Of a stretch of 60,861 nucleotides of DNA, positions 1-60,861 are shown piece after piece. Under the pieces are notes generated by a model. It made no database searches. It saw only the letters and a program-made list of their open reading frames with translations, and had not been told where the DNA came from. Both the position numbers and the translations under genes were made by a program. Position 1 is the stretch's first letter. Every line of letters begins with the position of its first letter. The stretch is from an uncultured virus (IMG/VR IMGVR_UViG_3300008107_000009) (taxonomy: Duplodnaviria > Heunggongvirae > Uroviricota > Caudoviricetes). The stretch lies in the IMG/VR virus record IMGVR_UViG_3300008107_000009. One strand, given 5' to 3'.

Positions 1-921
1 AGAATCTTCTAGATTCTCAGCTAGGTATTCACCATATTTAATAGAGGCTTCAAGATTTTCTGCCAAATAATCAGCATACTTTTCCAATTTTGCTACTCTT
101 TCTTCAAGAGAGGAATTCGATTCCTTAACAGGCTCTCCCTTAACAGTTCTTAAAGATTCAATAGATCCTTTAATAGTATCCATCTCCTTTTTAATTAGTT
201 TAGAGTATCCGTTCATTTCCTCCGCTGTAACGAAATTATTTTCCATGATTAAACTCTTATTTGGCTCCTTATCTAGAAGCTTTTTTATTTTTTCCTGATC
301 GTTTATTCTATATATCTTAAAATTTGAATCATTTTCTAATCCAAGACTTTCGTTAACTAAAGGGAGTCCTTTTATGATAGATTCTGCCATGCTTTTTTGC
401 TCAGCGTTATATCCAAGACTTTCATAAACTCTCTCAAGCTGTGCATTTTCAAAACCAGGATCTGCCACTAAATCATATGTAAAGATCTTTTTAATTTGCA
501 CTTTTTTGTTTTCTAGAACGTTACCAGCTGCTCTCGAAGAAATGGAAACCGGTACACCAGCATCAACTAAAGACTTAGCTATTTTACCGGCTGGAGTATC
601 TAAAAGTTTAACCTTAATACGAAGTGTTCTGTCGTCCTGATTATAGTTAAGTCCCTCAATGATATGAGAAATGTTTTTAAGAGACACATCAAATTCCTTA
701 GGGTGATCTAATTCACCTACTAATCTTTTTTGGTCTATTTTTTCTTTCAAATATTGAAGATGGGGGAGATATTCTCTTTCCTCATAGATTCTTTGATTTG
801 AGTTCTCCTTACCAAAAACAGCAGCGATTCCTTCTAGGAAATAATCGCTTCCGTTTTTCTCCATCTTCATATTATGTGAAGATTTTTCAAGGACTAAAAC
901 GAATTCGTTATTAAGACTCAT
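1..921 (-). CDS. Prohead core protease (T4 gp21-like) fused to a scaffold-like C-terminal region; runs off the window edge
   Basis: Not in the ORF track. My translation from ATG 921 gives MSLNNEFVLVLEKS...YFLEGIAAVFGKENSNQRIY...LVGELDHP...KLLDTPAGKIAKSLVDAGVPVSISSRAAG...TYDLVADPGFENA, which carries the gp21 GELDHP, SSR and DLVADP motifs. It then continues into 14-aa repeats KYADYLAENLEASI / KYGEYLAENLEDS. Confidence 0.92.
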   Translation of the reverse strand, partial: MSLNNEFVLVLEKSSHNMKMEKNGSDYFLEGIAAVFGKENSNQRIYEEREYLPHLQYLKEKIDQKRLVGELDHPKEFDVSLKNISHIIEGLNYNQDDRTLRIKVKLLDTPAGKIAKSLVDAGVPVSISSRAAGNVLENKKVQIKKIFTYDLVADPGFENAQLERVYESLGYNAEQKSMAESIIKGLPLVNESLGLENDSNFKIYRINDQEKIKKLLDKEPNKSLIMENNFVTAEEMNGYSKLIKKEMDTIKGSIESLRTVKGEPVKESNSSLEERVAKLEKYADYLAENLEASIKYGEYLAENLEDS

Positions 922-954
922 TCTTTGTTATTTTATTTTTGTATATATCTATTT

Positions 955-3510
955 TTATAGACCCTTTTTCTTTGTTGCATCTTCTGCAGGAGCTCCTGTA
1001 TTTTCTTCACCTTCGATATTTCCTTCCTCATCATATTCTACGAAATTTTGCTCTACGAAGGCCTGAACATAATTATCTGGGAGTTTTCTTAGATTTTCTG
1101 CTAATGCAGATTCGTTTCTGTCCAATAGTTCTGCAAACCTTTTGGTTTCTGAAGCGGCTATGTCCCAATCAAGGTCTTGAACTGAAGAAAGTGGGGAAAG
1201 AGATTTAATCTTAGGATAACCTTCAACGTCTCCAAATTTAGCCGAAACACTATCGATGTCTGCTGTTAGATCCTCACCTTCTGCTTCTTGATATAGTTTT
1301 TTTAATTCTCCCCAGGCTGAAACTGGTTTATCTGATTCGTCTGTAGTCCATGCTCCTTTAATAATTGCAAGAACTGTAGTGATTGTTGCCCAATCATCGT
1401 CACTAACGTAACCATCAATAGTATCAACCATACCGTTTATCGCACCTAGAAGGTTAGTTCTTTCTATATAGCCTTCAGTCACTGTGATTACATAAGAGTT
1501 TCTTCCTGCAAGAAAATCTAATGCCGCCGAACCAACAGTTCCACCGATGAAACCCCCTGCTACTCTTTTAGCAATAGGAATCGCTCCATATTTAGCAAAA
1601 TATCCTGCAGATAGGGAACTTAATCTAGCAGCTGTTCTGGCAGTCTGTTGAGCTGCGACTTTACCAACTGCTGTTGCTCCTATTCTTTGAGCTAGTTTTG
1701 TCGCACCCACTTTAGAAGCTGCTTTAATACCTAGGGCTTTAAGACCGGTACCTCCTGCTCTAATGAGATATGAAGATCCTCCCGAAAAGTATCCTATCAC
1801 TGCCATAGCAACTTCTTTGGTCCATGCACTCAATAAACTTTCGTCAAATGAAACTGGATAAGATCCGCTATTTACATATTTAAGACCCTTCCAATCTTCT
1901 CTGGTTGGTATTTGGTCTCCTGTAGCACCGGTAGCACCGGTAGCACCGGTGCCCCCTGTTCCGCCTGTTATTGGAACAGGAACTGGAGAAAATTTGCATG
2001 CGGGGTCGATTACTCCGTCGGCGTATGTTTTACATATACAACTACCTAATGAAGGTGAAGCAACGTTGGTTGCGACACCATCCTCACTTATCTCATAAGC
2101 TGCTTCAGAAACTATTTCAGAAAAATCGTCAAAAGAAATAACTGGTCCAACCTGATATTCTCTCTCGAATATTTTGTTTTCCATTACTTTTGATATGTCA
2201 ACTGATTCTTTTTTAGGTGTAGCAATATCGTAATAAGGTAGGGGTACTGAACCTCCTGCCATAATGGTGTCAAACATTTCCTTTGTTAAACTTCCTGAAG
2301 CGTCAAAAGTATTTGATCCCCTTAGGTAAGCATAGGTAATATTTGCAAGTTTAGCAGTTACCCTTCCGTATCTCCCATCAGCACCTCCTGCTTTATTAAG
2401 AATATCAGCGATACAGGAATCCATTGAAATTAACTTGCTTTGTAGATTTGCTACCTCTGAACACTTTTTAGCTCCTATTGCAACAGGGAAAGTACATCCT
2501 GTTGGGGGAACTGGGGGAGTTGGTACCGGAGGTTTAGGTAAGGGTGTAGGTCCTTCCCCTTCTATTCTAGGAGGTTTGGTTACAAAAACGCAAGCATTTT
2601 TAGTCTTATCAAACGCCATTCCTGCTGGACACATTACCACTGGAGTGGGAGGAGCAGGAACATTAGAAAGTCTATATTTTAGTTTCTGAAATTCCTCTCT
2701 TTGTCTGATAATCTCATTTATTAAATTCTGAGCTTTAACTCTATAATCTTTGCCTCTCATAGTGCCTGAGGCAGTTTGAAGTTTTCCTAATTTTAGGATT
2801 CCTCTTCTACCGCTAGTAATAGATAAATCTTTAGCTTGGTCTAAGTATTTTTGTGCTGCCTCAGAAAAAGCAACGATTCCAGCATCACCTGCTAAATTTT
2901 TGTTGCTCATTGCTGCGGATGTTTCACCAGCAAAAGATGTTGCACTGTCTAAAACGTTCTTAGATAATTGTGTATACCATTTATCTGCCAGTCCTTCCTC
3001 GGAGCTAGATTCTTCACCGGTAAGTTCTTCATCTGCTTCAGCAATATATTTAGTTACTAAACTTTCATTTTGTGCTAATTGAGCTTGTACTCCTTGTAAA
3101 CCAGAAACCGTGGATCCAACAAAGCCACCCATCATGCCTAATACATCTTTCATCCCCTTTGCGTCTTTACCGACTAATTCGGTCAATTGAGCAAAAAGCT
3201 GATCCAGATAAGTTTTGGATGCATTGATTGATTGTGCCTGAACTTTGTCACTAGCTGCAACCATATCTAGCTTCTTTTGAAATTCACTTCTAATTCCTTC
3301 TAAAGAACTAGATTGTAAAACTCTGTCCATGAAAGCTTTGAAACCATCCGGAGTCTTAATTGCTTCATCTGAGCTATTCATGATAACATTAACGAACGTG
3401 TCATAAATAGTTCTTCCTAAGACACTTAGGTCTACTTTAGATTCTGCTTCAAAAATCTCTCTTTTTAGGGATTCGTATACTGGATTGTATCCTTTGTAAA
3501 TTCCTGACAT
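955..3510 (-). CDS. Large putative virion or ejection protein (Pro-rich linker, peptidoglycan-binding-like motif, Gly/Ala hydrophobic stretch)
   Basis: 851-aa ORF with VANLQSKL...GADGRYGRVT (PG_binding_1-like), short GAT collagen-like triplets and several I/L-x-E sites. A GATATATA motif lies at 3576-3583 upstream. Confidence 0.5.
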   Translation of the reverse strand: MSGIYKGYNPVYESLKREIFEAESKVDLSVLGRTIYDTFVNVIMNSSDEAIKTPDGFKAFMDRVLQSSSLEGIRSEFQKKLDMVAASDKVQAQSINASKTYLDQLFAQLTELVGKDAKGMKDVLGMMGGFVGSTVSGLQGVQAQLAQNESLVTKYIAEADEELTGEESSSEEGLADKWYTQLSKNVLDSATSFAGETSAAMSNKNLAGDAGIVAFSEAAQKYLDQAKDLSITSGRRGILKLGKLQTASGTMRGKDYRVKAQNLINEIIRQREEFQKLKYRLSNVPAPPTPVVMCPAGMAFDKTKNACVFVTKPPRIEGEGPTPLPKPPVPTPPVPPTGCTFPVAIGAKKCSEVANLQSKLISMDSCIADILNKAGGADGRYGRVTAKLANITYAYLRGSNTFDASGSLTKEMFDTIMAGGSVPLPYYDIATPKKESVDISKVMENKIFEREYQVGPVISFDDFSEIVSEAAYEISEDGVATNVASPSLGSCICKTYADGVIDPACKFSPVPVPITGGTGGTGATGATGATGDQIPTREDWKGLKYVNSGSYPVSFDESLLSAWTKEVAMAVIGYFSGGSSYLIRAGGTGLKALGIKAASKVGATKLAQRIGATAVGKVAAQQTARTAARLSSLSAGYFAKYGAIPIAKRVAGGFIGGTVGSAALDFLAGRNSYVITVTEGYIERTNLLGAINGMVDTIDGYVSDDDWATITTVLAIIKGAWTTDESDKPVSAWGELKKLYQEAEGEDLTADIDSVSAKFGDVEGYPKIKSLSPLSSVQDLDWDIAASETKRFAELLDRNESALAENLRKLPDNYVQAFVEQNFVEYDEEGNIEGEENTGAPAEDATKKKGL

Positions 3511-3521
3511 CTTATTGTTTT

Positions 3522-4265
3522 TTATTCACTATAAATTTTTTCGTACGATCTTGATATAAGATCGATTAACTTCTGTATATATCCTTCGTTTCTCAACTTT
3601 TTAAAGACTAGGTTCTCTACTGAGAATTCTCCTCTGGTTTCTAGGCCTTCCTTTCTCATTTTCATGATCTTGGATTTAACCCTTTCTGCGTGCTGATGTA
3701 CCTCTCTGGCATCCATTTCGGAGTCTGTTTTAGAAAGTTCTATATCCACACTGTCTATATCGTTTATAATACCATCATATTTCAAATCCACATCTCTTTC
3801 GTCTATCTGAGGAGGATTATAAGAAGGAATTCTAATCCATTCGTTGTTTTTAAGGGAAAAAAGTCCGGATGCTACATGGGGTTCGTTTATGTCTTGTAGG
3901 TAAAGTTCAACATCATACCCTCTGATAACAATGTTATGCCTTAGATTCCATATGAATCTTTGTCCATCAAAAGCTTTTTTTACAAGCTCTTTATTGGAAT
4001 CTATCTGTGAAAAATCGATTAAAACGTGAACATCAAGATCTGATTTTGGGGTCCAGTTATAATTTGCCAGAGATCCGGTTAATTGAATATCATCTATCGG
4101 CAGTTCTATTTTAAAGATCGAGTAGAAATCCTGGGCTATATCTAGAAGTTTTTCTCTTACCCCAGAGTCGAACGAGCCATTCTTCCAAAAAACAGTATTT
4201 AGCTCCTTTTGATAGAAACGATCCTCGTTTAGCGACCAGTCTTTAAAATTTTGTATACGAAACAC
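3522..4265 (-). CDS. Pol-beta superfamily nucleotidyltransferase
   Basis: LTGSLANYNWTPKSDLDVHV matches the GS-x10-DxD motif, with a third acidic residue in DVELY. GTG start. Confidence 0.85.
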   Translation of the reverse strand: MFRIQNFKDWSLNEDRFYQKELNTVFWKNGSFDSGVREKLLDIAQDFYSIFKIELPIDDIQLTGSLANYNWTPKSDLDVHVLIDFSQIDSNKELVKKAFDGQRFIWNLRHNIVIRGYDVELYLQDINEPHVASGLFSLKNNEWIRIPSYNPPQIDERDVDLKYDGIINDIDSVDIELSKTDSEMDAREVHQHAERVKSKIMKMRKEGLETRGEFSVENLVFKKLRNEGYIQKLIDLISRSYEKIYSE

Positions 4266-4322
4266 CCTAGGAATATTTTAAAAGTATATATCCTAGGGTG
4301 TAGTACTATAGTTGTAATTAGA

Positions 4323-5027
4323 TTAAAAAGAAAGAGCATCAAAGCACTTCATCAGAACAGTCACATCCATTTCGCAGTACTTTTTAATGTTCTCAATCTT
4401 TCCCTCATAGAAGTATTCATGGACCATTGATCCGTCCATATCGTCTTTAGGGGATTCTATACCCAGAACGCAAGCCATTAAATCAAGTGAAGTGTGAGTT
4501 TGTCCCCATCCTCCAAAAGCAAAAATCTCAGATATGTCTAGGTGTGGAGATTCCCAGGGTTTTCTATTCAGATATGCTACCAAATGGGAAGGCTTAATTT
4601 TATTGATTATCATTCTCTTTCCAACAAAGGGAATGTCAAAATTTTTAATCGTATGTCCTGCAAGTTTCCATCCTTTTGTAAATGCGTTATTAAAGATCTT
4701 GTTGGAATCCATCAGAATTTGATCCTCTTCACCGGAAAAAGAAACTAGCCTGATTGATTTATCTTCATCATAGCATCCAAAAGTTATGCAAACGATTTTG
4801 GAGAACTCCGGGTGCAACGAAGATTTAACCTTCCAAAAATCTGCTGGAGAATAATCTTTCATCTCTTCACCTGAATTTTTCAAGAGCCAGGATGATCTTT
4901 TTTCCCACAATTTAGCAAGTCTAGGATTTTCAATTTCAAGCTCTTCGAAAGTATTCGTTATCCCAGCAGTTTCGATGTCGAAATATAGAATTTTTTTAAG
5001 GTCTTCTTTACTTATCATTTTATCCAT
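4323..5027 (-). CDS. Stand-alone PolB-related 3'-5' exonuclease (DEDD)
   Basis: YFDIET (ExoI), GHTIKNFDIPF (ExoII), KYCEMDV (ExoIII) and SLDLMACVLGIESPKDDMDGS. Confidence 0.88.
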   Translation of the reverse strand: MDKMISKEDLKKILYFDIETAGITNTFEELEIENPRLAKLWEKRSSWLLKNSGEEMKDYSPADFWKVKSSLHPEFSKIVCITFGCYDEDKSIRLVSFSGEEDQILMDSNKIFNNAFTKGWKLAGHTIKNFDIPFVGKRMIINKIKPSHLVAYLNRKPWESPHLDISEIFAFGGWGQTHTSLDLMACVLGIESPKDDMDGSMVHEYFYEGKIENIKKYCEMDVTVLMKCFDALSF

Positions 5028-5833
5028 TTTTTATCCATCCAAAAAGTTCTTTTAGACGAATCTTTAATTGCAATACACCTTTCTTTATGTAAATAGAATT
5101 TCATCCATGCTTGAAATTCTTTACTTTTTTTCTTTTCCAAATCTGCCTGATTGTACCAATCTTTAAATTGTCCTCCTCCTAGGATATAGGATTCCTTAAT
5201 AACCTTAGAAAGAATAGCAAAAAATTCAGGTCCATTAAGAAGAATATATTCTCTGGCAGAAGCTGTGGGATCTGAATCGATTCTTCCTAGAATCTCCGCT
5301 CTTAAGTAATTTCCTACGCCGTTAAAATATTTTTGGTTCATTAATACTTCATACACGGGTTTATTAAAAACCCTGTCCGTTTGAATATTCTTGTAAATGT
5401 TGTCAACGAAAGAATCAAATTCAGTATCTGGGTCCGGACCTCTTTCCGGATTCCATCCTCTCCAGTCCCATCTGGCAAATCTTCTAACGTCATGTAATCC
5501 AAGAATGCCATACTTGGAATCAACAATTCTTAGATGTGTGTGGTTTGGAATGGAGAAAACATCGTTGGAATAATTCCAATTTCCGCTCATTCCCATAGTA
5601 AAAACCATATCCCTACTTGATGTTTCCTCATATTTAAAATCAAGATCAATAAATCTCAATCTTAATTCCTTACCCCGGGAATCAGCTCTTAGCTGAAATC
5701 TAGAAAAGGGAAGGATCAAGTTCGTTTTGCTCTTATGCTCTGGATTTTTGGAAATGCTGTGGAAATAATCAACTTCTCCCGCTCTCCTGTTGATAAATTC
5801 GGACATTATTCTAACCTCACTGATTTCGGGCAT
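5015..5833 (-). CDS. nei: Fpg/Nei DNA glycosylase-lyase, NEIL1-like (zincless finger)
   Basis: N-terminal MPE, RGKELRL, GMSG, DVRRF and H2TH motif LMNQKYFNGVGNYLRAEIL. The C-terminus DSSKRTFW has no Cys4 finger. Confidence 0.92.
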   Translation of the reverse strand: MPEISEVRIMSEFINRRAGEVDYFHSISKNPEHKSKTNLILPFSRFQLRADSRGKELRLRFIDLDFKYEETSSRDMVFTMGMSGNWNYSNDVFSIPNHTHLRIVDSKYGILGLHDVRRFARWDWRGWNPERGPDPDTEFDSFVDNIYKNIQTDRVFNKPVYEVLMNQKYFNGVGNYLRAEILGRIDSDPTASAREYILLNGPEFFAILSKVIKESYILGGGQFKDWYNQADLEKKKSKEFQAWMKFYLHKERCIAIKDSSKRTFWMDKKWIK

Positions 5834-5886
5834 AACATTAAAGTTTATTGGTAAAAATAATAAAACACCCCGAAAATAAAAAATGT

Positions 5887-6651
5887 TTAAGGCTCGGGTA
5901 ATCTGTTATCAAAAACAAAATCTAGCTCTAAGCCAAATGGTCTTGTTTGATCGTCTGAAAGCTTAGTGTTTCCCGGAAGGTAAATAAAAATAGGATTGAT
6001 GTTTCTTTTCCAGGTAGAAGCTGCTAGGAATAGGGATTCATTGAGTGTTAGATTTCCCTGATTTGTTGGATAAGAGGTAGATCTAAAAACTATAGGAATT
6101 TTAATCTTGTAAAAAACACCCGGCAATAGATCCTTGACAGAAAAAAGACTCGGCTTCTCGTCATTAATTACTGCAATTCTTTGAATGTTTTCTGTGGACA
6201 AAAAGGATTCTAGTTTTTTACAGAAATCTTCCATAGTTCCTTTTCTGTCTCCCTTTGCTCCACCAACATGAAGTATAAGGGGAAATTCCTGTCCCTCGAG
6301 ATCAAATTCCTTAATAAAATCTAAACAGTGGGATATTTGTGATTTAGCTTGCTCTGTTTCATCTTCAGAGTCGGAAGTTAAATGTTTTTTACCTTTTATA
6401 TAAAAAGATAATCTGGTTCCGGATTTTAAATAATCCAAAATGGATTCTTTATCTCCACTCCCCACCGAAAAATCCAAACAATCAAAATCATCATCCGATA
6501 TCTCAAATATCAAGCACTTATATCCCAGATTTAATCCTTCTTGGATCTTCCTAAGTATAAAGTCGCTAAATGTGACTTTATATGCGTGTTTTTTCCCTTT
6601 TTTGTGAATAAGAGGGAATCTAATTAATATCCCTGTTTTGTGAGCGTTCAT
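5887..6651 (-). CDS. UV-damage endonuclease (UvsE/UVDE)-fold protein with degenerate active-site motifs
   Basis: LHVGGAKGDRK, RIAVINDEK..FSVKDLL, IPIVF and ESLFLAASTW follow the UvsE motif order, but the ENDD and FDxHH motifs are altered. Confidence 0.7.
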   Translation of the reverse strand: MNAHKTGILIRFPLIHKKGKKHAYKVTFSDFILRKIQEGLNLGYKCLIFEISDDDFDCLDFSVGSGDKESILDYLKSGTRLSFYIKGKKHLTSDSEDETEQAKSQISHCLDFIKEFDLEGQEFPLILHVGGAKGDRKGTMEDFCKKLESFLSTENIQRIAVINDEKPSLFSVKDLLPGVFYKIKIPIVFRSTSYPTNQGNLTLNESLFLAASTWKRNINPIFIYLPGNTKLSDDQTRPFGLELDFVFDNRLPEP

Positions 6652-6672
6652 CTAAATTATAACGAAAAGAAT

Positions 6673-7380
6673 TTAGATTGTTTCAAATTCTTCCAGGGTC
6701 ATTTTAGGCCAGGACTCAATTAAACTCTCTGATGAAAGATTTGCTATTTTAATTCCGCTAGAACTTAAATGCTTTCCTAGATTTGAATATTGCTCCTTTA
6801 CCTTTTCAATTTCCCTCATGATTTGATGCTTTCCCGTTTCTCCGAAAAAGTGATTCATAGTAAAGTCTACACCAATTAAAGCTATTTTTCTTGCACCCAT
6901 CTGGCAAGCAATTACGATTGCCATATAAGGAGAATTTGTGGTGTAGTCTATGAATCCATGGTTATAGAGATTCAATCCCTCATATTTTCCAAGTTTAACT
7001 AGAACTGTTCTCTCTCTTTTTTCAATAGGGAGATTCTTTATGTGTGTAAAGGTGTATTCCGAATCATTGTTTTTAACTGATTCCCACCTGCCCCATTTAA
7101 ACGTGTGTGGCTCATTTACAACGACCAAATATTTACAGTTTATTTTTTGACCTGCATCATTAACACCAATAGTTACATGCTTATTGAAACTGTCAAACCC
7201 GTAATCATTCAGCGAAACACCACATCCACAAATAACAAATGATTCTTCTTTGTGAAGATTTATAAATTTTTGAAATTCACCAGGGTCTCCTGTCGGATAA
7301 TCTGAATTTAGATTTTCTGGTTTTTTTAAATTGGACTGCTCCGGAAACGGAATCTTTCTTCTGATTCTTTCTATCGACAT
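6673..7380 (-). CDS. DUF115/MptE-like (Maf / sialyltransferase-like) putative glycosyltransferase
   Basis: FVICGCGVSLN, TIGVN and NSPYMAIVIACQMGARKIALIGVDF....HFF. Confidence 0.65.
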   Translation of the reverse strand: MSIERIRRKIPFPEQSNLKKPENLNSDYPTGDPGEFQKFINLHKEESFVICGCGVSLNDYGFDSFNKHVTIGVNDAGQKINCKYLVVVNEPHTFKWGRWESVKNNDSEYTFTHIKNLPIEKRERTVLVKLGKYEGLNLYNHGFIDYTTNSPYMAIVIACQMGARKIALIGVDFTMNHFFGETGKHQIMREIEKVKEQYSNLGKHLSSSGIKIANLSSESLIESWPKMTLEEFETI

Positions 7381-7383
7381 ATT

Positions 7384-8280
7384 TTATAAAAGGTAACCTT
7401 CAATTTCTGAGAATAGCTCATCTAAGGATTCTCCATAAGAAACGCCGTGCTTTTTTTCAAAATTTGATGCTATAATTTTATACGCTTCTTTAAGTCCCTT
7501 GTTTCTTAGGATTTGTGCTGCTAAAATATCTTGTACCCTCCCATCTCTATGATTTTTGGAAAGATTTTTTGCAACTTCTACCGCTTCTATTACAATTAAA
7601 TGATTGTCAGTTAATTTTAAGAAATTAGGATCCGACTTGTGAATAAAAAGAGTTTTATTTTCAGGGACCAAATAAACTATTCCAAGTTTTTTAAAATTTT
7701 CTATATGCTGTTCATAATCTGGAATATTTGTGTCTATTAAAACGATCTTCATAGACGGATCAATGATTCCGGGTCTTTCCATTTTTGAGGTTCCCTCCTG
7801 AAGAAGAATATCAGTTTTAGAATTTAATTTGGATTCTAAAGAACCCCAAATAAAATTCCCGTTATTATATTTTAACCCTGTTAAAAATTTTTGTCTGTTT
7901 GAAATGGTAGAAGCTCCCATATTTTTCTTAGCTATATTTCCTTGATCGTTAGATAGTTCTAGAGCATAAACCGGAACAGTATAAATCTTATTGTCTGCTA
8001 GACTTTTTATTTTGAAAACAGTTCTTTTACCGTCAGATGTTCTAGCACTTGAAATTATCTCGGCTTTTATTTTATTTCCTAAATTTTTAATTTTAGCCAT
8101 TACAACATCACCCGCTTGAAATTCACTTCCCTTTACGTAATCATATGGATGATCTTCCCTTCCCCTAGCTTGAGAAAGGTCGTCAAAGGATTTATACTTA
8201 ACTTTAAATACGCCATTTGAGCTATTAAATCCATCGCCAGCAAATGTCTGAGCAAATTGCTCATTTAGTCTTTTAATCAT
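7384..8280 (-). CDS. Hypothetical protein, probably virion-associated (N-terminal MIKRLNE; SH3/KOW-like segment)
   Basis: 298-aa ORF lying in the fibre operon. Confidence 0.5.
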   Translation of the reverse strand: MIKRLNEQFAQTFAGDGFNSSNGVFKVKYKSFDDLSQARGREDHPYDYVKGSEFQAGDVVMAKIKNLGNKIKAEIISSARTSDGKRTVFKIKSLADNKIYTVPVYALELSNDQGNIAKKNMGASTISNRQKFLTGLKYNNGNFIWGSLESKLNSKTDILLQEGTSKMERPGIIDPSMKIVLIDTNIPDYEQHIENFKKLGIVYLVPENKTLFIHKSDPNFLKLTDNHLIVIEAVEVAKNLSKNHRDGRVQDILAAQILRNKGLKEAYKIIASNFEKKHGVSYGESLDELFSEIEGYLL

Positions 8281-8822
8281 TTCTTTCTCTTATTTAATTC
8301 CTCTATTACGTCTCTAATTTTTCCAGCTAAAATATAATCTTCCTGCTCTATGCACTGTTTTAGTCTACCCTCTAGTAGAACTGAATCGTCTATCTCAAAA
8401 AAGTTTTCAGGAATATCTATTTCCTCCTTCACAGTAACACTTTGAGGGACAAAATGCACGTGTAAGGTAGATTCCATTATAGGAATGTCAATTTCTTCTT
8501 TTTCTCCTTCCATATCCGATGAATCTATAGTCTGTGAGATCTCCCATTCACCGTTAGTCCATACTATTACCCAATTTCCATAAGTCATTTCGGGTAAATC
8601 GTTTTCTATAATATATTCCAAAACTTTATTGAGCTCTTCCTTTACAGATTCTGGAGTTACTTTTTCGTCTCTGGAAATACCTTTTATTTTAACCTGTTCA
8701 TATCCTATTTTTTTGTTTAGAATCCTATAGAATTTTGCTATTTGATCCCAATCAATTGAGTTAATAACACTCTGTACTAGTCTCTTGTCAACTTCGCTCA
8801 ATTTAGGCATATTTTTAATCAT
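8277..8822 (-). CDS. Hypothetical protein with C-terminal UVR (UvrB/C) coiled-coil motif
   Basis: LEGRLKQCIEQEDYILAGKIRDVIEEL. Confidence 0.65.
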   Translation of the reverse strand: MIKNMPKLSEVDKRLVQSVINSIDWDQIAKFYRILNKKIGYEQVKIKGISRDEKVTPESVKEELNKVLEYIIENDLPEMTYGNWVIVWTNGEWEISQTIDSSDMEGEKEEIDIPIMESTLHVHFVPQSVTVKEEIDIPENFFEIDDSVLLEGRLKQCIEQEDYILAGKIRDVIEELNKRKK

Positions 8823-8823
8823 C

Positions 8824-11340
8824 TTATTTTAATTTTGCCTTAAGGATTTCAATCTCTTCTTGCTGCTCTTTTATTGCCTCAATAAGCAACGAAACAAGGT
8901 TACCATATGCTACCATTAGTGTTCCGTCTTCTTTAGTTGAAACAACCTCTGGCATAACCTTTTCTACCTCTTGAGCGATAACACCCGCTCTTCTACTTTT
9001 ATCTTCAGAATCTTTTCTTATGAAAGTTACTCCTCTGATTTGCTTTATTTTTTCTATTGCATTTCCGATAACCTGAACATCCTCTTTAACCGAAATATCT
9101 GAGAAAGCTGCAACATCATGGCTAGCATAGATTGAAATATTAGAAACGTTTCCGTCTACCTCTAAAGGATGTGTTGGATTGGTTCCTGCACCTATACTTA
9201 ATCTTTTATTTGTGTTATCCCAGTATAGACCAGAATCGGACCCTAATGTGGTTCCAGCTGTAAAGAATGCAACCTCTGTTGCTGTCCCAGAAGCTCCACC
9301 TACTCCAGATGTCCCAGAAGAACCTGGTGCTCCGTTTGCCCCAGAGGATCCAGATGTCCCAGAAGAACCTGGTGCTCCGTTTGCCCCAGAGGATCCAGAT
9401 GTCCCAGAAGAACCTGGTGCTCCGTTTGCCCCAGAGGATCCGGAGGTTCCTGATGATCCAGAGGTTCCTGATGATCCATTTTCCCCCGATGATCCAGATG
9501 TTCCCGAAGAACCTGATGTACCAGTAGATCCGGAGGTTCCTGATGATCCAGATGTTCCTGAAGAACCTGATGTACCAGTAGATCCAGAGGTTCCTGATGA
9601 TCCAGAGGTTCCTGATGATCCAGATGTTCCTGAAGAACCTGATGTACCAGTAGATCCAGAAGATCCAGATCTTCCTGAAGAACCCGAAGTTCCTGATGAT
9701 CCTGAACTACCTGCAGATCCCGCGGGTCCTACTGACCCATCCAAGTTCATGAACCATTCCTGTGAAGTACCGTATGTTGAGGTTCCCTCAACATCATTTA
9801 CTAAAATGTCAGCATATCCATTTGGTCCATCGAAAGATTGGATAATACCTGCTATCCAATTATCCTCATCTACCGCAACGACAACATTTTGTGCTACTGT
9901 ATATGAAAGATCAAATTCTTCCGTATTAAAATATACTGAAGTTCCTACTAAAGATTGGCTAAGAGTTATGGCAGAAGCGGTATTGTGCGTTACATCATAA
10001 CTAGATGCTCCTGTTGCATATCTGTCCCCATTAAGTCCCGCAGTTCCTGAAGTTCCCATAGATCCAGAAGATCCAGAAGTTCCCGTCGACCCTGATGTTC
10101 CAGAAGCTCCTGATGATCCGGAGGTTCCTGATGATCCAGAGGTTCCCGTCGATCCTGAGGATCCGTTTACCCCTGAAGTTCCGGTAGATCCAGATGTACC
10201 AGTAGACCCGGAAGTTCCATGTGAACCATCCATTCCAGATCTTCCCGAAGATCCGGAGGTTCCTGATGATCCGTTAACCCCAGATGTTCCATTAGCACCA
10301 GGAGGTCCAGAAGGGCCATCGCCGCCTGAAGTGCCAGAGGATCCAGATTGTCCGGATGTTCCAGATGACCCATTTTGTCCAGATGTCCCTGAAGATCCTG
10401 ATGTTCCCATAGATCCAGAACTCCCCGAACTTCCGGAAGATCCCGCTGTTCCTGAAGATCCTCCTGCTGGTCCAGTAGCACCAACAGATCCTGTTGCTCC
10501 TGTAGGACCAGTTGGACCTGTTGATCCAACATATCCTGAAAAATTTACCCACTCAGTAGATCCATCTATACCACCTAACATTTCACCAGATGTTACGTCT
10601 GTTACAATATTAGAAACTGTTATTGTGATATCTGATCCATTAAAAGAACTAGCATAACCCGGAACAGATTCTATAGTCACGTTCCCTATATGTGAAGATG
10701 CTTTTACGTTTGGATCACTAAGTGTTCCCTGGAGGGAAAGTATTTCAGAAACTATCTTTTGTGCAGTTTGATATGGTGTACCTTGCCATGTAGCAGTTGC
10801 TATATTTACTGCATCTAAAGCTACTGTTATGGTTCCACCCGTTGATCCTGAAAGTATTTCAAATGTAAACGAAGAAGCAACCTCCCCCTGGAAAATATAT
10901 CCTTGGAAATTATTTCCGACGAATCTAACCTCTCCTGGGACAGGAGGTTTTGTGATTGCACTATTTCTGTCAACCCTAAATCTAACTGCTCCACCTGTAC
11001 CATTCTTGTTGTAAAGTTCTATATCTCCGCCAACAAAAACGTTATTTGTAACTGCTATAGAAGCTCCTGTAATTCCGCCGTTATTTCCATCCAATCCTAT
11101 TTTAACTGGACCGGTAGCTGGAAGTTGGATGAGGTCAGATTTTACAAGTTTAAGAAAAAATTGTCCCTGCGTAGAGTTATTGAACTCTGGATAGGGGTCA
11201 GCTATTTTTATCCCGAATGCTTCTTGCAGATCGTTTATTGCACCAGACAGTTGCTGGAAATTTTGATCTGTGGTTAAATCCTTTTGCTGAGAGGATGAAA
11301 CTGACTGAATAGCACTGGTATATTGCCTTAATTCTTTCAT
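8824..11340 (-). CDS. Tail fibre with Gly-X-Y (GSS/GTS) collagen-like repeats and C-terminal intramolecular chaperone (peptidase S74)
   Basis: Two long (G-S/T-S)n tracts. The C-terminus FSDISVKEDVQVIGNAIEKIKQIRGVTF...AGVIAQEVEKVMPEVV...VAYGNLVSLLIEAIKE is the S74 pattern. Confidence 0.9.
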   Translation of the reverse strand: MKELRQYTSAIQSVSSSQQKDLTTDQNFQQLSGAINDLQEAFGIKIADPYPEFNNSTQGQFFLKLVKSDLIQLPATGPVKIGLDGNNGGITGASIAVTNNVFVGGDIELYNKNGTGGAVRFRVDRNSAITKPPVPGEVRFVGNNFQGYIFQGEVASSFTFEILSGSTGGTITVALDAVNIATATWQGTPYQTAQKIVSEILSLQGTLSDPNVKASSHIGNVTIESVPGYASSFNGSDITITVSNIVTDVTSGEMLGGIDGSTEWVNFSGYVGSTGPTGPTGATGSVGATGPAGGSSGTAGSSGSSGSSGSMGTSGSSGTSGQNGSSGTSGQSGSSGTSGGDGPSGPPGANGTSGVNGSSGTSGSSGRSGMDGSHGTSGSTGTSGSTGTSGVNGSSGSTGTSGSSGTSGSSGASGTSGSTGTSGSSGSMGTSGTAGLNGDRYATGASSYDVTHNTASAITLSQSLVGTSVYFNTEEFDLSYTVAQNVVVAVDEDNWIAGIIQSFDGPNGYADILVNDVEGTSTYGTSQEWFMNLDGSVGPAGSAGSSGSSGTSGSSGRSGSSGSTGTSGSSGTSGSSGTSGSSGTSGSTGTSGSSGTSGSSGTSGSTGTSGSSGTSGSSGENGSSGTSGSSGTSGSSGANGAPGSSGTSGSSGANGAPGSSGTSGSSGANGAPGSSGTSGVGGASGTATEVAFFTAGTTLGSDSGLYWDNTNKRLSIGAGTNPTHPLEVDGNVSNISIYASHDVAAFSDISVKEDVQVIGNAIEKIKQIRGVTFIRKDSEDKSRRAGVIAQEVEKVMPEVVSTKEDGTLMVAYGNLVSLLIEAIKEQQEEIEILKAKLK
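9305..9439. repeat. Three perfect 45-bp tandem repeats within the fibre gene
   Basis: ccagatgtcccagaagaacctggtgctccgtttgccccagaggat occurs three times and encodes SSGANGAPGSSGTSG. Confidence 0.9.
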
Positions 11341-11387
11341 TCTTGGTGGATACTTTTCTTATATATCCACAGAAAGAATAAGCATAT

Positions 11388-11786
11388 TTAAGAAAGCAGT
11401 TCTTCTATTGACTTGCAGAAGGATTTAAATTCCTGCGGATAGTATTGACTAAGCTCTTTGATTTCTCTATCCGATATTTCGTATTTGTGCTTTATAAAGG
11501 AAGAGACCTCATCTGAGGGGTTAAATATCTCCTTTTTATCTTTTTTCTTGGTTGATGTGAAGAACCATCCTGGCGTAGCTTTATATTTTTGATTCAAAGT
11601 TGCTTTCCAAAAATCTATAACAGGAACTGGATCTACTTTGGTATTGTTAAAAGCATTTGCCTGTAGGGGAAAGGATATTGACATGATCCGATTTATCATG
11701 AAAAAATTTCTAGACTTATCATGTTTAGAGACTTCCTCCCAGTCCTTTTCCGAGAAAAATGATTTTAAAATGTCAAAAAGTTCCAT
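11388..11786 (-). CDS. Clamp-loader small subunit (T4 gp62-like)
   Basis: MELFDILKSF...FFMINRIMS..P...N pattern, a basic patch then FIKHKYEISDRE, and location in the same operon as the gp44-like gene. Confidence 0.6.
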   Translation of the reverse strand: MELFDILKSFFSEKDWEEVSKHDKSRNFFMINRIMSISFPLQANAFNNTKVDPVPVIDFWKATLNQKYKATPGWFFTSTKKKDKKEIFNPSDEVSSFIKHKYEISDREIKELSQYYPQEFKSFCKSIEELLS

Positions 11787-12919
11787 TATCTAAAGCTCTT
11801 AAATGGGTTAAAAGCAGAAGGTGCTTCATAAGAATCCCATCTGGATCTCCCGATCATATTTTTCTTATCAGTCAACACTGACTTAATTTCTGGCTTATTG
11901 GAAACAAAAGAAAATTCCATATCAGCCAAAACCTTTTCTGGTATAACCTGATCTGATAACCAAACCAATTGTGCATTCTCAGAGTAGTTTTTTGCTACCT
12001 CTTTTCTGTTAGATGCAGTATCAGTATATGCCATGCTCCTTAAAACATATCCGGATATCCAATCCAAAAATTCTTCATCCTTCCACACATCTTCCAGATT
12101 TGAATTTCCCCATCCGGATTTCTTATAATGCTCATAGATTGATTCCGCCTTAGTCTTAGTTAGCTTAAAAATCTTACCTGGGGTTTTTTCATAAGAAAAT
12201 ACACTTGGTACATCATCCTTAGCATCTCCTGTAAGGATTTTTTCAAATGTTAATTTTTTTGTGTCAATTTCTTCTAAAGTTGCGGAAGAGCAAATTTTAA
12301 TCATTTTCTCTTTTTCTGTGTCTTTTACAAAATCCAGATTGAAAATAGAAGCTTCCTCTTCCTTATCAATGAAATTATTTTTCCATCCATTGCCACAAAA
12401 TATCTTATTGTTCTTAGAATTTGCATTCCAGCATATCGTCCATCTATTATCTGTTGATTCTACTAACTGGTGACTGTCTTTATCACCAGAAAAAACCACA
12501 ACATTGTGACCTATTTCTTTGAGTTTTTCGTTCCAAAACCAGAGAAGATCGTCACCCTCTGCTCCTGGGGATTTGGAGTAAACGTATCCATTCATTTCTA
12601 GAAATTTCCCAAATTCGTCCATAAGATCGAAGAAAGAACCCCAATCTACCTTCTCGTCCTTAATTCTAGAACCTTTGTAATCAACCCTTTCTATTTTGAG
12701 GTCTTTTCTCCAAGATCTAGAGTCCTTACAAAAAATAACATGTCCCGTAATCGGAAGCTGGTTTAAAGAATAGCAAAGATCTGTAATGATCTTTCTCATA
12801 AACATTCCCTGTTCAGCAGGGCTAGAAAGTACCTCTCCAGGTTGCTTGGATCCAAAATCGGAAAATATAGCAAACGTCTTGTGGAATAGGTAATTACCGT
12901 CTATTATAACACTTATCAT
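11786..12919 (-). CDS. rnh: 5'-3' exonuclease / RNase H (T4 rnh, FEN-like)
   Basis: IIDGNYL, DSRSWRK, YKGSR, GAEGDD, SGDKDSHQL and ILTGDAKDDVP. Confidence 0.9.
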   Translation of the reverse strand: MISVIIDGNYLFHKTFAIFSDFGSKQPGEVLSSPAEQGMFMRKIITDLCYSLNQLPITGHVIFCKDSRSWRKDLKIERVDYKGSRIKDEKVDWGSFFDLMDEFGKFLEMNGYVYSKSPGAEGDDLLWFWNEKLKEIGHNVVVFSGDKDSHQLVESTDNRWTICWNANSKNNKIFCGNGWKNNFIDKEEEASIFNLDFVKDTEKEKMIKICSSATLEEIDTKKLTFEKILTGDAKDDVPSVFSYEKTPGKIFKLTKTKAESIYEHYKKSGWGNSNLEDVWKDEEFLDWISGYVLRSMAYTDTASNRKEVAKNYSENAQLVWLSDQVIPEKVLADMEFSFVSNKPEIKSVLTDKKNMIGRSRWDSYEAPSAFNPFKSFR

Positions 12920-12921
12920 AA

Positions 12922-13401
12922 TTAAAAGTCTTCGTTTTTAATTCTAATATCATAGTCTTTAAAATCCATAAAATCCCTGTCATCAGCCTCTAATCTACGT
13001 TCTGCACTATCTGCATCATTTCTTTCTGCTAATCTTTTTCTTAGGATTTCTCTGTCAGGATCTATGAAAATAATAAAACACTTTTTTCTGTGCTCTGGTT
13101 TTATGCTTGCAACACCTCTTGGTGTCATAATCAAAAGACTGGATTTTTCAAAGTCCTCTATAGTTCTTCCATACTTCCATCCATTGAAATCATCTATTTC
13201 ATAAAACTTGTGAACGTTATTATTGAAGAAGGTATCGTCTCTAAAGTAGTAATCCCTCCCCTCCTTTTCAGTTTCCCTTTTTGGGCGACTAGTATAGGAA
13301 ACACAGTATTTAAATCCTCTTTGTTCGAGCTTTTTTCTCATGAAATCCTTCCCGGATCCTCCTCTACCAACTAAAATTATTTTACTATCCTTAAAAGCCA
13401 T
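12922..13401 (-). CDS. gmk: Guanylate kinase-like nucleotide kinase
   Basis: GRGGSGKD P-loop, SYTSRPKRETEKEGRDYYF and FNGWKYG. Start reassigned to ATG 13401, which overlaps the upstream stop as TAATG. Confidence 0.88.
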   Translation of the reverse strand: MAFKDSKIILVGRGGSGKDFMRKKLEQRGFKYCVSYTSRPKRETEKEGRDYYFRDDTFFNNNVHKFYEIDDFNGWKYGRTIEDFEKSSLLIMTPRGVASIKPEHRKKCFIIFIDPDREILRKRLAERNDADSAERRLEADDRDFMDFKDYDIRIKNEDF

Positions 13402-14345
13402 TATTGAGTTAATTTTTGAATCGAATAAAAAAGTGATAATAGACTCACTACGGGATCGATGACCTGATGTCTTTGGGATTGGTGTTGTGCAACTAAAATA
13501 ATAACAGCAGGAATTATAGAGATTTTTTCGGGTTTTCTTTCCCTGATCCATTCTATAAAATCTCGTCCAAGTGATTCCATTACCTCACCAACAGAATTAG
13601 AATATTGTCCGACTATTGTTTGATAACTTTTAAGAGGGTCTAATTTTTGAAAAAGCATTTCATAAAGTTCTTCATAGTCCCAAGCTGTTTCAGATACCTT
13701 CTGATCTGTTATTTTTTCTGTGCCTTGAATTTGCCACCTTTGAATGCAATTCAGAGCTGATCTCATATCAGGATAATACTTCTTGACGAAAGATTGTAAT
13801 GCTTTATCCTCGATAGAAATTCCTAACTTTCCTAGAATGAGTACTATTCTTTTTTCCCACTGATCCTTGAGATCCTGCTCTTCTTCCTTGTTAACAGGAT
13901 CAAAGACAAAAACCTCAAATCTACTCTTCATCGGATCTGGTACCTTATTGATCCAATTGCAGGTTGCTACGAATCTAGTATTCTTGGCAAATTTTTCGAT
14001 AACACCTCTAAGTGCTTTGTAGAATTGATCAGAAGCCCCGTCAAACTCGTCAAGAACCACGATCTTTGTTGGATTTTCGTCGTTCATGATTGACACAGTC
14101 GAACAAAATCCTGTAATTTTTTCTCGTACGGTATCAACAGAACTTTCATCGGAAACATTGATAAAAAGCCTTGGTGAATTTTCAGACAAAATCTTTGCAA
14201 GAGAAGTTTTACCAGATCCTGGAGATCCAGTCAGTAATACGTTTTGTTGTAAACCGTTCTTGAAAGCATCCTTGATCCTCTCTGGTAAAATCATGTGCTT
14301 AAGCTCTTTAGGCCTAAGCTTTTCTGTTAAAAGCATGTTTATCAT
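13401..14345 (-). CDS. Clamp-loader ATPase subunit (T4 gp44 / RFC)
   Basis: EKLRP, GSPGSGKTS, LDEFD, ALRGVIE, TCN, SRF and PDMRSALN. Confidence 0.93.
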   Translation of the reverse strand: MINMLLTEKLRPKELKHMILPERIKDAFKNGLQQNVLLTGSPGSGKTSLAKILSENSPRLFINVSDESSVDTVREKITGFCSTVSIMNDENPTKIVVLDEFDGASDQFYKALRGVIEKFAKNTRFVATCNWINKVPDPMKSRFEVFVFDPVNKEEEQDLKDQWEKRIVLILGKLGISIEDKALQSFVKKYYPDMRSALNCIQRWQIQGTEKITDQKVSETAWDYEELYEMLFQKLDPLKSYQTIVGQYSNSVGEVMESLGRDFIEWIRERKPEKISIIPAVIILVAQHQSQRHQVIDPVVSLLSLFYSIQKLTQ

Positions 14346-15661
14346 TTCTTCTTGCTAAATTTTTCTACTAATGATTCAGGTTCACTCTTATCGTTTCTTA
14401 CCTCGATGAATCTGGGTAGAAAAAGAGATTTATTGCCGTTCTTATCCTCGATAGGAACGTTATACTGAATGGCAACGACCTTACCAATTATATCATCAGG
14501 GTTGCGAGAAAGTTCAATCAAATCTTGTTCCGTGAATCCAGATCCAACCTTAACTTCATATTCTCCTGATAAATCCTTACACATAAAACCCCCGATAAAT
14601 CCTTCTCTTTTTCCTTCTCCTGGATACCAACCAGTAACTACCAAATCGCAGTCTTGAACCTCCTTGAATTTGATCCAGCTTTTAGATCTTTTGCATTCGT
14701 AAAAGTGTGTAGGATCTTTCATAATCACACCCTCTCCCCCATTAGCAACGATTTGCTCGTAGATAGGCATTAATTCGTCTTTGGTTTTTGCCTCCCACTT
14801 CTGAGCGATCTTAATATTTTCGAAAGATTTGTTCTTAAAAAATTGTTCTAGAAGTTCCCTTCTTTGAGTGTAAACAGTGATACCCTTACCATCTTTAATA
14901 GTTTTTGTGGGCTCAACATCAAAGATATTAAATAGTAGATCGTCACCAATGCTCTCCTTTGGTGAACCCTTCATCATCTGGGTAACCTTACCACTAACAC
15001 TTTTTCTATCTAAATCAGTTAATTCCCCGTCGAAGAAAATTCCGTCTATACCATGGGAAAGTTCTAGTATTTGATTTGCTATACGGGCAAGAAATCTAGA
15101 ATCTAATTCGTTAAACGCTCTGGTATAAAATTTTGGATTTTTATTTTCTACCACACAGATAACTCTAACTCCGTCATACTTTTCCTCACAAACTATAGAC
15201 CCCCATTTATCGAGGACTTTATGATCATCCTCCGCAAGCATAAGACTAGGGTCTGGAATTAATTCCTTTCCGACCGCTTTATTGATCATCTTGGCTCCTA
15301 TACCTATGTTCATACGCTTCGTAAGCACCTTAGCAAAGACCTTTTTCAGTTCTATATGATAACCAGTAGATTCTACCAAGCGTTCAGCTACGCCCCTTAA
15401 ATGATCGTTTATAGCAGGTGCTTTTTTAAGTGTCTCACAAAGATCCACGAATTCCTGAAATAATTGAGGGTTTTCCTTGCAATCCTTATCCTCGTAATTT
15501 AACTTGTGAAGTTTTGTAGTGACAAAAGGATCAAAACAAATAGAGAGGATATACTCTAATTCGGGTGTAAGATTTTTTGAAATTAATTCCTGCTTTTTCT
15601 TCTGAGATCCCTCCCCAGTGCAGTTTTCAATTTCTAAAAGGAGTTCCAGTTCTTTCTTCAT
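14342..15661 (-). CDS. lig: ATP-dependent DNA ligase (T4 gp30-like)
   Basis: EEKYDGVR, FDGEL, FDV, EGVIMK, KRSKSWIKFK, VGSGF and SLFLPRF..R.DK. Confidence 0.95.
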   Translation of the reverse strand: MKKELELLLEIENCTGEGSQKKKQELISKNLTPELEYILSICFDPFVTTKLHKLNYEDKDCKENPQLFQEFVDLCETLKKAPAINDHLRGVAERLVESTGYHIELKKVFAKVLTKRMNIGIGAKMINKAVGKELIPDPSLMLAEDDHKVLDKWGSIVCEEKYDGVRVICVVENKNPKFYTRAFNELDSRFLARIANQILELSHGIDGIFFDGELTDLDRKSVSGKVTQMMKGSPKESIGDDLLFNIFDVEPTKTIKDGKGITVYTQRRELLEQFFKNKSFENIKIAQKWEAKTKDELMPIYEQIVANGGEGVIMKDPTHFYECKRSKSWIKFKEVQDCDLVVTGWYPGEGKREGFIGGFMCKDLSGEYEVKVGSGFTEQDLIELSRNPDDIIGKVVAIQYNVPIEDKNGNKSLFLPRFIEVRNDKSEPESLVEKFSKKK

Positions 15662-15681
15662 TTGATGTTTTTTTATAACAC

Positions 15682-15715
15682 CAAATTTACATGAAATCCC
15701 CGATTAATAAAAATG
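15682..15715 (-). promoter_or_regulatory. Host (Bacteroidota sigma-A-like) promoter CATTTTT-N19-TAAATTTG; representative of 5 copies
   Basis: Identical spacing at 5852-5885, 15682-15715, 31963-31996, 54133-54166 and 56802-56835. Confidence 0.7.
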
Positions 15716-15727
15716 TTTCAAGAGGTA

Positions 15728-17440
15728 TTATGGAGCTTCAGCTGCTGCTGGCTCTGCTGGGGGTTCAGGGGTAGCTGCCGGCTCCTCTGCTGCGGGTGCT
15801 TCTGGTTCATCCGCCGGAGTTGATTCTGTGGTATCTGCTGCAGGAGGTTCTATAGAGGCTCCCCCTCCTGCTCCGCCGTCCCCTTCAACCTTAATTTCAG
15901 CATTTTCTTCTTCGTCTTTCTTCTTATAGATTTCATTTACCCTACGATCCTCGTTGGTTAATCCGAGGAATTTATCTATTAAGAAGTCTTGACTAAAATA
16001 AGGATTTTCTTCCTCGCCTTTCTTTTCCTTAATTTCTGAAAGTCCTGCTATAAAATCTATTTTTTTAATCAGCTGTTCAATCTCTTTGGATTCTCCAAAT
16101 TGATTATCAGAGTTCCATTTGATACCTAGCTGAGATCTGAAAACTGCGTCATTTTTCAATTCTGGATGATCTAACGTCATTTGGATCCAAAGAGGTTTAA
16201 GCATGATCTCTTGATAGATCGATCTGATTCTATTAATGAACTTATTGTATCTGATTTCATCTCTTTCAGCAGATTCAGCACCTATCTTGTAAGTTCCAAC
16301 TGTTCCGCCTGATCTAGCAGCAAATCTGTTAAAAGGTATTTTAGAGTCTGCCTTAAGCTTATTGAAAAAGTATACAACAGCATCTATGATATTAAGATTT
16401 GGTCCAGCAGAATTGATGGTCTCAATCTTAGGAGATTCCCCACCTTGAACTGGGAAAAGATAGTTTTTATAAAACTGTAAATTGGGTCTTCCGTTAACAC
16501 TCAGTTCGCCTGATTCTGTGTTTAATTTGATATCCTCTTTATACATGGTCATCAATTCACCTAAAGTCTCTTTTGCTTTTTGTGGAGATCTAGATCCAAC
16601 TGGAATTGTCATCTTAATTCTGAAAGAGGCATTCATCACATTCCAGATAATTCTGGTATGCTCCATAATCTTTAAAAGATTATGTGAACGTATCAATCTT
16701 TCACAGTAACTAGTTCTACTAGCGCTATTTCCTTTGGCAAATGAAATATAAATGACTTGAGAATCGTAAAGCCTTCTTTCTCTAGTACTATCTCCATAAT
16801 ATTGAATCCAGATAGGAATCGTCTCCCCCGACTGGTTTCTTTCTGTTGTCGGGGTCAATGATGTTGGATCCAATTCTTTAAATCCTACAATTTGCCTTCC
16901 ATCATCAGAATAAACAATTTCGAAAGATAAAAATCCGTCAATTAAAAACTGTCTAAAATATTGCCAAGCGGATATCCCATTATTAAATCCATGGGAGATA
17001 TACATTTTTCTAAAGTTATCTCTTAATGAATCAACAACATCTTCTTTGAGATCCATATTAACAAGAGATAGACTACAACAAAAATTTCTATCATCGTAAA
17101 CTATAGCTTCATCAGCAAGAATATCAAGGATCCATTCTATTTCTGCATTTAAAGCAAACCTGCGTAAAAACTCTCTCTTAAAAGGATAGTCTTTATCAAA
17201 GTAAGCAATATACTTTCTGTTACTAGTGTCTTGAGAAGCCAAACTAAAAATGAAATCTTCATCTGAATCGGTAAGACCCATTCTTTCCCTCATCATTGCT
17301 TCGGAAACACCAATGGCCTGTGAATTTTTCACAACAAGATCCTTATACTCCATTCCGAAGCTTCCTATCTTGCTCACACTCTTAAGGATCTTTCCTATAT
17401 TAGGATTCCTTTGTGAAAAATCATCTATAAATCCTGCCAT
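15728..17440 (-). CDS. Portal vertex protein (T4 gp20-like), paralog B
   Basis: EIEWILDILADEAIVYD, FRQFLIDG, ELDP, SYCERLIRSHNLLKIME, AERDEIRYNKFINRIR and DNQFGE. Confidence 0.9.
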   Translation of the reverse strand: MAGFIDDFSQRNPNIGKILKSVSKIGSFGMEYKDLVVKNSQAIGVSEAMMRERMGLTDSDEDFIFSLASQDTSNRKYIAYFDKDYPFKREFLRRFALNAEIEWILDILADEAIVYDDRNFCCSLSLVNMDLKEDVVDSLRDNFRKMYISHGFNNGISAWQYFRQFLIDGFLSFEIVYSDDGRQIVGFKELDPTSLTPTTERNQSGETIPIWIQYYGDSTRERRLYDSQVIYISFAKGNSASRTSYCERLIRSHNLLKIMEHTRIIWNVMNASFRIKMTIPVGSRSPQKAKETLGELMTMYKEDIKLNTESGELSVNGRPNLQFYKNYLFPVQGGESPKIETINSAGPNLNIIDAVVYFFNKLKADSKIPFNRFAARSGGTVGTYKIGAESAERDEIRYNKFINRIRSIYQEIMLKPLWIQMTLDHPELKNDAVFRSQLGIKWNSDNQFGESKEIEQLIKKIDFIAGLSEIKEKKGEEENPYFSQDFLIDKFLGLTNEDRRVNEIYKKKDEEENAEIKVEGDGGAGGGASIEPPAADTTESTPADEPEAPAAEEPAATPEPPAEPAAAEAP

Positions 17441-17443
17441 TTA

Positions 17444-19087
17444 TTAAAGTTTAAATTCGTCTCCTCCTTCTGTTCCTGCTCCTTCTGTTCCTGCTCCTTC
17501 TTCTGCCGCTGGAGCCGTCTCTGCTGCTTTTTTAGCTTCCTCTTCAGCGGCTTTCTTCTTTTTCTCAGCATCTCTTTCCTTGGCTTTCTCGTTAGCTACC
17601 CTGTCATCGTCAGTCATACCTAAGTACTTGTCGAGCACATATCTTAATGAAAAATAAGGTTTACCTTCAGAATCAGTCAATCCTGAAATTTTTGTTACCT
17701 GATCTTTTCTAGCATTTAGAATCTCCATGTATCTTATTTCAGCAAAAGAATTATCTTTCACATAATCCAAACCAAATTGGCTCTTAACCATAAAATCCTT
17801 CTTATGCTCCGGATAATCCAAACAAAATTGGATCCAAAGGGGTTTTACAAGAATGTCCTGGAAGATAGATCTTAATCTGGTTATAAATTTAAAGAATCTT
17901 ATTTCTTCTTGATCCAATCCTTCTGCGTTACCACTAAAAGTTCCTTGTGTTCCTCTATCTTCACGATCAAATCTCGAATATGGAATTTTAGAATCAAGTT
18001 TTAATTTATCAGCAAAATAAGCTAAAGCTTTAAGATCGCTAAAAGGTGTTGCGTCCCCGGATCCTGCTAATGGAGCAATGTCTGGTGTTCCGTTCGGGGT
18101 TGAAGGCATTAAATAATTCTTGAAGAACTGAATGTTAGGTCTACCGTTTACGAAAAGTTCACCAGAATCCGAATCTAATCTGATATCTTCTTTATAGATA
18201 CTCATTAATTCTGCAAGACTTTGCTTGGCCTTTTGTGGTGATTTAGTTCCGATCGGAACTGTCATGGTCATTCTATAGGAAGAATTCATTACATTCCAGA
18301 TCACCCTGGTGTGTTCCATGATTCTCAAAAGATTAAACGATCTAATTAATCTTTCGATATAGCTTACCCTCGTCATTGTATTTCCCTTTGCATAGGAAAT
18401 ATAAATGATCTGAGAATCATATAATTTTCTGGTTAGAGCAGGGTTATCTGGATATTGTATCCAGCACTCAACAAAAGATCCATCCATCTGTTTTTCGACA
18501 GACGGAAGAAGAGATGCTGGGTCTAATTCCTTAAACCCAATAATATTTTTTCCCTTTGTGTCAAAAATAATTTCAAATGCCAGAATACCATCAATGAGGA
18601 AGTTTCTAAAAAAATGCCATCCTGAAATGTCCTGATTAAATCCAAATAAATTATAGATCTCTTTATACCTTTCTTGAATTTTAGCTTCTTTTTTCTCCCC
18701 AATCCCATGAATGTCTGTACTAACAAAATAGGAGAAAAAGTTTTTATCATCATAAACTATCGCTTCGTCACAAACTGTATCGAGAATAAATTCAATTTCG
18801 GGGTTAAGAGCAAAATTTCTTAAATAGGTCTTTTTGTTCTTGTAATCTTTATCGAAATAAGCAATATACTGTTTCGCAGTAGTGTCAGCTTTTCTGAGGG
18901 TATAAAGGAAATTTTCGTCCAGAATTCCACCCTTTTGCGTGAAAATCGCTTCAGTAGTACCAACGGCCTGGGAGTTTTTAACAACCATATCCCCATAGCT
19001 CATCCCAAATGACCCTATTTTTCTAAGAGCACTTAGAACGTTGCTAAAAAATGGATTATTTCTGTTGTTTTCTAAAAATCCTGCCAT
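17444..19087 (-). CDS. Portal vertex protein (T4 gp20-like), paralog A
   Basis: PEIEFILDTVCDEAIVYD, FRNFLIDG, ELDP, SYIERLIRSFNLLRIME, KIPYSRF, EEIRFFKFITRLR and DNSFAE. Confidence 0.9.
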   Translation of the reverse strand: MAGFLENNRNNPFFSNVLSALRKIGSFGMSYGDMVVKNSQAVGTTEAIFTQKGGILDENFLYTLRKADTTAKQYIAYFDKDYKNKKTYLRNFALNPEIEFILDTVCDEAIVYDDKNFFSYFVSTDIHGIGEKKEAKIQERYKEIYNLFGFNQDISGWHFFRNFLIDGILAFEIIFDTKGKNIIGFKELDPASLLPSVEKQMDGSFVECWIQYPDNPALTRKLYDSQIIYISYAKGNTMTRVSYIERLIRSFNLLRIMEHTRVIWNVMNSSYRMTMTVPIGTKSPQKAKQSLAELMSIYKEDIRLDSDSGELFVNGRPNIQFFKNYLMPSTPNGTPDIAPLAGSGDATPFSDLKALAYFADKLKLDSKIPYSRFDREDRGTQGTFSGNAEGLDQEEIRFFKFITRLRSIFQDILVKPLWIQFCLDYPEHKKDFMVKSQFGLDYVKDNSFAEIRYMEILNARKDQVTKISGLTDSEGKPYFSLRYVLDKYLGMTDDDRVANEKAKERDAEKKKKAAEEEAKKAAETAPAAEEGAGTEGAGTEGGDEFKL

Positions 19088-19659
19088 TATCCGAATTTAT
19101 TGTATATATCATTCAAAATAGCCCCCTCTAAAGACTTAGTATCTAGATACACTAAATACTTCCATTCATCGCTTGGTATTTCGGAAAGACCCTTTATCTT
19201 TTCCAACTTGTAACCACGGTATGCATGATTATACTTAACTCCTCCCATTAAAGTTTCTAAAATCTCAGAATCGAATCTGAGAGGCATTTGGGATGAAATC
19301 TCTCTCTTTTCATTTTGCTCCATGATTTTACCAAATATAGTATAGAGCCTAATAAAAAAATTAGTTCGGTCTCTTGGTGTTAATAGGACCAAATCTACTC
19401 CTTTAATAATGGATCTTTCTGGGCTAATCTCAGATCCTTCATAAAATATGACGGGTCTTTTATTAACAAATTCCTGGTCCTTTCTCTTTGGGGAATCGTA
19501 GTAAAAAGTAAATATTTTCCCCTGAATTAAATTCTTTATAGATTCAGATTTTTTTAAAACTGAATAATTATTGGTATAATGTAAAAAACTCTCCTCTGTC
19601 AATTTTCCAGGAGATCCAGCCTTTTCTATTGCCTCTCTAATTTCCCTTTTAAAATCCAT
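19087..19659 (-). CDS. DNA end-protector protein (T4 gp2-like)
   Basis: GKIFTFYYDSP.K....F...P.I pattern and AYRGYK...I.....I...EW; adjacent to the gp4-like gene. Confidence 0.65.
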   Translation of the reverse strand: MDFKREIREAIEKAGSPGKLTEESFLHYTNNYSVLKKSESIKNLIQGKIFTFYYDSPKRKDQEFVNKRPVIFYEGSEISPERSIIKGVDLVLLTPRDRTNFFIRLYTIFGKIMEQNEKREISSQMPLRFDSEILETLMGGVKYNHAYRGYKLEKIKGLSEIPSDEWKYLVYLDTKSLEGAILNDIYNKFG

Positions 19660-20153
19660 TATCTAAAGATAAAATTTTCATCAACGGCACCAAATCTATA
19701 GCCATTGTGCTTAGCAAAACGAGTCGCAGCATCAAATTTAGCTCTGTTAACAATCCATATTTCCATGGCTTGATTATAAGATCTAACCTTCTTCTCAGTT
19801 AAGTTTCCGGAGATTGTTGGTTTTTTTTCCAATTTGTACTGAGCAGATGGCTTAATTTCAAGAATCCAGTCCTCTGTTGATCCGTCAGCTTTTTTTACCT
19901 TTATATAATAATCGGGATGATATGTGTGTGTTTTTTTATCGATGGGATTCCAATATTCTATTTGAACAGCTTCTGATGCCCATTTTAAAATATTTGGATT
20001 TTGGTCACAGTATTGACAAAATCTTCCTTCCCAAGAGGATCTATAAATTATATCATGAATATCCCCAATATACTTTTCCGGATTAGTTGGTACAAACTTT
20101 CCTGATTTAAATTTACCATTGGGCTTAATATTTTTGATATTAATTTTAGACAT
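19659..20153 (-). CDS. Head completion nuclease (T4 gp4 / TnsA-like)
   Basis: GKFVPTNPEKYIGD, IIYRSSWE, WASE, YHPDY, EIKP and NRAKFDAA. Start taken at ATG 20153. Confidence 0.9.
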   Translation of the reverse strand: MSKINIKNIKPNGKFKSGKFVPTNPEKYIGDIHDIIYRSSWEGRFCQYCDQNPNILKWASEAVQIEYWNPIDKKTHTYHPDYYIKVKKADGSTEDWILEIKPSAQYKLEKKPTISGNLTEKKVRSYNQAMEIWIVNRAKFDAATRFAKHNGYRFGAVDENFIFR

Positions 20154-20502
20154 TGAAGTTCTGATTATCATCTCTAGTTAACCTAGAAAAAGATATTGTT
20201 TTTATAGATCTTGTAGAATGTATTTTTTTCCATCCTTTTTGCATACCATTTTTAGCTATCTGTGAGATAAATGCGAACGGGTTGTCTGATTTATTGGGAT
20301 CGAATCTGTCCCAATATTTAATTAGATCCTCCATTCCGAAAGCAATACAATCCTCTTTATCTTCGATATCTCGATAAGATTTAGTTTTAGAAAGACCATT
20401 AACAATAAGTGTAAACATCTTTACCGTTTCTGCTGTCAATCTTCCTTTTTCTTTGGATTCTAGCAATGCCCTTTTAAGCTCTTTGTTTTTAACATACTCC
20501 AT
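20146..20502 (-). CDS. Late-transcription sigma factor (T4 gp55-like), short form
   Basis: YVKNKEL and DCIAFGMEDLIKYWDRFDPNKSDNPFAFISQIAKN. Confidence 0.8.
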   Translation of the reverse strand: MEYVKNKELKRALLESKEKGRLTAETVKMFTLIVNGLSKTKSYRDIEDKEDCIAFGMEDLIKYWDRFDPNKSDNPFAFISQIAKNGMQKGWKKIHSTRSIKTISFSRLTRDDNQNFNV

Positions 20503-20744
20503 TAGTTTTGTGGGAAATTATTTTCTAGTTTGCCTATCTGGCCTTCAACATCTTTTTTTAGGGCTTCTAGGTTTTTTATTGAGTCTTCAATAGTACTCAA
20601 TCCTATCTTACTACTAGCATGACTAGTTGTTTCCAATTCTTTTAATTTACCTAAAATGTCTTGTAGGTCTTCCTGGAAAAGAAAAAGTTCGTTTCCGATA
20701 CCCTCAGAAACGAACTTTTCGTAATTTTCAGAAATACTATTTAC
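20502..20744 (-). CDS. 80-codon -1-frame extension of the upstream 758-aa gene (no ATG of its own)
   Basis: The open frame VNSISENYEKFVSEGIGNEL...GKLENNFPQN* begins at the A AAA AAG slip site and ends in a TAATG overlap with the gp55-like start. Confidence 0.75.
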   Translation of the reverse strand, partial: VNSISENYEKFVSEGIGNELFLFQEDLQDILGKLKELETTSHASSKIGLSTIEDSIKNLEALKKDVEGQIGKLENNFPQN

Positions 20745-20753
20745 TTTTTTTTT
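20670..20753 (-). promoter_or_regulatory. Candidate -1 programmed ribosomal frameshift signal (slippery A AAA AAG plus downstream stem-loop)
   Basis: mRNA reads UCA AAA AAA AAG UAA. A perfect 13-bp inverted repeat sits at 20683-20695 / 20707-20719 and can be extended to start about 9 nt after the slip site. Confidence 0.7.
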
Positions 20754-23017
20754 GAAGCAGGTGCTTTTGCAAGGGTTGCTCTGTTAAGAGGTTCATGATC
20801 TTTCTTGCCATTTTTCTTGTGATTACCTGGTGCTTCTGCTAATTCAGCATCATCTAAATCTTCTACGAATTTTTTAGGTTTTTCAGATTTTCCTTTAGGT
20901 GCTTTTTCAACATGCGAATTCTTTTGTGATTCAGAAAGTTTGTGATTTTTCAAATTGTCAATAAATTTAGGAGCTGCGCCTGCACTTGTGCCAGGAGCTT
21001 CTGCCAGGTTCATATTACCTTCTTTATCGATGAATTTTTTATCTTTTCCAGATTTTCCCTCTGGAGCGGAAGCTAATTCATGATTTCCAGTTACTCCTCT
21101 AGGATCTTTAGCAGATTTAGCTTGCTTATTAGGGGCTTCAGATAGGTTATGATTTCCTAAATTATCAATATCTTTAGCAGATCCCCCAGCAGATTTAGAA
21201 GGTGCCTCAGCTAAATTCATATCAGCATCTAGGCCTTCGTTTGCTTCTGATCCTTCTATTTCTATGTTTTCGATTGATTCTTCGCCTAGATCATTTACTG
21301 GTTTAAGTTCAATGTTTTCAATTTCGTCTGAAATATCAACTACATCATTAAAGAAGTATTCTCCCGTTCTACCGTTTTCAAACATAACAGTGTATGTTTT
21401 AGAATTACCGTTAACCCCTACAACCTTACCTTTTTCTCCGTTTCTTCTGATCTTAACGTCTGTGTTTATTTGATATCCGTCACTTTCGTTAACTGAAGAA
21501 ACCTTTTTAGCATACTTTTCAAATCTCTCGATTTCAACATTGATTTGGTTCCATTTATCTTTTAGAGATTCAGATTCTTTTTGAAGCATTGCTTGAGCTT
21601 CTTTAATCTCTTGAGATCCAGTAAGAGATGGATTATCCTGAATTGCTTTTGCAATTTTTGCCATTTCACTTTCAACAATAGACATGTTGTTCTTAATAGC
21701 TTGCTTATCGTTTCTCATGATAGCTAAAGCTCTATCTTCGTTTTCTAGAATATCTGACATTGATTCAGAAATATCAAATCCTAAAAATTCTTTAACTATA
21801 TTAACTGCCTGTGTTCCGTTACCCTCGAATAAATCATTCTTCTTCATAGCTGGGTTAACTTTGTGAACATAAACTTTTTGTCCGAATCTAAATACGTTAG
21901 CTTCTACCCCTTCGTATATTTTAGAAACGATTTTTTTACCAAAATCAATTTCAGAAAGGAAATTAGCAGCTTTTACTACTTCAGTAGCTTGTTCTACTAT
22001 ACTTGCAGAAGATTGGAACGAATTTCTCAATTCCATAGAAAGGATAAATCCTAATCTGTCTTCTGGAATTCTTTTTCCGTTAAGGAATACTGCCTTTGTT
22101 TCGGTGTCACTTTCAAAAACTACAGAAAGCTTATTTTTCCCGATGAACATATCTAAACCATTCTCGTTAATTCTTACAGCAGGATTGCTAAGTGATAAAG
22201 CTGCTTTTAAGAATTTTCCAGGGAGTTTAGAAGCTTCTGCTCTTTCCATAACAGATACGCCTCTTTGAGTTGCCTTGAAGAATCTATCTGAAGTAACAAA
22301 AACCGAATGGTTCTCAAAAACTAAACTTGGCGCTATGATAGATTTTACCTCGCAATTTTCAGAATTAACATTGATAGAGAATTTACCATTGCTTCCCTCA
22401 AGCTGTGTAAACTTCTCAACCAAGCTTCTAACTGTTGGATTGAAGGACCATTTTTTAAGGTCATTAACCAGTTTCTCAGAAACCCTGTTCTCTGTGTCTA
22501 ACCAAGTTCTCATTGATTCAACAATAGAAGAGAAAAGGTCTCTGCCTCCTGATCTATTAATATCTTCGATTGCCTTAGCAACTTCGATTTCTTTTCTGTT
22601 TTTTTCGTAAATCTTCTTTAGATTAACTAAAGAGCTTTTAGCGTGTTTTTCCCAGCTAAAATTTTCCAATTCTGAAATCATAGATTCAATTAAGAAAGCT
22701 TCAGAAACTCCTTTAATTGATGCATGATGAATGTATTTTTCAACCAAAATCTTAGCTTCATGTAATTCAACGAAAGATGTATTATTCAAAGCCATTGCAG
22801 TTTCTAAAACACCAACAGAGAAAGTTGGTTTAGATATCTTAGTTCCTTGAGCAGATGCTTGAGCAATCTCTTTTTGTAGACCATCAACGTAGGATCCAGC
22901 TGTGCCTGGTCCAAATGCCTTGGTTCCTGCCCAACTTTCATTTAAACTGTTTGCAGCAGCCTTAGCCTTTTCCATTTTAATTTGGTCTAGATTATTGTCA
23001 AAGTTAATTCTATCCAT
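20741..23017 (-). CDS. Probable prohead core or internal head protein with coiled coil, SH3-like domain and C-terminal LAEAP repeats
   Basis: 758 aa with about 7 repeats of roughly 23 aa carrying L-A/S-E/K/S-A-P, plus LNES, VNES and LSES sites. GATATATA motifs lie upstream at 23040-23047 and 23101-23108. Confidence 0.55.
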   Translation of the reverse strand: MDRINFDNNLDQIKMEKAKAAANSLNESWAGTKAFGPGTAGSYVDGLQKEIAQASAQGTKISKPTFSVGVLETAMALNNTSFVELHEAKILVEKYIHHASIKGVSEAFLIESMISELENFSWEKHAKSSLVNLKKIYEKNRKEIEVAKAIEDINRSGGRDLFSSIVESMRTWLDTENRVSEKLVNDLKKWSFNPTVRSLVEKFTQLEGSNGKFSINVNSENCEVKSIIAPSLVFENHSVFVTSDRFFKATQRGVSVMERAEASKLPGKFLKAALSLSNPAVRINENGLDMFIGKNKLSVVFESDTETKAVFLNGKRIPEDRLGFILSMELRNSFQSSASIVEQATEVVKAANFLSEIDFGKKIVSKIYEGVEANVFRFGQKVYVHKVNPAMKKNDLFEGNGTQAVNIVKEFLGFDISESMSDILENEDRALAIMRNDKQAIKNNMSIVESEMAKIAKAIQDNPSLTGSQEIKEAQAMLQKESESLKDKWNQINVEIERFEKYAKKVSSVNESDGYQINTDVKIRRNGEKGKVVGVNGNSKTYTVMFENGRTGEYFFNDVVDISDEIENIELKPVNDLGEESIENIEIEGSEANEGLDADMNLAEAPSKSAGGSAKDIDNLGNHNLSEAPNKQAKSAKDPRGVTGNHELASAPEGKSGKDKKFIDKEGNMNLAEAPGTSAGAAPKFIDNLKNHKLSESQKNSHVEKAPKGKSEKPKKFVEDLDDAELAEAPGNHKKNGKKDHEPLNRATLAKAPASKKK

Positions 23018-23152
23018 TTTGAGGGATTTATTTTTATTCTATATATCTACGATTTAAAACCATTCTTTAAGCTTTTAGTCTTTAAAGTCAGCATATTCAT
23101 TATATATCGAAAATTTTAGAAGGTATTCAATCAATTATTGATACTTCCTAAT

Positions 23153-23290
23153 TTACATTTTCTGGACAATAGTATAATCGACGATATTACCAAAATTTAT
23201 CATCCATGACATAGCTTCTTCCTGTGTTAAATTATCAAGTTCAGGAGAAACTGGTGATTTTAAATCAGTTACGTAAGCTATATAGTACAT
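23153..23290 (-). CDS. Small hypothetical protein (45 aa)
   Basis: Below the ORF-track cutoff. MYYIAYVTDLKSPVSPELDNLTQEEAMSWMINFGNIVDYTIVQKM starts 1 nt after the upstream stop. Confidence 0.6.
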   Translation of the reverse strand: MYYIAYVTDLKSPVSPELDNLTQEEAMSWMINFGNIVDYTIVQKM

Positions 23291-23291
23291 A

Positions 23292-24422
23292 TTAAAAGAA
23301 TATTAGTGTTATAGTTTGTGAAGCTTGATTGACAGTAGATCCTGTTCCTATACCACCCCAGTTTAAGTTATTGATCATCGGTCTAAGTGCAACTGTACTA
23401 GAGCCTGAACAACTTCCTATATTAGAAAATTCAACAGCTGTACCGCCTATCTTAGGTGTGCCACATCCTACTCCGACTAACCATAAGGTAGATCCGATGG
23501 TAACGCTCCCCGATGTTCCAGTTCTTAGATTATTTGCAAGTGTTTGTACTTTAGTAGGATCTGTAACTGTAATCGAAGTACCGTTCGTGCTAGACATAGT
23601 AAATGTTGTATATGATCCGGTTAAAGAAGCCCTAAAGGTATTCCATGCAGTTTCTACTGTTGTCGTGGGGGCTACTCCTTGTACGAATGCTTGAGAAAAT
23701 GTTACAGATATAAGTTTAATAACAACTATTCCAGATCCTCCTTTACCACCACCTACTGAGTTACTAGATGCAGCGCCACCAGCTTGCCCACCATTACCTG
23801 TGTTGGTCGATCCGGATGCACCACCATTTTGAGTGCCAGCATTTCCTCCTGCACCACCTACACCATAAATAACCTCTGAACCACTGAGAGAAGAACTGAT
23901 TCCTGAACCACCCGCTCCACCTGTTGCTACTGAGTTGGCAGAACCAGCTCCCCCTGCTCCTCCACCTCCCTTTCCACCGTTACCTCCACCTGAACCACTA
24001 CCACCTGTAGCGGAAGAAGTATTACTGATCTGCGCAACCCCGGCTACACCTCCAGTTCTTGATCCTAAGCCATTACCCCCGCCAAGGGCTGTTATTGAGC
24101 TAAATACGCTATTATCTCCCGGAAGGCCTGCATTATTGGCTCTAGCATTAGCTCCACCAAGACCGCCGTCGCCTACTGTTACCACATATGAAGCTCCAGG
24201 TACTACCGATAGGGTTCCTGTTAATACCATACCTCCTCCACCTCCTCCACCACCAGCATTATCATAGCCGTTACCGCCACCTCCACCACCGCCGACTACT
24301 AAATATTCGACAGAATTAACGTTAGCCGGTGCAGTCCATGTGGTAGTGCCAACTGTAGTAAAAATCTCAAGAAAAGATGCTGATGCTGGCATTTTCTTAA
24401 AAGAAAACGGAAATACTATCAT
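23292..24422 (-). CDS. Glycine-rich fibre tip / receptor-binding-like protein
   Basis: TTTWTAPANVNSVEYLVVGGGGGGG...GGKGGSGIVVIK glycine-rich domain followed by a small beta domain. TAATG-coupled to the fibre gene. Confidence 0.7.
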   Translation of the reverse strand: MIVFPFSFKKMPASASFLEIFTTVGTTTWTAPANVNSVEYLVVGGGGGGGNGYDNAGGGGGGGGMVLTGTLSVVPGASYVVTVGDGGLGGANARANNAGLPGDNSVFSSITALGGGNGLGSRTGGVAGVAQISNTSSATGGSGSGGGNGGKGGGGAGGAGSANSVATGGAGGSGISSSLSGSEVIYGVGGAGGNAGTQNGGASGSTNTGNGGQAGGAASSNSVGGGKGGSGIVVIKLISVTFSQAFVQGVAPTTTVETAWNTFRASLTGSYTTFTMSSTNGTSITVTDPTKVQTLANNLRTGTSGSVTIGSTLWLVGVGCGTPKIGGTAVEFSNIGSCSGSSTVALRPMINNLNWGGIGTGSTVNQASQTITLIFF

Positions 24423-26194
24423 TATATGAAGTTTTGTATATAGGAACCAAAATACTTGCTACCATCAAAAATGAAAGTGAAAACATCATATCGGCTAGCA
24501 GTCGAGGTCATCGTTGGAGTAGCTGCGCCTGTCCATGCAACTGTTCCAGGCCATGTTATAACTTGAGAACCTGATGCATTTTGTCTTATTATTAAAATAT
24601 ATGTAGCACCTGCTTGACCGTTACTAAATGTAAATGTAGTTGTTGCTGCATTTAGAGTAAAAGTTTGAACATTACTATCGTTCCAGTTTACCGTGGTTGA
24701 TGAAGTAGTATTACCATTAGCATCTGCGCTAACCCAAGCTTGTCCAGATGTTACATTTAAGTTACCTGAATATGGTGAGCTGAAAGAAGTACCAGATGTT
24801 CCGTTGCTTGAAGTCCCTGATGTCCCCGCAGCACCAGATTGCCCCGAAGATCCTGATGTTCCTGTAGATCCAGAGCTTCCTGAAGTACCGGTTGATCCAG
24901 ATGTTCCAGTTTCACCTGATGTTCCTGATGTTCCATTTCCGGATGTACCTGAAGTACCAGATTGTCCTGATGTTCCAGCTAACCCAGAAGTTCCTGATGA
25001 GCCTTTGTCAGCAACTAAACCCCATCTTACTGGATCGTCTGGAGGAGCACTGCCAGAGTTACCGTCCCCGATTTTTATGTATGAACCTCCGGTATATGAA
25101 ACTACGTCTTGGCCACCTACATAAACTGTTGGAATTGGTTGCCACTCCCCTCTCCAAACAAATCCAGCTCCTGAAGTACCGGATGTTCCATTTCCGGATG
25201 TACCGGAAGTACCAGAAGTACCAGTTGATCCAGAAGAACCGGATGTTCCATTTTCTCCAGATGTCCCAGAAGAACCAGATTCTCCGGTTTCTCCAGATGT
25301 ACCGGATGTTCCTGATGTCCCAGAAGAACCAGATGCTCCGGTTTCTCCAGATGTACCGGATGTTCCTGATGTTCCAGAACTTCCTGAGGAACCTGGTGCT
25401 CCCGCTGGTCCCTGAGCACCTTCTGCACCCGAAGTTCTCCATTTAATTTTTCCCTGAAGACCCCCACTAGTTGAAGGATCCCATACTAAAAATCTTGTTT
25501 GTGATGGGTCTAATTCTAGACTTTCTAAATAGACACCATTATCTGCTATTAAAGCTTGCTGGACGTGGAATCCTTGAGAATCTATATGAGCTATATTGTT
25601 ACCCCCGATGACAAATTGTTGCTGATAATCGTGTGGTATCCTATTCTCAATTATCCCAGTATAAGGTTGTCCAAAAATTGGACCTCGAACCACTATGCCC
25701 GCGGTTCCCGCAGTTCCGTCATTGTGATAAATTATCCGATAGATTGGATCTCCCCCAGAGCTATATTCTAATGGATCTATCGAGAGTGTTGCTCCATCAA
25801 AAGTAAGATTGGCATCACCAGTAACTCCAGTACCCGACCCGTTATATCTGAGAACTGAATATGGATTACCTGAATCTAATACCGAGGGGGTAGTACCCGA
25901 AGTTCCTGCAGTTCCCGATCCTCCTGAAGTTCCTGATGTTGCAGATCCTGCAGTTCCACTACTTCCGCTACTTCCATCATCCCCGGGATCACCTGTTAAT
26001 GTTACTTCCCAGGTGCTAAAACTCCCCGACCCCCTAACTACTAATGGGGTAAAAGTTAATTGGCCTGTTGAAGAATTATAGCTAACAACTCTACCGATGA
26101 TGTAATTATCGGAATCATGGGTTACTTGTATAAAGTCATACTGTCTGAATGAAAGCCCCGAATTTGTCGTTATAGTTATATTTGAGTATGGCAT
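24422..26194 (-). CDS. Tail fibre with GTS/GSS collagen-like repeats
   Basis: Repeat tracts, a WRGEW...Y...DVVSY module and a C-terminal TVNWNDSNVQTFTL...LIIRQNASGS...WP...W...PT.T...YDVFTF domain. Confidence 0.85.
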   Translation of the reverse strand: MPYSNITITTNSGLSFRQYDFIQVTHDSDNYIIGRVVSYNSSTGQLTFTPLVVRGSGSFSTWEVTLTGDPGDDGSSGSSGTAGSATSGTSGGSGTAGTSGTTPSVLDSGNPYSVLRYNGSGTGVTGDANLTFDGATLSIDPLEYSSGGDPIYRIIYHNDGTAGTAGIVVRGPIFGQPYTGIIENRIPHDYQQQFVIGGNNIAHIDSQGFHVQQALIADNGVYLESLELDPSQTRFLVWDPSTSGGLQGKIKWRTSGAEGAQGPAGAPGSSGSSGTSGTSGTSGETGASGSSGTSGTSGTSGETGESGSSGTSGENGTSGSSGSTGTSGTSGTSGNGTSGTSGAGFVWRGEWQPIPTVYVGGQDVVSYTGGSYIKIGDGNSGSAPPDDPVRWGLVADKGSSGTSGLAGTSGQSGTSGTSGNGTSGTSGETGTSGSTGTSGSSGSTGTSGSSGQSGAAGTSGTSSNGTSGTSFSSPYSGNLNVTSGQAWVSADANGNTTSSTTVNWNDSNVQTFTLNAATTTFTFSNGQAGATYILIIRQNASGSQVITWPGTVAWTGAATPTMTSTASRYDVFTFIFDGSKYFGSYIQNFI

Positions 26195-26838
26195 TATGGT
26201 AGGGTTATTGATGTTGTACTTATTCCAAAATAAGTTGATGTTGATCCGGAACTTCCAGAAGATCCACTAGTTCCACTGCTTCCGCTGGTAGTTGGGCTAG
26301 CACTCGTTCCGCTTGTTCCGCTGATGCCTGTTCCTAGAGCACCACCAGAAGCAACTATAATAGTGATCTCAACATCATTAGAATGTGGATTGTGTATCAC
26401 TATCCCTCCCTCATTATAAAGAGGACTAGATAGAAAATTGCTCGGATATATTGAAATCCCTCTTCCGGGATCAGCTCCTGGTTCTCCAGTCCAGATATGG
26501 AAACCTCCAATTGGATAGATTTTCTCTTCGTAAATAAGGTTAATATATTTACTCGAATCTGTTGTAAATGATGCTGGATATTTTACGCTAACTATAAGTG
26601 CTTTTACCTCCCCGAATGTATTAGATAAACCGGAATCATCCAAAAGAAATGCACTGCCACCCTTTAACTTTAGTGTTTGTGCAAAAAAATCGTCTATATC
26701 GAGGGAGAAATCACATAAATCAAAAGAATTTAGAACAGACGAATCTTTGGTTACTTGAAAGGTGCAACGATTAAATTGACCTCCTTCAATTAAGGTATTA
26801 GCTAAATCTGCTTTACATATAAGGGGTGCTGTTGCCAT
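26194..26838 (-). CDS. Structural protein (fibre adaptor candidate), paralog of the next gene, with a short GTS tail
   Basis: Shares GEVKALIVSVKY, YEEKIYPI and GGIVIHNP with the product of 26838..27422. Confidence 0.6.
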   Translation of the reverse strand: MATAPLICKADLANTLIEGGQFNRCTFQVTKDSSVLNSFDLCDFSLDIDDFFAQTLKLKGGSAFLLDDSGLSNTFGEVKALIVSVKYPASFTTDSSKYINLIYEEKIYPIGGFHIWTGEPGADPGRGISIYPSNFLSSPLYNEGGIVIHNPHSNDVEITIIVASGGALGTGISGTSGTSASPTTSGSSGTSGSSGSSGSTSTYFGISTTSITLP

Positions 26839-27422
26839 TAATTCATAACTAATATTTCTACCTCAACCTCTTTCCGGGTTGTATTCATAATTTTAATTCC
26901 ACCCAAACTAAAATCTGGCGAGGTTGGTTGAGGACTTAAAACCGGACTAAATTCTGGATCTACCACAGGAGAAACATTAGTGGGATCACCATACACATTA
27001 TATGGCTCTAAATCCCATCCGTGATGTTTAACATGATCTAAAGTTTTCCCTGTTAGGAATAAGACGTTTTTTAGAGGAAACGTCCTTCCTTTATATTCCC
27101 AGAAAATTAACTTCTCATCTTCTGTTAAAGATTTATCATATTTCACTTTAACTATGATTAAAGAAACCTCTCCCTGATCTTGAGCTATGTTTCCTCCGTA
27201 TAAATTCCAAGACGTTTCGGGATCTATAAAGATTCTCTTTTTGAAGCTTCCCCCGGTAATTGATGCAGGGTGAAAAAATCCAGACATATCCACAGAATGC
27301 AAAACTTTAGATCCCTCTATGATTTTAAGAATGGATCCTTCAAAAACTATTTTTTTCTGTTTTTCTGGATTACAATCAATGTACTTGACATATCTTGAAT
27401 CTGTTTTTAATACGTTTGGCAT
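26838..27422 (-). CDS. Structural protein, paralog of 26194..26838
   Basis: GEVSLIIVKVKY, YKGRTFPL and GGIKIMNT...VEVEILV. Confidence 0.6.
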   Translation of the reverse strand: MPNVLKTDSRYVKYIDCNPEKQKKIVFEGSILKIIEGSKVLHSVDMSGFFHPASITGGSFKKRIFIDPETSWNLYGGNIAQDQGEVSLIIVKVKYDKSLTEDEKLIFWEYKGRTFPLKNVLFLTGKTLDHVKHHGWDLEPYNVYGDPTNVSPVVDPEFSPVLSPQPTSPDFSLGGIKIMNTTRKEVEVEILVMN

Positions 27423-27423
27423 C

Positions 27424-28794
27424 TTATAATCTGGTAGGATCTTCCTTTCTGACTAATAAGTCGATCGGAATTTCCTTTTTATTCTTGTAATCTTTGATAC
27501 TCCTTCTCTCTTTTCCGTAAACGTTACCTAGCCTGTATCCACCAAATTCACCGTCTTCCGTATTTTCTGGCAGATCCTCGTGTTCTTCTATTATTTCTGA
27601 ATCCTCATCAGGGGTTAAATCTGGGTCGATACTGGAGAGATCTGGAGAATAAACTACATCATCATCTTCTTTGCTCTTCTCATTATCTCCCGCATCTTCT
27701 GGAAGAATGATTTCTCTTTCTTCTTTTTCAATTGTTTCTTCGATTTTCTCGGAAATGTCTTCCTGCTCATTTTCATTTATTATATCATTATTGATCTCTG
27801 CTATCGGGGTATCTCCTACAATAAATCCTTTTAAGGTAAGTGGAATTCCCTCTATCTCTGTTTTGTATTCATCTACGATTTTTAGATCCGGCAATTTGAT
27901 TTCTTCTTCCTTTTCTGGCTCTATAGTCTCTATAATTTTTTCCTCAATTTTTTCCGGTTCTGGATTTTTTGGGGATTCTTCTGTTTTTTTCTTCTCGCTG
28001 ACATAGGAGAATACGAAGTTAGCGGCAACAACTAGTGCAATCGCAAGTGGGTCAAATACCAGCATTAAAGCTATAATAAACCAGTTTACAACTTGATCTA
28101 AAGATTTACCAGTGATCTTAGCGATAAATTTTAAAGGTCCGATTTCGTTAGCTATATCATTATTGGAAGAGACGTTTAGAATCTCCAGATCTAAATCGTT
28201 GATTTGCTGAGTTTTTGAAGCTATCGTGTCCTGTAAAACTTTTATATCATCATCCAAAGATTTGCTCTCTTTACTCAATTGGTTCATCTGTGATCTAACA
28301 GAGGAAGTTGATTTGTTTTGAGCTATGAGATTATCAGCATTGCTCTGCTGTCTATTTCTCATATCAGAGAGTGTGTTCTGTCTGGTACTTTTAAGCTCCA
28401 ACTGTTTTTCTGCCTGATCCAGCTGCCTTTGAATCATTTGCTTTCTTTTCTCAATGACAGCAGTATTTTTATCTACGTTTTCTACCTTATTTGCGGTTTC
28501 CTGATAAGCTGAGGACAAGAACCCATAGATCCCCGCCGAGGTTATTACTATTAGTACAAAACATGCTATAGTGAGGTAAACCTTAAGTGCCTTGTTTATT
28601 TCGTCCCAGAATCTGTACAACAGAGAAGCTATGACTAGTTTAGCAAATTCTAAACTAGCTGCCATCACCATCACGTTGGTAGAAGCACCTGCAAACATTT
28701 TACCGATACCAAAGATCGAATAAAATGCAGCAGAAAACGAGATGCTGATTGCAGAAATAGCTACAATATATGGGAAATACTTGTTTTCTTTCAT
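27424..28794 (-). CDS. Membrane protein with 3+1 transmembrane helices, a coiled coil and an acidic tail
   Basis: SAAFYSIFGIGKMFAG, LEFAKLV, ITSAGIYGFLS, EIGPLKFIA and LVFDPLAIALV. Confidence 0.75.
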   Translation of the reverse strand: MKENKYFPYIVAISAISISFSAAFYSIFGIGKMFAGASTNVMVMAASLEFAKLVIASLLYRFWDEINKALKVYLTIACFVLIVITSAGIYGFLSSAYQETANKVENVDKNTAVIEKRKQMIQRQLDQAEKQLELKSTRQNTLSDMRNRQQSNADNLIAQNKSTSSVRSQMNQLSKESKSLDDDIKVLQDTIASKTQQINDLDLEILNVSSNNDIANEIGPLKFIAKITGKSLDQVVNWFIIALMLVFDPLAIALVVAANFVFSYVSEKKKTEESPKNPEPEKIEEKIIETIEPEKEEEIKLPDLKIVDEYKTEIEGIPLTLKGFIVGDTPIAEINNDIINENEQEDISEKIEETIEKEEREIILPEDAGDNEKSKEDDDVVYSPDLSSIDPDLTPDEDSEIIEEHEDLPENTEDGEFGGYRLGNVYGKERRSIKDYKNKKEIPIDLLVRKEDPTRL

Positions 28795-28828
28795 CTAAGT
28801 TATTTCTTTAAGTATTATATATCCACAG

Positions 28829-28857
28829 AAAAAAGGCCCACTTGATAAAGTGAGCCC
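28829..28857 (-). terminator. Intrinsic terminator
   Basis: mRNA GGCUCACUU-UAUC-AAGUGGGCC followed by U6. Confidence 0.8.
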
Positions 28858-28879
28858 TAAAAGATTAAAAACCCGGAAT

Positions 28880-29332
28880 TTATTCAGATTCTAAGCCCTG
28901 TTGAGCTGCTGCTAGATCCTTTTTTAGATCGTCAAACTCTTTATTATCTAGGCTAATATTGGTCAAAGATTGTTCGAATGCCTTAAAAATGCGGATAAAA
29001 TCATTTGCTAGGCTTTTTCCCTTCCCTGAAAATTTATTTAGAAAATAATGTGATGCTTCGATTTCTAGAGCATTCATATAGATCACTCCACTTTTTATGC
29101 CTTCTTCTTTGATTTGGTCGAGCTTTTTTGTGATCTCTAAAATTCCTAAAGCTTCCTTTCCCCTCCATTCTAGAGAGGAAACAATATCATTATACACCTC
29201 TAGATCTTTTGAATTCATAGATACTCCATAGACCTTATTACTCAGTTCTTTTTGTTTTTTGTCAAGAGCTGATTGTAGCTCTTCGACTCTTTTTTGATCT
29301 ACTTCCACTTCGGTGATTAATTCTTCTGCCAT
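28880..29332 (-). CDS. Hypothetical protein
   Basis: 150-aa ORF with an A-rich leader and a GAAAC-type promoter candidate. Confidence 0.7.
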   Translation of the reverse strand: MAEELITEVEVDQKRVEELQSALDKKQKELSNKVYGVSMNSKDLEVYNDIVSSLEWRGKEALGILEITKKLDQIKEEGIKSGVIYMNALEIEASHYFLNKFSGKGKSLANDFIRIFKAFEQSLTNISLDNKEFDDLKKDLAAAQQGLESE

Positions 29333-29381
29333 TTTTTATTTTTTATATTCATTTTTAGATCCTCTTAAACCTAATGTTTCA

Positions 29382-30128
29382 TCAAATAGAGTGGATTTCC
29401 CTGAATTGTTTCAAGAGATCCAGAAATTTTCTTAGATGTTCTTTAAACTCGTCTCTTGTAACGATGAATCTTTGGATTGAAGAGTTTTTTTCGTTAGAAA
29501 TCCAAATTTCCCCACGGTGAGGAATTACTCCATACCTCTCAGCATAAGCAAACATATATGCGGAAATTTGGCATTTATAGGAATCAATATCGTCTTCATC
29601 TTTAGGTGAGCTAGCAGACTTGAAATCTATTACCACGTGCTCGTCATTAAAGTCTTGAAAAATAAAATCTGTTGCTCCTGCCCATCCGCCTCTAAAATCT
29701 GTCCACAGAAAAAGTTCGTTATGAAGAACACATTTAATATCTGACCAAAATTTTTCATGATAAAAATTCCAAAAAAGATCTCTACCTCTCACAATCAAAT
29801 CCAACTTGTCTGGTGAATTTTTTTCTTCTTCCTTAGCAATATTTTGAGCTGATAGAAGACTCTTATCCACTGATTTTGATTCTGCATACTCCAATAGGAA
29901 ATGTTCAAGCATCGAGTGCATAACTGTTCCTCTGAATGATGCTTTATCCAGTATCTGCTGCCATTTCTCGTTACCGAACTTTTCTCTCAAGTGTTGGAAT
30001 TTAGGCTCAGTAAGGAGCTTTAAAACTGTTGTAACGGAAGGAAGAACCAGCTTAGTCTGGTGATCCGTGATAACCTCATAAGCTCTTCCCCAGGGATAGC
30101 TTTTTCTCTGAATATTAGGATTTGTCAA
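29382..30128 (-). CDS. PD-(D/E)xK exonuclease (Cas4 / lambda-exonuclease-like, without an FeS cysteine set)
   Basis: LPSVTTVL, RGTVMHSMLE, AGATD, IDFKS and QISAY. Confidence 0.85.
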   Translation of the reverse strand: MTNPNIQRKSYPWGRAYEVITDHQTKLVLPSVTTVLKLLTEPKFQHLREKFGNEKWQQILDKASFRGTVMHSMLEHFLLEYAESKSVDKSLLSAQNIAKEEEKNSPDKLDLIVRGRDLFWNFYHEKFWSDIKCVLHNELFLWTDFRGGWAGATDFIFQDFNDEHVVIDFKSASSPKDEDDIDSYKCQISAYMFAYAERYGVIPHRGEIWISNEKNSSIQRFIVTRDEFKEHLRKFLDLLKQFREIHSI

Positions 30129-30131
30129 TTT

Positions 30132-30602
30132 TTAAAATAATGATATTGTCCAAGTCCAAGCTTGGGATAGCCACTGTGTTTTGCTTTCAATGATGATAGC
30201 AGTGGTCCAAAAAATAGTTCTACTTGCAATCCACCAGGTTGTTAGATCTCTGAAATAAGGATAATAAACTAAAAGATATGAATTGCTTTCTGGAATCTCC
30301 TTATATTCAGGAATGATTATCTCATGAAGATTAAGAGAAGTGAGATATTCATTTAATCCCTTCGATTGTTCTATTAAATAAGCTGGCCAAAGCTCCCGTG
30401 GTAAATCTGGGGACATTGTCACTTCGGGTGGTAAATTCATAACTGTGTAAATTCTGCCAATCCAGTCTACCCTCAAATTGTTTTTTGACCATATCGGAGA
30501 ATTCATCAGCTCCTTTTTAATTACCCTACGGAGAAATAGATAATTTCTAATGTCTCTAATAACTCCAAAAATTCTGATTAATCCCTTTAAAAAATCTATC
30601 AT
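30132..30602 (-). CDS. Hypothetical protein with a C-terminal hydrophobic segment
   Basis: 156-aa ORF containing LRVDWIGRIYTVMNLP and a Trp-rich C-terminus. Confidence 0.65.
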   Translation of the reverse strand: MIDFLKGLIRIFGVIRDIRNYLFLRRVIKKELMNSPIWSKNNLRVDWIGRIYTVMNLPPEVTMSPDLPRELWPAYLIEQSKGLNEYLTSLNLHEIIIPEYKEIPESNSYLLVYYPYFRDLTTWWIASRTIFWTTAIIIESKTQWLSQAWTWTISLF

Positions 30603-30603
30603 A

Positions 30604-31227
30604 TCAATCGATAAAATTTAATTTTATTCCAGGAAACATCTCCCTGATCTTTATTCTAGCTCTTCTAATACGTGTTGCAACTGCTCTCTTTTTCATTCCG
30701 TATTTATCAGCAATATCTTGATACTTCATCTTATGTAGTTCCCGATCCATAAGAATATCCTTATAAATCGCAGGAAGCTGTTTCATCTTTTCTAAGACTG
30801 TATCATATAGATCATCAAAGCCTCCTTCCTGATTATTTATTTCCCATTCTGGTTCAGCAAAAATATCCTCTGGGGTTATATCAGAGAGAGGAATGAATTC
30901 ATCATGATCTCTACCATCTAATTCTATCGATTCATAAACTAATGGAGTAAATTTCTTCGAATTTTTTTTGATTAGCAGAGATTCGTTTCTTGCTATGTTA
31001 TATGCCCATGTGGAAAAATTTCCCCTAGAAGGATCATATTGGGCAACTTTTACCCAGATCTTTTCAAAAGTTTTTGACACTGCATCTTGCGCAACCTCTT
31101 CATCAATTAGGATTGATTTACAGTGATTAAGTAAACCTGGTTTAATCCTATCATAGAGAGACTTAAAATCTTTCTCTTGGGATGTCATTAAAAATTTTTC
31201 AGCTAATTCTTGAATGCTCTTTGCCAT
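30604..31227 (-). CDS. ECF-type sigma-70 family factor
   Basis: Region 2 AQDAVSKTFEKIW...YDPSRGNFSTWAYNIARN and region 4 LP...KDIL....MKYQDIADKYGM....VATRIRRAR. Confidence 0.9.
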   Translation of the reverse strand: MAKSIQELAEKFLMTSQEKDFKSLYDRIKPGLLNHCKSILIDEEVAQDAVSKTFEKIWVKVAQYDPSRGNFSTWAYNIARNESLLIKKNSKKFTPLVYESIELDGRDHDEFIPLSDITPEDIFAEPEWEINNQEGGFDDLYDTVLEKMKQLPAIYKDILMDRELHKMKYQDIADKYGMKKRAVATRIRRARIKIREMFPGIKLNFID

Positions 31228-31711
31228 CTGGTTCTTGGTTTAAAGGGTTATGTAAGTTAATATAAACAATTTCAATCCCAGCTTGGTTTAGCAGTTGGAG
31301 AGAATCAGTCTTTCTGTAAATCTCACAGAAAACGATTCTTTTAATCCCGGATTGAATAATTAATTTTGAGCAATCATAACACGGGGAAAGCGTTACATAC
31401 ATCGTGCTCCCGTGTGAACTCACCGTATTTTTTGCAAGCTTTGTTATAGCATTTGCTTCTGCGTGCAAAACATAAGGCAAGGTTTCATTTATTTCATTTT
31501 CGCAAATGTTTGGAAATCCTGTTGGAGTTCCGTTATATCCGTCTGAAATTATGGTTTTGTCTTTGACTACTAAACATCCAACCTGACTTCTTTTGCAATG
31601 AGAATTAGTTGACCATTCTTTTGCCATTCTGAGATAAACAAGATCTAACTTAAACTGCTTTTTATCTAAACAGTTATTTGAATCTTGCTCAGTAAAAAAA
31701 TTATTCTCCAA
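31199..31711 (-). CDS. dCMP deaminase
   Basis: SHCKRSQVGC, GYNGTPTG, HAEANAI and LSPCYDC. Confidence 0.93.
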   Translation of the reverse strand: MENNFFTEQDSNNCLDKKQFKLDLVYLRMAKEWSTNSHCKRSQVGCLVVKDKTIISDGYNGTPTGFPNICENEINETLPYVLHAEANAITKLAKNTVSSHGSTMYVTLSPCYDCSKLIIQSGIKRIVFCEIYRKTDSLQLLNQAGIEIVYINLHNPLNQEPDGKEHSRIS

Positions 31712-31943
31712 TATTTTCCTCTTTTAAGTTTCCTTTAAATAAATCTATTACTGGATAAACAGAATAAGCAGGAAACTTACCGAGCAGAGAAACTATCTTG
31801 TTGATTTCAGATTCTGTGAAGGAGCTTTTGCTTTCAATCAAACCAATCAATTCCTGATAGTTATCGAAGGGATTTTTTAGAAAATCCGCTAGGGATTCTC
31901 TTAAATTTTCCTCCATAATATATTTTTTTTCAGTAACCGACAT
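31701..31943 (-). CDS. Hypothetical protein
   Basis: 80-aa ORF; first gene downstream of the dual promoter at 31955-31996. Confidence 0.65.
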   Translation of the reverse strand: MSVTEKKYIMEENLRESLADFLKNPFDNYQELIGLIESKSSFTESEINKIVSLLGKFPAYSVYPVIDLFKGNLKEENIGE

Positions 31944-32000
31944 AGCTTTTTATTATCCTATACAAATATAGAAAGAAAGTTTCACAAAAAAAACTGAACC

Positions 32001-33491
32001 TTATGAAAATTTGTGAGTGTTGTCTGTAACGATTAGTGGACCTTGAAGAACCTTTAAAATTTCTCTCATTGTCTTGAGTAATTCTCCATTGATTCTTTGG
32101 TCTTCATCTTTCCTAGATTCATCTGCAGCTTTTGTTTCAGCTTCAGCGGCAGATTTTTGTTTTTCCTCTTGAGCTTTAGTTTCTGAGGTTTTTTCAGGTT
32201 CTTCCTGTGGGGAGGGTGCAGGTGTTTGTGGAGATGGTGGGGGAGGGGTGGCAGGTTGTTGTTCAACTGGAGGAACAGGGGTTTGTTCCACCATTGGGGT
32301 TGCCTGGGACACTACATTTGCAACTTGCTCTTTTGCTTCTGTTGGAACGGATTCATTTTGTGTTAAATTTTGAACCACGGTACTTGCTTTAGCTGCTAAA
32401 TCGGGGTTTTGAAGGATTTCTCCTGTCGCTTGATTTATAGCATCGGATTCACCTCCAAAGCTCTGAGCAATTGCTTGATCAAATGTTGCAATATCTGCTC
32501 CGGCAAACATGTTAGCAATCTCTCCTGCACTCATTCCTAATTGATCCCCTAACATACTAAGTAGAGGGGATTCTTCCTTAGTGAATTCTTTGGTAGTAGC
32601 AGCATCAAATGTTTTAGGACCTTCCACAGCAGCCTGATTTGTAACATTAGTAACATTCGTCTGTGTTTGTTGAACTACCGTGGATGTTGGTTCCGCTGGG
32701 GGATTTGCAGCAGGAGGGGTCTGTGTTACCGGCGGATTTGCAGTAGCGGGGGTTATTTCCTGTGTGGGTTCAGCAGGTTTGGCTATCTCTTGTTGTGTGG
32801 TGATAACAGAGGCAGGGATTTCTGCTGCTGGGGATTGAGCTGGTTCTGTAGGAGCTGGGGGAGGAGGCGGGAGTATCGGTTCAGGTTTAGGAGCAGGAGG
32901 AATTAACGATTTAGCCAGAAAATCGAAAACCTCTTTAGCGCTATTCATGACATATTCATCGCTAGGAGCAGCCCCGGATTGTCTTTGTATCCCAATCTCT
33001 TTTAGAAAATTAAGAACAGTAGAATCTAAAATGTGCTGTAAATTATTACTTGAAATTTTGTTCAGCTCTTTGTTATTGAAGTCCGGACTTTCCCCCATTT
33101 CCAGATCATCAATTCCGTTTTCTATGGTATTGAATTCAGTTTTAGTTATTGTTCTAAGTTCGTTATACGCGTTAGAATCCTTAAATGAAGGTCTATTTTG
33201 GACCCACCCGCTTAAATATTTTGGATTTTGATATGAAAGACCCTTGAAGTTTTCAACTGCTGTACTAACGATATTATCCGTGATAGAATTAATATATTGA
33301 CTCGGATCCTTCCCTTCCGGAATTTCAAACATAGCAGCTCCAAAACTCCCAGGAAGAACTTCACCCCTTGCCTGCCCTATAGCAATATCAAGAGCTTCTT
33401 GTGAAGCATTACCCAATAAAGGATCTGCAGATTTTTTATCTGAGAGCTGTTTGTTAAAAACATCTACCTGTTCGGAATTAATTATTGCCAA
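32001..33491 (-). CDS. Pro/Thr/Gln-rich tail-associated protein (baseplate hub or tape-measure-region candidate)
   Basis: 496 aa with TTG start, lying downstream of the gp26/gp51-like genes. An AATATATA motif lies upstream. Confidence 0.45.
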   Translation of the reverse strand: MAIINSEQVDVFNKQLSDKKSADPLLGNASQEALDIAIGQARGEVLPGSFGAAMFEIPEGKDPSQYINSITDNIVSTAVENFKGLSYQNPKYLSGWVQNRPSFKDSNAYNELRTITKTEFNTIENGIDDLEMGESPDFNNKELNKISSNNLQHILDSTVLNFLKEIGIQRQSGAAPSDEYVMNSAKEVFDFLAKSLIPPAPKPEPILPPPPPAPTEPAQSPAAEIPASVITTQQEIAKPAEPTQEITPATANPPVTQTPPAANPPAEPTSTVVQQTQTNVTNVTNQAAVEGPKTFDAATTKEFTKEESPLLSMLGDQLGMSAGEIANMFAGADIATFDQAIAQSFGGESDAINQATGEILQNPDLAAKASTVVQNLTQNESVPTEAKEQVANVVSQATPMVEQTPVPPVEQQPATPPPPSPQTPAPSPQEEPEKTSETKAQEEKQKSAAEAETKAADESRKDEDQRINGELLKTMREILKVLQGPLIVTDNTHKFS

Positions 33492-33521
33492 ATTCTACCT
33501 TTTCCTCTATATATTAAAGGT

Positions 33522-33731
33522 TTATTGCTTGGTTAAATTAAAAATGGGTACCAATCCGTCTTTCTCTTTGATAATTTTCTTGTTTTTCTCTTCTATTTCC
33601 CTGTTTATTTTTTCAAGGATGATTTGAAATTCAAAATATGGAAGTTTTTCCAGCTCTGAAAAAGAAATATTATGATCTTTTGCTAGCTTTCTTTTGATTT
33701 CAAAGTAGTTGTCCAAAGATATCTGAAACAA
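33522..33731 (-). CDS. gp51-like baseplate-hub assembly / tail chaperone module
   Basis: SLDNYFEIKRKLAKDHNISFSELEKLPYFEFQIILEKI matches the gp51-type pattern LxNYY...H..S..E.E.M.PWE. It overlaps the upstream gene in the +1 frame, so either a TTG start or a frameshift. Confidence 0.65.
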   Translation of the reverse strand: MFQISLDNYFEIKRKLAKDHNISFSELEKLPYFEFQIILEKINREIEEKNKKIIKEKDGLVPIFNLTKQ

Positions 33732-34683
33732 TGAAAAGGGATCTGATTCCCCCGCGAAATCGGATAGGAGCAGTGACCTCGGCACCGCATTTATTACAAA
33801 TTACAGACAAATTATTTTTTGTAGCAAATGTTATCTGTTTAGAAATATTATCAGATAAAACAAACTGGGTATATGTCCAGTTTTTGGAGTTCATTTCATA
33901 AGAGTCGTAAGATTTTTCGTCAAGATCTCTCCAGTTAGGTATTAGGAAAGGAGATACCGTGGCAAATGATGAGTCGTATTTTTTACCTGCCCTAGTTTTA
34001 TCTCTTAGAATTTTCCTGATTTTTTGAGATACCCCAATAGTAGGAATGAAAAGTTGAATTGCAGGATCACCATTTTTAGGTGTTAATTGAAAATAACCAT
34101 TTTCATGGTCATAATATGTTTTAAGTTTTGGATCTAATGAAAAATTAGAAAGAACTCCTGACGTCAATTCAATCTCTGAAGGAATCGGGCAATCTTCTTT
34201 AGTGCATTTATTTTGAATAGGAATAAATATTCTGTTTTCCCCTTTAACAAAAGTCAAATCACGAATTGCCATAAAAATATAAAATCTATCTTCCTGATAA
34301 ATATCTTGGAAATTCAAGACCCCTCCTTTCCATCTAAAAGAAGAGCATTTAGAAATTATATGATTTATTTTATCGTCTATATCTATGGGATCATTTTCAT
34401 CTATTGTTGAGAAATGACGAATTTCTGAAACCTCCGCTGATCTAATAGAAAGCTCTGTTTCTTCCGGATATCCAAAACCCTGAGAGGGTAAATTTTCTAG
34501 AGGTAATTTTTTCCAGGGGGATTCCATGGCCAGTTCAGAAAGACTCTCTTCGACAAAGGACGCCTTTCCTAGTGATTTTGGAATTTCCTGTTGGGGAGGG
34601 GTTAATTCCTCATAGTTTAATCCGCTTTCTTTCTCTCTTTCAGAGAGCTTTGAAAGCATTTCGTTTTCAAAAGTATTTTCCAT
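33700..34683 (-). CDS. gp26-like baseplate hub / tail assembly chaperone
   Basis: LPSQGFGYP, DRFYIFMAIRDLTF, zinc ligands C-x4-C and CNKC, and C-terminal GGIRSLF. Lies downstream of the tail tube genes. Confidence 0.7.
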   Translation of the reverse strand: MENTFENEMLSKLSEREKESGLNYEELTPPQQEIPKSLGKASFVEESLSELAMESPWKKLPLENLPSQGFGYPEETELSIRSAEVSEIRHFSTIDENDPIDIDDKINHIISKCSSFRWKGGVLNFQDIYQEDRFYIFMAIRDLTFVKGENRIFIPIQNKCTKEDCPIPSEIELTSGVLSNFSLDPKLKTYYDHENGYFQLTPKNGDPAIQLFIPTIGVSQKIRKILRDKTRAGKKYDSSFATVSPFLIPNWRDLDEKSYDSYEMNSKNWTYTQFVLSDNISKQITFATKNNLSVICNKCGAEVTAPIRFRGGIRSLFIVSDIFGQLL

Positions 34684-34751
34684 AAAAACAATTCTATTTT
34701 ATCTATCCTTACTTGTAGTAGGAGGTTTAAAATAAAATTCGGGGTGAGAGT

Positions 34752-34991
34752 CTAAGATTTTTTGGCTTTATTTAAATGTCTCGTAAGTAAGATATATGAT
34801 AACCAAAAACATCCTGAAATTGAATAAAAAACGATATCTGCAACCCAATATGAACCAGTTAAATCCATGATTAACTTGAATAAAGCGTCGTAACCAAATG
34901 GGAGAAAGAACATCGCTAACATTAGAGACGTATCTCTGAAAAGGATCATCCTTTTCTCCTTCTTCTTGTATTTCTCTAGATTCTTTATCAC
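34752..34991 (-). CDS. Small two-TM membrane protein
   Basis: LMLAMFFLPFGYDALFKLIMDLTGSYWVADIVFYSISGCFWLSYILL. Confidence 0.6.
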   Translation of the reverse strand: MIKNLEKYKKKEKRMILFRDTSLMLAMFFLPFGYDALFKLIMDLTGSYWVADIVFYSISGCFWLSYILLTRHLNKAKKS

Positions 34992-35038
34992 CTTCGTCCA
35001 TGCTTGGATAATGTTCTCCTTCTTTACAAAAAATCAAT

Positions 35039-35068
35039 AAAAAAGGCTTATTGGTAGATAAGCCTTTT
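35039..35068 (-). terminator. Intrinsic terminator after the tail-tube genes (symmetrical)
   Basis: aaaaggcttat-tggtag-ataagcctttt inverted repeat with A/T tracts on both sides. Confidence 0.8.
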
Positions 35069-35089
35069 ATATATTCGAACGTAAAGTTT

Positions 35090-35671
35090 TTAATTGAATG
35101 TGTCTTCGAAGTAGTCAGCTCTGAATGATATGTTTATATCATAAAGTCTATTTCCACCTCCCTCATATTGTAGAGGAATAGCTGTAATCGCTTCTATCGG
35201 GAAGCAATTTAAAAATTTAACTCTTCTAAAAACATCTCCTTGTTTATTGAACATACTTACTAAAACGTATGTGTTAGCTGCATAAGTACTTTTAATTCCC
35301 ATAGCACCTGTTAGAGGATTATAAACTAAATCTGACCATTCTCTCAATGTCTTGTGAACATAGTTAGAATTATTGTCATCTAGATTTGTGTGGAATTGTA
35401 ATCTAATTCTAGCACCAGTATCCTCTACTGCTCCACCTGCATATCTTCTTCTTGCAAATTTGTAGTTTTGTTCTACAGGTCTTGGTGTTTTATCTACCTC
35501 CAATCCTGTGATAGAGATGATATTTTCAACCAAAAGTGATCTACCTGCATTTCCCACAGGGTTTGAAACTGCTGCAGGGGGTTGGATTATAACCTCAAAC
35601 TGGTTTAAATAAACCGGTTCATATAGGCTTACTGCTGCTTTTGAACTCGTAAAATGTGGTAGTCCTGCCAT
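35090..35671 (-). CDS. Tail tube protein (gp19-like), paralog 2
   Basis: MAGLPHF..SKAAV..YEP.YLNQFEV, REWSDLVYNPLTG and FNKQGDVFRR...NCFP. Downstream of the sheath gene. Confidence 0.85.
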   Translation of the reverse strand: MAGLPHFTSSKAAVSLYEPVYLNQFEVIIQPPAAVSNPVGNAGRSLLVENIISITGLEVDKTPRPVEQNYKFARRRYAGGAVEDTGARIRLQFHTNLDDNNSNYVHKTLREWSDLVYNPLTGAMGIKSTYAANTYVLVSMFNKQGDVFRRVKFLNCFPIEAITAIPLQYEGGGNRLYDINISFRADYFEDTFN

Positions 35672-35685
35672 TTTTTATTTAATTA

Positions 35686-36258
35686 TTATAAAAATACGTC
35701 ATCAAAGTAATCTACTGCCCACTGAGCTCTCAAACTAAATATCTGAGTGTTAGTGTAGTTAAGATCCATAGGTGTTAAACTTGCCATAAGAAAGCAGTCT
35801 TTACATGTGATTCTTCTAAAAACGTCACCTGCCTTATTAAATGCACTAATTACTATGGTACCAGTATAATCTCTTTTCAAACCCTGAGCTCCCGTAAGTG
35901 GATTGTAAATTAAATCCGCCCACTGTCTCATTGTTTTAAAAACGTACATTGAATTATTTTCGTCTAGGTTTACCTCAAAGTTGATCGTTAGATCAAATCC
36001 AGTTTGGCTAGGTTTTGCCCCGGAGTAATATCTCTTAGCATTTTTATATTGCTGAGCTATTTCTCCTGGATTCTGATCAACACCCAATCCTTCTACACTT
36101 TTTACGTGCTCTAAAAGAATGTTGCCATTATTAGGATTTCCCTGAGGGGGAACTACGGAAGCAGGTGGAGTAATAACAACTTCAAACTGATTCGTATAGA
36201 TCGGTTCAAATTTGTTTACTGCTGCTTTCGAAGACGTATAATGTGGTAATCCTGCCAT
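35686..36258 (-). CDS. Tail tube protein (gp19-like), paralog 1
   Basis: MAGLPHY..SKAAV..FEP.YTNQFEV, RQWADLIYNPLTG and FNKAGDVFRR...DCF. Confidence 0.85.
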   Translation of the reverse strand: MAGLPHYTSSKAAVNKFEPIYTNQFEVVITPPASVVPPQGNPNNGNILLEHVKSVEGLGVDQNPGEIAQQYKNAKRYYSGAKPSQTGFDLTINFEVNLDENNSMYVFKTMRQWADLIYNPLTGAQGLKRDYTGTIVISAFNKAGDVFRRITCKDCFLMASLTPMDLNYTNTQIFSLRAQWAVDYFDDVFL

Positions 36259-36298
36259 TTTTTATTTTATATATTTCCTCTTTTCTGTATTCATCAAA

Positions 36299-39200
36299 TT
36301 AACTGAATTGGATGAAACCTCCAGAAGCAATACCACCAGTTCTTGTAACAGTTACTCTGTTGATAAACTTATGAATACCTCTAGCAGGTTCGAGAATGAT
36401 ATCGATAATTCCTAAGTTTTGATCTATGATAGCAGGAGTATTATTAGAAGAATCCATAATAGTTAAGTAGTTATAGATACCTCCAACGTTTTTAACGCCG
36501 CTTAAGTAATTGTCTACGATAGTTTTAATTTCAAGTCTGATTGAATCTTCGTTAAAATCAAATACGTAATTCGAAAGAATATCCTCAACACTTTCTTCAA
36601 GAGTAATTAGAAGATCTCTAACGTGCAAGTTATTAAATGCTGAGTTAGTTCTTTGATATCCTGTTTGGTTACCAAATATTACCAATCCAATATTTCTCTT
36701 TCTGATGATTGGGTTGAATCCAAAGGGTTCTAAGAAATCTCTATCATCCTGAGAGAAATCATATTCAAGTCCAACTAAGTTAGATCCTGAAAGTACCCCT
36801 CTTTTTTGACCAGCTACGATAGAATAAGGTTCTCCAGTAACAAATTTTCTAATGAAATTATTACTTACGTGTGCAGCTGGAGGAATATTAAAGTTTTTAC
36901 CATTTTCTCTTATAGTTAAGAAAGGTCCAAACACACCGCAGAATTTAGCTCCACTATCTTCATCAGGTAAAGTGAATCTGAATGAAGGATTTAGTTCTAA
37001 GTTTCCGCCCTCTGCAATATACTTTGCTCTTAGTAAAGGAGCTGGTTCTGTTGCTGAAGGTGCGTCAGTAAATCTTGGATCTATTGAATCCTTAAATTTC
37101 TCCATTGAAGGAGCATTAATAATTGCAAGACATTTCTGTCTATCTTTAGCTAATTTAGCTAGTTGATGTTTGGAGTTAGTTTGAATTTGTCCATCAAACG
37201 TATCAACAACATATCTGAAAGTGATAATATTTCTATCAGCAAGTGTTTTAGAAATATTGGTTGTGGTTAAAACGTCCAAGATTTCGTCTAATCTGTCATC
37301 AGATCCGTTAGGCTTGTGAGAGGTTTTAAGCTGGAAGCCGGGAAGATATGAAATCTTGTAGGTTTCCACGAATTGATGTATCGGTCTAAACTTATTCACT
37401 CTTGCGTTAGCTCCGGAGTAAAGAAGAATAGGTCTATCCGTTTTCACGTAAATTGTGTAGTTTCCAGGTGATCCAGGAACTGCTACTTTCTTAGATTCTA
37501 TAATTCTTGTTAATCTGTTAAGTTTATTACCAACTGCGTTTTCAAATTGATCAACGTCCTGTGATACTAGGAGATCACCTACTTTAAGAGATGTTGCAGC
37601 TACTTCAGTAACTGATACTTCCACCTGGTTTGTTGAAATAACCGAGATTACATTAACAAATTGATTTAGGTTTCCTGCAATTGATACGATGTTTACTTCA
37701 TCAGAGTCTACAGTATCTGATGATCCTGTTGAGGAAGTTTTATAACTTACACCCAATGAAACCGCTGCTTCTTCTGTTGTGAAATCAGCATCAACGTAGG
37801 ATTTCATTTCAACTGTTTCAAATCCGTCTCTGTCTACAGAGTTTTCAAATTTAAGATATTGAACTGATGATCCGTCATATGCTTTGTAAATTACGTCTCC
37901 GTCGCTAATTAATCCATTTTTATGATCTAAGAAAAGTTTAGATTCAGCATAACCGAAGTATGTGTAGTTTCCTAATGTCTGTGGATTAATAGGAGTTGGA
38001 CTTCCAAGAGGTCCAGGACTTGTTTCAATTGGATCAAATCTATCAAAGTAATCTGCTTTACAGAATTGATAGTGGCTTCCTCCTATGTTTGTTCTATAAT
38101 AAGGAGAAACTAAAGGAGAAGCAGCTTTAAATAAAGGATGTGACCATTTAATTCTAAGTTGTACGTTTCCAGGAGAAACTGTTACCTCTTTTACTTCCTC
38201 AACCTTTAATTTAACTATGTCATTGGCAGAGAAAGCTTTTTTAGCTTCAACATTCCCTGAAATATTTCCAGTAACTTTACCAATAATGAATTTAGATGCT
38301 GGAGATGTTGCAGTAACTGCCAAGAAATTTTTTAGTGCGTTTTTTCTGCTAGTTGCATCTGCACCTAAGAAATTTGTTTGCAAATATGGTAATCCAGAAT
38401 CAAGATTTGTAGAGCTATATGCTGCAAAATCTTCTTCAAATACTCCATCAACACTAGGTGAGCCGAAGGCATCAACAAATGTTGTTCCGATTTCAATAAG
38501 ATCTGAATAAGGGCTATCAAGATCTGTTATGGTGTTAGAATTTTGAGTGTATGTAAAATCTGCAGTTAGCGGAGAACTATAACTTAAGAAATCTATTTCG
38601 TTGATTTCAGGATTAGCTGGATTTAAAGCACCCGTTAGGTGATGGCCAACTAAATCTATATAAGAGTAATCTCCTGATGATAAATCATCTAAAGCCTCTT
38701 CATTTACTGCACAAAGTACTCCTGTTTGTCCTACTTGATTGTTAATTAATGTCTTAATGTATTGTGTGATTCCGTTTTGATCAACAAAATCTGGAATCAA
38801 GCATCCAGTTACAGTTAGAACCACGTTTACTTCTTTCAGAGCCAAGAAATTGTCAATCTGAGCTTTTACGAATCCCTTTGATGTGAAATATGAGGAGTAA
38901 ATAGGATCTAAAGAAAGTTCTTGATATTTAGTCCAATTTCCGCTTACTACGATAACATCTACAAAGTAATCTGAAATGTAATCATAAGGATTCATGAAGT
39001 TTGGAACATTGCTAGCTCCAAAATATTCTTGAGCTGTGATATCAAATCCTTTAATAGGAAGTCTAGCATCCAAAGATTTCTTTACAATAACACTTACTGG
39101 GTTTTGGCTTAAGTTAACCAGACTGAACAATTTAGATTGCTCAGTTACATCTATTGTGGCAAGAAGCATGTTTGGATCTGGGAACCAAAACTTTTCTTTG

Positions 39201-39670
39201 TTATAATAAGAAGAAACCAATTTATCCTGCTTAGGAAGATTTGCATTTACCTTCGTGTACTCATCAGTTGAGTTAGTTCCGTTAGATTCTGCAGTGTCAA
39301 CAGAAAAAGTTCTATATCTAGCTACATCAGCTCCGTTAGCAACATCTGGATCGTCACTTGTTGTGACTGAATTGTTCAACTTTAAAAGATTAAGGGCAAA
39401 AACAGGTCCGCTGTTTAAGCATGTGAATATTGATCGATGGAAGAACGATCCCTTTTTTTCTAAAGCTCTATCGATATCACCGAAAACTTTAATAGCTGTC
39501 TGAACGTCTGGCACATAAACTGGAGTGTTGAATGGGCCCTTGTTTGAAAATCCAACCACTAATCTTACTGTCTGTGGATTTACTACAATATTTTCAGAAG
39601 CATCAAATTCTAAGGTATAGACACCAGAACTTTTAAAAACGGATAGATCCAGAGTTAACTTCTTTGCCAT
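36299..39670 (-). CDS. Contractile tail sheath protein (gp18-like), enlarged (1123 aa)
   Basis: SSGVYTLEFD, GFSNKGPFNTPV, IPPAAHV, VAGQKRG, NPI, IFGNQT, LHVRDLL and FDFNEDSIR. Confidence 0.93.
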   Translation of the reverse strand: MAKKLTLDLSVFKSSGVYTLEFDASENIVVNPQTVRLVVGFSNKGPFNTPVYVPDVQTAIKVFGDIDRALEKKGSFFHRSIFTCLNSGPVFALNLLKLNNSVTTSDDPDVANGADVARYRTFSVDTAESNGTNSTDEYTKVNANLPKQDKLVSSYYNKEKFWFPDPNMLLATIDVTEQSKLFSLVNLSQNPVSVIVKKSLDARLPIKGFDITAQEYFGASNVPNFMNPYDYISDYFVDVIVVSGNWTKYQELSLDPIYSSYFTSKGFVKAQIDNFLALKEVNVVLTVTGCLIPDFVDQNGITQYIKTLINNQVGQTGVLCAVNEEALDDLSSGDYSYIDLVGHHLTGALNPANPEINEIDFLSYSSPLTADFTYTQNSNTITDLDSPYSDLIEIGTTFVDAFGSPSVDGVFEEDFAAYSSTNLDSGLPYLQTNFLGADATSRKNALKNFLAVTATSPASKFIIGKVTGNISGNVEAKKAFSANDIVKLKVEEVKEVTVSPGNVQLRIKWSHPLFKAASPLVSPYYRTNIGGSHYQFCKADYFDRFDPIETSPGPLGSPTPINPQTLGNYTYFGYAESKLFLDHKNGLISDGDVIYKAYDGSSVQYLKFENSVDRDGFETVEMKSYVDADFTTEEAAVSLGVSYKTSSTGSSDTVDSDEVNIVSIAGNLNQFVNVISVISTNQVEVSVTEVAATSLKVGDLLVSQDVDQFENAVGNKLNRLTRIIESKKVAVPGSPGNYTIYVKTDRPILLYSGANARVNKFRPIHQFVETYKISYLPGFQLKTSHKPNGSDDRLDEILDVLTTTNISKTLADRNIITFRYVVDTFDGQIQTNSKHQLAKLAKDRQKCLAIINAPSMEKFKDSIDPRFTDAPSATEPAPLLRAKYIAEGGNLELNPSFRFTLPDEDSGAKFCGVFGPFLTIRENGKNFNIPPAAHVSNNFIRKFVTGEPYSIVAGQKRGVLSGSNLVGLEYDFSQDDRDFLEPFGFNPIIRKRNIGLVIFGNQTGYQRTNSAFNNLHVRDLLITLEESVEDILSNYVFDFNEDSIRLEIKTIVDNYLSGVKNVGGIYNYLTIMDSSNNTPAIIDQNLGIIDIILEPARGIHKFINRVTVTRTGGIASGGFIQFS

Positions 39671-39687
39671 TTTGTATTTTTTACTTG

Positions 39688-39695
39688 TATATATC
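39688..39695 (-). promoter_or_regulatory. Late promoter RATATATA; representative of more than 15 copies
   Basis: Found just upstream of the protease, nucleotidyltransferase, fibre, portal, core, sheath, tube, neck and lipoprotein genes and the plus-strand late genes. Confidence 0.8.
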
Positions 39696-39751
39696 TTTTC
39701 GAGGTGAGAACTTCGGGAGTCCTGCTCTTAATCTATATATCAAAAAAATAC

Positions 39752-41563
39752 CTAAAAGAAGTCCTTGAAAACATTGTATGTTTCCATTTCTCTACTAGCA
39801 GCGTCACCTTGAATTCCAGTTTCTCCGGTTTCTGCTAGTTTTTTATTTATCGCAATTTTGTATTTTTCCGAAATTGAATCGAAAACATCCATTACTAAAT
39901 ACATAAAATCTTGATATTCAAATACAGAATTGGCATTTACCAATGTCATGGCTATATCATCATTTCCAATTTGACTCTGATAAATTCCCTTGCTAGTTTC
40001 CCCAAAATTGCTTAATTCTAGAATTGTAGTGATCTCTGTGGGGATAATTTTTGAGTTTCTTGTATTAATTTTTAAGTCCTCACAGTATTTTTCTTTGGTT
40101 TTAGGTGTTACTTTAACTCCGGTTTTAAGTTGCTTGGAGCTTTCTGTATGCTTGGTATAGACAAACATTTCAGAAAAAAGCTTCTCTCCCGTAAGCAATT
40201 TTTCAATTAAATATTCTCCCCTGTAGTCAACTTCAACAACCAATTTTATTTGTTCCGGATTAAAAACATCAGCGCATAATATTTCTAAAAAAACCTTAAG
40301 TTCCTCTATTTGAATAGTATTTGATCTGAATATCCCGACCTGTAGCAACGAAAAAAAGTCAGATTCGTCTTCAAAAAATTTCTTTTCCTCTATTAAGACA
40401 AGAGGTTTAGGAGAAACCTTAAGAATATTAACAACACTGTAATCCCCACCACCTCCCGCTGCGGTGTCTACAGAAATTACAAATCTCTTATTTTCTCCCT
40501 CTTCCCAAAGATTTGTTGGGTCAAAATTTGGATGCCAAGTTAAATTTTGATAATCTATAATTGAATTTTGAAACGGCAACAGCTCCTTGTGCACAAATTT
40601 AACCTCTGTTTTTTTGAGCTTTTTCAATGTGTATGAATCTAAAAGCAACTTAGAAGAGCTTAGAAATTGATTTCCATACTCCTGGTTAAAATCTTCTTCC
40701 GATCCGAGGTTAGCAATTTCTTTCTTTCTCCACTCTTCGTCCCTTCCAGGAACCTGCCACCAATCAACTCTTATAGGATTGAATTCATTCTCCCCGTCAA
40801 TAGCAGACTTATAGATTTCATAAAATTTGTTCATTCCGTTAGGGGTGGAAGTGATAATAATTCTGGAAATCTTTGAAGAAGATATGGTAGGATATACAGA
40901 TTTAAAGAACTGACCTATGAAATTAGGATTGATATGGGCAAACTCGTCCATATATAAAAAGTGAACCGTAAAACCGATAGATGATTGCTTGGTTGTTGTT
41001 TTTGCCATAATCCTACAACCATTATCAAATTTCATGGTCATAACGTTATAAACTAAAATTCCAGGCTTTAAAAAGAACGGGAGACCCTTCATAATGATCT
41101 TAATCTTATCCATCAATTCTGTTGCAGTGTCTCCAATGTTTGCCAAAATCATGGCGTTTTTGTCATAATTAAAAAGCAAATACCACAGCAAGAATATAGA
41201 TGACGTAACAGTTTTACCGCTTTGTCTGGGGCTTAGGAAGATATTAAATCTGTGTTTTTGATATTGACTAAGAATTTGTTCTTGATAATCACGAAGTGTT
41301 ATCTTTCGAATACCCTCGTCCGTCATCGCGTTACAATAAGTGTTAGCAAAATAAATAACATCAGAAGCACACCTCTTCATTTCTGCTACCTCCCATTCAG
41401 TATATTCATAAAGAACCCCTCCTCTTCTGAGCTCCGGGTCATTTTCATGGAATGGATTATCAACGTCTTTAAAATCTATGCCCTTTTCGTCTGCGTTTTT
41501 GATAATTTCTTCAACTCTTGCAGACGTCCAATAATTACTTTGTATTTTTTCTTCAGCTGCCAT
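39752..41563 (-). CDS. terL: Terminase large subunit (T4 gp17-like)
   Basis: LRDYQ, SPRQSGKT, LYMDEFAH, ITSTPNG, DWWQVPGRD, FNQEY, SVDTAAGGGGDYS and NDDIAM. Confidence 0.96.
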   Translation of the reverse strand: MAAEEKIQSNYWTSARVEEIIKNADEKGIDFKDVDNPFHENDPELRRGGVLYEYTEWEVAEMKRCASDVIYFANTYCNAMTDEGIRKITLRDYQEQILSQYQKHRFNIFLSPRQSGKTVTSSIFLLWYLLFNYDKNAMILANIGDTATELMDKIKIIMKGLPFFLKPGILVYNVMTMKFDNGCRIMAKTTTKQSSIGFTVHFLYMDEFAHINPNFIGQFFKSVYPTISSSKISRIIITSTPNGMNKFYEIYKSAIDGENEFNPIRVDWWQVPGRDEEWRKKEIANLGSEEDFNQEYGNQFLSSSKLLLDSYTLKKLKKTEVKFVHKELLPFQNSIIDYQNLTWHPNFDPTNLWEEGENKRFVISVDTAAGGGGDYSVVNILKVSPKPLVLIEEKKFFEDESDFFSLLQVGIFRSNTIQIEELKVFLEILCADVFNPEQIKLVVEVDYRGEYLIEKLLTGEKLFSEMFVYTKHTESSKQLKTGVKVTPKTKEKYCEDLKINTRNSKIIPTEITTILELSNFGETSKGIYQSQIGNDDIAMTLVNANSVFEYQDFMYLVMDVFDSISEKYKIAINKKLAETGETGIQGDAASREMETYNVFKDFF

Positions 41564-41565
41564 AA

Positions 41566-42363
41566 TTAAAATAGATCTTCATCTAATTCTATTTTAGTTT
41601 CATCTTCGATCTGTTTCTTTAATTCGTTTTCTGGGGTAATTAAATCCTTCATCTTCGGGTCTATCAAATTGCTTTCAACTTCTTCCACAACCTGAGCTTT
41701 TTTAACTATTACCTCGGTTTTAATCACGCTTTGAAGTCCTTCCATAAATCCTTTATTACCCCTAACCTTTACTGTTCCTCCTTCACCCCCCAATCCAGGA
41801 ATGATTACTTCATTCCCATCACCATCAAACATGACAGGTTGTTTGGTGTTATCCTGAAGCTTAGCTTCATTGTTCAAATTCTTATATGTTTTTTCCATGT
41901 CTGCCAGATAAGCCTGAAATTTTGCAGGCATTTGCATCAATTGGTTTTGCATTTGAGCTAACACCTCAAAGTTTCTTGCTTGATATTGACCCCCTGCGTC
42001 TATCTCGTCTAACATTTTAGTCACTGCATGTTGAGCGGTTCTGATCTGAAAAGCCATAGTGGAAATACTCAGTGCATCAACTTTTGCTCTGAATGAAATA
42101 TAATCTTTCTCATCGATTATATCGCTATCCATATAAAATTTAATTAACGAGTTTAGAATACTTTTTGCTTCAGTTTCAACCTCAGTTTTCAAAGAGTCAA
42201 AATTCATAACTCTTGATGGCTTCATTGGTGGAATATCAGGAGCAGTTAAACCATCAAGGGTTTCGTTGTTAAAGATTAGATCCTCTAATTCCTGCTTTTT
42301 CTTGAGAGCTTGTTCCTTGGTAATAGGTGATCCTTCCTTGTTTTTAGGCGGTCTTCTTGGCAT
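41566..42363 (-). CDS. Probable terminase small subunit (gp16-like)
   Basis: Immediately upstream of terL; ARNFEVLAQM resembles the gp16-family PRxxEV helix. Confidence 0.55.
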   Translation of the reverse strand: MPRRPPKNKEGSPITKEQALKKKQELEDLIFNNETLDGLTAPDIPPMKPSRVMNFDSLKTEVETEAKSILNSLIKFYMDSDIIDEKDYISFRAKVDALSISTMAFQIRTAQHAVTKMLDEIDAGGQYQARNFEVLAQMQNQLMQMPAKFQAYLADMEKTYKNLNNEAKLQDNTKQPVMFDGDGNEVIIPGLGGEGGTVKVRGNKGFMEGLQSVIKTEVIVKKAQVVEEVESNLIDPKMKDLITPENELKKQIEDETKIELDEDLF

Positions 42364-42365
42364 AG

Positions 42366-44537
42366 TTATCTGTTTTTAGCAATTTTAGGTAGCTTCAATA
42401 CCGGTTTAGCATTATCTATAATAACTGCTAACTGAGAATCCCCTACAACATTCTGATTCAAGATTGCAGATTGCTTTTCTTTTTCGATCATGTTTTGGAA
42501 AATTCTCAAATTGGTTAATAAAAGCGGACTCCCTAATACTTTGTATGCATTATTATCAGTTTTCCAAGTTTCTTTCTGGTTATCTAATTCAATATCTGAA
42601 GGTATATTATAAGTGTATTTTTCAGTGATTACACCCTCTTTATTATGAATTAATCCAAGATCAGAAGTTTGAGCTTCTGGATTTTCTGGGTCATAAAGCA
42701 TTTTCCAAACGTTTATGGAGTATTGTTTAAATATATTCGAAAAGTTAAATACAAATCCATACCAATCTTCGAGCGATGGTATTAATTGTCCTAATGAAGA
42801 TGTTGTTCCAGCACCAAAAGGTGAAAGTATCTCTAAATCATTAATCAGAATTCTAAAAGAACCTGTTTGTATGTAACTAGTGCTTGTTTCTGTTTCATTG
42901 GATCCAGACCAGATCATTTGTATCCAAATTCCTTGATTGTTCTTCCTTCCATGAATCAATGTTCTGGCTTGTGCTTTTTGCATTTTCCATGTGGAAATTG
43001 ACGAAGTTATAGCAGCTCCATTATCTTTTACTGTAAATCTGTATACATCTGGAATACCTACTATTTTGAACCCTCCGCTTCTAGATCCATCCGCAATCAC
43101 AGAAACATATCCTTCTGGATTACTCCCCATACTCAATTTGTGTGCTATAGGATATGTTGAATATGTGATTAATCCATCTTCCTGTGTGTATGAAGTTATA
43201 GATATTTTGGAAGCGGGTTTATTAACAAGTTTTGTTTTATCTATATAGTTTTTCATTTTAAACCAGCAGGTGAATGATATTTCTTCATTCTCTTCCAAAA
43301 CAGGTAATGATTTATATCTAATAGCTTGTCTTTGCTCATCAGTTTTAGCTGTAGATGTTGGATCTTCGTATAAAAATCTTTCTAGATCGTAATAACTATT
43401 GAATACTATTGTCCAGTTATTATTTAGATCATATTCTATAATTGGAAGATACTGATCTATGTATGCTCTAGTTGGGTCTTCGTTTCTTCTTTGTGACGAA
43501 ACAAAATATTGTTGGGGTTTTACTGTTTTTTCTATTTCCTCCTGAGTTTCCTCCCCAAAAAGATCCTGTGTGTTTACGGTGTAATCTAGGAGCTCTTTTT
43601 CTGCTTCCTTGTTAATAAATTGGGTATTTTTCTTTACCTCATATTTCATCAATTGGCATTTGAAGAAAACTGGATATAAATTAAAATCCCTGTGCAAATA
43701 AGTTGACTCAATTTGATAGATTCTGTTTGTTAATGGGAAAAATATAATATCCCTTTTTCTTGGCTGTGCACCCTTTCCAAAAATCCCCTCAAAATATTTT
43801 CTGTCAATATGAACTTCTAAAGGCTGTACAAATTGAATTCCAAAAGTGTCATAAATTGGTTTATTGTCCGGAAAATTGTTACCCGGAACCATTACTTTAA
43901 CACACTTTTCATCAACAACATCGAAGAGACTGTATTCTCGGAGAACTACATCCTTTCCCCTTCCGTTTGGTTGTACTGAGTAATAATTTACCTCGTGCCC
44001 AAAAAGAACATTTACTGTTTTACTTAAATCCTGATAAACATTTATTCCACGATTTACATCATAAGGCTTAAATACTTTATCTGGATCGCAATCATCATTA
44101 AAAATGATAGATCTTGTGTACATTTCCTTGGAACAGAGAACTGCAGGTTTTACTATTAGATCTCTATAATCAGGTACAAAATACTCTAAATCCAGATCAA
44201 AATTTTCTATTTCAATTACAGGATTTAATTGGGATCCTTCCGAAAGGTGTGGGCTTGCATCTTCGTCAGAAAATGCGGTAAACTTGAATTCTAAATATAA
44301 TTTATTATCTGGGTTTAAATCCAAAGCATTGGTATTTTCTTCGGTTAATTCTATCCATAGAGACCAATTGCTATTATTTAAGCTCCATCTAAATTCTTTT
44401 TTAAGATACCTAGAAGCGCCCGATTCCCCGGTGGCCTCTATAATCCATCCCTTAAACTTTTTAACGTCGCTAAATGCTTCGCTGTAGTTAATAATTCTGT
44501 AGTTTCCAATGCTGGAAAAAATAATCGGGTCTGTCAT
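42366..44537 (-). CDS. Neck / head-closure protein (gp14-like) with added beta-sandwich domains
   Basis: FGHEVNYY....DVVLREYSL, FGIQF, PRKRDIIFFPLTNRIYQI and a LamG-like C-terminal region. Confidence 0.65.
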   Translation of the reverse strand: MTDPIIFSSIGNYRIINYSEAFSDVKKFKGWIIEATGESGASRYLKKEFRWSLNNSNWSLWIELTEENTNALDLNPDNKLYLEFKFTAFSDEDASPHLSEGSQLNPVIEIENFDLDLEYFVPDYRDLIVKPAVLCSKEMYTRSIIFNDDCDPDKVFKPYDVNRGINVYQDLSKTVNVLFGHEVNYYSVQPNGRGKDVVLREYSLFDVVDEKCVKVMVPGNNFPDNKPIYDTFGIQFVQPLEVHIDRKYFEGIFGKGAQPRKRDIIFFPLTNRIYQIESTYLHRDFNLYPVFFKCQLMKYEVKKNTQFINKEAEKELLDYTVNTQDLFGEETQEEIEKTVKPQQYFVSSQRRNEDPTRAYIDQYLPIIEYDLNNNWTIVFNSYYDLERFLYEDPTSTAKTDEQRQAIRYKSLPVLEENEEISFTCWFKMKNYIDKTKLVNKPASKISITSYTQEDGLITYSTYPIAHKLSMGSNPEGYVSVIADGSRSGGFKIVGIPDVYRFTVKDNGAAITSSISTWKMQKAQARTLIHGRKNNQGIWIQMIWSGSNETETSTSYIQTGSFRILINDLEILSPFGAGTTSSLGQLIPSLEDWYGFVFNFSNIFKQYSINVWKMLYDPENPEAQTSDLGLIHNKEGVITEKYTYNIPSDIELDNQKETWKTDNNAYKVLGSPLLLTNLRIFQNMIEKEKQSAILNQNVVGDSQLAVIIDNAKPVLKLPKIAKNR

Positions 44538-44569
44538 TTCTCATATATATCGGTGAATAAAATCTAGGT

Positions 44570-44857
44570 ATGGGATTAAAAGATCTTAAAGAAATGATTA
44601 ATAAATTCAGTTTTGCTCAGATGACCTCTAATTCGAACGGGAAAACTTCTGCTAGCGGGACTATGGGTGTGCTAATATGTACCATCGGTAGCATATCTTT
44701 CCTTTATGGTTCATTAATAAAGGACACTGACATTTTACTTCAGTCTGTTGTTTTTACTGGAATTGGTGCAGGACTTCTTGGATATAGAAAGTCTCAGGAT
44801 CCATCCAAAGGAACAGAGATCACAGATATTGTACAGGATCAGCCTCTAAATTCCTAA
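44570..44857 (+). CDS. Small two-TM membrane protein (holin candidate)
   Basis: Hydrophobic helices MGVLICTIGSISFLYG and ILLQSVVFTGIGAGLLG followed by RK. Opposite strand to its neighbours. Confidence 0.45.
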   Translation: MGLKDLKEMINKFSFAQMTSNSNGKTSASGTMGVLICTIGSISFLYGSLIKDTDILLQSVVFTGIGAGLLGYRKSQDPSKGTEITDIVQDQPLNS

Positions 44858-45655
44858 TTATTTAATTGTGGTTTGGGAAAGAGTTGTAAACCCTTTTAGA
44901 ATGGCTGAATTATCAGGTGGGACTACTCCTAATTCGGTTTTTAATTTGATCCCTCCCTGCATTAGATTTCCTCTAAACCTTTCTGTCGAGAGATCTAGTT
45001 GTGGTAAATATGTCTCAGCATTAACGTTGATCGATAAGGTAATTCCTTCTCCTCCAGTACTTCCATAGCTAAAATTAAAAACGTTTGGAGCTTTATCTGG
45101 CAATTGATCAGCCAATGATGCTTGAACTGGAACTCTAAATCCGTTATATTCAAAATAATAAATAAAGTTTTTGAATAGAACCTCTATAGTTCTAGCCTGA
45201 ATTTTTAGAGCATCCGTCGTAGTATCAACCTTAATTTTAAGTGAAAATGTTGCATCAATTGGTATTGGTGACAGATAAGCAGAATAAGCTTTTATCTCAG
45301 ATCCTCCAGATTCCTGAACGATTTCTTTCTCATATGTACCCCTCACATACTTATTTGTTGATGATGATGTTGTGATCCTAGAACTTTGATATTCTAAAAT
45401 TCCCCTTGGAATAACATCATAGTTACCCTCTGCAAATAGAGGATTTCCGTCACAGTCACCATAATTCAAATAAAAATCTTGTAAAAATGATTCATCTCCT
45501 GCTAAAGAATAAAAGAAGGGGATATAGATCTCTTGGATTTTTCCGGAACTAGTTGTCTGATAAAACGTAATTTTTTCATTTAGGGATTTTAGCATCCCAA
45601 TAATTAATCCTCTGAAAAAAACGTCATCGCTATTAAATTTATCTAAAAAATTCAT
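44858..45655 (-). CDS. Tail sheath stabiliser / terminator protein (gp15-like)
   Basis: IYIPFFYS...E.FL, IPRG and PIPIDATFSLKIKVD...DALKI. Confidence 0.75.
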   Translation of the reverse strand: MNFLDKFNSDDVFFRGLIIGMLKSLNEKITFYQTTSSGKIQEIYIPFFYSLAGDESFLQDFYLNYGDCDGNPLFAEGNYDVIPRGILEYQSSRITTSSSTNKYVRGTYEKEIVQESGGSEIKAYSAYLSPIPIDATFSLKIKVDTTTDALKIQARTIEVLFKNFIYYFEYNGFRVPVQASLADQLPDKAPNVFNFSYGSTGGEGITLSINVNAETYLPQLDLSTERFRGNLMQGGIKLKTELGVVPPDNSAILKGFTTLSQTTIK

Positions 45656-45978
45656 GCTAATTCTATATTTCTACTGGTCTCCACAGGAACAGTTTTAAGT
45701 GGTATATCTATGTATTTGAACTTTATATACTGGTTTTTCTGGTTTCTATACTTGGGATGTTCAAAAGACTCTGTTTTGTATACTTCATCCGTTATTTGAT
45801 AAACGTCTAAAGTAAATTCGTCTCTTAAATATTTTTTACCTCTCTCAGCAGAAACTGGATTTTCGAATTTATAGACATGAAACTCTATAATCGGTAGTGG
45901 AGATAGGTATTTCTTGACACTTTTAGAAACGAAGAAATACGTGAACCTCTCAAGGTCATTTCTTGATGTGATAGCCAT
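45652..45978 (-). CDS. Hypothetical late protein
   Basis: 108 aa with an AATATATA motif directly upstream. Confidence 0.6.
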   Translation of the reverse strand: MAITSRNDLERFTYFFVSKSVKKYLSPLPIIEFHVYKFENPVSAERGKKYLRDEFTLDVYQITDEVYKTESFEHPKYRNQKNQYIKFKYIDIPLKTVPVETSRNIELA

Positions 45979-45999
45979 GTTCCTATATATTTGAAAGGA

Positions 46000-47664
46000 C
46001 TATACCTTCTCTATTAAAAGATCAGAGAAGTTGTTTCTTTTCTGAATTTCTATCTTGTAATCGAAAATTTCGGTAGGCATTGGAGCGTGATTGATCACAA
46101 AAACATTAAGTCCGTGGTCATCACAAACTTTTCTGAGGGTGTTTAGAATCGTGTAAACCCCGTCCGGATCTACAGAACTAAAAATTTCATCCAAAAATAG
46201 AAGATTTATGCTACTGAATCTTATTTTCATCAGCTTTATAACGGAAAGAAGTACAGCAAAATCAACTTTCTTCATTTCTCCGGTGCTTAAAGTTGAAATT
46301 GATATATCCTCACCCATATGGATGATAGAAGCATTAAAATCCTCGTCAAAGGTAACTGTATATGAAAGATGCAGGGATTGCATTAATTCCGCTATATGGT
46401 TATTTAAAGAAGGAAGAATGGTTTTAAGCGCTAGTTGCTTGATTCCTTTTTCCCCTAGGATTTCCTCTATCTTCTTAAGCCACTCACTTTTTTTATCCTC
46501 CTTAGATTTTTCTTCGGTAAATCCCTGGATATTGTTTCTTGTCTCCTCTGCTATTTTTTTAAGAGAATCTATTCCATCCGAGGAAGCACCGGATTTTAGT
46601 TTTTTTAGTTCTTCTTTTGCAGAGTTTATGTTGACTATAATCTTGTTACCTTTGGTGTTTATTTCCTCTCTTTCCTTTCTTAGATTTGCTTCTTTGGAAG
46701 AGCAATCATCATAATTTTTTTGAGCATCTAGAATTTCTTTTTTAAAATCATCGATCTGTTTAAGTAGTCCATCTTTTATTCCCTGATGAAAAATACTAGA
46801 AAGATCTGAAGCGCATGTCGGGCATTTATCGTTATTATAAAGTCTCATCTTTTCTTCCACTCCTCTTAACGATCCCTTAGACTCTGTTAATATCTTGTAT
46901 GCTTTTCTGGTTTCCCCCTGGAGATCTGATTCTAATCTCGAAAATTCAGAGGTTTTTGTTTTGTGTATTTCTAATAGCTGGTTGTATTTGGAAATTTTAT
47001 CCTCCAAATCACTTATCTTATCCTTAGAAACCTCTAGAATCTTTTTAGAAAGAACATCCATTTCTTCCTGTGTTCTGCTAAGTGTTTTAGAAAGAGAATC
47101 AACTTCCCCCGAAATCCTGATCAAATTTTCTCGAATGGATTTAGTTTCTTCCTTCAGAAGATCCCTCATTTCGTTGATCACATAAAATCCGAATATTTTA
47201 TCAATGATGGATTTTTTATCCGACGGAGACATTTTAAGGAAGCTCTTAAAATCATTAATTGATAAAGAAATTGTATTGTTAAAAACGTAGTTAGGAATTT
47301 GGATTATATCATCGGTTAAATAGTCCTGTACTGACCTAGAACCAGCCTTATCATATAATGATCCATTAACATATAGGTTAAAAATTGAGGGATCTAAACC
47401 TCTCTCAACTGAATATTCCTCCCCATTTACTAAGAAAGTTATTTTCACCCAAGCATTTCCGTTAATTCTATTAGGAATATCCTTTAGTTTTTTCCCGTCG
47501 AGTTTACCATAAAGACCGAAAGTTATAACGTCGGATATTGTGGATTTACCTGCTCCGTTTTCTCCTACTACTAAATATAATCCAGGGTTATCCCCGAAAG
47601 TTAGAGATTGTATTTTATTTCCATAGGAAGCAAAATTTCTCCATTCTATTTTTGATAATCTCAT
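46000..47664 (-). CDS. Recombination ATPase (T4 gp46 / SbcC / Rad50)
   Basis: NFASYGN, GENGAGKST, CPTC zinc hook, LSTGE, LFLDEIF and VINH. Confidence 0.95.
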   Translation of the reverse strand: MRLSKIEWRNFASYGNKIQSLTFGDNPGLYLVVGENGAGKSTISDVITFGLYGKLDGKKLKDIPNRINGNAWVKITFLVNGEEYSVERGLDPSIFNLYVNGSLYDKAGSRSVQDYLTDDIIQIPNYVFNNTISLSINDFKSFLKMSPSDKKSIIDKIFGFYVINEMRDLLKEETKSIRENLIRISGEVDSLSKTLSRTQEEMDVLSKKILEVSKDKISDLEDKISKYNQLLEIHKTKTSEFSRLESDLQGETRKAYKILTESKGSLRGVEEKMRLYNNDKCPTCASDLSSIFHQGIKDGLLKQIDDFKKEILDAQKNYDDCSSKEANLRKEREEINTKGNKIIVNINSAKEELKKLKSGASSDGIDSLKKIAEETRNNIQGFTEEKSKEDKKSEWLKKIEEILGEKGIKQLALKTILPSLNNHIAELMQSLHLSYTVTFDEDFNASIIHMGEDISISTLSTGEMKKVDFAVLLSVIKLMKIRFSSINLLFLDEIFSSVDPDGVYTILNTLRKVCDDHGLNVFVINHAPMPTEIFDYKIEIQKRNNFSDLLIEKV

Positions 47665-48755
47665 TCTTTTTCCTCTTTGTGAGCTATTCTATTATAGAGA
47701 ACTTTTATTGTTTTTTTCATTCTCTCCTTAACTTCGTCTGGTTCATCCAAAGCACCGATATATTGATCAGCAAAATCTATAATGGAAAAATTCTTACCAT
47801 CTAGGTTGAACAATGTTTCCTCTACATTTTGTTCTGCCTGATTTTCTGTTATTGGTGTGAAGTTTGTTTTTAACTGTGTTGACACCATTTCAGTTAAAAT
47901 CCCAAGAGAAGCCTTTACTGCTAGTTTTGGGTCTATTAAAATATCAACGAAATTGTTTCTAAAAATCTCACTAAGTTCTGAAGGAGTTTTTTCCAGAACC
48001 CGATCAAACCCCATTCGGATAAATTTAGGAGAAAAATCGTTTTCGAATAGCTTTTCTTCCTCTGTTGACAGATCAAGTAAAAGTATTGCCTTTTTGTTAT
48101 CCATATCGGATCTAGTTAGTTGATAGGGTGATCCTAGCATTCTAACCTTACCAAAATTTTGAGAGTAATGGATGTGCCCAGAATAAACTCGATTGAAATT
48201 TTCCAGCTTATTATAGCCAATTCCTTCCTCTATTTTTGTGTATTTATTAAAGCTAAGTCCTTTAATATCGCTGTGGCAGAAAAGATAATCGTGTTCTTCC
48301 GCTTCAGAAAGTAGCTCAACCGCGGATTCTTCGCTAGTTCTCCACGGCATCATGAGAACTTTTCTAGTCCCCAATTTAATACTTTCAGGCTCCTCGTATA
48401 TTTTCACATTAGGAATCCATTTTAGAGAACTAAGAGAATTAATGTCATTAGATTCTTTGGAGTAGCAGTCATGATTTCCTAAAATTACATATACTCCATC
48501 GGGAAAAATCTTAGAGAGTTCACTAAAGATCTCAACACACAAGTTTAATACCTTGAGATTAATACTTTGTCTGGAGTCGTAAACATCACCCAAGTGAACT
48601 AAAGCATCACCAGGCTTATATTCTTTTTTAACCAAAGGTATAAACCATTCAAAAAAATATTTTCTCATGATTTGGATCCACTCTTCCGAGCTATTTCTGA
48701 CACCCAGATGGGTATCTGTTATCATCCAAACCCTTTTAATCTTTGATGAATCCAT
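47661..48755 (-). CDS. Recombination nuclease (T4 gp47 / SbcD / Mre11)
   Basis: TDTHLG, HLGDVYD, GNHD, SGHIH and GSPYQLT. Confidence 0.95.
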   Translation of the reverse strand: MDSSKIKRVWMITDTHLGVRNSSEEWIQIMRKYFFEWFIPLVKKEYKPGDALVHLGDVYDSRQSINLKVLNLCVEIFSELSKIFPDGVYVILGNHDCYSKESNDINSLSSLKWIPNVKIYEEPESIKLGTRKVLMMPWRTSEESAVELLSEAEEHDYLFCHSDIKGLSFNKYTKIEEGIGYNKLENFNRVYSGHIHYSQNFGKVRMLGSPYQLTRSDMDNKKAILLLDLSTEEEKLFENDFSPKFIRMGFDRVLEKTPSELSEIFRNNFVDILIDPKLAVKASLGILTEMVSTQLKTNFTPITENQAEQNVEETLFNLDGKNFSIIDFADQYIGALDEPDEVKERMKKTIKVLYNRIAHKEEKE

Positions 48756-49214
48756 TTAGAATATTTTCTTGATCTTCTTTTTGGAAACAATTCCAAATTT
48801 TTGATCCATTTCGTTAACAATAATTTCTTTGTATTTCATGTGTATTAGCTCGTAAGCTTTCTGATATCCCACGTTCATGAAATCACATATAGTAACAAAT
48901 TTTTCTACCATACTAAATTCGGTACCTTCCATTTCTTCTAATAGATCTTGAAATAAAAATGGGATCAAGTCCTTAGGTATTTTTTTATTCGGTCCCAAAG
49001 CACACCATCTAGATCTGTGAAAAATTTCATAAACTAAAGTGTTTAATGCTGATAGATGCCTGTAATTTTCATCGTCATTATCCTTGCTAGTTTTAAATGA
49101 ATGATAATCTCTACTTCCATCATCTATATGTAGGTATTCTTCAAACGTTGAATCCTGAGCGGGTAATTCTATTTCTTTCTTCTCTTCCTCTTCAATTAGT
49201 TTTTTCTGTTTCAT
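48756..49214 (-). CDS. Hypothetical protein; C-terminal half weakly resembles the late co-activator gp33
   Basis: The helical pattern FSMVEKFVTICDFMNV....YELI...YKEII..E recalls gp33; judged by eye only. Confidence 0.35.
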   Translation of the reverse strand: MKQKKLIEEEEKKEIELPAQDSTFEEYLHIDDGSRDYHSFKTSKDNDDENYRHLSALNTLVYEIFHRSRWCALGPNKKIPKDLIPFLFQDLLEEMEGTEFSMVEKFVTICDFMNVGYQKAYELIHMKYKEIIVNEMDQKFGIVSKKKIKKIF

Positions 49215-50518
49215 TAAGACTCATTCATTATTTGGGAGTTGGGATCTTCGGAGATCCTCATAAAGCTATAATCAACGAGGAATTTTTTATAAGAATTTTT
49301 ATATCCTTCATCTCTATTAGCTAGTACCTTTAATTTATATTCATTATTGGAGTACATCAGTGGATCTTGAATAATACCAAACATACCATCGACTGTTGCA
49401 ACAAGTCCAGATGATTCTGAAGCCGAATTCATGGAAAGATCTGTAGCATCGAATTCAGATTGCTTGGTTTGTGTTGCTGTAATAACGGACCAATTATTTC
49501 TCTGTGCCATCGCTCTTAGATCCTCCGCTATTTGCTTAATCTTCATGTAGGTGTTCTCTGTGTTTGGATTTCTCCAGTTCTTCATGATATTAATGTAGTC
49601 TATGACTACTATCTTAAACTTAATACCTTTGACTTCTTCAACCTTTCTGAGCCATTTTTCAACATCTAGAACTGATGCCTGGCTAGTACCAAATTCCTTT
49701 ACGTAAAGCTGGCCTGGAACTGACAGGTTATCAAAAGTTAGATTTCTAATTTTCTTCTTGATCAGTTCCCCGTCCTCTGTCGCATTATTATATTCTGACA
49801 TTTTGATGCCAAGAAGATTAGCTCCTACCCTTTTCATATACTTGCGATCGTTAAGTTCCAATGTTATAATCGCAACATTATTTGAAGCCCTGATTGCTTG
49901 TGCTGCTATATTTCCTAGCCATAGAGTTTTTCCTACCTTAGGTTGACCTAGAAAAACATAAAGGTTTTTGGCAGAAAATCCACCGCCAAGACAAATATCA
50001 ATAAAATCATACCCGGAAGAGAATGTATTAGATTTGGGTTGTTTGTGATTTTCGGGATCAGTGAAATCCAATCCAAGATCAAAAGAAAAGTCAAGGCTGT
50101 TTCTTTCGTTAATAATGGTTTTAAAAGTGTTAACTACATCCTTGATATTTTCGGGGGAAACCTCAGTTGATTTAATGTATGAAATAGAATCCATCGCACT
50201 TTGCTCTAGATTCTTCCATTCTATCCAGGCTTCTGTGTTTTCTTTTAGCCATTCGGAATCATAGTCATTAAGCTTAATGTCGAAGATAACATCAATCTGT
50301 GATTCTGGAAGTTTGTCGTTCAGCTTTAACATCTTAACAATTTCCTTAACCTGCTGGGTAGAAGGAAGTTGTGAATATTTTTTCCAAAATGACTTGACTA
50401 TTTTAAAACATTCCTGATATCTGACATCCTTAAAGAAAGAAGGTTTAGCAGCTTCCACGTAAATTGGATCAGAAATTATGCTACAAAACCATACGTTCTC
50501 TAAATGTGAATTAACCAT
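49214..50518 (-). CDS. Replicative helicase (T4 gp41 / DnaB)
   Basis: GQPKVGKT, ITLEL, VIDYINIM, IAEDLRAMA, TATQT and SESSGL. Confidence 0.95.
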   Translation of the reverse strand: MVNSHLENVWFCSIISDPIYVEAAKPSFFKDVRYQECFKIVKSFWKKYSQLPSTQQVKEIVKMLKLNDKLPESQIDVIFDIKLNDYDSEWLKENTEAWIEWKNLEQSAMDSISYIKSTEVSPENIKDVVNTFKTIINERNSLDFSFDLGLDFTDPENHKQPKSNTFSSGYDFIDICLGGGFSAKNLYVFLGQPKVGKTLWLGNIAAQAIRASNNVAIITLELNDRKYMKRVGANLLGIKMSEYNNATEDGELIKKKIRNLTFDNLSVPGQLYVKEFGTSQASVLDVEKWLRKVEEVKGIKFKIVVIDYINIMKNWRNPNTENTYMKIKQIAEDLRAMAQRNNWSVITATQTKQSEFDATDLSMNSASESSGLVATVDGMFGIIQDPLMYSNNEYKLKVLANRDEGYKNSYKKFLVDYSFMRISEDPNSQIMNES

Positions 50519-50523
50519 AATTA

Positions 50524-50835
50524 TTAATAGTGAGGGTTATCTTTAATCTTATAAACGGTCTTATTTCCTTTAGACTTCTGTCGCTCAAAAATTCCCTTTT
50601 CGATCAAAGATTTTATTATTTCTCCGTGTTTTTTAGATTCCCAATCATTGGGTAAAAAAGAATTGAAGGTCTGTTCTGAAAATTCTCCCTGTGGTCGACC
50701 ATCTCTAACTAGATAAGAATTTAATTCAAAAATCACATCTTCCTCACGTGGATAATCTGGAAGTTCTTTCCAGATACCCATGTGATATTTCATCTTTAAT
50801 TTATTCTTGTCCATCTTCTTCGTCTGATTCTTCAC
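50524..50835 (-). CDS. Hypothetical winged-helix-like protein
   Basis: C-terminal IIKSLIEKGIFERQK...YKI. The true start may be the internal MDKNK. Confidence 0.55.
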   Translation of the reverse strand: MKNQTKKMDKNKLKMKYHMGIWKELPDYPREEDVIFELNSYLVRDGRPQGEFSEQTFNSFLPNDWESKKHGEIIKSLIEKGIFERQKSKGNKTVYKIKDNPHY

Positions 50836-51982
50836 CGTTAACTATAGCATCCAGTTCATTCATGTCGAATAAATCAGGCAACAAGAAATGAGGTTTAATT
50901 GCTTTTTCGTCTATTTTTCTTAAAACCTCTTCTGTAAAGACTTCAGGCGTGAATAATTGTGAAGAGAATATAGATTTACCCAAATGAGCAATTGCCCATT
51001 TTGTGGAAGATGCACTAGCGGTGAATTCTAATTCGCCTGTTTTTTTATCTACCTCCAATTTTCCTCTTTCGATTCCACAAATGTCCCAAGAAACAAACTC
51101 TTCCAAACCAACATACGGATTCATACCATTGATAAAAGAAATGTGGAATTTTGTTGGATATGGTCTTGTAAATCTTGTTTTCTTGGGAGTCGATGTAACG
51201 ATGATACCGGTTTTCTTATCGTTGCTATCCTTAAGCTGTGCTTTCGATAGCATGATAACATTACTCATAGAGAAAATCGGTCCGTCACCTCCGGAAGCTT
51301 CTTTGGTCGTCATAAAACTTCCAATACCAGCAGTTGTTGTGTGGTTGGTACAAATTAAAGGAATTCTAACTCCGGTTAGATCTAATGTGATCTCTCTGAA
51401 TAGCCCTCTCATTTCTTTGGATCTGATACCCATATCCATTGCAGTTTTACCTTTTAAAGCATCTGCTGATTCTTTCATTGTTGTAAGCATCCCCAGAGAA
51501 TCCAAAACCAATAAAATTTTAGGATCTGCTCCATCTTTTCTAAGTTTTTTAATCTGATCTACCAGATTGGCAACAAATACTTTAAAATCTGAAATTGATT
51601 TAATTGGCTGATATCTTACAGTGTTGGTGTCAATTCCAAATTTCTTTGCCATTGATCTATCGATGGCTCCCTCTGTATCACAATAGATTACATTATATCC
51701 TTGCTTTTGTGATTCTCTTACTATATTCATACAAAGAAAGCTTTTTCCAGTTTGTGGATCGCCTGCTATTCCCATCGATCTGTTATTAGCTACTCCGCCA
51801 AAAAGACTTCCGGAAAGCTGTGCATTTAAAACGTAATTTCCCGTTCCTATCCACTCAGTAACTTCGGAAAATTCATTTTCTTCTAAAATTGAACCAGCTT
51901 CAAACCCTTCTATTTTTGAAAGTTGTTTATCGAGTTCTAGGAATGAAAATTCTTTCTTGGATGTTGATTTTTCTTTAGCCAT
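50801..51982 (-). CDS. uvsX: RecA-like recombinase (UvsX)
   Basis: TGNYVLNAQLSGSLFGG, GDPQTGKS, DTEGA, LDSLGML, DMG.R.K, TNH and SGG.G. Confidence 0.95.
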   Translation of the reverse strand: MAKEKSTSKKEFSFLELDKQLSKIEGFEAGSILEENEFSEVTEWIGTGNYVLNAQLSGSLFGGVANNRSMGIAGDPQTGKSFLCMNIVRESQKQGYNVIYCDTEGAIDRSMAKKFGIDTNTVRYQPIKSISDFKVFVANLVDQIKKLRKDGADPKILLVLDSLGMLTTMKESADALKGKTAMDMGIRSKEMRGLFREITLDLTGVRIPLICTNHTTTAGIGSFMTTKEASGGDGPIFSMSNVIMLSKAQLKDSNDKKTGIIVTSTPKKTRFTRPYPTKFHISFINGMNPYVGLEEFVSWDICGIERGKLEVDKKTGELEFTASASSTKWAIAHLGKSIFSSQLFTPEVFTEEVLRKIDEKAIKPHFLLPDLFDMNELDAIVNGEESDEEDGQE

Positions 51983-52021
51983 ATTTTCTAATTAATTTAA
52001 TATTATAGACCTGAAACCATA

Positions 52022-52327
52022 TTAGATTTCCACCTTATGGACTGCAAATTTTATGATATCGGAATCTGTTCTGTTCTCATTTTCGAATCTCCCGTCCATT
52101 TCACTAAGAATAAAAAGATTTTTCCCGATTTCCCTAGCTATTTCCCTAAGAGAATCCTTATCCCTTGTTAAGTCTAAATCCCCGTGCCAAATCTTCCCCT
52201 CTCCTAAAACAAACACGTTCGCATTAAAATAAACCTCGTTGTCAGGATACAAGTCTCTGTATCTGGATTTTGATCCGCTGATCATCCTCCCCGGAATAAA
52301 ACCTTTTGAATAAAAAACGTCTTTCAT
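52022..52327 (-). CDS. Hypothetical protein
   Basis: 101 aa containing GRMISGSKS.YR...P.N.VYFNAN and IWHGDLDL. Confidence 0.7.
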   Translation of the reverse strand: MKDVFYSKGFIPGRMISGSKSRYRDLYPDNEVYFNANVFVLGEGKIWHGDLDLTRDKDSLREIAREIGKNLFILSEMDGRFENENRTDSDIIKFAVHKVEI

Positions 52328-52349
52328 TTTGATATTTTTTGATGGACAA

Positions 52350-52374
52350 TAAAAAAAGCAGACTCTCGTCTGCT
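52350..52374 (-). terminator. Intrinsic terminator
   Basis: AGCAGAC-GAGA-GUCUGCU followed by a U-tract. Confidence 0.85.
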
Positions 52375-52397
52375 TCTTCTATTCAAATTCTTTCAAG

Positions 52398-52592
52398 TTA
52401 TTTCACTTGTTCTACTGGTTCAGCTGGTGCTTCTTCAGTTGGGATTTGAGCCGTTGTTGAGTCATTTGCAGTTACTGCTAAAGAATCAACTTGCACTGCG
52501 GTAGAATCTACTGTAGATTCTGAATTAGAAGATCCAGAACCACAAGAAACTAAAGCAAAAGATAATGCGAAAATTCCTAAGATTTTTTTCAT
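52398..52592 (-). CDS. Small Bacteroidota-type lipoprotein
   Basis: MKKILGIFALSFALVS-C lipobox followed by VDSTAVQVDSLAV repeats. Start reassigned to ATG 52592; GATATATA lies at 52614-52621. Confidence 0.8.
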   Translation of the reverse strand: MKKILGIFALSFALVSCGSGSSNSESTVDSTAVQVDSLAVTANDSTTAQIPTEEAPAEPVEQVK

Positions 52593-52638
52593 GTTTTTGA
52601 TTAATTTAAGTCTTATATATCTAAAATGTTCTTTGGTT

Positions 52639-53097
52639 TCAGCGGCAAAGCTCGTTTGCTGCACTGATTGCGATAAGGGTTTCGGGTTTTACAGCGTAAT
52701 TATATCCCATGCTTTCAACATATCCGACTGCAGCTTTTAAAACGATGTTAGACTTATATTTCGGGCTTGTGTTATAATCCAGATCTATCTGGTGAATATC
52801 AATTTTTCCCTCGAATTTCAAATATCCCGCAACATCAATAGCTCTGTTAAGTTCGCCCCAGAGTTTAGACCAAAGATCCTTTACCCTTGGGATTACCTCT
52901 CTTTGATAAATTACATGAGCTCCTCTGTTTTCGTACCTAAAGACAACTGTTGTAACATAAACTGTTTTTGTTGCATATGACTGGCTATCACAACCCACAT
53001 GTATTTTAGAATCTGGGTTTTTTGCCAGAATTTCCTTTGCATATAATAATAGATCAGCTACATTTTCCCCACCGATCTTTTTAAATTCTCTTGTCAT
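52639..53097 (-). CDS. RNase H-like YkuK / DUF458 protein
   Basis: HVGCDSQ, RGAHVIY, LWGE, IDLDYN and KP....S.AAN. Confidence 0.85.
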   Translation of the reverse strand: MTREFKKIGGENVADLLLYAKEILAKNPDSKIHVGCDSQSYATKTVYVTTVVFRYENRGAHVIYQREVIPRVKDLWSKLWGELNRAIDVAGYLKFEGKIDIHQIDLDYNTSPKYKSNIVLKAAVGYVESMGYNYAVKPETLIAISAANELCR

Positions 53098-53105
53098 ATT
53101 CCCCT

Positions 53106-53375
53106 TTATTTTTTAGAGAAATCCCTTACGAACTTTTCTCCTGAAACGAACCATCTAGAATTTTCATCTAGTCTTTTTAATATGAATGTGTGCTCGCTGA
53201 CCTGTCCGATTATTGAGTATTCAATATCCTCGCTAATCCAGGTATCTTCGAGATCAGCCATCTTAAGATTCCATTTCCAGATAAACTTGGTAGCGTTTCT
53301 TTCAAAATACTTTCTGTAGTAAATTTCTAGATCTGGGCTAATGTCCTTAACTCTCCTAAAATTCTTGTCAGCCAT
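53106..53375 (-). CDS. Hypothetical protein
   Basis: 89 aa, preceded by GAAAC-N18-TATAAT. Confidence 0.65.
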   Translation of the reverse strand: MADKNFRRVKDISPDLEIYYRKYFERNATKFIWKWNLKMADLEDTWISEDIEYSIIGQVSEHTFILKRLDENSRWFVSGEKFVRDFSKK

Positions 53376-53391
53376 GGTTTATTTTTAATTT

Positions 53392-53420
53392 ATTATACAA
53401 TAAAAAAGCCCCGGGGTTTC
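53392..53420 (-). promoter_or_regulatory. GAAAC-N18-TATAAT promoter class; representative of about 6 copies
   Basis: Exact match also at 6656-6684; single-element variants at 29352-29380, 31955-31983, 52002-52030 and 55805-55833. Confidence 0.65.
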
Positions 53421-53428
53421 CGAGGCTT
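53402..53428 (-). terminator. Intrinsic terminator overlapping the next promoter
   Basis: AAGCCUCGG-AAAC-CCGGGGCUU followed by a U-tract. Confidence 0.85.
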
Positions 53429-53450
53429 CTAATTATTAGGTAAGATATTT

Positions 53451-53816
53451 TTAATCTCTGTATTTGTAATAGTTATAAACCTCCTCAATATCGTCTGCCG
53501 AAGTAGTAATGTGGTCAACTGCCCATTGCTCAACTTTACCAGAACTTTGAACCATAGAAACTAGTTGATTAGCCTGGTCGCATATTTTCTTCAAATTTGC
53601 TAATACCATATAGGGCTTAGCTTCACTCGGCTCTATTTCTATTTGTCCAGGAACCTCTTGTGAGAAAGTTGGCTCTTCCGCAAAGTCCATATCCATATCT
53701 TCTCCGTCCTCAGTGTCTTCCATGCCTAGATTATCATCAGCAACAGGAGCTTCATCAACAGGGGATTTAGACATTCTTTCCTTTTTATAATCTTCCATTT
53801 GTTTTAGGTTCTGCAT
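53451..53816 (-). CDS. Acidic late protein, probable internal head protein
   Basis: N-terminus MQNLKQMEDY, C-terminal EQWAVDHITTSADDIEEVYNY, and an upstream AATATATA. Confidence 0.55.
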   Translation of the reverse strand: MQNLKQMEDYKKERMSKSPVDEAPVADDNLGMEDTEDGEDMDMDFAEEPTFSQEVPGQIEIEPSEAKPYMVLANLKKICDQANQLVSMVQSSGKVEQWAVDHITTSADDIEEVYNYYKYRD

Positions 53817-53886
53817 AGTAATATGTTATATTTCTGTCTTTATATATTCTTCCCATGGTAAATTTCCTCTAAAAAAGAGGCTATTT

Positions 53887-54117
53887 TTAAATTTTTTCCA
53901 GGATCTTAGAAAGAAAATGGCACTTTTCATATTCTTCACGAGAAGAAAAATAGTCTAGCATTTCTCCTATCTCGCTTTTAGTACCTATCTTTCTAGCAAT
54001 TCTAACTGGATCCCCCAGCATAAAACAGCTATACATATTGTTATATGCAACATTTATTTGAGAATCGATCTCGACCTCAAATTGTTCTTCACCCAGGATT
54101 TTTTCAAAATTTTCCAT
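53887..54117 (-). CDS. Small early protein with a UVR-like C-terminal motif
   Basis: YFSSREEYEKCHFL; host-type promoter upstream. Confidence 0.6.
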   Translation of the reverse strand: MENFEKILGEEQFEVEIDSQINVAYNNMYSCFMLGDPVRIARKIGTKSEIGEMLDYFSSREEYEKCHFLSKILEKI

Positions 54118-54187
54118 CTTTTAAATTTGTTGTAAAAATAAGAGTTTTTCCCCGAAGATAAAAATGTAACTTTTGATATATAAAGGT

Positions 54188-54862
54188 ATGGAATTTTTGG
54201 CCAGATATAGTGATTATCGCAGTTCTCTAGTAAAAGAGTTTGTTTTTACTGAGGATCAAATAACAGAAAGCCTTATTATGCTAGAATCTAGTGATGAGCT
54301 TTTTGAATATTGGTATAATACAGTGTTTGACTTTGCGGCACTGATACCAGGAATTGGATCTTTTTTCGAGGGGATAAATTTAGTATCTTATGCTAAGCAG
54401 GGGGAATATCTTTTAGCTGGACTTTGCGCGATAGGATTAATTCCAATTTTTGGACAATATATCGGGGCAGGGGGTTCACTCCTAATAAAAACCTTAAGGG
54501 GAACAGGAAAAATAGGATCAAAAATGCTTGCTCCTGTAGCCTCGTTAGTTTCCAAATTTTTCCCTAAGATTACTAGGTTTCTTAAGAGCGCAGAATTTAC
54601 ATCTAAGTTTAAGGGAATAGGAAAGTACACTGATAACATGATACTAGCTTTGAAGGATCTTTCTGCAGGTAAAAAGGTCGGTATGATGGGGAAGATATTT
54701 ACCGCAAGAACTGAGGGTAAAGCTTTAACCAAATGGGGTCAGTGGCTAGTACCCGGAGGAAAGGGATCTGAAGCAGTTTCCGGTACAGATCCGAGAATAG
54801 CTTCTACCGCAGAAGAAAACTGGGAGCAGTTTATAAAGGCGGTTCCAATCCAGACATCATAA
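54188..54862 (+). CDS. Late protein with a pre-toxin TG-like hydrophobic hairpin
   Basis: FDFAALIPGIGSFFEGINLVSYAKQGEYLLAGLCAIGLIPIFG. GATATATA at 54175-54182 supports a start at ATG 54188. Confidence 0.6.
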   Translation: MEFLARYSDYRSSLVKEFVFTEDQITESLIMLESSDELFEYWYNTVFDFAALIPGIGSFFEGINLVSYAKQGEYLLAGLCAIGLIPIFGQYIGAGGSLLIKTLRGTGKIGSKMLAPVASLVSKFFPKITRFLKSAEFTSKFKGIGKYTDNMILALKDLSAGKKVGMMGKIFTARTEGKALTKWGQWLVPGGKGSEAVSGTDPRIASTAEENWEQFIKAVPIQTS

Positions 54863-54883
54863 AAAATCCGCCTTTCAGCGGAT
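54860..54883 (-). terminator. Intrinsic terminator between convergent genes
   Basis: atccgc-ctttca-gcggat inverted repeat flanked by an A-tract. Confidence 0.75.
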
Positions 54884-54908
54884 CTTCTATCACGAGTTAA
54901 ATCATTAA

Positions 54909-55700
54909 TTAAAATTTATTACCACAGGTTGGACAAAATTTCCAGTCCTGTCTGTTTCTTGTTCCACATTCTGTGCAGTAGGTTCGAATCTCTTTAGCCT
55001 CTATATTCTTTTGTGCAGTTGGAAGAATTTGATATTCTACAACGTTGCACGTCCAAGAATTAAAACTACCGTTGGCATCTTTAAAGTCCTGATCCGATTT
55101 AGATCCAGCTTCCACCCTCCCTGTTTCTATGGAATCTGCCCTTTTATTAACATTTCTAAAAACCTCATTGGTTGGTATATTTAAGCTTCCAGCAACACTT
55201 GAGGTGTAGGAAACGTTTGCATTATAAAAAGTGCTGGTTGTGGTATTTACCCACCCTCCTGTAGTTGTTCCGGTTCCATTAAAACGTGGATTTGTTATCC
55301 ATGTATTTCCACCAGAGGTAGAGAACGTGGTGTATTCATCATAAAACTCAATTTTAATTAAGCCATTATTGGCAATGGCTTCTTTAACCTCTTGAGAATT
55401 ATTTACCTTGTAAGTTGAGAATTTGAATTTCTCTGGGGAATCTAAGAATCTCTCTAGGAAGACCCTTTGTCCTGGATTAAGAATAATACCTCTTTCCGAG
55501 ATTCTTTTTCCGTTGATACTAATCTTAGCTAAAACTGGATTTGTTTTCGGATTGAAAAGTTCAATCTCGAATTCTTCGCCATCATTCAGATAAACTTGAT
55601 CTTTTGAAGATGGATAAACCTTTAGTCGGTTTTTCTTTTTTGTAATTTGGGCAACACACGGCTTAATAGCGCAGTACCCACTTGTTGAAGTGATATACAT
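54909..55700 (-). CDS. Hypothetical protein with C-terminal double zinc ribbon
   Basis: VYLNDGEEFEIELFNP N-terminal domain and YCTECG...KFCPTCG. Start reassigned to ATG 55700. Confidence 0.75.
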   Translation of the reverse strand: MYITSTSGYCAIKPCVAQITKKKNRLKVYPSSKDQVYLNDGEEFEIELFNPKTNPVLAKISINGKRISERGIILNPGQRVFLERFLDSPEKFKFSTYKVNNSQEVKEAIANNGLIKIEFYDEYTTFSTSGGNTWITNPRFNGTGTTTGGWVNTTTSTFYNANVSYTSSVAGSLNIPTNEVFRNVNKRADSIETGRVEAGSKSDQDFKDANGSFNSWTCNVVEYQILPTAQKNIEAKEIRTYCTECGTRNRQDWKFCPTCGNKF

Positions 55701-55715
55701 GATTTGTTCACTTAT

Positions 55716-55800
55716 ATTTAGCAACTTCCTTTGTGTCCCTCGTGAAGACACTCCAAGGCTGGTAGACCCGGAAGCAACTTAGAGTTAAGTCTCTAAATCA
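55716..55800 (-). ncRNA. Candidate structured cis-regulatory 5' leader
   Basis: Three hairpins plus an alternative long-range pairing in a GC-richer 100-nt leader (see findings). Confidence 0.45.
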
Positions 55801-55832
55801 AATGTATATATGAAAGTAAATTAAGGAAGTTT

Positions 55833-56255
55833 CTAGAGCTTATCCTTTTGTATCAATTGCTCGTGAACCTTTCCGAGAGAAGATGTTAGCTTATCTACCA
55901 TTTTTTTGTCAGCAGATCTTTTTCTAGACTCAAGATGGTTTAAATATTTTTTAGAAAAGTCAAAAAGTATGACTTCGTTAACACTGATGTTATAAGAATA
56001 AAGCCCATTTGTTATCACGATGCTTTCTTTTTCTATTTTACATGTAACATCTCGCAATTCCATGTACATGGAATGTGAAAGAGCAGAATAAATAAATTTT
56101 GTGTCTGGGTGTGACATTATATAATTTGCAATCTCAATTATTTTAGATTGATTGCTATAAAGAGTTTTAAAAGCAGATTTGAGGTCCTTACTTCTTCTTT
56201 TAGAAATATATCTTTTGATCTTGAACCAGATCCTGCCTTTCAATTTGGTAAACAT
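55833..56255 (-). CDS. Hypothetical protein
   Basis: 140-aa basic ORF. Confidence 0.65.
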   Translation of the reverse strand: MFTKLKGRIWFKIKRYISKRRSKDLKSAFKTLYSNQSKIIEIANYIMSHPDTKFIYSALSHSMYMELRDVTCKIEKESIVITNGLYSYNISVNEVILFDFSKKYLNHLESRKRSADKKMVDKLTSSLGKVHEQLIQKDKL

Positions 56256-56258
56256 GTT

Positions 56259-56756
56259 TTATTTGGTTAGCAAGTATTGTAAAACTTCATTCCACGTTGG
56301 GAATTTTTCGGTTCTAAAGTGGATATGCTCTCCTTCAAAATCTGCAACACCATTAGCTACACGGTCATCTATCAAATATTCACCTCTTAGCAATCCCTTA
56401 TTATGAGAAAGTATTAATTTTTTATTGGCACTTTTTCCTAGATATTTCTGAACCCAAACCCTTTTATCTGTCCAGGCTTCCACATTTGACCACATAGCAG
56501 TAGAAAGAATGTATGCATCATATTTTTCTTGCAAAGCGTGCCATGCTTCTATTGCCCCAGGGATTGGATCCAAATCTTTAAAAGCAAGGGTATGGTTGAA
56601 AGCTTGATATTGCTTGATTCCTCTGGCTGATAGCTCTTCCTGTCTTTTATCGAAATCACAGAGAACCCCGTCCATATCAATATAAAGAACAGGCTTTCCT
56701 GTTTTTAAAGAAGCCCTTAGATAGCTAGGGGGTTTTTTATTATTTTCCTCTGTCAT
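56259..56756 (-). CDS. HAD-family 5'(3')-deoxyribonucleotidase (NT5C-like)
   Basis: YIDMDGVLCDF, PIPGAIEA, K..W and LIDDR. Confidence 0.9.
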   Translation of the reverse strand: MTEENNKKPPSYLRASLKTGKPVLYIDMDGVLCDFDKRQEELSARGIKQYQAFNHTLAFKDLDPIPGAIEAWHALQEKYDAYILSTAMWSNVEAWTDKRVWVQKYLGKSANKKLILSHNKGLLRGEYLIDDRVANGVADFEGEHIHFRTEKFPTWNEVLQYLLTK

Positions 56757-56841
56757 TTCCTGATTTTTTAGTAAAAAATAAAAGTTGTCTAATTATTAGT
56801 GTAAATCTAACAGGAAATTTCAGGAAATAAAAATGCAATTC

Positions 56842-57618
56842 CTACTTGGAAAGTAGGTATTTTTCACTTTTGAATGCGTGCAAGGAGGTGATATGCATGG
56901 TAAACATACCAGGTTTAACATCTTTCCAGAAAGAATCCCTTTCCCTTAGTCTTTCAAGAAGCCAAAGTACTTTTCTGCAACACAGATAAATGTCATCTCT
57001 AAAGTGTCTGAAGAAATCACAGGATCTTATATAGTAAACAACATGCATGTATCCATGCCTCATGATAAAGTGATATCCAATAGTACAAGGAACTCTTTCT
57101 CCGTTTGCACCCCCAGTATCCTCTGGGAACCAAATTGGAAGAAAGGCCTGTCTAGTTGATGGCTCCTTTTCTAAAAGATCCACTACCATATTAAAATCAC
57201 CATACTCGAATCTAATTCCCTCCATTAAATGATTGGGATCATCCTTAGCGTATCTAGGCCATATTCTTTCAGGATATGTATGGGAAAATTTAGTGGTTCC
57301 CCCGAATTCTTGATTGTTCTTCTGTGCGAAAGGCCACCAGTTATGAGAAGGAGGAGGATTTAAGGGTTTACCCCCGACTCTTTCTAGAAAATGATCATCA
57401 GCCCAAGGGAGATTTGGCTTTATTTGGCTAACCAATTCATCTAAATCCTCCACCATTGTGCAGGAGAAAGAATGATTGAGAATTTCAATCATAGTGAATC
57501 TTAGGTCCTCCTTAATTCTCTTGCCTTGCCACTTTTCTGTGTGAACCTCATAGCAATAATCAGACATTTTAGATTTTGTCCAATCAATTGCAGCGCTAAA
57601 TTTCCCGAAAGTCTTCAT
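56842..57618 (-). CDS. Thymidylate-synthase-family pyrimidine-modifying enzyme (dCMP-type signature)
   Basis: STRQA, RVPCT (catalytic Cys), YIRSCDFFRHFRDD and SLHAF. Confidence 0.8.
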   Translation of the reverse strand: MKTFGKFSAAIDWTKSKMSDYCYEVHTEKWQGKRIKEDLRFTMIEILNHSFSCTMVEDLDELVSQIKPNLPWADDHFLERVGGKPLNPPPSHNWWPFAQKNNQEFGGTTKFSHTYPERIWPRYAKDDPNHLMEGIRFEYGDFNMVVDLLEKEPSTRQAFLPIWFPEDTGGANGERVPCTIGYHFIMRHGYMHVVYYIRSCDFFRHFRDDIYLCCRKVLWLLERLRERDSFWKDVKPGMFTMHITSLHAFKSEKYLLSK

Positions 57619-57699
57619 TATCGTGTTTATATGATCATTTTATGAGAAATTTCCAAAAATATTTCAGATGTGGGCTTTATTTTTTTGATATATAAAAAA

Positions 57700-58521
57700 A
57701 TGAAAAGAATCTTAGACTTTACTGGGTTTATCAACGAAGGATTTATAGGAACGCATTCCGCTTTTATATTTGTTCCTGTTGATAAAAACTTCAAATCAGT
57801 GGATAAAAATCTATCAACCTCCGATACCAAATTTCCTTCGGAACTTTTAGGAACTGGCGGGGTAGCTGGATATGTATTGGTTCCATGTACTGTGGAAACC
57901 TCCCAATTTATTAATAGCCCGCATTTTAAATCAGAAACTCCAGAAGTTAAGGGAGGTATTTCATATAGTAGAAGCGCAAATCAGGATGGATATACGGTAA
58001 TGAATTCTCCAGCTGATATGGTGTCGGGATCACTAACAGGAAAGGCTTCAATTTTTTCTGAGATCCCTGGATTTGGTCAAAATGTTGCTTTTTATTTTAA
58101 ATCTGGTAACGCATTGATACTTGAAATTCTAATGAAAAAACAAGGATGGGACGAAGAAGTAGTAAAGAACATCAGAAAAAAAATTGCAAACGGATTCGAA
58201 ACTAACAAGGCTTTACAATTCTCATTTTATGGAGGAATGGATTTCCAGATAGAAACAATTAAAAAACTTTTTGCGGCATCTTCCGAGGACATCGGTTTAA
58301 AATTTGCAAATCCCAAAGAGATGCAGGAACCGGAATTTGATGTAACTCAGGAATTATTAGATCTCTTTAATCAAAAGCCCGGAGACTTTGTTGCATTAAA
58401 TTTCTCAGAAGGTGTTTTTGATATGATTTCAAATCTTGCAAAAGAAAAAGGAACAGAAAACGTAGCACAAACTATAGACAATCTTGGCGATCTCAAATCA
58501 GCAGGATTTTTCGAGGATTAA
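57700..58521 (+). CDS. Hypothetical late protein with capsid-targeting-like N-terminus
   Basis: MKRILDFTGFINEG. GATATATA at 57687-57694 supports a start at ATG 57700. Confidence 0.7.
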   Translation: MKRILDFTGFINEGFIGTHSAFIFVPVDKNFKSVDKNLSTSDTKFPSELLGTGGVAGYVLVPCTVETSQFINSPHFKSETPEVKGGISYSRSANQDGYTVMNSPADMVSGSLTGKASIFSEIPGFGQNVAFYFKSGNALILEILMKKQGWDEEVVKNIRKKIANGFETNKALQFSFYGGMDFQIETIKKLFAASSEDIGLKFANPKEMQEPEFDVTQELLDLFNQKPGDFVALNFSEGVFDMISNLAKEKGTENVAQTIDNLGDLKSAGFFED

Positions 58522-58535
58522 AAAAAAATAAAAAA

Positions 58536-60104
58536 ATGAAAAGAATCAAAGGATTTCAAGAGTTTAATAGACTTAATGAAGCTGGGATATTTTCCAGGGG
58601 AGCAGAATTACTAAAAAAAGCAGGAAACTGGCTAATGAATTTAATCCGTGCAGAAAAGGAAGGGGAAATTCCAGTTAGAGACAAAAAATACAATCCGGAG
58701 ACTGGAAGGTTCGAACAATTCAAAGACGCAAATGGTAATATAGCAAAAGCACGGAGTGTTGTAAAGGTTTACCTTCCAGAGGGTGATGCTGGCAGTTCGT
58801 ATAACTTTAGATCCGGATCGATTTCTTCAATTAAAGAATCTGATGATCCATCTTGGAAAACTGCTCAAAAGACCCAAGACTCTCAAATAACTGACGTTGA
58901 TGCTGATCAGTTAACGGGGGAACTATCATATCACTTCCAGAAACCAGAAACTGGTAGACCATTATTAATTTGGGGAGCACCAGGAATTGGTAAAACCTCC
59001 GTGGTAAAATCTTTTGGGACTAAGGGAATGGGTGTTCCTGTTATCGAGGTAATTCTAAGTTTAATGGAACCGACGGATGTTGCCGGATTACCTGGTGCTG
59101 AAAAGGATGTAGATTACGACGTAAAAAGATCAGTAAATTATTTACCAATGATTTGGCCTTTAGATAACGGAGACCGAGAAATCAAGAGGGAAGATGGCAC
59201 TATAGAAAAAATCGAGGGGAAGGGTGGAATTATATTCTTAGACGAGATTAACAGAGCACACCCATCGGTTCAAGCGGCAATGCTCAAAGTTGTTTTGGAC
59301 AGAGAAATCACAAGTGCTAATTATAAAATTCCTAGCAAATGGCTAATTCTAGCTGCAGCAAATAGACCGGAGGATGAACCAGGATCTATGATTAAACCAA
59401 TGAGCTTCGCACTAGCCAATAGATTTGCTCAAGTCAATTTTATTTCCGATCCTGTATCTTGGACAAAATGGGCAAGGGGAAGAAAAGAAGCAGATCTAAG
59501 CGACGAGGTTATAGCATTTGTAGAACTTATGCAGGATTATTTCTATGTTTTACCTAGCGGATTAGTTGGAGGAGATATTGAAACTACAATGGGTGTTACA
59601 CCAAGAGCATGGGAATATGCTGCTAGAGAATATAAAGAAAGGAGAGACGCACAAAAAGAAAAAGGAGGGGATATCTCAGCAGAAACTACCAGACTTATCT
59701 TCGATAAACACATTGGTAAAAAAGTATCATCAATTATTACAGATTTCCTTGAAACGATGAAGGTTTGGCCAGTTAATAGAATAGAAAAGATATTTACGGA
59801 TCCTAGCGATGAAACAGTAAAACTTCCAATGAGTTCTAATACTGGAAGAGTTGATCTGAGAAAAGGCTATAGCATCATGTACTTAGCATCCAAATACAAA
59901 AACGGACAACAGTTAACAAAAGATGAATTCACTAATTTTATAACATATCTAACAGATTTAAACACAGGAGAATTAGCTATGAGTGCATTAAACATGGCAA
60001 AAAGAACTCATCCGGAAATCAAAAACTATTTGGGTGATACCTCTCTAGAACAATATGTAACACCATTTGTGAACAGATATAGATCTTTAATGAAAGAAAT
60101 CTAG
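58536..60104 (+). CDS. MoxR/AAA_5-like ATPase with capsid-targeting-like N-terminus
   Basis: WGAPGIGKT, EPTDVAGLP, IFLDEINRA, AAANRPED, ALANRF and TPRAWE; N-terminus MKRIKGFQEFNRLNE. Confidence 0.9.
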   Translation: MKRIKGFQEFNRLNEAGIFSRGAELLKKAGNWLMNLIRAEKEGEIPVRDKKYNPETGRFEQFKDANGNIAKARSVVKVYLPEGDAGSSYNFRSGSISSIKESDDPSWKTAQKTQDSQITDVDADQLTGELSYHFQKPETGRPLLIWGAPGIGKTSVVKSFGTKGMGVPVIEVILSLMEPTDVAGLPGAEKDVDYDVKRSVNYLPMIWPLDNGDREIKREDGTIEKIEGKGGIIFLDEINRAHPSVQAAMLKVVLDREITSANYKIPSKWLILAAANRPEDEPGSMIKPMSFALANRFAQVNFISDPVSWTKWARGRKEADLSDEVIAFVELMQDYFYVLPSGLVGGDIETTMGVTPRAWEYAAREYKERRDAQKEKGGDISAETTRLIFDKHIGKKVSSIITDFLETMKVWPVNRIEKIFTDPSDETVKLPMSSNTGRVDLRKGYSIMYLASKYKNGQQLTKDEFTNFITYLTDLNTGELAMSALNMAKRTHPEIKNYLGDTSLEQYVTPFVNRYRSLMKEI

Positions 60105-60105
60105 A

Positions 60106-60861
60106 ATGAGAAAAATTAGAAACTTTGCAGAATATGGTATTCTGTTAGAAAATTCATCAAGTTACGGAATTAGTGAGCAGGACTATGAAAGAGCAGTCAT
60201 GCGAGTTAGAAGATCGGTTTCAAAAATCTTAATGAAAGAGGGATTATTCGGGAGGGTTCTTGCTGAAATCCCAGTAGGAGTTTCTGATGAATGCGAATAT
60301 TTTTCAACTGATGGCACCATATTCATATTTAATCCTAAAAATGTTATAGATCTTTCTGAAGACGAAATAATCTGGGCTATTAGCCAAGGAATTTCTCATC
60401 TTGCTTTAGATCACTATGATAGGATCGGAAGTAAAGATACTAATATCTGGAACGCAGCATGTGACATGGCAGCTGAAGCTTTTTTAGATGGTATTGGAAA
60501 ATCAAAGCTTCCTACTACCATGCAATCTTCAAAATTCCAGGATCTCTCTGCTGAAGAAATCTATGACCAGATAAAATCTGGTAGATTAAAAATAGACCCT
60601 TTCTTTAAATCATATTGTGACGTTTTTGAGCCGGGAGCTATAGATCATGATCAAGTTACTGAAACTGTTCTTGGGGAGAAAGATTCAATCACTAAGGATG
60701 CGGAAGAACCCCAAGAGGAAACCCCCGAAATTGATGATAACCAACCGGGAGAAGGTGAAGGAGAGGGAGAAGGCGAGGGAGAAGGCGAGGGAGAAGGCGA
60801 GGGAGAAGGCGAAGGAGAAGGCGAAGGAGAAGGCGAAGGAGAAGGCGAGGGAGAAGGCGAG
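60106..60861 (+). CDS. DUF2201-like metallopeptidase-fold protein (usual vWA partner of the AAA ATPase), HExxH degenerate; runs off the window edge
   Basis: Not in the ORF track. My translation gives MRKIRNFAEYGILLE...FSTDGTIFIFNP...EIIWAISQGISHLALDHYDR...IWNAACD...LSAEEIYD followed by (GE)n. Confidence 0.8.
   Translation, partial: MRKIRNFAEYGILLENSSSYGISEQDYERAVMRVRRSVSKILMKEGLFGRVLAEIPVGVSDECEYFSTDGTIFIFNPKNVIDLSEDEIIWAISQGISHLALDHYDRIGSKDTNIWNAACDMAAEAFLDGIGKSKLPTTMQSSKFQDLSAEEIYDQIKSGRLKIDPFFKSYCDVFEPGAIDHDQVTETVLGEKDSITKDAEEPQEETPEIDDNQPGEGEGEGEGEGEGEGEGEGEGEGEGEGEGEGEGEGEGE
60748..60861 (+). repeat. (Gly-Glu)n coding microsatellite (gaaggc/gaggga units)
   Basis: Direct 6-bp and 12-bp repeats continuing to the window end. 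Confidence 0.9.

Follow-up and report, generated by a model that had tools for sequence, protein, structure and literature searches.

At one gene end of the 60,861-nucleotide stretch of DNA analyzed here (hereafter the window), which comes from an uncultured virus of the Caudoviricetes (IMG/VR record IMGVR_UViG_3300008107_000009), a 758-aa ORF closes with GCT TCA AAA AAA AAG TAA, and the frame at -1 relative to it runs on, open, to the start of the next gene. Does this gene give rise to a second, longer protein, and if it does, is the frame changed by the ribosome or by the RNA polymerase? A preliminary description, made from the sequence of the window, had answered with a hidden -1 ribosomal frameshift that extends a head protein by a coiled coil. 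As judged from the related loci compared below, the run of nine A's (A9) at the gene end is a site of conserved, ancient programmed recoding, not an assembly error, and we infer that an 838-aa minority isoform is made besides the 758-aa form.

Several elements of the preliminary description were found as it had given them (Table 1): the A_AAA_AAG heptamer stands directly before the stop, a -1 frame of exactly 80 open codons lacks any ATG, and the extension's TAA and the late sigma gene's ATG share bases as TAATG. The whole arrangement lies on the minus strand. The extension reads VNSISENYEK...NNFPQN; a -1 frame stop lies 13 codons upstream of its V, and its sole canonical start codon is a TTG at codon 37. 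Around the gene end, no Shine-Dalgarno stimulator was found at the shift site. Runs of at least nine A's or T's are few both in the window (two observed versus 8.4 expected) and in the whole 219,355-bp genome (five), and the arrangement at the gene end also recurs in relatives; it goes beyond chance. Genome-wide, coding A runs of at least nine number 2 versus 15.2 expected, and those of at least eight 22 versus 51.5; a T9 located mid-way inside a 319-aa ORF elsewhere in the genome indicates that long runs are not absolutely barred from genes. Near another ORF end (L141) there is a second A9, for which only identical copies were found. Five RNA-library runs were found, with 5–12% of the sequence words; none of the contigs from four such runs, which as contigs cannot show minority variants, spans the A9 run, and one of them ends at 20772.

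Table 1. Positions of the shift site, the extension, the RNA hairpin and the neighboring elements in the window.
Feature	Position	Strand	Remarks
758-aa ORF, zero-frame product	20741..23017	-	probable late gene; 97 homologues, all unnamed
A9 run (T9 on + strand), shift site	20745..20753	-	overlapping heptamers A_AAA_AAA and A_AAA_AAG
A_AAA_AAG heptamer	20744-20750	-	in frame, last two codons of the 758-aa ORF
Zero-frame TAA stop	20741..20743	-	directly 3' of the A9 run + G
-1 frame extension, 80 codons from GTA (20744)	20505..20744	-	stop TAA at 20502-20504
Conserved RNA hairpin within the extension ORF	20670..20734	-	main stem of 17 bp at 20682-20720 with a 5-nt loop
Weaker lower stem, 6 bp	20729-20734 with 20670-20675	-	starts 9 nt after the heptamer
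U-rich tract CUUUUUCUUUUCC after the 3' arm	20673..20688	-	with the hairpin, resembles an intrinsic terminator
gp55-like late sigma gene, 118-aa ORF	20146..20502	-	Sigma70_r2; PHROG 234, late sigma factor
GATATATA motif, candidate late-type promoter element	23040..23047	-	lies 23-30 nt ahead of the ATG that opens the 758-aa ORF

In 118 related loci from many metagenomes the gene end could be read, and these amount to 72 distinct contexts. At least nine A's are found at the gene end in 70 of these 72, down to 30% protein identity: the A9 is followed by one base and the stop in 67 contexts, two have A10, and in one the A9 comes with a later stop. The displaced zero-frame stops lie 13 codons later in L100 and one codon later in L103 and L104. 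The codon preceding the run ends in A in all 69 contexts counted, with seven codon types represented (TCA 28, ACA 19, TTA 10, CTA 5, GTA 4, GCA 2 and AGA 1), and the run is followed by C (36), G (25), T (6) or A, differing between clades, with A_AAA_AAG, A_AAA_AAC, A_AAA_AAT or A_AAA_AAA as the resulting heptamers. The heptamer, whose conservation the preliminary description had named as a check, is kept as the full A9 with a variable base behind it, and the pattern indicates that selection acts on the nine-A run, not on A_AAA_AAG. At the protein level, the C-terminus is KKK or KKN in 82 of the 97 homologues of the 758-aa protein. One subclade (L105-107) has lost the A run and the extension ORF together.

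The -1 ORF is also conserved in relatives, in near and distant clades alike, and spans 80–86 codons in the near clade and 50–62 in the distant clade, with one exception of 77. A 17-sequence alignment of the extension has a mean column identity of 66%, includes invariant residues, and is conserved from the first codons after the run; variability by codon position follows the order 3>1>2, and the other two frames carry stops in 26/26 and 40/40 sequences. ATG is absent from 17 of the 26 near-clade extension ORFs, and in one distant type 10 of 14 have no ATG, GTG or TTG. By this coding signature, the -1 ORFs are evolving as coding sequence, under purifying selection.

As to what the extension may fold into, AlphaFold2 gives a mean pLDDT of 81.2 with helices at residues 4–13, 16–44 and 49–75, and a short helix followed by a two-helix hairpin is predicted. 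The coiled coil of the preliminary description is therefore upheld in part, as a helical hairpin; helical amphipathicity is modest (0.31 versus 0.20 for shuffled sequences, of which a fraction of 0.017 reaches 0.31). A fold search returned generic antiparallel hairpins only, at E ≥ 0.89, and no relatives of the extension were found in phage records. In the distant clade, the extension carries on the 'xAP' repeats of the main protein.

The zero-frame product itself was modeled at a mean pLDDT of 67, with residues 569–758 below 50. The modeled core (about residues 65–565) consists of a helical N-domain, a beta-rich middle, a long helical hairpin at 421–501, and a small SH3/Tudor-like barrel at 520–561, and in the model it is followed by a disordered C-terminal tail (569–758, ∼190 residues) of about seven 'xLAxAP' repeats. 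The name head protein, used in the preliminary description, found no backing in any family or fold: neither the 758-aa protein nor 37 family members have a head-protein match in Pfam or PHROGs, no tail-chaperone family in these collections matches the 758-aa protein, and no match to it was found among the sequences of solved structures. Similarly, no PDB entry was matched by Foldseek at E ≤ 0.001, the list from VIA-align (wide) was filled by a generic helical hairpin (413–505), the ESM Atlas gave no function, and the structural relatives in BFVD are uncharacterized myovirus proteins only, including one of Tenacibaculum phage PTm1. There is a weak match to PF20297, an SH3 domain, in 23 of the 37 family members. 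A tblastn search of phage records gave only a match at 24% (LR756500.1), whose homologue has 617 aa and lacks both the repeat tail and the A9.

Downstream of the site, the preliminary description had placed a 13-bp stem (AAAAGUUCGUUUC/GAAACGAACUUUU) and a lower stem about 9 nt after the heptamer, and both are present in the window. RNAfold lengthens the main stem to 17 pairs, and the 121-nt region folds at -32.4 kcal/mol with z = -4.98, a stability reached by none of 200 shuffles. The near clade shares this structure, with z between -3.0 and -9.0 in 26/26 distinct sequences, all of which have a stem of 12–17 pairs and a U-rich tail with 6–8 T within the first 10 nt after the 3' arm. Covariation, named earlier as a check on the hairpin, was found: over 12 stem pairs, 94.6% of the cells are paired versus 85.4% when shuffled, a level that 0 of 500 shuffles reach, 6 of the 12 pairs show compensatory changes, and slid controls pair at 27–50%. 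Between the heptamer and the start of the main stem the distance is 23 nt in the window, and relatives have this stem 16–27 nt after the site, and the lower stem at 9 nt occurs in the window and in only some relatives. Among the distant clades, just 4 of 42 sequences reach z ≤ -3 and no structure is shared, and in L105-107 a plain terminator-like hairpin begins 22 nt past the stop. As coding sequence, the U tract specifies hydrophobic residues that are conserved (LFLF, LSFF or LSFIL), which makes its origin ambiguous, and a terminator consensus scan of the window did not list the hairpin and U tract. In Rfam nothing came near the gathering score; the best sub-threshold row, a PyrG leader (E 0.29, 26.6 versus 65 bits), was set aside as chance. 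The hairpin is real, and its appearance is closer to that of a terminator than to that of a classical stimulator, for which a spacing of typically 5–8 nt is given (PMC3458567); with its main stem 16–27 nt off and its U-rich tail, the stimulating role once proposed for it is weak.

The explanation that we prefer, with a confidence that stands about even, is a shift that depends on the length of the run, with RNA-polymerase slippage as its main source, a ribosomal -1 shift as a second and smaller one, and the hairpin as a terminator-like element, not a stimulator. The 758-aa gene is presumably transcribed by the host polymerase with a phage sigma factor. On the A9/T9 tract the polymerase would slip and add one A, and the A10 transcripts would be read normally into the extension to give the 838-aa form, thereby placing a helical hairpin at the end of the disordered repeat tail. 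Ribosomal -1 slippage on A_AAA_AAA or A_AAA_AAG beside the stop would be a smaller contributor in the near clade, and the hairpin with its U tract, 23 nt past the site, may serve as terminator, attenuator or stabilizer of the big gene's transcript, at what appears to be the place where sister clades have plain terminators. Polymerase slippage is ranked slightly above the ribosomal shift because the A9 is conserved while the next base varies, and because heptamers are not avoided whereas long runs are; bacterial transcription is described as slipping on runs of 9 A's or 9 T's (PMC5009743). A point against this explanation is that, were most transcripts to end at the hairpin, ribosomes already in the -1 frame would reach the end of a truncated mRNA and run off.

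A classical -1 ribosomal frameshift, a plausible alternative to which we give less than even weight, would have tandem tRNA-Lys slip on A_AAA_AAG, with the hairpin and a slow termination at the TAA favoring the slip, while the mRNA stays A9. A heptamer with an adjacent stop and a 3' hairpin is the classical signature of ribosomal frameshifting, and these same near-clade features (the best bacterial -1 heptamer, in frame, with the stop directly adjacent as in the 67 contexts counted above, and a covarying 3' hairpin whose lower stem, in the window and some relatives, is only 9 nt away) speak against pure polymerase slippage. In addition, the G after the run and the hairpin co-occur in the near clade, the phage genome encodes a tRNA-Lys(UUU) with no tRNA-Lys(CUU) found, and the coat-protein extensions of T3/T7 and Lactobacillus phage A2 are phage precedents (PMC5009743). 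However, the main stem lies well outside the typical spacing and the lower stem is not conserved; L009 and L010 have exchanged the G after the run for C and retain both the hairpin and the extension ORF; the distant clades have A9 followed by C or T and no shared structure; and the ninth A, which belongs to the preceding NNA codon, is conserved though a single heptamer does not need it. Moreover, in-frame A_AAA_AAG is as frequent in the genome as expected (27 versus 32.1±4.5), as are A_AAA_AAC (34 versus 29.9) and A_AAA_AAT (65 versus 67.1). Two considerations soften these objections: ribosomal frameshifting on A_AAA_AAC is reported as proven where no stimulator is known (PMC4066793), so that a ribosomal shift is compatible with the distant clades, and the two overlapping heptamers in A9 could explain the selection of a longer run under a ribosomal model. 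From the claim of two isoforms made by a ribosomal -1 shift, the conserved site, ORF and hairpin have stood, and for its ribosomal part polymerase slippage is at least as likely a source.

The surroundings of the site bear on what the shift may be for. In 26 of 29 loci examined, drawn from all clades, the genes for the sigma factor, the gp4-like and gp2-like products and the portal come after the big gene in that order, the exceptions being L083, with no gp2 match, and two loci that end at a contig edge. All 34 relatives examined, from all clades, have a GATATATA-type motif no further than 70 nt ahead of the gene start, and the window has 19 copies of ATATATA on the gene strand versus 4 on the other; 12 of these 19 are at most 60 nt upstream of a start, including those of the portal gene and of an 838-aa tail-fibre gene. 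The motif is a candidate for a late-type promoter element, and its being common to the portal and tail-fibre genes suggests late expression of the 758-aa gene, no more. The big gene and the portal gene have one each, and it is absent before the sigma, gp4-like and gp2-like genes. No copy of the T4 late promoter TATAAATA was found in the window versus 6.7 expected, so that T4-type late promoters would not be used as such, and a sigma-70 consensus scan gave nothing useful near the shift site.

From this layout comes a reading that we think unlikely, in which the hairpin and U tract act as a recoding-gated attenuator, an intrinsic terminator that forms once translation has stopped at the zero-frame TAA and is melted by a ribosome in the -1 frame, so that the shift sets both the isoform ratio and read-through. 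The leading ribosome would reach the -1 frame through an A10 transcript or by slipping, the shift rate would tune read-through from the GATATATA promoter into the late-sigma, gp4-like and gp2-like genes, before which that motif is absent, and a feedback loop on late transcription would result.

Still less probable, in our judgment, is that the extension peptide is incidental and the site merely lets ribosomes or transcription pass the stop, thereby regulating the downstream sigma, gp4 and gp2 genes. These genes indeed lack a GATATATA-type motif, the hairpin and U tract lie just past the footprint of a ribosome at the TAA, and among the close loci 15 of 21 have an extension stop that overlaps with the sigma start; the coupling to gp55 proposed in the preliminary description is not general. 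In the distant clades the extension and the sigma gene are separated by gaps of 31–125 nt or of over 1 kb, and 8 of 18 distant loci read, those of the LSRNF-type (2b) subclade, have a canonical terminator in the gap, placed after the stop of the extension and not after the zero-frame stop. Furthermore, the peptide is under purifying selection with invariant residues and a confident fold model, L105-107 express the sigma gene without any extension, and with Shine-Dalgarno-like motifs in just 5 of 46 genes the sigma start resembles any other.

Finally, that there is no recoding at all, the A9 being an assembly error in a continuous gene, the extension a separate small gene with an unusual start, or the whole a decaying remnant, is very improbable: a near-identical contig does have A8 (its protein P0007 ends in SKKSK), so that the run is not free of length variants or errors, and gene callers do place short ORFs in the region, where the TTG at codon 37 is available, but the same frame arrangement in 118 loci from many metagenomes and the absence of a fused ∼838-aa form among the 97 homologues speak against the error, a profile search of 1.84 billion representatives returned 8 matches, all of them N-truncated gene calls (clusters of 45–74 aa) whose internal start positions differ, with no fused or full-length standalone extension, and the coding signature begins with the first post-run codons in relatives many of which have no start codon of any kind.

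Seen against known systems, the arrangement is closest to dnaX, from which two protein forms arise at a set ratio from one gene, the shifted product being the shorter form, the site lying internal to the gene, and the hairpin being spaced by about 6 nt. In Thermus thermophilus, the tau and gamma forms reportedly arise by transcriptional slippage on A9. The likeness lies in the A_AAA_AAG, the A9 (Thermus form), the two products per gene and, in the near clade, the 3' hairpin; unlike in dnaX, the phage shift lengthens the protein, the site abuts the stop codon, there is no Shine-Dalgarno stimulator, and the hairpin is 16–27 nt away. The Escherichia coli gene shifts by -1 at A_AAA_AAG with structural barriers (PMC4344849), and slippage on 9-A/T runs is itself introduced with dnaX in PMC5009743. 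Minority C-terminal frameshift extensions are described for 10A/10B of T7/T3, the head protein of phage A2 and the Listeria phages A118, A500 and PSA, and in T7 a terminator sequence more than 200 nt downstream affects shifting (PMC5009743). All these cases share with ours a late protein extended by tens of residues in another frame at the gene 3' end; theirs are known capsid or tail proteins, with Ig-like extensions in T3 and A2, whereas here the extension is a predicted helical hairpin on a disordered tail, with an A9 homopolymer as shift site, in a T4-related giant-phage lineage. Lambda gpG/gpGT also has fixed-ratio short and long forms from a -1 shift near a late-gene 3' end (PMC5009743); that position is shared, but here the gene is not set in a tape-measure context, being followed by those for sigma, the gp4-like and gp2-like products and the portal, and the protein is about five times larger. 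Bacterial and IS transcriptional slippage sites (at least 9 A or T) resemble this one in the sense-strand A9 of conserved length, in the one extra A that leads to the -1 frame, and in the depletion of long runs elsewhere in the phage genome; they differ in that this is a phage late gene with a conserved downstream hairpin. An under-representation of A7 and U7 in all frames has been put down, possibly, to slippage (PMC4066793). In the literature searched, neither a described frameshift in T4-related giant phages nor a description of this A9 recoding site or family was found.

The locus thus offers a new example of a known trick, in which a run at the end of a late gene would give a second product longer by 80 residues. 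Gene callers miss the 838-aa form and call truncated ORFs of 45–74 aa instead, so that a family of uncultured freshwater phages, with contigs of up to 434 kb and a portal nearest to those of Lak and other 'huge' phages, would have a conserved late gene whose second product is missing from annotations. The site has been retained while the extension was swapped, with two more disordered repeats in one clade and a folded helical hairpin in another, and for this reason the selected trait seems to be the two-form ratio itself. The family also provides natural variants that separate polymerase slippage from a ribosomal shift, namely A9+G combined with a hairpin, A9+C/T lacking it, A10, a zero-frame stop further downstream, and the joint loss of run and ORF, and it may link recoding to termination upstream of a late sigma gene.

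The 3' end of the gene encoding the 758-aa protein combines a run of nine adenines (A9), the heptamer A_AAA_AAG, and a -1 frame that remains open well past the zero-frame stop codon, with coordinates collected in the table. This -1 ORF contains no ATG, its sole canonical start being a TTG at codon 37, and upstream the same frame is interrupted 13 codons before the run. The TAA of the extension overlaps the ATG of a 118-aa ORF matching Sigma70_r2 and the PHROG "late sigma transcription factor", and the genes located downstream encode, in order, a gp4-like head-closure protein, a gp2-like DNA end protector, and a gp20-type portal. On re-reading, the ORF end, the heptamer, the 80-codon frame, the stop/start overlap, and the stem were all as stated in the preliminary description. 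Two gp20-type portal genes stand in tandem, at 15728-17440 and 17444-19087 (-); their products, of 570 and 547 aa, share 48% identity over 544 residues and each match PHROG 213, with an additional match to Pfam Portal_T4 for the 547-aa copy.

Features of the recoding site, the hairpin, and the promoter-like word
Feature	Position	Strand	Remark
758-aa ORF	20741..23017	-	3' end GCT TCA AAA AAA AAG TAA
A9 run	20745-20753	-	
Heptamer A_AAA_AAG	20744-20750	-	
Zero-frame stop	20741-20743	-	
-1 frame ORF	from GTA at 20744 to TAA at 20502-20504	-	exactly 80 open codons
Hairpin, main stem	20682-20720	-	17 bp with 5-nt loop, on a weaker lower stem; from folding of the window
GATATATA/ATATATA word	23040-23047 and 11 other sites, e.g., 19109, 11366, 39694, 44550	- (23040-23047)	12-31 nt upstream of many gene starts

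Relatives of the 758-aa protein were gathered from viral contigs, at 21 loci and then at 80 and 36 more via alignments of distant homologues; 13 loci of the last set were discarded as duplicates of contigs already collected, and 6 ran off the contig before the stop, which left a working set of 118 loci representing 72 distinct 260-nt contexts. The run, as A9 or A10, is present in 70 of these contexts, and the -1 frame is open in both the near clade (the close relatives) and the distant clade. A9 followed by one base and a stop codon accounts for 67 contexts, that base being C in 36, G in 25, and T in 6, and A10 for 2; in the remaining one (locus L100) A9 is kept and the zero-frame stop lies 13 codons later, TAA having changed to CAA. 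The third base of the codon preceding the run is invariably A (TCA 28, ACA 19, TTA 10, CTA 5, GTA 4, GCA 2, AGA 1). Two near-clade loci, L009 and L010, have C after the run but retain hairpin and ORF alike. One near-identical contig of the same phage population has A8 instead of A9 and encodes a protein that terminates, in the +1 frame, with SKKSK; either the run length truly varies or the contig contains a homopolymer error, so length differences of one kind or the other do arise at the run. The two contexts lacking the run (L105; L106 and L107) form a subclade that is a natural control for recoding: run and ORF are absent together, the extension profile matches nothing there, and the sigma gene is preceded by an intergenic stretch of ~170 nt containing two terminator-like hairpins.

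After the run, the -1 frame comprises 80-86 open codons in the near clade and 50-62 in the distant clade, with one exception of 77 (L084). The near-clade extension peptides align with a mean column identity of 66% and 15 invariant residues, and in both clades the variability of the -1 frame is highest at the third and lowest at the second codon position, while both other frames contain stops in all 26 near-clade and all 40 distant-clade distinct sequences. ATG is absent from 17 of the 26 near-clade ORFs, and ATG, GTG, and TTG from 4, and in one distant extension type 10 of 14 lack any canonical start. When the extension profile was searched against 1.84 billion representative proteins, its 8 matches were all gene calls of 45-74 aa with differing internal start positions, and neither a fused nor a full-length standalone extension was found; likewise, no fusion of ~838 aa occurs among 97 homologues of the big protein, 82 of which end in KKK or KKN. 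Homologues of 843-849 aa owe their extra length only to additional repeats. The distant-clade extension is a different peptide, which carries on the "xAP" repeats found in the tail of the main protein (weak similarity, E 0.012). Of the 18 distant loci read, the 8 belonging to one subclade (LSRNF-type) have a canonical terminator after the extension stop. In these loci the end of the transcription unit lies beyond the extension, not directly beyond the zero-frame stop. Of the proposal that a -1 shift yields two isoforms, the conserved site and the coding -1 ORF are borne out, and from their evolution we infer that the long isoform is made.

Regarding the machine that slips, we give about even chances to RNA-polymerase slippage on the A9 run. 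This reading is favored because bacterial polymerase is known to slip on runs of 9 A or T (PMC5009743, excerpt), and because what is conserved is the full A9 run and not the heptamer: seven different codons precede the run, all of them retaining the ninth A, while the base following the run differs between clades and even within them. It is also favored by codon statistics on 185 ORFs of the genome (65,899 codons, expectation from synonymous-codon shuffles), since the phage avoids long A runs, not the heptamer. Coding A runs of at least nine number 2 versus 15.2 expected, those of at least eight 22 versus 51.5, and in-frame A_AAA_AAA 46 versus 80.8±5.6, whereas A_AAA_AAG occurs 27 times (32.1±4.5 expected), A_AAA_AAC 34 (29.9), and A_AAA_AAT 65 (67.1). 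Finally, no shared structure after the site was found in the distant clade, where only 4 of 42 sequences have z ≤ -3. A purely ribosomal -1 shift, as first proposed, is somewhat less likely; it would draw on the classical bacterial heptamer placed in frame, the directly adjacent stop codon, and the hairpin conserved in the near clade, and A_AAA_AAC gives proven frameshifting without a known stimulator (PMC4066793, excerpt), but conservation of the run of nine and the lack of avoidance of the heptamer weigh against it. Probably polymerase and ribosome both contribute. Contigs from RNA libraries do not reach across the run.

Other homopolymer runs are few. The genome's only other coding A9, at 7362-7370 (-) of the 219,355-bp virus record G000:C1 (locus L141, 963-971), is found 2 codons ahead of the stop codon that ends a 163-aa ORF. 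This stop shares ATGA with the start of a 167-aa ORF, which is in the -1 frame, so that a -1 shift would fuse both proteins; elsewhere only identical copies of this region were found. A slippage-prone T9 run (L142, 1044-1052; G000:C1:17643-17651) sits midway through a 319-aa ORF of the opposite strand, with no evident second frame. In the window, a second A9 at 58520-58528 (+) shares bases with the stop codon of ORF 57670-58521 and occupies the short spacer before ORF 58536-60104, outside any coding frame.

The 121-nt region that includes the hairpin folds at -32.4 kcal/mol (z = -4.98), and z ranges from -3.0 to -9.0 in all 26 distinct near-clade sequences. Covariation is evident in an alignment of 24 sequences, whose arms were picked by anchoring on conserved ends, somewhat favoring structure: over 12 pairs, 94.6% of cells are paired versus 85.4% in shuffles (reached by 0 of 500), slid controls pair at 27-50%, and compensatory changes affect 6 pairs, with 35 cells changed on both sides (again 0 of 500). 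Moreover, a U-A/C-G to C-G/U-A exchange at two adjacent pairs between subclades accompanies amino-acid changes in both arms (EFV...NEL versus ES...NRL), which argues for selection on the RNA. The hairpin is thus conserved and covarying. Its main stem begins 16-27 nt after the site, versus a usual spacing of 5-8 nt for a frameshift stimulator (PMC3458567, excerpt), and a U-rich tail follows the 3' arm in 26 of 26 sequences. Since L105-L107 in addition carry a plain terminator-like hairpin starting 22 nt after their own stop, the structure resembles an intrinsic terminator or attenuator that lies within the extension ORF. It is not listed by a consensus terminator scan of the window, and the U tract also codes for conserved hydrophobic residues. 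One near subclade (L017, L020, L118-L136) has a second strong hairpin ~66-100 nt after the zero-frame stop, straight after the U tract (e.g., UUAGACGAUUUAAAAGAUUGUCUAA, encoding LDDLKDCL).

The suggestion that the shift rate could set translation of the gp55-like sigma does not hold generally. Among 21 close loci the extension stop overlaps the sigma start in 15, with a 5-nt gap in 4, a larger gap in 1, and an irregular arrangement in 1, but the gap is 31-125 nt or >1 kb in distant clades and L105-L107 have an independent sigma gene, so obligatory translational coupling is not general. In one distant subclade (L025, L027, L028, L039, and others) the 60-70-nt spacer before sigma contains a conserved perfect palindrome, AACCTCGAGGTT, in the terminator's place. 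As to promoters, the T4 late word TATAAATA has no match in the window (6.7 expected). ATATATA occurs 19 times on the gene strand and 4 times on the other, and 12 of the 19 lie at most 60 nt upstream of a start, including those of the portal, 838-aa tail-fibre, and 758-aa genes. The GATATATA-type word precedes the big gene in all 34 relatives examined of the 118 loci available, with every clade represented, and GATATATA/ATATATA is thus a candidate late-type promoter element of the lineage. No such word was found before the sigma, gp4-like, and gp2-like genes, which therefore seem to depend on read-through past the hairpin; that this makes the hairpin a recoding-gated attenuator is an unlikely extension of the same observation.

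Only the promoter-like word suggests late expression of the 758-aa gene. Its designation as a head protein finds no support: Pfam and PHROGs gave no family match, save a weak SH3-type match in 23 of 37 family members, PDB structure searches returned generic pieces only (Tudor/SH3-like barrel, helical hairpin), and the BFVD relatives are uncharacterised myovirus proteins (E down to 3.7e-23). An AlphaFold2 model from 37 sequences is folded over ~65-565 (pLDDT mostly 70-90) and disordered over 569-758 (pLDDT <50). The extension is modeled (mean pLDDT 81.2) as a helical hairpin with helices 4-13, 16-44, and 49-75, for which only generic structural neighbors were found, so that the long form would present a small folded module ending a flexible tether of ~190 residues.

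The virus record, estimated as 79% complete, has a GC content of ~36%, A-rich leaders, and a Shine-Dalgarno-like motif in only 5 of 46 window genes, which fits a host initiating without Shine-Dalgarno pairing, such as Bacteroidota. Since, in addition, the portal is nearest to uncultured "huge phage" records and Prevotella Lak phages, and a Tenacibaculum phage PTm1 protein is among the best structural relatives of the 758-aa protein, a Bacteroidota host is likely. A cluster outside the window, at G000:C1:41802-66097, comprises 21 tRNA genes, among them Lys(UUU), Asn(GUU), and two Met, together with a tmRNA gene (tag peptide ...GADYAIAA).

Similar recoding is known from dnaX, where the heptamer is identical in E. 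coli and the A9 in Thermus, from the virion proteins of T7/T3, phage A2, and Listeria phages, which likewise gain C-terminal extensions via frameshift (PMC5009743, excerpt), and from the slippage-prone A/T runs of bacterial genes and IS elements. A literature search found no description of such recoding in T4-related giant phages, among which the big gene is a new example of this type. The phage's own tmRNA and tRNA-Lys(UUU) may matter for slippage and for ribosome rescue from truncated transcripts.
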